DNA of 20,000 nt from an uncultured virus (IMG/VR IMGVR_UViG_3300029916_000002) (IMGVR_UViG_3300029916_000002); one strand, 5' to 3'. Numbered from the stretch's first letter, positions 1 to 20,000 are shown. Notes: generated by a model not told the origin, from the sequence alone. Made by a program: numbers and translations.

Positions 1-1
1 T

Positions 2-1912
2 AGTGCTGGTAGTCTTGTATGTTATGTGCTTGGTATTACCGAAATTGATCCCATTGTACATAATTTGTTGTTTCAGCGTTTTATTGATATTAGTCGTGAC
101 GATTTGCCAGATATTGATATAGATTTTCCAGATGATAAACGCTATATGGTTTTCGATTATTTAAAAGAAAAATATGGCGTTGATTGCGTTGCAAAAGTTG
201 GTAGTGTGAATACATTAAAAGCATTATCTGTTATTGGAAAAGTAAGTGAAAAATTTAATTTAACGGATGCGGAAAATAGAAATATCAAAAACTCATTGGT
301 GGATTACGCCGCCAATGATGATCGTGCGGCTCATACTTTACGCGACACTTTATTGATGACAGATGAAGGGAAAGAATATGCAGAACTACACGAAAAAGCC
401 GCACAATGCATGGTTGCACTCGAAAATCACCCGTCACATTCAGGTGTTCATGCGGCTGGTATTTTAGTTTGTAATGAACCCATTAATAATTTTTGTACTG
501 TATCTTCATTGGGTATTGCTCAAATAGATAAAAAAGATATCGAGTATCTTAATCTATTAAAAATAGATGCATTAGGATTACGGACACTGAGCATTATTGA
601 AGATACTCATGCTATTGCCGCCGATGAGTTATATTCTTTACCGTTAGATGATAAAAACGTATTGGATATTTTGAATAACGATCGTGTATTAGGGATCTTT
701 CAGTTTGAAGGTGGCGCAGTCCGCAATGCCACTCGCTCTGTCTATGTCGATAAATTTTCTAAAATAGACAATTTGACAGCATTAGCGCGGCCAGGACCAT
801 TATCTTCTGGCATGGCAAATAAATATATATCACGCGCAAAGGGCACGACTCAGGTTGAATATGATTTCCCTGAACTTGAAAAACATCTAAAAGATACTTT
901 TGGCGTATTGCTTTATCAAGAACAGATTATGAATATCGTCCGAGAAGTTGGCGGACTTGATTGGAAAGAAACTTCCGCAGTAAGAAAGGCCATCGCAAAA
1001 AGTAAAGGCGATGAAGCCATTAACAAAATGAAAGGACATTTTATTGAAGGTGCTCTTAAAAAAAATATTCCAATCGAAAAACTTGAAAAATTATGGTCCG
1101 AGATTGTTCAATTTGGTGGTTATTGTTTTAATCAGGCTCATAGTTGCTCTTATGCTGTCGTCACTTATTGGACGTGCTATTTAAAATATTATCATCAATT
1201 AGAATTTTCGGCGGCTTGTCTTCGTGCGTCAAAAAGTGAAGAACAAACAATCGCAATATTGCGCGAACTTGTTAGAGAAGGCGTTGAATATACGGCGATC
1301 GATCCTGATTATAGCGAATTAAATTGGGTAGTTGCAGATGGTCGATTAATTGGCGGCATCATGAATGCGAAAGGCTATGGCGACGTTAAAGCGTTAAAAT
1401 ATATCGAAGCGAGAAACGCCGGTAAATTGACTGATAAACAAAAAGAACATTTAGCCAATGCAGAAGTACCCTATGCAGATTTGAAAGCGGCGCATACTTT
1501 GTTTGATAAATTTTATAAGAACGGTCGTCTGTTGGGTTTCGATAATATAGAATACATTCATAATATTGCCGATATTCCAAAAGGTCAGAACGGTTTTTTT
1601 ATTGCTAAATTAATGAAAAAGAAAATAAGTGATGAAAATGACGAACAGAGATTAAAAAGGCGCGGCGGAATAAGAAAAACTGGCAATACAAAGTTTATGG
1701 ATTTAGATTTCATTGACGATTCATTAGACGTTCCGATGAAATTTCGAATTAAAGCCGCCGATTATCCATTCCTACAGGAAAAAGCAGACGCCACGACTAA
1801 GGGAAAATGGTATTTAATTAGTGGTTGGCGTTTCCAAAATTACGATATGATATTCATTGAAAATTTAATGGAACTTGATAGCTCTTATATGGATAAAGAT
1901 AAGGTTGAATGA
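2..1912 (+). CDS. dnaE: DNA polymerase III alpha subunit, phage-encoded (5'-truncated by window edge)
   Basis: Frame is open from position 2 (SAGSLVCYVLGIT, end of the GRGS.AGS motif), so GTG 26 is not the real start. Has PDIDIDF catalytic motif, HAAG, LLKIDALGL, GIFQFE, LARPGP, YQEQIM, YCFNQAHS and HhH-like KGYG. Confidence 0.96.
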   Translation, partial: SAGSLVCYVLGITEIDPIVHNLLFQRFIDISRDDLPDIDIDFPDDKRYMVFDYLKEKYGVDCVAKVGSVNTLKALSVIGKVSEKFNLTDAENRNIKNSLVDYAANDDRAAHTLRDTLLMTDEGKEYAELHEKAAQCMVALENHPSHSGVHAAGILVCNEPINNFCTVSSLGIAQIDKKDIEYLNLLKIDALGLRTLSIIEDTHAIAADELYSLPLDDKNVLDILNNDRVLGIFQFEGGAVRNATRSVYVDKFSKIDNLTALARPGPLSSGMANKYISRAKGTTQVEYDFPELEKHLKDTFGVLLYQEQIMNIVREVGGLDWKETSAVRKAIAKSKGDEAINKMKGHFIEGALKKNIPIEKLEKLWSEIVQFGGYCFNQAHSCSYAVVTYWTCYLKYYHQLEFSAACLRASKSEEQTIAILRELVREGVEYTAIDPDYSELNWVVADGRLIGGIMNAKGYGDVKALKYIEARNAGKLTDKQKEHLANAEVPYADLKAAHTLFDKFYKNGRLLGFDNIEYIHNIADIPKGQNGFFIAKLMKKKISDENDEQRLKRRGGIRKTGNTKFMDLDFIDDSLDVPMKFRIKAADYPFLQEKADATTKGKWYLISGWRFQNYDMIFIENLMELDSSYMDKDKVE

Positions 1913-2316
1913 TGTCGAGACCAGAAGATAACGAGTGGAAAGCGTTCCAAGGATGGGCGCAAGGAAAATTAAAGTTAAATCGCGTTGAAAATATTTTAGG
2001 GGATGGGATGCCAGATGTAATCGGAACAAATTGCCATGGAGTAGGATTCTGGCTAGAATTAAAAGATCTTGCTGATTGGCCTGTCAGAGATACCACTTGC
2101 CCATTGCATAAAAAATTTAGACCAGGGCAATTACCATTTTTGCTCGACTGGAAAAGTTGGGGATTTAATACTTACGTCCTGCTTAGGGTAAAAAAGATTT
2201 TTTACTTAGTTAATCCTATCGATGGACTGGATAAAGTAACAAAGGAAGAATTACCAAGATATTTCATTAAAGTGGGAATAAAAGATATTCTTGAATATTT
2301 GCGAGAATTAAAATAA
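1909..2316 (+). CDS. PD-(D/E)xK nuclease, VRR-NUC / Holliday-junction resolvase-like
   Basis: RVEN..GDGMPDV...FWLELK and RPGQ..F motifs; ATGA overlap with the dnaE stop. Confidence 0.8.
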   Translation: MMSRPEDNEWKAFQGWAQGKLKLNRVENILGDGMPDVIGTNCHGVGFWLELKDLADWPVRDTTCPLHKKFRPGQLPFLLDWKSWGFNTYVLLRVKKIFYLVNPIDGLDKVTKEELPRYFIKVGIKDILEYLRELK

Positions 2317-3818
2317 TGAAAAATAAACCGATGAAACATCAAGAAACTGGACTAGAACTTAGCCGAAATAAAAGGAATTTTGCTTTTTTGATGGAACAGG
2401 GAACAGGTAAAACTTATTTAACTCTAGCAGATGTAGAAAGACTTTTTAAGGCGCGTTTAATAAACGCTTTGATGGTCGTTGCGCCGAATGGCGTTCACAG
2501 TAATTGGGTATTGCGCGAGATCCCTAAACATATGGATATGTTTGTTATTTCCCATTATTGGCAAACTCAAGTGCAAACATTACGTGAAGGTAAAAAATAT
2601 GAGGCGTTGTTTGCAAATCATTACCCGTCGAACACTCAACCATTGCGCGTTTTTGCTATTAATATCGATGCATTAAACGCAAAAAAAGGATTTGCGGCGG
2701 CGGAAAGATTTTTAAAAGAATTCAAAGTTTTGATGGTTGTTGATGAGTCATCACGCATTAAAAATCCCTACGCTATTCGCACTAAAAAGGCTATTCGTCT
2801 AGGCAGACAAGCTACGGCGCGGCGAATTCTTAACGGTACTCCAATCACTAAAGCGCCGACAGATTTATTTTCCCAATTTGAATTTTTAGATCATGCATTG
2901 TTAGGAACATCGTCTTATCGGGCATTCGTCTCTGAATTTTCCGTACTCCTGCCAGACGATGACGATAAAATGCGAGCTATTAAACGTAAGATGGTTAGAT
3001 CGCCAGAATTGCCGCAAATCGTTGCGAAGGATGCGAACGGAAATCCGATGTATCGGAATCTCGACAAGCTGACTAATTTAATCGCGCCTCATTGCTATAG
3101 AGTAACGAAAGCAGAATGTCTGGATCTTCCACCGAAAGTTTATCAAGCAATTGATTTTGAATTATCGACCGAACAAAGAAAAGTTTATGATAAATTATAT
3201 AACGATCACCTTTATCTTTTCCCCGATGGCGACATCATGAAATCGGTAAGTTTTGAGGGGATTGCCGTTCGTTCGAAACTTAAACAAATTACGTCTGGGT
3301 TTATTAATATTTACGGCGAACCTGTTTTAATGCCGCCAAATGATAACCCGCGTATGCTGTTGTTCCGCGATTATTTGGAAGATCTTTATATCTCTGGAAA
3401 ACAATTTTTAGTATGGGCAATATATAAAGAAGAAATCCGGCAAATCATGGCAGCGTTAAAAGAATACGGAATTATCAGCGCGGCGTATACTGGCGACACA
3501 TCAAAAACAGATCGCGACAATATCATCGATGATATTGCATCAGGAAGTTTGCAATGCGCAGTCCTACAAGCGCAGGCTGGCGGAGTAGGAATCGAATTTA
3601 CAAAAGCAACAACATCAATTTATTATAGTTGCTCCGAAGATAATTATTTACGTTTGCAATCCGAGGATCGGAACCATAGGATCGGAACGACCGAATCTGT
3701 ATTGTATCTCGATTTTCTGGCGATGAATACGATAGACCAAAATATTTATAATAATAGAATGTTCAAAAATTACATTGCTGGAGTGGTTTTAGATAGTGAC
3801 TCAATGAACAGATCGTGA
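2316..3818 (+). CDS. SNF2-family (SF2) DNA helicase/translocase
   Basis: Motif I MEQGTGKT, II VVDESS, III LNGTP, LDLPPK, VI QSEDRNHRIG; TAATG overlap with the upstream gene. Confidence 0.92.
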   Translation: MKNKPMKHQETGLELSRNKRNFAFLMEQGTGKTYLTLADVERLFKARLINALMVVAPNGVHSNWVLREIPKHMDMFVISHYWQTQVQTLREGKKYEALFANHYPSNTQPLRVFAINIDALNAKKGFAAAERFLKEFKVLMVVDESSRIKNPYAIRTKKAIRLGRQATARRILNGTPITKAPTDLFSQFEFLDHALLGTSSYRAFVSEFSVLLPDDDDKMRAIKRKMVRSPELPQIVAKDANGNPMYRNLDKLTNLIAPHCYRVTKAECLDLPPKVYQAIDFELSTEQRKVYDKLYNDHLYLFPDGDIMKSVSFEGIAVRSKLKQITSGFINIYGEPVLMPPNDNPRMLLFRDYLEDLYISGKQFLVWAIYKEEIRQIMAALKEYGIISAAYTGDTSKTDRDNIIDDIASGSLQCAVLQAQAGGVGIEFTKATTSIYYSCSEDNYLRLQSEDRNHRIGTTESVLYLDFLAMNTIDQNIYNNRMFKNYIAGVVLDSDSMNRS

Positions 3819-3824
3819 TATTAT
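3796..3824 (+). promoter_or_regulatory. Putative sigma70 promoter (GTGACT-17-TATTAT with extended -10 TG)
   Basis: 17-bp spacer and TGn before the -10 box; followed by SD GAGG and ATG 3852. Confidence 0.5.
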
Positions 3825-3851
3825 AGTATTTCATAATCAAGAGGGTATAAA

Positions 3852-4553
3852 ATGACTAATATCGAGAAAACGACGACTCAAGATCCTGAAGAAGTGCCGG
3901 AACTTGATTTTTTAGTAGGCGATGTACCGCAGGTGGTTTCCGAAACTACTCTTGAAAGGTTGGGTGCACTTGCAGAAACGGCGCAGAATTTAACGGACGA
4001 AATTAACAAGGATGATGAAGAACTTTCCGAAAAATCGAAGGAGCTTGCAAATATTTTGCGTGTTCTGATCCCAAATATCATGGATACTCTTGAAATGAAA
4101 GAATATACCATGATGTCCGGCGTAAAAATTTCGGTGATAAATAAAGTTCAGGCGTCGATTGCTGAAAAAAATAAACCAGCGGCCTTTGCGTGGTTGAATA
4201 AATACAATTTTGGCGGCATGATTAAGACTACGATTATATCAGAATTCGGCAAAGAAGAAGTAGAAAACGCCGAAAAGACATTAAAGATGCTGAAAGAACA
4301 AGGCGTTTCAGCAGAAATCGTTCAATCAGTTCACGCCCTGACGTTAAAATCGTTTGTCAAGGAACGTTTGGCGGCGGTTGAAGAAGTACGGAATAAGGTG
4401 ACTGAAGAAGAAAAGCAAGCGACAATCGACGGTCAAGAATTTGCAGCTTTTGACGATGAAACAAGTGATGTTGAAAAAATTCCGCCGATCCCTCAAGATA
4501 TCTTTGGCGTTTTCACGTTCAAAGAAGCCAAAATAGTTGTCCCTAAAAAATAA
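3852..4553 (+). CDS. Conserved phage replication-module protein (acidic, N-terminal coiled coil)
   Basis: 233 aa with good SD. AFAWL...GGMIK and VH..TLKSFVKE pattern is typical of the gene preceding phage SSB/annealing genes. Confidence 0.6.
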   Translation: MTNIEKTTTQDPEEVPELDFLVGDVPQVVSETTLERLGALAETAQNLTDEINKDDEELSEKSKELANILRVLIPNIMDTLEMKEYTMMSGVKISVINKVQASIAEKNKPAAFAWLNKYNFGGMIKTTIISEFGKEEVENAEKTLKMLKEQGVSAEIVQSVHALTLKSFVKERLAAVEEVRNKVTEEEKQATIDGQEFAAFDDETSDVEKIPPIPQDIFGVFTFKEAKIVVPKK

Positions 4554-4574
4554 TTTCACATAGAGAGCGAATAC

Positions 4575-5483
4575 ATGAGCACATCAAAAGAAATTGCAGC
4601 AAAAGAACAAACTTTTACCCCGGCTGTTGAAGAAACAAAAAATTTACCGGCAACGGCGTTGGAATTCGATGATGACGAAGCGGGCGCTGGCCTTGAGAAT
4701 GCAGACATTGAATCGTTTGCTATTCCGTTTTTGCAGATCATGCAGAAAGGAACTCCGGCAGTAGACGAAGATAAACCGCAATATATCCCTGGCGCGAAGG
4801 CTGGCATGTTATTCAACTCCGTGACGCGTAAATGTTACGATGGAAAAGCAGGTATCGATATTATTCCTGTTTATTATGAACGTACTTATATTCGTTGGGG
4901 CGGTCGTAAAGGAGCCAATCCCGGTTTTAAAGGCGTACTTCAACTGGAAGAAATGGATAAACTGAAACGAGATCCGACGCAAGTCAAAGAAATAGAAGGT
5001 AAATTTTATGCCGTAGAAAAAGACGGCACCGTAGATGTGCAAAAAAGCGATTATTTCGCCGATACGCGCAGTCATTTTATCTATATCATCGATCCCGATA
5101 CCGGCGAATACAGTCGCGCTCTGTTTCCGTTAACCTCGTCGCAGGTTAAATCATCAAAAATACTGATGACGTTGTTGAAAGAAAAATTGGTGATCCGCAA
5201 GGACGGCAAAAAAATTAATCCGCCGACTTACGCCAATGTTATTCACGTCACAACAACTGCTCTTTCGGACAATCAGGGAAATACATGGTCAGGCGTTGAA
5301 TTCACTCCGGTCCGCTTGTTGAATGGTGCAGACGTTGAACTTTATACGGCGGCTAAGCAATTCCACAACGATGTCAAAGGAAATACGGTTCCGGTCGACT
5401 ATTCCAAGGCGGATTACAACAACGGGGCGGCGGAAGAAGACGAAACCACTTACGATAAACCGAAAGAAGCTAAAACTTTTTAA
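4575..5483 (+). CDS. Putative single-stranded DNA-binding/annealing protein
   Basis: 302 aa; AG.GLEN...IPFLQI.Q..TP...YI.GAKAG.LFNSVT pattern, acidic C-terminal tail ending in F, replication context. Confidence 0.6.
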   Translation: MSTSKEIAAKEQTFTPAVEETKNLPATALEFDDDEAGAGLENADIESFAIPFLQIMQKGTPAVDEDKPQYIPGAKAGMLFNSVTRKCYDGKAGIDIIPVYYERTYIRWGGRKGANPGFKGVLQLEEMDKLKRDPTQVKEIEGKFYAVEKDGTVDVQKSDYFADTRSHFIYIIDPDTGEYSRALFPLTSSQVKSSKILMTLLKEKLVIRKDGKKINPPTYANVIHVTTTALSDNQGNTWSGVEFTPVRLLNGADVELYTAAKQFHNDVKGNTVPVDYSKADYNNGAAEEDETTYDKPKEAKTF

Positions 5484-5491
5484 TTCACTGT

Positions 5492-5514
5492 CGCGGCTGT
5501 CATGGCCGCGCTTT
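5492..5514 (+). terminator. Putative intrinsic terminator
   Basis: CGCGGC(T)-GTCAT-(G)GCCGCG stem 8 nt after the stop, with only a short T tract (CTTT). Confidence 0.5.
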
Positions 5515-5560
5515 GATTGGAGAATAATAATGTTTAATATATTTAAAAGTAAAATAGATA

Positions 5561-5650
5561 GTGGTGAATAATGGGTTGATCACGATAATATTTTTTGCAT
5601 TATTCATATTAATATTATTCTTCATGTTCTCTCTTAATATAGGATTTTAA
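5561..5650 (+). CDS. Putative small single-TM peptide (not in ORF track)
   Basis: GTG-start 29-aa ORF ..NNGLITIIFFALFILILFFMFSLNIGF; overlaps the stop of a 13-aa SD-led ORF (5530-5571) and ends 2 nt before the next ATG. Confidence 0.4.
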   Translation: MVNNGLITIIFFALFILILFFMFSLNIGF

Positions 5651-5652
5651 TC

Positions 5653-6048
5653 ATGTCTAGTGTATATGTCACTTGCTGTACTCCAAAAAGCAAACCTGTT
5701 TTACATGTCGAAGATTTTAAAAAATTTTATGTTAATCTTACAGATGTCGGCGGCGATGGTCAGCCAGAAAGAGCATGGCATTTTGATGCCGGTCATCATG
5801 GCCGAATTTCTATTTTAAGTCGCGGGACGGGATTTGAATACCGTGATGTAGAAACGGGATACCGCGATACGTGGTCAATGGTAGCAAGGGGACATGATAA
5901 TTATGGAAAGAATTTTTGGCTTGCATCAGGGCATTTGGATATAAGGGATAGGATTCTTTATAATGATGGAGAAATGAGTTGGGATGATGCAGTTGCCTGG
6001 ATTAAAGAACGCGCAAATACGTGTATTGGAGTCGAAGATGTGGAGTGA
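5653..6048 (+). CDS. Hypothetical phage protein
   Basis: 131 aa, SD AGGA upstream; no recognised motif. Confidence 0.75.
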   Translation: MSSVYVTCCTPKSKPVLHVEDFKKFYVNLTDVGGDGQPERAWHFDAGHHGRISILSRGTGFEYRDVETGYRDTWSMVARGHDNYGKNFWLASGHLDIRDRILYNDGEMSWDDAVAWIKERANTCIGVEDVE

Positions 6049-6128
6049 TCTTACTAAACCGTTAGGCGCGATTTTATGGATATTAGCTATTTGGCTTATT
6101 ATTAAATTATTTTAAGGGAAATAAATAA

Positions 6129-6296
6129 ATGAATAAGTTTATTGTATTGGTTTTTTACGCTTCTTTTATTATTAATTTTTACCGTACTATTTATTTCACA
6201 ATAAAACAAGTATTGCGACCAATGAGAGACACTTTTTTCATTTGGTCTATTATATACGGTTTTTGTGCATTCTACACAACAGTGCATTGGTGGTAA
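6129..6296 (+). CDS. Small membrane protein, ~2 hydrophobic segments (not in ORF track)
   Basis: 55 aa MNKFIVLVFYASFIINFY...FFIWSIIYGFCAFYTTVHWW; SD-like AAGGG; stop 2 nt before the MTase ATG. Confidence 0.55.
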   Translation: MNKFIVLVFYASFIINFYRTIYFTIKQVLRPMRDTFFIWSIIYGFCAFYTTVHWW

Positions 6297-6298
6297 TT

Positions 6299-6823
6299 AT
6301 GGACTACGAAGAAAGTAGCAGTACGACGCCGTTAATATTAAAGGATTCGTGGGGAACACCAAAGCCAGTTTATCGATATTATGATAAACGATTTAACTTT
6401 GTCGCCGATGTCGCGGCCAGTTCTACCAATGCTTTACATAAAAATTTTATTGATGAACGGTCAGACTCGCTTAAAGTTCCTTGGGATTTGTTTGGTAAAG
6501 CGCCTTATTATGTATGGTGTAATCCACCTTATTCTGACATTACGCCCTGGATAAGAAAAGCCGCAGCGGAAAGAGATTTGCGTAAAATCGGTACTGTTAT
6601 GTTATTACCGAATCAAACTGCAACAACATGGTTTAAAGAGGGACTTTCTACGTGCGATGAATTTGTTATCGTAACAAAAGGAAGATTTTCTTTTATAAAC
6701 GGATTCACTTTATTGCCAGACGGATCGCCGCGCCTAGGTTCAGTATTTTTTATATGGCATCCAATATCTACCAATAAACTAAAAATGAAGACTGTCGATC
6801 GTGATACATTAATGAGAGCGTAA
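6299..6823 (+). CDS. dam: Phage N6-adenine DNA methyltransferase (phage Dam family)
   Basis: W.TP, F..DVAAS..NA and WCNPPYS motifs; start reassigned to ATG 6299 (SD GGTGG). Confidence 0.88.
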   Translation: MDYEESSSTTPLILKDSWGTPKPVYRYYDKRFNFVADVAASSTNALHKNFIDERSDSLKVPWDLFGKAPYYVWCNPPYSDITPWIRKAAAERDLRKIGTVMLLPNQTATTWFKEGLSTCDEFVIVTKGRFSFINGFTLLPDGSPRLGSVFFIWHPISTNKLKMKTVDRDTLMRA

Positions 6824-6837
6824 TTAAGGAAATTATA

Positions 6838-6930
6838 ATGCAGTATTTTATTCCTCAACTAATATTAGATAAATATCAAAAAGTCGTCCTACTAAATTAC
6901 GGTATATTTATTGGACGAAACGTGGAATAA
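6838..6930 (+). CDS. Putative 30-aa peptide (not in ORF track)
   Basis: Strong SD TAAGGA 8 nt before ATG; MQYFIPQLILDKYQKVVLLNYGIFIGRNVE. Confidence 0.4.
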   Translation: MQYFIPQLILDKYQKVVLLNYGIFIGRNVE

Positions 6931-6994
6931 TAGCCAGACGTGCATTAACCTTGCTCGCTTTAGTTTCGGTTAAGCCTCAAAAGGATGTAAGTAT

Positions 6995-7474
6995 ATGAAT
7001 TCTAAAGAGTTATTCCTCAATATTTATCAAATTAAAGCAGATCCAGCCCTGAGATTCAACTTTCCATTAAGGAATATTAATCATTTTGATAGAAACGTCG
7101 CCGTTCATATCGCCCGTAATTCGGGAAAGCATATTAGTCATATCACGATGGAATTTCCCGGTACTAAGGCTTGCTATTTATGCGTATTAACGTTCAACAC
7201 ACCAAATGATTTAGGCATTGGATTATTTGGCTTCGCAATGATGCACATCAAATTAACTCTTCCTCAAAAAGCCCTTGTATTATTGTCATGTCTTAAGTTT
7301 CTCATCGACAATAAATTGCTTAACGCAGACTTTAATTATTTTAAAGAAAAAATATCAATGGATCTCAACGATTCAGGTCGTGTCGTTCTTGACCAATATG
7401 ATAAAGTTTGCGCAGCGACTCATTCTTTTCTTAAGGAACAAGAAACGGCCAGTACTCAAGATACTCTCGATTAA
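6995..7474 (+). CDS. Hypothetical protein upstream of the VirE/VapE ATPase (possible replication partner)
   Basis: 159 aa, SD AAGGA; function suggested by position only. Confidence 0.7.
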   Translation: MNSKELFLNIYQIKADPALRFNFPLRNINHFDRNVAVHIARNSGKHISHITMEFPGTKACYLCVLTFNTPNDLGIGLFGFAMMHIKLTLPQKALVLLSCLKFLIDNKLLNADFNYFKEKISMDLNDSGRVVLDQYDKVCAATHSFLKEQETASTQDTLD

Positions 7475-7496
7475 AAATTTTCGGGAGATATTTTAA

Positions 7497-9233
7497 ATGT
7501 CAACTAAAGGTAAAAAAGATGAATCAGTTAATTCTGACAGCGTTCTTGATAGGATCGGGCGTGTTCTTGACGCAAACGGCGATCCATCTGACAATTTTAC
7601 TCTCGAAGACGGACAGACGGCAATTGAAAGCCAAAATACAATTAATGCGCAAGCGGAGGCTAGAGCAAGAAAAAGCCGAATTCTAAAGCAAAATGAGGAA
7701 TCTGAATTCGAGCGCAAAAAGATTTATAAGGTGAAAGACATTATTGAAAGGGCTAAGGCTCTATCATTGCTAGGGCAGAATGCAATAAAATATATTCATT
7801 TTATTAAATCAAAACAAAACAAAGATCATCCGATTGAAATTTCCGTACGGCCCAATCCTGCCAGTGAATTAAATTTGATGGCAGTTTTTGACGCGTTGTA
7901 TGATTACGGATCTGGCTCCGTTCCATTTCCACATCAAGACACGTTCGGGCAAAGGTTAGTAGACGAATTTGGGGAACCACTAACAAATAAAAATATCCGT
8001 ATTCGTGATTTAATGACGGCTATTAATATTTGCGGAATGGACAATCCACGTTCGATTAATGTTCTTGCCGCGCTGAAAACATGGGCCGTGGATCATGAGT
8101 CAGATTTTCTGCAAGATCATTTTGAGAAAACAATTCCAAAATGGGACGGTATTAGTCGCCTGGAAACGGAACTCATTAAAATATTTGGTTCAGATGATAC
8201 GAAGTTGAATAAAGAATTTGGTCGTTATTTTTGGTTATCGTTATATAACCGAATAATGAAGCCAGGATCATTTGCTCCGTTATCGCTGGCATTAATAGGT
8301 GCTCAACGTTCAGGAAAATCTTATTTTTGTGTCCTGTTGTGCAAATATTTAATGGGTGATGAAAAGTATAAACCAGTACAGTTAGATTTAAGCGTTAATA
8401 ATTACAATAATTTTCTGCGTGATATTACAGGGAAATCCATTGTTGCGAATGTTGGCGAACAAATAGGTTTAAAAAGCGGTGACCTTAAGCGCATTAAAGA
8501 ATTTGTGCCTAAAGCCGCCGACGATTTAAATTTTAAATTCGAGAATTCTATAACGAAAGCTCGACAATGGATCGTCGTAATGGATGGTAACTCATACGAA
8601 GGTTTGCAACGTGACGAAACAGGCAACCGGCGTTTTTATCCGATGTTTGTCGGACAGTTACCGGATAAAGATGGACAGCCGGATTGGAAAAAAGAATTTA
8701 AAGCAGACTTCAGTACATTTGAACAGGATCTCTGGCAAATAATGGCAGAATGCCGTGCGTGGATGGAAGAACATTCACAGGTGGATTATGTTAAAGTTGT
8801 GGATGATATTAGTCTTAACGTCATGCAGTTTTCAGAAAAGGAACAGTCTTCGCTACGTGGCATTATTAAAGACCGTTTCATTGAAGATAACTTACTGGAT
8901 ATTTTGCTACACTGTAATTTTAGAAAAGTAGGAAAGAATTCAAAGGAACAAGGGTGGTTTACTTCTACTTTTGAAATTTTACAACAATTCTTAAACAGAA
9001 AAAAGAAGGAGCCGTTTTCAAAAACATTAAAGATGTACATGGAGGGATATGGTTTTGTTACCAAGCAAATAGCCTATCGCGGATATTTTCTAACGCGTGA
9101 TTTAAGCGAAAGAGATTTTAAACTTTATTTATTGCGCGGCGGTAAACCTGAGAAACAATTTAGCTCAGATGAATTAAAAGAATTCGAATTAGAATGTGAT
9201 CGGTTAATTAGCAAAAATTCAGGATCTTTTTAA
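7497..9233 (+). CDS. VirE/VapE-family P-loop ATPase (replicative helicase, often annotated 'primase')
   Basis: PKWDG.SRLE, Walker A GAQRSGKS and the DETGNRRFYP signature. Confidence 0.88.
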   Translation: MSTKGKKDESVNSDSVLDRIGRVLDANGDPSDNFTLEDGQTAIESQNTINAQAEARARKSRILKQNEESEFERKKIYKVKDIIERAKALSLLGQNAIKYIHFIKSKQNKDHPIEISVRPNPASELNLMAVFDALYDYGSGSVPFPHQDTFGQRLVDEFGEPLTNKNIRIRDLMTAINICGMDNPRSINVLAALKTWAVDHESDFLQDHFEKTIPKWDGISRLETELIKIFGSDDTKLNKEFGRYFWLSLYNRIMKPGSFAPLSLALIGAQRSGKSYFCVLLCKYLMGDEKYKPVQLDLSVNNYNNFLRDITGKSIVANVGEQIGLKSGDLKRIKEFVPKAADDLNFKFENSITKARQWIVVMDGNSYEGLQRDETGNRRFYPMFVGQLPDKDGQPDWKKEFKADFSTFEQDLWQIMAECRAWMEEHSQVDYVKVVDDISLNVMQFSEKEQSSLRGIIKDRFIEDNLLDILLHCNFRKVGKNSKEQGWFTSTFEILQQFLNRKKKEPFSKTLKMYMEGYGFVTKQIAYRGYFLTRDLSERDFKLYLLRGGKPEKQFSSDELKEFELECDRLISKNSGSF

Positions 9234-9267
9234 AGTGAGGTTGATATGACGACCTAATGAGGATAAA

Positions 9268-9669
9268 ATGAACTTTCTTAAAAGTGTTTGGCAAAAAATT
9301 AAACAATGGTTTAGTAAAGATGTTCAATCAAAACTAAAGGTGAATTCTATGAGCGATGCAAGCGTAATTAATAATGAAGTTAAACCGATTCAGATTGTTG
9401 ACGGTGTCGCAAATGTCATCAGTGATCCTCTCCAAGCTCAGCCGCAGCCCATTGCTCCGGTTCAAACTGGCGTGCTCCCATCAGCCGCGAATGTTAATAC
9501 TGTAACAACCGGCACTAAAACTGTAGCCGTTAATTCTGGCGTACCGGTAAAGGTTGCCCGGACGCTACAGGATAAAATATCGTTATATAAGAAATTCAAA
9601 GAAGTATTGGGAGAGGACTTTGACGATGTTGAAGCCGATTTCATCAATATCTTGGACAAACTTATCTAG
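9268..9669 (+). CDS. Hypothetical protein with amphipathic N-terminal helix
   Basis: 133 aa, SD GAGGA; low-complexity P/Q/V/T middle; followed by a terminator. Confidence 0.7.
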   Translation: MNFLKSVWQKIKQWFSKDVQSKLKVNSMSDASVINNEVKPIQIVDGVANVISDPLQAQPQPIAPVQTGVLPSAANVNTVTTGTKTVAVNSGVPVKVARTLQDKISLYKKFKEVLGEDFDDVEADFINILDKLI

Positions 9670-9711
9670 ATATAGTAGTCAGTCATCCATGGTAGTTTAT
9701 TGAAACACTTT

Positions 9712-9736
9712 AGCCGCAACTATTTGCGGCTTTTTT
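9712..9736 (+). terminator. Intrinsic terminator
   Basis: AGCCGCAA-CTAT-TTGCGGCT perfect 8-bp stem followed by a T run. Confidence 0.88.
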
Positions 9737-9751
9737 ATCACCGAAATAAAA

Positions 9752-9906
9752 TGTAAGAGAATGTAAGTACGCCGACAGGCATCCACAGAAAAGTTTAGAT
9801 TATTAAAATAAAGTTGAAACTATGGCCGCGAATTTGAATATATCAAATGATGCAGAAAGGTTAAATAATTCTTAACATATTGGCAATAGTTGTAAGATTA
9901 TGTAAG
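9752..9906. repeat. Two copies of a tandem box TGTAAGA-NN-ATGTAAG
   Basis: tgtaagagaatgtaag at 9752-9767 and tgtaagattatgtaag at 9891-9906 (14/16 identical, 10-bp internal period). Confidence 0.7.
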
Positions 9907-9990
9907 CGTTGTCGAATGTCAACGGAAAATCGGCATCTTCTCGCGAGTCTTCACGGGAAGATAAAACCCGGTGATAAAACCAATGGTGCT

Positions 9991-10209
9991 GTAAGTCATT
10001 GAAATTAAGGTGCGAGACTTTCGAAAAGTGGTAACTTTAACACTCTTCGGCAAAATGATAAAAATTTAAGACTATACGAGAGAATTACACGTTGAATATA
10101 TATTCAGCCTTTGTATCCCTGTTTAATAGTATATTCTTATATATCTCATGGTAAGCATGGTAAAGTAACCTATATATAATAATACGTCTTAATATTTTCA
10201 ATCACTTAC
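9991..10209. repeat. Symmetric (degenerate inverted-repeat) element centred near 10100; candidate origin or packaging site
   Basis: Central palindrome TGAATATATATTCA (10093-10106); inverted pairs 10030-10042/10158-10170 (11/13) and 9991-10004/10196-10209 (13/14). Confidence 0.7.
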
Positions 10210-10293
10210 GAAACTTTCATATCTTCATATCACGTGATTTTCTTGATGATTGTTCCCGTTAAGGTTACCTATCTATATGATTTTAATAACAAA

Positions 10294-10393
10294 TCGCGGC
10301 AATTTCTAGCCTCACGTCGCAATTATCACAAGTCGCGGCAATATTCAAGGACTATTTTTAAGGACTAGGATTTTGCATTGCTATCGCGGCAAT
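10294..10393 (+). repeat. Three direct repeats TCGCGGCAAT upstream of terS
   Basis: Exact copies at 10294, 10333 and 10384, plus a shortened TCGCAAT at 10317. Confidence 0.8.
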
Positions 10394-10406
10394 AAAATTT
10401 TATTAT
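10378..10406 (+). promoter_or_regulatory. Putative sigma70 promoter for terS (TTGCTA-17-TATTAT)
   Basis: Canonical spacing; SD TAAGGA and ATG 10437 follow. Confidence 0.55.
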
Positions 10407-10436
10407 GGAGTTAATATTTATTAAGGACTTTTTATC

Positions 10437-10979
10437 ATGGCTTACGACGACAGCGAAAATATGCAATTGGAGGTTGAGGAATTCTCAAAAGTTGAGTATG
10501 CGCTGATGAATCGAGCCTCTTTTGATTTATATATCGAACGTAAAATAAAAGGCACAGCCTCGGTCATTGCGTTAATGACGGCGTTCGGTTATGAGTACGC
10601 GAAGGATTTATATGTTACGCATCGAATTTATATGCTCGAAAGTAATCCGTATTATCTCGAACGATTTGACGCGCGGCTAGCTGAACTAAAATTAGCGAAA
10701 GTTTGGAATCCGGCGATGTCCGCTTATTCGCTAATTTCGTTGGTCAAGGCGGATACGACAAAAGACACGGTAAAATTAAGCGCGATAAAAGAACTGAATG
10801 TTATTTTTGGTATCACGACAGTCGACGATGCAGGCCGATCGCGAGCTGTACGAAAATTGGACGATTTTTACGCGGATCAGGTTCAGCAGGAAGACGAAAC
10901 GACGACAGCGGAGGAAGAAGAGGCGGAAAAGGCCAAAAATCCTCAACCAGAAGGCCAAGGCGACGTGCAAGAGGGGTAA
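10437..10979 (+). CDS. terS: Probable terminase small subunit
   Basis: 180 aa, helical, KLSAIKEL motif typical of the TerS oligomerisation helix, acidic tail, same strand as and upstream of terL. Confidence 0.7.
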   Translation: MAYDDSENMQLEVEEFSKVEYALMNRASFDLYIERKIKGTASVIALMTAFGYEYAKDLYVTHRIYMLESNPYYLERFDARLAELKLAKVWNPAMSAYSLISLVKADTTKDTVKLSAIKELNVIFGITTVDDAGRSRAVRKLDDFYADQVQQEDETTTAEEEEAEKAKNPQPEGQGDVQEG

Positions 10980-11007
10980 GCCATACGATTGCATTACCCT
11001 ATCAACT

Positions 11008-11040
11008 AAAAAGCCCTAGCGTCGATTCTAGGGCTTTGTC
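11008..11040. terminator. Bidirectional intrinsic terminator between convergent genes
   Basis: AAAGCCCTAG-8 nt-CTAGGGCTTT with A run on the left and T-rich tail on the right. Confidence 0.85.
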
Positions 11041-11057
11041 ATTTTGGATTGAAATCT

Positions 11058-11444
11058 TCATCCTGGGTAGGTCAAATGATTGGCGCGGCAAAGACGATAG
11101 AAATTAATTTTTTCTCTTTTTGCTCGTTCTTTAAATTCATTGCGAGCGCATAGCCATGTTAATAATCGTTGCCGTTTTAAATAGCGACTTTCTTCCGTTT
11201 CAAATCCTTTTAATTCTTCTCCCAATAACAAACCGTTAGGAATTCCGGTTGCTTTTGCAATCATATCGATTGACCATTGCATAATTTCATTAAACGACTT
11301 GCTTGAATCGTCATTTAATAATTCATTAAACCACATGTCTATTTGTGTATTCTTTTTAATTTTCTTTTTTTGTTGCAGATGATTCATAATGGTAGGCACA
11401 ATTGACTTGCCAATCTGCCTACCATTCCTGCCGTATATTATCAT
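11058..11444 (-). CDS. Small accessory protein with terminase Walker-A-like and portal-like motifs
   Basis: 128 aa; ATGA overlap with the upstream stop and SD AGGGTG support the start; motifs GRQIGKS and MIAKATGIPNGLLLGE. Confidence 0.7.
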   Translation of the reverse strand: MIIYGRNGRQIGKSIVPTIMNHLQQKKKIKKNTQIDMWFNELLNDDSSKSFNEIMQWSIDMIAKATGIPNGLLLGEELKGFETEESRYLKRQRLLTWLCARNEFKERAKREKINFYRLCRANHLTYPG

Positions 11445-11902
11445 TTAATAATCACCCTGGTATCATTCGTTCTGGCTGCGTTTTTATTGTTGAGATAAAT
11501 TTTGCCCAGATATTTAAGTCCTGCGTCTGACCAATCCAGGGAGTCGAGCGCCTGCCGGTGGCCGTCTGAGATATCGATAGCGTAGGCATTACGGTCAGCG
11601 TGCCAACATAGGCGCTCTACGACCCTGCCATCCAGGGTAATGACGTCCGCCTCGCCTATGTCCTCGCCTGAGCATTGTCCGGCGTAGTTCGTGAGTATGA
11701 GGGTCAATGCCGGGGTGACTATCTCGACGCCCATGGTTCCCTGCATCGATAAAATGGATTGTTCGGTCGCCGACTGGCCAGGATTTGACCGGTCCATCGT
11801 GGTTGATTGAAAAGTAGCCGAAACAGCATAATCTGCTGTTAATGCCGATGTTAGGATAATCACAGCAGATGTTAGAAATTTAACTTTGGTCTTAATGTTC
11901 AT
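11441..11902 (-). CDS. Exported/periplasmic protein with signal peptide and two Cys
   Basis: Start reassigned to ATG 11902 (SD AAGGA): MNIKTKVKFLTSAVIILTSALTADYAVSA is basic, then hydrophobic, with A-x-A-like sites. The longer 251-aa version overlaps the 89-aa gene. Confidence 0.75.
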   Translation of the reverse strand: MNIKTKVKFLTSAVIILTSALTADYAVSATFQSTTMDRSNPGQSATEQSILSMQGTMGVEIVTPALTLILTNYAGQCSGEDIGEADVITLDGRVVERLCWHADRNAYAIDISDGHRQALDSLDWSDAGLKYLGKIYLNNKNAARTNDTRVIIK

Positions 11903-11951
11903 TGTCATATCCTTAAAATTTATTGTCGTCATCGTTATTAACGAATTTACT

Positions 11952-12221
11952 CTATGCCCAGGGTTCCTTGTCGTCATCGACAATAACGCTACCATTTCTT
12001 TCTTTTGGAACAATATGAATCGAACGGATGTCGAGTAAATATTGTCCACGTCCATTGAGTTGTTCTCCCTGGTCATCATAGAAACGGTTAGAATCATCGC
12101 GCCACAACGCACAAAGAAAATCAGATGACGGATTGATATTTGCTGAAAATTGTAATAGTTTAACTTCTTCAAAATTGAATCCATCGACCGTAACATTACC
12201 AGTATGAGTAAATTTTATCAT
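11952..12221 (-). CDS. Hypothetical protein
   Basis: 89 aa, SD GAGG, ATGA overlap with the upstream gene. Confidence 0.75.
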   Translation of the reverse strand: MIKFTHTGNVTVDGFNFEEVKLLQFSANINPSSDFLCALWRDDSNRFYDDQGEQLNGRGQYLLDIRSIHIVPKERNGSVIVDDDKEPWA

Positions 12222-12568
12222 TTGACTACCTCGAATTTGTATATTTTTTGCTGATAAACATATGTCTTTTTGCCGACCAGTTTTAATGCTGTCCGAAATC
12301 TGGAATGTTTATGCATCGGGAGATTGTAGAATTTAAACGCAACAGCGACGGATTTAAATTCAGTCACTTTGCCGTTAAATTCTACCGTAACGTGATTACG
12401 CAAGGTTCTTTTGCGAAAAATTTCTACATCGTCCCACGTCTTTTTGATGTGCGCAGAAAGTTTAGCGTTTTTTGTGTCTTTAATGGATTGAATGGCTGCA
12501 TTCAACTCCAACTCTTGCATTAGTTCGTCATGTGTCAACTCAATCATTGTGTCATTTTCCATCGTCAT
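12218..12568 (-). CDS. Basic phage protein, putative NUMOD1-like DNA-binding domain
   Basis: V.FNG....FKSV..AF..Y.LP pattern (beta-hairpin plus helix), K/R rich; first gene after a - strand promoter. Confidence 0.5.
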   Translation of the reverse strand: MTMENDTMIELTHDELMQELELNAAIQSIKDTKNAKLSAHIKKTWDDVEIFRKRTLRNHVTVEFNGKVTEFKSVAVAFKFYNLPMHKHSRFRTALKLVGKKTYVYQQKIYKFEVVK

Positions 12569-12603
12569 CGCCTTGAATCTACATCGTTAAAACGTCAATG
12601 AAC

Positions 12604-12632
12604 ATTATCAGTCATTCAGCCAATGAACGCAA
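12604..12632 (-). promoter_or_regulatory. Putative sigma70 promoter for the inverted cassette (TTGCGT-17-GATAAT)
   Basis: Read on the - strand with a 17-bp spacer, about 35 nt upstream of ATG 12568. Confidence 0.65.
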
Positions 12633-12637
12633 GCCCT

Positions 12638-12665
12638 TTCGATACTTAAGCAAAAGTGATATATT
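12638..12665 (+). promoter_or_regulatory. Putative terL promoter (extended -10 TGaTATATT, weak -35 TTCGAT)
   Basis: A promoter here is implied because terL follows an oppositely oriented cassette; SD AGAGGA follows. Confidence 0.45.
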
Positions 12666-12693
12666 ACGTACATGATAATAAGAGGACATTCAA

Positions 12694-14097
12694 ATGTTTC
12701 AGCTTAATCCTTTCTTGCGACGCTTTTGGTCTAGGCCATCGGACGTTAAAGTTTTGCACGGCGGACGGGCAAGCTCAAAAAGCCATGATGCAGCGGGCCA
12801 TGCTATTTTTTTAGCGCAAGAATACACGTTGAAATTTCTTTGCGCACGTCAATTTCAAAATAGAATTAGTGAATCAGTTTATACGCTATTATGCGATAAA
12901 ATAGAAGCGTCCGGGTTTAAAAATGAATTTGTCATAACCAATAATTCGATTAAACATAAATACACTGGCTCAGAATTTATATTCTATGGCATTGCACGAA
13001 ATCTCTCGGAAATAAAATCTGCCGAAGGTATAGATATTCTTTGGCTCGAAGAAGCGCAATATTTAACTGAAAAACAATGGCTTACGCTTGAACCGACTAT
13101 CCGCGCCAATAACTCCGAAATATGGATCATCTTCAACCCTGAATTAATTACCGACTTTGCTTATCAGCGGTTCGTCGTTAATCCATTACCCAATTCAATC
13201 GTCCAGCGAATAAATTATGATAAAAATCCTTTCTTGTCGAAGAAAATGATCCGCGTAATTGAAATGATGTACAAAGAAAATAAAGAATTGGCAGATCATA
13301 TTTATGGTGGAGAACCATTAACTGGAGCTGATAAATCCGTCATTAATCTTAAATACGTCCTGGCGGCAAAAGATGCCCACCTTAAAGCTCCGGCGATCCT
13401 CGGAGTCGATTGGCCGGTACGTGGTATTCGTCGGACGGGTTATGATGTGGCCGACGATGGCGATGATCTAAACGCTATGGTAGATTTTATCGACAATATC
13501 ATTAGCCACGTTGAAGAATGGCATGGTTTAGAAGATGAATTGAACAAATCGGCGCACCGCGTTTACAATCATGCGAGGATAATGAACACTAGCGTAACAT
13601 TTGACGCGACGGGCGTTGGTCGTGGTGCTGGCGCAAACTTTAAAGATTTTAATGCTGAAAATAAAAAGAATAATATACCATTCCGATTAATTTATGATGC
13701 TTTCAATGCAGGCGGCGGAGTAAAAGATCCTGATGATCCGTTTATGAAACTGGCGCACTTAATCATTACTAACCATGATTACTTTGCGAATATCAAAGGC
13801 CAAGGCTGGGTAGAAGTCGCTGAACGCTTTAGAAAGACCTATGAAGTCGTTGAACTTGGCATTAAACATCCAATAGATCAACTCATTTCTATTGACACGT
13901 CGAAAGTAAAAGAACCATATTTAACGAAAATGTGCTTTGAATTGTCGACTCCTTATAAAGACCTTGATAATAATGGTCGATTCTTAGTAGAAACTAAAAA
14001 GGATCTGAAAAAACGCGACATCAAATCACCAAATATTGCCGACGCCGCGATTATGGCTGTAATGAAACCGAATAGAGAACCGGGGAGATTTTTTTAA
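12694..14097 (+). CDS. terL: Terminase large subunit, PBSX/XtmB-like
   Basis: GGRASSKS Walker A variant, WLEEAQ Walker B, PTIR and IFNP motifs, nuclease motifs GYDVADDGDD and SPNIADA. Confidence 0.96.
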   Translation: MFQLNPFLRRFWSRPSDVKVLHGGRASSKSHDAAGHAIFLAQEYTLKFLCARQFQNRISESVYTLLCDKIEASGFKNEFVITNNSIKHKYTGSEFIFYGIARNLSEIKSAEGIDILWLEEAQYLTEKQWLTLEPTIRANNSEIWIIFNPELITDFAYQRFVVNPLPNSIVQRINYDKNPFLSKKMIRVIEMMYKENKELADHIYGGEPLTGADKSVINLKYVLAAKDAHLKAPAILGVDWPVRGIRRTGYDVADDGDDLNAMVDFIDNIISHVEEWHGLEDELNKSAHRVYNHARIMNTSVTFDATGVGRGAGANFKDFNAENKKNNIPFRLIYDAFNAGGGVKDPDDPFMKLAHLIITNHDYFANIKGQGWVEVAERFRKTYEVVELGIKHPIDQLISIDTSKVKEPYLTKMCFELSTPYKDLDNNGRFLVETKKDLKKRDIKSPNIADAAIMAVMKPNREPGRFF

Positions 14098-14100
14098 TTC

Positions 14101-14505
14101 TCAACCGAATTTCATTTGAAAATCGGGCGATGATAATATATTGTCACGCCCGATTTTATCACAATAGTCGATAATATTTTTGCAATATATAAAATCTATG
14201 GCACCGTGCCATCTTATATAACGACTTGCCATGTCAGCCATGCGTTTATTTTTAGCATAATAGGCATCGAAAGCTTTTTCTTTTGTATCGTAATAACGAG
14301 TTGTCTTTGCATTCTTTTTACAACCAATAGTATAATATTCTAGATCGTCTCTAGTATATATTTTCATTGGCCCATTTTTATCTAAATGATTTTTATACCA
14401 GTGGTCAGGTACGGAAAAATAATAATATTTTGTTTCCCTTATGACAATATTAATCAATAGATAAAGTTTATTCGACCCGAATTTATAAGCGTAAAGTTGT
14501 TTCAT
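14101..14505 (-). CDS. Hypothetical protein (Tyr/Lys-rich)
   Basis: 134 aa, tightly packed in the - strand gene run. Confidence 0.7.
   Translation of the reverse strand: MKQLYAYKFGSNKLYLLINIVIRETKYYYFSVPDHWYKNHLDKNGPMKIYTRDDLEYYTIGCKKNAKTTRYYDTKEKAFDAYYAKNKRMADMASRYIRWHGAIDFIYCKNIIDYCDKIGRDNILSSPDFQMKFG
14119..14157. terminator. Long hairpin, putative bidirectional terminator after terL
   Basis: AAAATCGGGCG...CGCCCGATTTT perfect 11-bp arms plus an inner TGATAAT/ATTGTCA stem. Confidence 0.75.
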
Positions 14506-14511
14506 AATAGT

Positions 14512-14901
14512 TTACTCGAAATATTGATAACGTTTTTTATCATCAGTCCAGCAATCATGACACAATACGCGCGACTGATTGCCATAAAATACATTATCGC
14601 ATCCAGGAAATCGGCAAACGTGACGCTTTTGCACGGTATCTTTTATATAGTCCCATGAATTTGTGGTCGGAATTTCATTGATATTCTTTTCAAGCCGATC
14701 GAAATTAATGATAGAAAACTTTTTGTTGTAATATCTAGTCGCCATGAAACAACCATTAATAATACAATGGCGATGCGCTTCGGTATCGGACAAACAATTT
14801 AACAATGTGGCGCGGCCAATACCTAACTCATTAGCCAAACGAGTTTTAGAGATTTTATAAACTTTCAAAATTTCCGGTATTGTCATGACGTTTACTTGCA
14901 T
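14512..14901 (-). CDS. NinH-like HTH protein fused to a C-terminal Cys4 zinc finger
   Basis: TIPEIL..Y..SKTRLA.ELG..R.T....D....H.IING..M..R matches the lambda NinH pattern as recalled; CRFPGC...CHDC; start reassigned to ATG 14901 (SD GAGGA). Confidence 0.7.
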   Translation of the reverse strand: MQVNVMTIPEILKVYKISKTRLANELGIGRATLLNCLSDTEAHRHCIINGCFMATRYYNKKFSIINFDRLEKNINEIPTTNSWDYIKDTVQKRHVCRFPGCDNVFYGNQSRVLCHDCWTDDKKRYQYFE

Positions 14902-15143
14902 AATGTCCTCGTCATGTAGCAAATAGAAATAATCCAGGTAAGAATGCCAAATGCATTTGCAATAAAATAATTAGATAAAGATAAAACAAATCCGAAGGCG
15001 AGCAATGCGACTATGCGCCACCACTCTTCTTCAGTATATTTTTTCTTATTGGTTGGAAATTGCCAGGATACATAAGACAATATGGCAATGATGACAATTT
15101 CAATAATATCAACTGTCGGGATAAAGGCGCTTTGAAAACTCAT
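14892..15143 (-). CDS. Small membrane protein (2-3 TM)
   Basis: 83 aa with hydrophobic stretches IIEIVIIAILSYV, IVALLAFGFVLSL and FGILTWIISIC. Confidence 0.7.
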   Translation of the reverse strand: MSFQSAFIPTVDIIEIVIIAILSYVSWQFPTNKKKYTEEEWWRIVALLAFGFVLSLSNYFIANAFGILTWIISICYMTRTLCK

Positions 15144-15703
15144 TATTTATTTTCCCGTTGAGATTTGAAAAATGCTAATGTTAAATCTCTGTCAATTTCT
15201 TCAGTTGGCATTCGTTTAATATCTGAATCTTTCATAGAAAACTTATGAAGATTAGCTTCCGAAGCCTTGATCCATGCTAAGGATTCAAAATCGTACTGTA
15301 ATAAACCCGAAATTTTGTCATATTTAAAAATAAACGGAACGTTGGGGTATGTATATGAATAATAATGCGTGGCTTCTTTCATGCCGTCATTAAGTTTCCG
15401 ATATTCTATTTTCTTTTCTAATAACTTGGCATACAACAAACTATATTTCATACCTATCGACATTCCATTGTCAATATAATAAATAACTTTATCGGCGGAT
15501 TTCATCCATGTTAACCCGGCTTCTATTCCCTTGTCGCGTTCTGCTTGATTAAAATCATCAAGGATACCGGGTTGAGTATAAAGAAGATGCGATGCAAGCG
15601 GCGCTTCACCTTTATCTAATGAATCTTTAACGCATAATCTTGCATATTCAAGATTATCCCGAACTTCTCCAGCATAGGGAGATTCGATAATAACTTTAAT
15701 CAT
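15143..15703 (-). CDS. Nucleoside 2-deoxyribosyltransferase-like (DUF4406-related) domain plus C-terminal extension
   Basis: VIIESPYAG, GEAPLASHLLYTQ..LDD....ER..GI.AG and S.GM motifs. Confidence 0.7.
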   Translation of the reverse strand: MIKVIIESPYAGEVRDNLEYARLCVKDSLDKGEAPLASHLLYTQPGILDDFNQAERDKGIEAGLTWMKSADKVIYYIDNGMSIGMKYSLLYAKLLEKKIEYRKLNDGMKEATHYYSYTYPNVPFIFKYDKISGLLQYDFESLAWIKASEANLHKFSMKDSDIKRMPTEEIDRDLTLAFFKSQRENK

Positions 15704-15705
15704 TA

Positions 15706-16089
15706 TTATTCCTTATTTTGCGCGTCAAGTTTGCGTAATATAACTTCAGCCTTTCTAGCGCTTTCATTAAACTTAATGGATAATTTAATTAAATCATCTT
15801 TCAAATTGGTGCTGTCTTCCGCAACCTGTTTAACTTCTTTGGAGACCAGATCAAATGCTATCAGATAACAAGTGTTCATAATTTGATTTTCGTCATGAAT
15901 CATGAGTTTTAATTTTTCTTTTAAGTCACGGTTTTCTTTTTGCAAAAACAAAATTAGATCACCTTGCATCACATTGCTAAGGCGCAAATATTCCAACTCA
16001 CTTCGCATGGTCATAGTCATTGGCGGAGCGGGCGGGATCTCACCTTGATATCCCTCTTTTGGCGGCGGAGCATTACGATGATTAATCAT
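15706..16089 (-). CDS. Hypothetical protein with Pro-rich N-terminus and coiled coil
   Basis: 127 aa, ATGA-coupled to the upstream gene. Confidence 0.7.
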   Translation of the reverse strand: MINHRNAPPPKEGYQGEIPPAPPMTMTMRSELEYLRLSNVMQGDLILFLQKENRDLKEKLKLMIHDENQIMNTCYLIAFDLVSKEVKQVAEDSTNLKDDLIKLSIKFNESARKAEVILRKLDAQNKE

Positions 16090-16388
16090 TTATATTTTTC
16101 CTTATTGCAATGATCATATGCAGTCATAGCGTAACAAAGTATTTCGCTCAATTCGTTAACATTATTCAACTGTCCAGTTTTCCCCATCTTTTTATCACGT
16201 AATTTATTAATCATATGGATAGTTTCACGAATGATAGTCCCATAATCCGATAATTTACATTCTAATTTATCCTCAAGATTTATTTTCTTTTCTGCGTTAG
16301 TAAAATAATATTTATTGCCTTTATAAAACGCGTATCCTTCGTCATCTTCAGCATCAAAAACAATTAATTCAAAATCGTTATTTTTCAT
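16086..16388 (-). CDS. Hypothetical protein
   Basis: 100 aa, SD AAGGA, overlaps both neighbours. Confidence 0.7.
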   Translation of the reverse strand: MKNNDFELIVFDAEDDEGYAFYKGNKYYFTNAEKKINLEDKLECKLSDYGTIIRETIHMINKLRDKKMGKTGQLNNVNELSEILCYAMTAYDHCNKEKYK

Positions 16389-16827
16389 TTTGATCTTCCT
16401 TAATGACTCCTAATATAAGATCTAATTCTTCCTTAAGAATCTTTTGAAGTTCAGTATATGTAATTTCGTAAGTCTTTTCGTATGGAACAGTAACACCGTT
16501 AAGTTCTGCATTTACAACTTTATGAATGATGCGATTGATAATTGTATCCTCATAAACTTTCAATTGCCCATTGAAAAATTCTACTAGAGTATTTTTATCA
16601 TTTTCAGTTTTTGGATGAAGTTCAAAAGTAAAACCTAATGAAGACAATAAGGAATCATCTTTATATGCAATAACTGTTTTGTCTTCTCCAGGCGCGGCGG
16701 GATCGACCTTAACTTCCGAATTGCCAGTATCTAAAGGATCGATCTTATAACCCATAAAACCGAATGGATTAATAATATTTCTTAATGCTTCATTACCGGA
16801 AATAATTTTAATCGGCCCAGGGATCAT
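16378..16827 (-). CDS. Accessory protein with a terminase-nuclease-like motif; probably the C-terminal part of a frameshifted gene
   Basis: VDPAAPGEDKTVIAY motif; weak SD; frame stays open upstream through the slippery run at 16902-16913. Confidence 0.65.
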   Translation of the reverse strand: MIPGPIKIISGNEALRNIINPFGFMGYKIDPLDTGNSEVKVDPAAPGEDKTVIAYKDDSLLSSLGFTFELHPKTENDKNTLVEFFNGQLKVYEDTIINRIIHKVVNAELNGVTVPYEKTYEITYTELQKILKEELDLILGVIKEDQNEK

Positions 16828-16877
16828 TTCTTCATCATTCCAATTTCCAGTAACTAAATCGTCAATCGGGCGTCGTC

Positions 16878-17222
16878 TTAAATCGCTTGATCCTTCTGTC
16901 TTAAAAAACCCCCTTCGTCTTTTATATCACCACAATCAACTAATTTTACGTGGCCTTGCGTGATTTTCCTTAATTCATTATTATAAGAATCTCCCGGCGA
17001 AAAATAACCGTCGGAATCGAATGGCAAAATGTCATCGTGAATCAATTTACATTGAGATAGATTATCAAGAACTTCGCCAATTTTTACGGATGACTCAAAG
17101 ATGCCTAATTTAAACGCGAGTGCAGATACAACTTGATACGATTCAATGCAAATCCGCCTTAGAATTTTAATCTTTTTCTTTTGTTTCCTTATTATGGAAT
17201 CATTTTCTTTTTGATTATTCAT
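16878..17222 (-). CDS. Hypothetical protein; probably the N-terminal part of the frameshifted gene
   Basis: Start reassigned to ATG 17222 (SD TAAGGA), 114 aa. Confidence 0.7.
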   Translation of the reverse strand: MNNQKENDSIIRKQKKKIKILRRICIESYQVVSALAFKLGIFESSVKIGEVLDNLSQCKLIHDDILPFDSDGYFSPGDSYNNELRKITQGHVKLVDCGDIKDEGGFLRQKDQAI

Positions 17223-17250
17223 GATATAATCCTTATGTGATTTAATTATT

Positions 17251-17259
17251 ATAATATCA
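17251..17259 (-). promoter_or_regulatory. Putative extended -10 promoter (TGaTATTAT)
   Basis: Lies in the 70-bp intergenic gap; same 9-mer as at 3816-3824. Confidence 0.45.
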
Positions 17260-17292
17260 TTATTGCATAGCGAAAATGTTGATTTAAAACAA

Positions 17293-17541
17293 TTAATTAA
17301 GAGACTTTTTATAAGCTTCCGTGACTTCATCTTCTTTCTTTATATTACTCGATTCGTTGGAATGAATTTCAATTACTTTTATAATTGCAAACTGCATTAA
17401 ATTAATGGCTTTAGTAACTAAAGGAAGATGTATAGGATTTAATCCCAAATCTTCAGACGCCGTTAAATTATTGTCGAGATTTAATAAATCATAAGTCAAT
17501 ATTTCATCATCATCCAATTTTATTCTAATGGTTATGTTCAT
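17293..17541 (-). CDS. Hypothetical protein
   Basis: 82 aa, SD AAGG. Confidence 0.65.
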   Translation of the reverse strand: MNITIRIKLDDDEILTYDLLNLDNNLTASEDLGLNPIHLPLVTKAINLMQFAIIKVIEIHSNESSNIKKEDEVTEAYKKSLN

Positions 17542-17564
17542 TCGCTTGGCCTTTATAGTGGGAT

Positions 17565-17813
17565 CTAAAGTTTAATTTCATATTCAGCACAAAAATCGAT
17601 AATAAAAGGACATTCTTTAGTGCTTTCGATACCATTAATAACATCGCATCCGCCGGAACGTAAGCAATTACAATCCTGACATGATAATTTATTATCAAAA
17701 CAATTTTTTACCATGTCATAACCGTCACATTTTCCGCCATAAAATCTATGAGGAAAATCATAAGCTGAACATAAGCAAACTAATTGCTTTCCGTTCCAAT
17801 ACGGAATACTCAA
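17565..17813 (-). CDS. Cys-rich putative metal-binding protein
   Basis: 82 aa with 10 Cys: CLC..Y.FPHR..GGKC, CQDCNC, GCD, ECP. Confidence 0.7.
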   Translation of the reverse strand: MSIPYWNGKQLVCLCSAYDFPHRFYGGKCDGYDMVKNCFDNKLSCQDCNCLRSGGCDVINGIESTKECPFIIDFCAEYEIKL

Positions 17814-18101
17814 TTAATCTACCATTCCTAGAGCTTGTGAATATTCATAATAATGGCGAACCTTATCTTTCTTTATAAGTCCTTCCTGATAATCAATAAA
17901 GAAAGATTTGTGATGTGCTTCTTCGAGCATTTTGATAACAGCATCTAAATCATTTAACTCCTGTTCAAGCCGATCCCAATTGTTCATGTGAGATTCAGAT
18001 TGACATTCATCAAGCCCAAATTGCTGCGCCTTCAATGCCCGTTGCGCGACTTCGGCACATTCTTCTGCAACTTTTCCAAGCAAATATTGAATTTTATTCA
18101 T
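17814..18101 (-). CDS. MazG-like all-alpha NTP pyrophosphohydrolase
   Basis: AEECAEV...K..FG and LEQELNDL match the ExxE...ExxD metal-binding pattern. Confidence 0.75.
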   Translation of the reverse strand: MNKIQYLLGKVAEECAEVAQRALKAQQFGLDECQSESHMNNWDRLEQELNDLDAVIKMLEEAHHKSFFIDYQEGLIKKDKVRHYYEYSQALGMVD

Positions 18102-18378
18102 TTGAATGACCCTCGATAAAACTTACAATCGTCTTTTCTTCAATATCATTTAAATGCACTGCCATATAAAGCAATTTTAATAATTCAACGCCGTCAATTA
18201 AATCACGTTTCGTCGCGCGAAGCTTATCGATAAGCTGAATAAAAACTTTTTCTGGCGCAAGATCTCCTTCTAAGTCGCACATCAATTCAAAGAGACCGCG
18301 ATCTTTATCTGGATCTGAAAGACAAGAAACACAGCCATCATAGACTTCTCTAATTTGTTCGTCGGTCAATGGATTCAT
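18094..18378 (-). CDS. Hypothetical protein, Ead/Ea22-like N-terminal module
   Basis: 94 aa; MNPLTDEQI..VY and IQLIDKLR are shared with 19392-19754. Confidence 0.65.
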   Translation of the reverse strand: MNPLTDEQIREVYDGCVSCLSDPDKDRGLFELMCDLEGDLAPEKVFIQLIDKLRATKRDLIDGVELLKLLYMAVHLNDIEEKTIVSFIEGHSNE

Positions 18379-18390
18379 ATTTTCACCAAA

Positions 18391-18465
18391 TTATAAATTA
18401 TAAATTAAAAATAGCAAATAAATAATAACGAGAGTTGAAATAAATCCATAAAGAACGTTTCTCAT
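18391..18465 (-). CDS. Putative 24-aa single-TM peptide (not in ORF track)
   Basis: MRNVLYGFISTLVIIYLLFLIYNL; SD AGGAG upstream; fills the intergenic gap. Confidence 0.5.
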   Translation of the reverse strand: MRNVLYGFISTLVIIYLLFLIYNL

Positions 18466-18468
18466 TAT

Positions 18469-19122
18469 TTATTCTCTCCTTATTGGATAGAATTGGCCAT
18501 CAGGCCAAGCGGCTGGCAATTGTTTGTCCGCGTATCCTGCGTTATATCCTTCTGCCCACCACTCCCTGTCGTTATCGTCAGCGTATTCTGATGGGCAATC
18601 CTTATATGTGACCAACCTAGGCATGATTGATGCTGCTGGAGGTGATAAAAATAAAGGCTTTATGCTCGCATTGACTCCATTTTCCTGGCAGGATTTTAGC
18701 TTATGTTCGGCCATCCCTAGCTGCTCGAATACCTGTGGAAATCTATGGTCTCCCGAATCACCAACAATCATCCATGCAGCGGCATAATCCGGCACGGCTG
18801 GCGATGGCGGCGCGGCGTAGAGTTTATACTTACCATTTGGTAGATTTTCTGTTAATAGGCGATAGTCGTAAAATGCACCTGTATGGTCTAGCTCCATTAT
18901 CGGCTCGCCTGCCACCGCATCGCGGCGCTTGAGTTCGTCCTCGGCTTTTTCTGCACGTCTTTTGCATTCCTGAAAAATAGCCATAAGATATTTAACGTCA
19001 TCGTCACGTTGCTCTGTCAGCGCGTCGATATGGTGCAATAATTTTATTTGTACATAATCTTCAGAGATTTTTACAAACTCTTTGATTTCTTCTAACTCTT
19101 CCTGCGTCAAAAGTTTGCTCAT
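18469..19122 (-). CDS. Lambdoid Ea/Ead-like mosaic accessory protein
   Basis: LTQEELEEI start, RAEKAE, GEP, KLYAAPP and AEGYNA modules typical of enterobacterial prophage early genes. Confidence 0.65.
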   Translation of the reverse strand: MSKLLTQEELEEIKEFVKISEDYVQIKLLHHIDALTEQRDDDVKYLMAIFQECKRRAEKAEDELKRRDAVAGEPIMELDHTGAFYDYRLLTENLPNGKYKLYAAPPSPAVPDYAAAWMIVGDSGDHRFPQVFEQLGMAEHKLKSCQENGVNASIKPLFLSPPAASIMPRLVTYKDCPSEYADDNDREWWAEGYNAGYADKQLPAAWPDGQFYPIRRE

Positions 19123-19124
19123 TA

Positions 19125-19388
19125 TTAACCCGCCGTGCTTGCTATAGGAGAAGGGAAATTAATGTAGCCACCAACGAACCCCGCATCAAGTTCATCTACA
19201 GCGGTACAAAAATCATAGTTACCATGTTTATTCATTAATTCAGTTATTTTTTTGTGTTTATTTAAATCATAAATAGTTATATCAGGGTCGCCGATGGTAA
19301 AGAAACCCAATCGCTTAGATGGGCACTTATCAAGGACAGTTTGCAATTCAGCAATCCAATCACGCTCTTTCTTTGTAAGTTCGCTCAT
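19125..19388 (-). CDS. Conserved enterobacterial-phage-type hypothetical protein
   Basis: LTKKE..WI.ELQ.VL.KCPS.RLGFFTIGD pattern; SD GAGGA. Confidence 0.7.
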   Translation of the reverse strand: MSELTKKERDWIAELQTVLDKCPSKRLGFFTIGDPDITIYDLNKHKKITELMNKHGNYDFCTAVDELDAGFVGGYINFPSPIASTAG

Positions 19389-19391
19389 GAT

Positions 19392-19754
19392 TTAATCCTC
19401 TTTAACCTGAAATCCGGCTGCGCGGATGGCTTTGGCACAATCATCAATGGCCTCATCGTAATTGCTCGCCTCCGGCAGAACAAAACCATTTCCCGTTTTG
19501 TTGAATTCAGATATTTTTGATGGCAGTTCTACTTTTACTGCCAGACGCCGCTCAAGCTCGCACCTTTGCTCGATGAGAGTTATACCGACGTTTGTGCATT
19601 TATCTAAAAGTCTTTGCCATTCTTTGCAATTACGCTCAACCTCACGCAATCGGTCGATGAGTTGAATCATAAACCCGGTTGATACTTGTGGGTCAAAAAA
19701 AATTTTGCAGTGTTGATATACAGTATCGATATCTTCATCCGTTAATTTATTCAT
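19392..19754 (-). CDS. Ead/Ea22-like protein
   Basis: Coiled coil followed by VKVELP...AIRAAGFQVK C-terminal module. Confidence 0.7.
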   Translation of the reverse strand: MNKLTDEDIDTVYQHCKIFFDPQVSTGFMIQLIDRLREVERNCKEWQRLLDKCTNVGITLIEQRCELERRLAVKVELPSKISEFNKTGNGFVLPEASNYDEAIDDCAKAIRAAGFQVKED

Positions 19755-19998
19755 CTTTCGCCACCTTTAAGCCGTGTTCCTTTATTATCATAGAACAAGC
19801 GGTTAGAGCATTATTCCAACATATATTTGTATCAATGCTCCAACCCATATTTCCGCTCGGCAATTTAATAGGGGTCTCGACTATCGCCTGCAACCGTTCA
19901 TTTTCGGCGCGGAGTTCTAGGATTTCGGCGGCCATTGGTTTAACTGTTTGATTGCTCCAACCGCCGGGGCTATCGTCATTAGCCATGGCATTCAAAGT
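19747..19998 (-). CDS. Ead/Ea22-like protein, probably 5'-truncated by window edge
   Basis: Frame is open to the window edge; MAAEILELR..., PIKLP...WN.AL..C...I...GLKV. Confidence 0.6.
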   Translation of the reverse strand, partial: TLNAMANDDSPGGWSNQTVKPMAAEILELRAENERLQAIVETPIKLPSGNMGWSIDTNICWNNALTACSMIIKEHGLKVAKDE

Positions 19999-20000
19999 AT

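Follow-up and report, generated by a model that had tools for sequence, protein, structure and literature searches.

A narrowly distributed small gene in the terS-terL gap of a putative PB1-like peat phage and its sub-threshold likeness to portal proteins

The window, that is, the whole stretch of 20,000 nucleotides of DNA from an uncultured virus (IMGVR_UViG_3300029916_000002) that we analysed, carries the genes of the small and the large terminase, and between them a cassette of four genes that is read leftward in the order g116, g89, g153, g128 (Table 1). Its last gene, g128, is the feature under study. The cassette ends at a hairpin terminator that it has in common with the convergent, rightward terS; a T-run follows the stem on the plus strand, and an A-run precedes the hairpin on the other strand. 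Sigma-70-like matches are no more numerous in the region than in shuffled sequences, so that the promoter listed for the cassette is a weak candidate.

Table 1. Features of the terS-terL region, with positions counted from the first letter of the window
Feature	Position	Strand	Evidence and remarks
terS (small terminase)	10437..10979	+	PDB 7uxe 'Small terminase' 1.2e-30; phrog_4783 4.6e-45
Hairpin terminator	11010..11037	.	Between convergent terS and g128; terminator scan, 10-pair stem
g128 (feature under study)	11058..11444	minus	128-aa CDS in ORF list; stop codon 11058-11060
g128 aa84-128, long basic helix and C-terminal tail	11061..11195	minus	Net charge +7; model helices H84-111 and H115-121
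g128 aa48-87, portal-like conserved core	11184..11303	minus	19-residue helix, G-I-P turn, 5-residue helix, acidic loop
g128 aa1-14, short hydrophobic start and G..GR..GKS	11403..11444	minus	P-loop-like, non-canonical in the window
g153	about 11441..11902	minus	N-terminal hydrophobic signal-like stretch; start is the Met before that stretch, chosen by eye
Shine-Dalgarno-like AGGGTG	11453..11458	minus	8 nt 5' of the g128 ATG; direct reading of the minus strand
g89	11952..12221	minus	Second cassette gene, no family; start overlaps the g116 stop
g116	12218..12568	minus	First cassette gene; phrog_4730 2.8e-23; homologues in L017, L018 and L019
Sigma-70-like promoter match	12675..12702	minus	Consensus scan, 9/12 positions; could drive the leftward cassette
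terL (large terminase, intein-free)	12694..14097	+	Terminase_3 3e-33; contains GGRASSKS; 60% identical to Pbunavirus TerL

Judged by its sequence, the phage is a PB1/E217-like phage of about 67 kb from peat. TerL is 60-61% identical to its Pbunavirus counterparts (E217, LMA2), and the window DNA was found in 22 peat-metagenome runs, all of them flagged as possible sources of the same assembly. A metagenome contig of 134,460 bp carries the locus twice, 67,232 bp apart, with both copies 100% identical to the window. Because of these two identical copies we take the genome unit to be about 67 kb and the contig to be a concatemer of two copies, which is what a circularly permuted or terminally redundant genome would be expected to give. 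In E217, terL is also flanked by small leftward hypothetical genes, which differ from those of the window, and in a more distant relative (L019) terS and terL are separated by about 9 kb of other small genes. The stretch between the two terminase genes is therefore accessory and variable in this phage group. In the closer relative L017, the TerL (L017:7055-9589, plus strand; 77% identical to that of the window) is an 844-aa protein with an intein inside the Walker A P-loop, recognised by Hom_end_hint (3.5e-15), LAGLIDADG_3 (5e-7) and Hom_end (3.5e-5). Since this intein sits exactly there, the P-loop site of TerL appears to be recombinationally active in the group.

The other genes of the cassette have features of their own. 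g153, which is translationally coupled to g128, starts by eye like a Sec signal, with a basic and then a hydrophobic stretch ending in A-x-A; owing to this N-terminus the protein is probably exported, and it may be of the superinfection-exclusion type. Its homologue in L017 and L018 is 40% identical and has a similar N-terminus. The GC content of g153 is 0.49 (window, 0.376). g116 is the sole cassette gene that is conserved as far as L019, and nine PADLOC models match it at E<=1 (eight of PDC-S05, a candidate system, and one of PDC-S23; best E 1.2e-4, aa25-85); no PADLOC family is matched by g128. g89 is the most divergent gene of the cassette between the window and L016 (92.6% DNA identity, with 99-100% for its neighbours), and the peat metatranscriptome contigs that lie over it (window 11962-12230) show 5 and 14 differences, pointing to a variant strain.

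A preliminary description had placed a 128-aa protein between the two terminase genes and had chosen a start codon that includes the GKS motif near the N-terminus. All of this stood up. The ORF list reproduces the protein, on the minus strand, both neighbours were identified by sequence match, and g128 is oriented opposite to both. The start codon (ATG, 11444-11442) shares an ATGA (11444-11441) with the TGA of the upstream gene and is preceded by the Shine-Dalgarno-like sequence of Table 1. Furthermore, in P0004, a homologue as long as g128, no Met stands between M1 and M55; the conserved N-terminus of P0004 must therefore be translated, which supports the start that includes the motif.

That g128 is no gene at all, i.e. 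a chance open frame in the spacer between terS and terL, can hardly be believed. Such a reading could draw on the lack of expression evidence, of a family and of more than a few homologues. From the two metatranscriptome runs of peat came seven short contigs for positions 9000-15000, which lie on the 3' end of a VapE-like gene (9012-9309), on terS and on g89; no contig covers g128, and the uncovered part is uninformative. The only relative at the DNA level differs in 3 codons, all non-synonymous and all in the C-terminal tail, and dN/dS is uninformative. Against the chance frame stand P0004, which is 68% identical over an equal length of 128 aa, free of stops and conserved in blocks, the ATGA coupling with its Shine-Dalgarno sequence, the existence of a syntenic relative (P0006, below), and the fit of the frame, which occupies exactly the interval from g153 to the terminator. 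On account of the same-length homologue, the conserved blocks, the start signals and the syntenic relative, sequence comparison identifies g128 as a genuine protein-coding gene, narrowly distributed and accessory.

The narrow distribution emerged from several searches. Of 19 candidates from a word-indexed search, 4 proteins had E<=0.01; three are near-identical to g128 (98-99%), and the fourth is P0004. Conservation between g128 and P0004 falls into the blocks G8, R9, G12-P17, I62-P69, E77-T83 and L94 to the C-terminus, and the C-terminal stretch (invariant columns 91-127) is among the best conserved. Exhaustive phmmer against 1.84 billion representatives added one further cluster only, P0005, a 1565-aa repeat protein (E 2e-7) that matches aa15-49 seven times and was rejected as a repeat-inflated chance match. 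L101, a 45% match over 40 residues, was also set aside, as it lies in an unrelated high-GC integrase context. The syntenic relative P0006 (113 aa; L017:5040-5381, minus strand) is encoded in L017 and L018, whose TerL is 77% identical to that of the window, between the terS and g153 homologues and on the same strand as g128 in the window; it aligns to g128 aa42-120 with a BLASTP E of 0.010 in a single comparison. A profile search found P0007 (72 aa), whose likeness to P0006 is confined to the N-terminal core. With g128 both have in common the helix/G-I-P/LL core only; P0006 carries the short C-terminal motifs N.L.YP and FY..CR in swapped order with respect to g128, and P0007 has neither. At E<=1 the family profile found no member in any of the 21 other PB1-like genomes. 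The family was absent from 50,697 phage records (INPHARED), where tblastn of g128 gave no match at E<=1, and a search for longer homologues in which a terminase ATPase or a portal domain can be recognised found none among 374 candidates.

The first 14 residues had been described as a terminase Walker-A-like N-terminus that is followed by no Walker B or ATPase core and is not a local duplication of the TerL motif GGRASSKS. The second and the third of these statements agree with our results; the terminase origin does not. No Walker B or multi-strand ATPase core follows the motif within the 128 aa, the structure model is mostly helical, and Pfam, PHROGs and NCBIfam gave no ATPase family. As the model consists of helices after the first 15 residues, an ATPase core has no place in it, and g128 is neither an ATPase nor a terminase. 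No DNA repeat links g128 and terL, and BLASTP of g128 or P0004 against the phage's own TerL gave no HSP at the Walker A motif. The HSP that did appear joins g128 aa84-96 to TerL residues 119-131, next to the TerL Walker B, and was discarded as being at chance level (E 0.44). Searched separately, aa1-30 matched 0 Pfam families at E<=10, and for the whole protein Pfam, PHROGs and NCBIfam yielded neither terminases nor P-loop families.

The motif itself is non-canonical in the window. NGRQIGKS misses the strict Walker A pattern [AG]xxxxGK[ST], having N at the first position, and fits only the loose Gx3GKS, which is present in 0.9% of 20,000 shuffles. P0004 carries the canonical GGRVEGKS (strict pattern, about 0.3% of shuffles). 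P0006 has a strict Walker-A-type pattern of its own (about 0.2% of shuffles), which stands after the core, so that the order of g128 is inverted; chance is not a comfortable explanation for its presence at this other position. P0007 is without a GKS motif.

These patterns could belong to a minimal phosphate or nucleotide binder, in which the N-terminal strand, glycine-rich loop, GKS and helix form a working P-loop, perhaps in an oligomer, and the basic helices hold RNA or DNA. What speaks for such a protein is that G8, R9 and G12-K13-S14 are invariant between g128 and P0004 together with the hydrophobic helix that follows (I15, V16 and P17 are invariant too), while the flanks diverge; that the strict pattern occurs in P0004 and independently in P0006; and that the proteins are basic, with a pI of 9.2-9.8 (9.8 for g128) and a net charge of +7 in the C-terminal third. 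However, the window motif lacks the first glycine of the pattern, the g128 model shows a beta-hairpin in place of strand-loop-helix (at low confidence), and no P-loop family is matched. In addition, P0007 lacks the motif, neither P0006 nor P0007 is basic, and the best rows of the fold search, AAA+ lid domains at Z 4.3-5.8, are at noise level for helical models. We consider a phosphate binder improbable.

The preliminary description had further proposed that g128 is a chimera of terminase and portal gene pieces. Spelled out, recombination or deletion would have joined the start of terL (strand and Walker A) to an internal piece of the portal gene, and the fusion was kept. The gene order terL then portal is found in many phages, and the order of the two likenesses in g128, P-loop first and portal second, is the same. 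In P0004, GGRVEGKS is preceded by aromatic residues and comes closer to the HGGRASSKS of TerL than the window's version does, and the intein of the relative lies exactly in the TerL P-loop. Against this, aa1-30 has neither terminase profile nor BLAST support, there is no DNA similarity to terL, and the portal evidence is itself sub-threshold (see below). Moreover, P0006 has the two motifs in opposite order and P0007 has no GKS motif, and a single fusion event therefore does not fit. With the terminase half failing and the portal half below threshold, descent of g128 as a chimera is very improbable.

The second half of the proposal, a portal-like helix-loop at aa50-81, fared better in part. If the likeness is more than chance, one reading is that of a selected portal-motif mimic, in which aa45-111 copy the helix, G-x-P turn, flexible loop and long helix of a portal and thereby engage whatever recognises this element. 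It could engage neighbouring portal subunits, so that ring assembly is modulated or poisoned, possibly in a competing phage, or it could engage a host sensor of portal proteins, with g128 as bait or blocker. We regard such a mimic as a serious possibility, though on balance an unlikely one.

Several matches argue for it. The whole of g128 matched PF04860 (Phage_portal) at E 0.064 (12.9 bits; aa41-98 on profile positions 206-265), and with aa41-100 alone PF04860 was the sole Pfam family (E 0.031, 13.9 bits). In NCBIfam the sole match was TIGR01537 (portal_HK97; E 0.056, 12.6 bits, aa48-90). Among the 30 nearest clusters in a language-model Atlas, 22 belong to portal families (18 Portal_T4, 3 Phage_portal_2, 1 Phage_portal_3; score 0.92). 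As the phage's own portal lies outside the window, we used E217 gp19 as a stand-in, a protein identified as a portal by PF06381 (Phage_portal_3, 6e-99). BLASTP aligned g128 aa45-81 to gp19 residues 352-388 with 11 of 37 residues identical (E 0.022, single comparison), and an HMM that we built from 71 PB1-like portals aligned g128 aa59-82 there as well (E 0.022 at Z=1). This stretch is one of the most conserved in the 71 portals. Of its invariant pattern P..K.LGT.P.GF, the P, L, G, G and F are matched in g128, and the invariant K379, T383, P385 and G392 are without a match. Within the g128 family the portal-like stretch is a conserved core and not a drifting remnant, as aa48-87 are shared with P0006 and P0007 and are the part common to all three subfamilies.

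Nevertheless, none of these scores reaches a threshold: the curated cut-offs are 39.1 bits for PF04860 (12.9-13.9 for g128) and 112.05 bits for TIGR01537 (12.6). PF06381 was not reported for the whole of g128 at E<=1, and unrelated families gave similar E-values (SAM_CEP-1_C, E 0.037, for g128, and others for the neighbour genes). The Atlas neighbours share 135-142 of 256 features with g128, the range of chance or distant matches. Profile-profile comparison by hhalign of the g128 alignment with 22 portals was not significant (P 0.25). The signal is also lost in the homologues: P0004 gave no portal match at E<=1, P0006 gave none in Pfam, PHROGs or the Atlas, and neither was reported by the HMM of the 71 PB1-like portals. 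Conversely, the g128 family profile detected the portal in none of the 21 related genomes that each encode one; with TerL at most 61% identical to that of the window, none of these 21 records is the window's own phage. tblastn of aa41-100 against the 50,697 phage records found nothing at E<=10. The stretch, moreover, is closer to the HK97-type consensus than to the kind of portal found in its own phage group, which one would not expect of a self-copy. Finally, the gene was selected by eye for this very motif, which enriches chance matches; since the motif was chosen among many ORFs, library-wide E-values near 0.05 are as expected. By eye, the segment after the G-I-P turn is rich in Gly and Leu and free of basic or polar residues, and helix-turn-helix profiles were reported neither for the whole protein at E<=1 nor for aa41-100 at E<=10, in a search whose HMMER filters drop most weak matches.

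Structure prediction gave a similarly divided picture. The g128 model (pLDDT 63.6) is mostly helical with 6 helices, among them H48-66 and H70-74, followed by a loop and the two C-terminal helices of Table 1. An AlphaFold model of a PB1-like portal (pLDDT 63) has helices at 355-373 and 377-381, a low-confidence loop at 382-391 and a helix at 392-425. At the BLAST offset of 307 the helices of the two models coincide, and this agreement in register speaks for a mimic. By the general architecture of portals, the matched element would comprise the second stem helix, the tunnel loop and the long wing helix. With 128 aa, set against portal domains of about 350 positions, g128 does not contain the full portal fold with wing, stem, clip and crown that forms a 12-mer ring. 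But no portal was among the significant fold matches: Foldseek of the g128 model found nothing in the PDB at E<=0.001, the best of the 48,161 chains compared by VIA-align reached Z 5.8, and the BFVD search was likewise empty at E<=0.001, its 50 rows including two portals at E about 3. A complex prediction of g128 with the stand-in PB1-like portal (residues 97-528) scored 0.00 and 0.00 and is evidence neither way. In the cryo-EM study of E217, portal residues 97-528 were modelled (PMC10329688); the C-terminal inorganic pyrophosphatase-like (InPase) domain of gp19 (L007:625-2922; PF18823, 3.1e-43, aa635-753) lies beyond them. The proposed portal-like helix-loop is weakly supported, as a resemblance in sequence and in predicted secondary structure whose scores stay below threshold.

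Avs1-4 sensors are reported to bind portal and large terminase (bioRxiv 10.64898/2026.01.04.697583), which argues for a portal mimic. In a broader idea, g128 and its syntenic relatives are small proteins that put the best-conserved short elements of the packaging machinery on display, namely the channel-side helix-turn-loop of the portal and a terminase-type P-loop, as bait or competitor. The order of the elements could be P-loop before portal motif (g128, P0004), portal motif before P-loop (P0006) or portal motif alone (P0007), and such proteins could be aimed at STAND sensors by which the host reads portal and terminase, or at the packaging motor of another, competing phage. We think this unlikely, and more so than the portal mimic alone.

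The explanation that we prefer is plainer, and we give it about as much credence as doubt: g128 would be an orphan accessory binding protein, basic and helical, whose portal and P-loop likenesses are coincidence or convergence. As the last gene of the leftward accessory cassette that fills the variable terS-terL gap, it would have three selected parts, namely the G..GR..GKSIVP N-terminus, the aa48-87 core and the long basic C-terminal helix. It may act stoichiometrically as a small binding protein and could serve, like other factors found in cassettes of this sort, in host takeover or competition. Docking would take place on the helical hairpin, and the basic helix would favour binding to nucleic acid or to an acidic surface of a protein. 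An early or accessory timing, the mode of binding and any target are what we infer. By the comparisons above, the portal likeness is real as a resemblance and at chance level statistically, and we ascribe it to coincidence or convergence unless comparison with the phage's own portal tells against this. Several findings run counter to this plain reading: the portal signal recurs, on the same motif, across partly dependent methods (two HMM libraries, the Atlas, BLASTP and our own HMM), the predicted helices agree in register with those of a portal model, the portal-like stretch is the conserved core of the family, and the Walker-A-type pattern recurs independently in P0006.

As it stands, g128 is an ordinary case, a further orphan accessory gene of a variable cassette. 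If the portal likeness were functional, a small phage protein that displays portal and terminase elements would be a new type of counter-measure or an inter-phage weapon. What the Avs sensors of bacteria recognise is portal and large terminase. Judged by title and abstract, a literature search found no paper on a small portal-mimic, decoy or portal-fragment protein of this kind. The match of helices in register and the independent recurrence of a Walker-A-type pattern in a relative are reasons for continued interest.

HK97-type portals (PF04860, TIGR01537; profile positions about 206-271) show, like g128, a helix that leads to a turn of small residues or G-[IV]-P, then LL(G) and a loop, whereas their portal domain comprises at least 300 aa and includes the wing, clip and crown that g128, with its 128 aa, lacks. 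With E217 gp19 (PDB 8fvh, 9b41) and the 71 PB1-like portals it shares the P, LLG and KGF, and the predicted helix lengths are in register. The Terminase_3 large terminases, such as the phage's own TerL (PF04466), have in common with it a hydrophobic or aromatic run followed by G-G/R...KS, and P0004 fits GxxxxGKS; g128 itself differs from them in having no strict Walker A, Walker B, ATPase fold, profile match or BLAST match. Although they show no sequence similarity to g128, E217 gp01-gp04 and gp06-gp18 of Pbunavirus, all hypothetical proteins, resemble it in genomic niche, orientation and size class.
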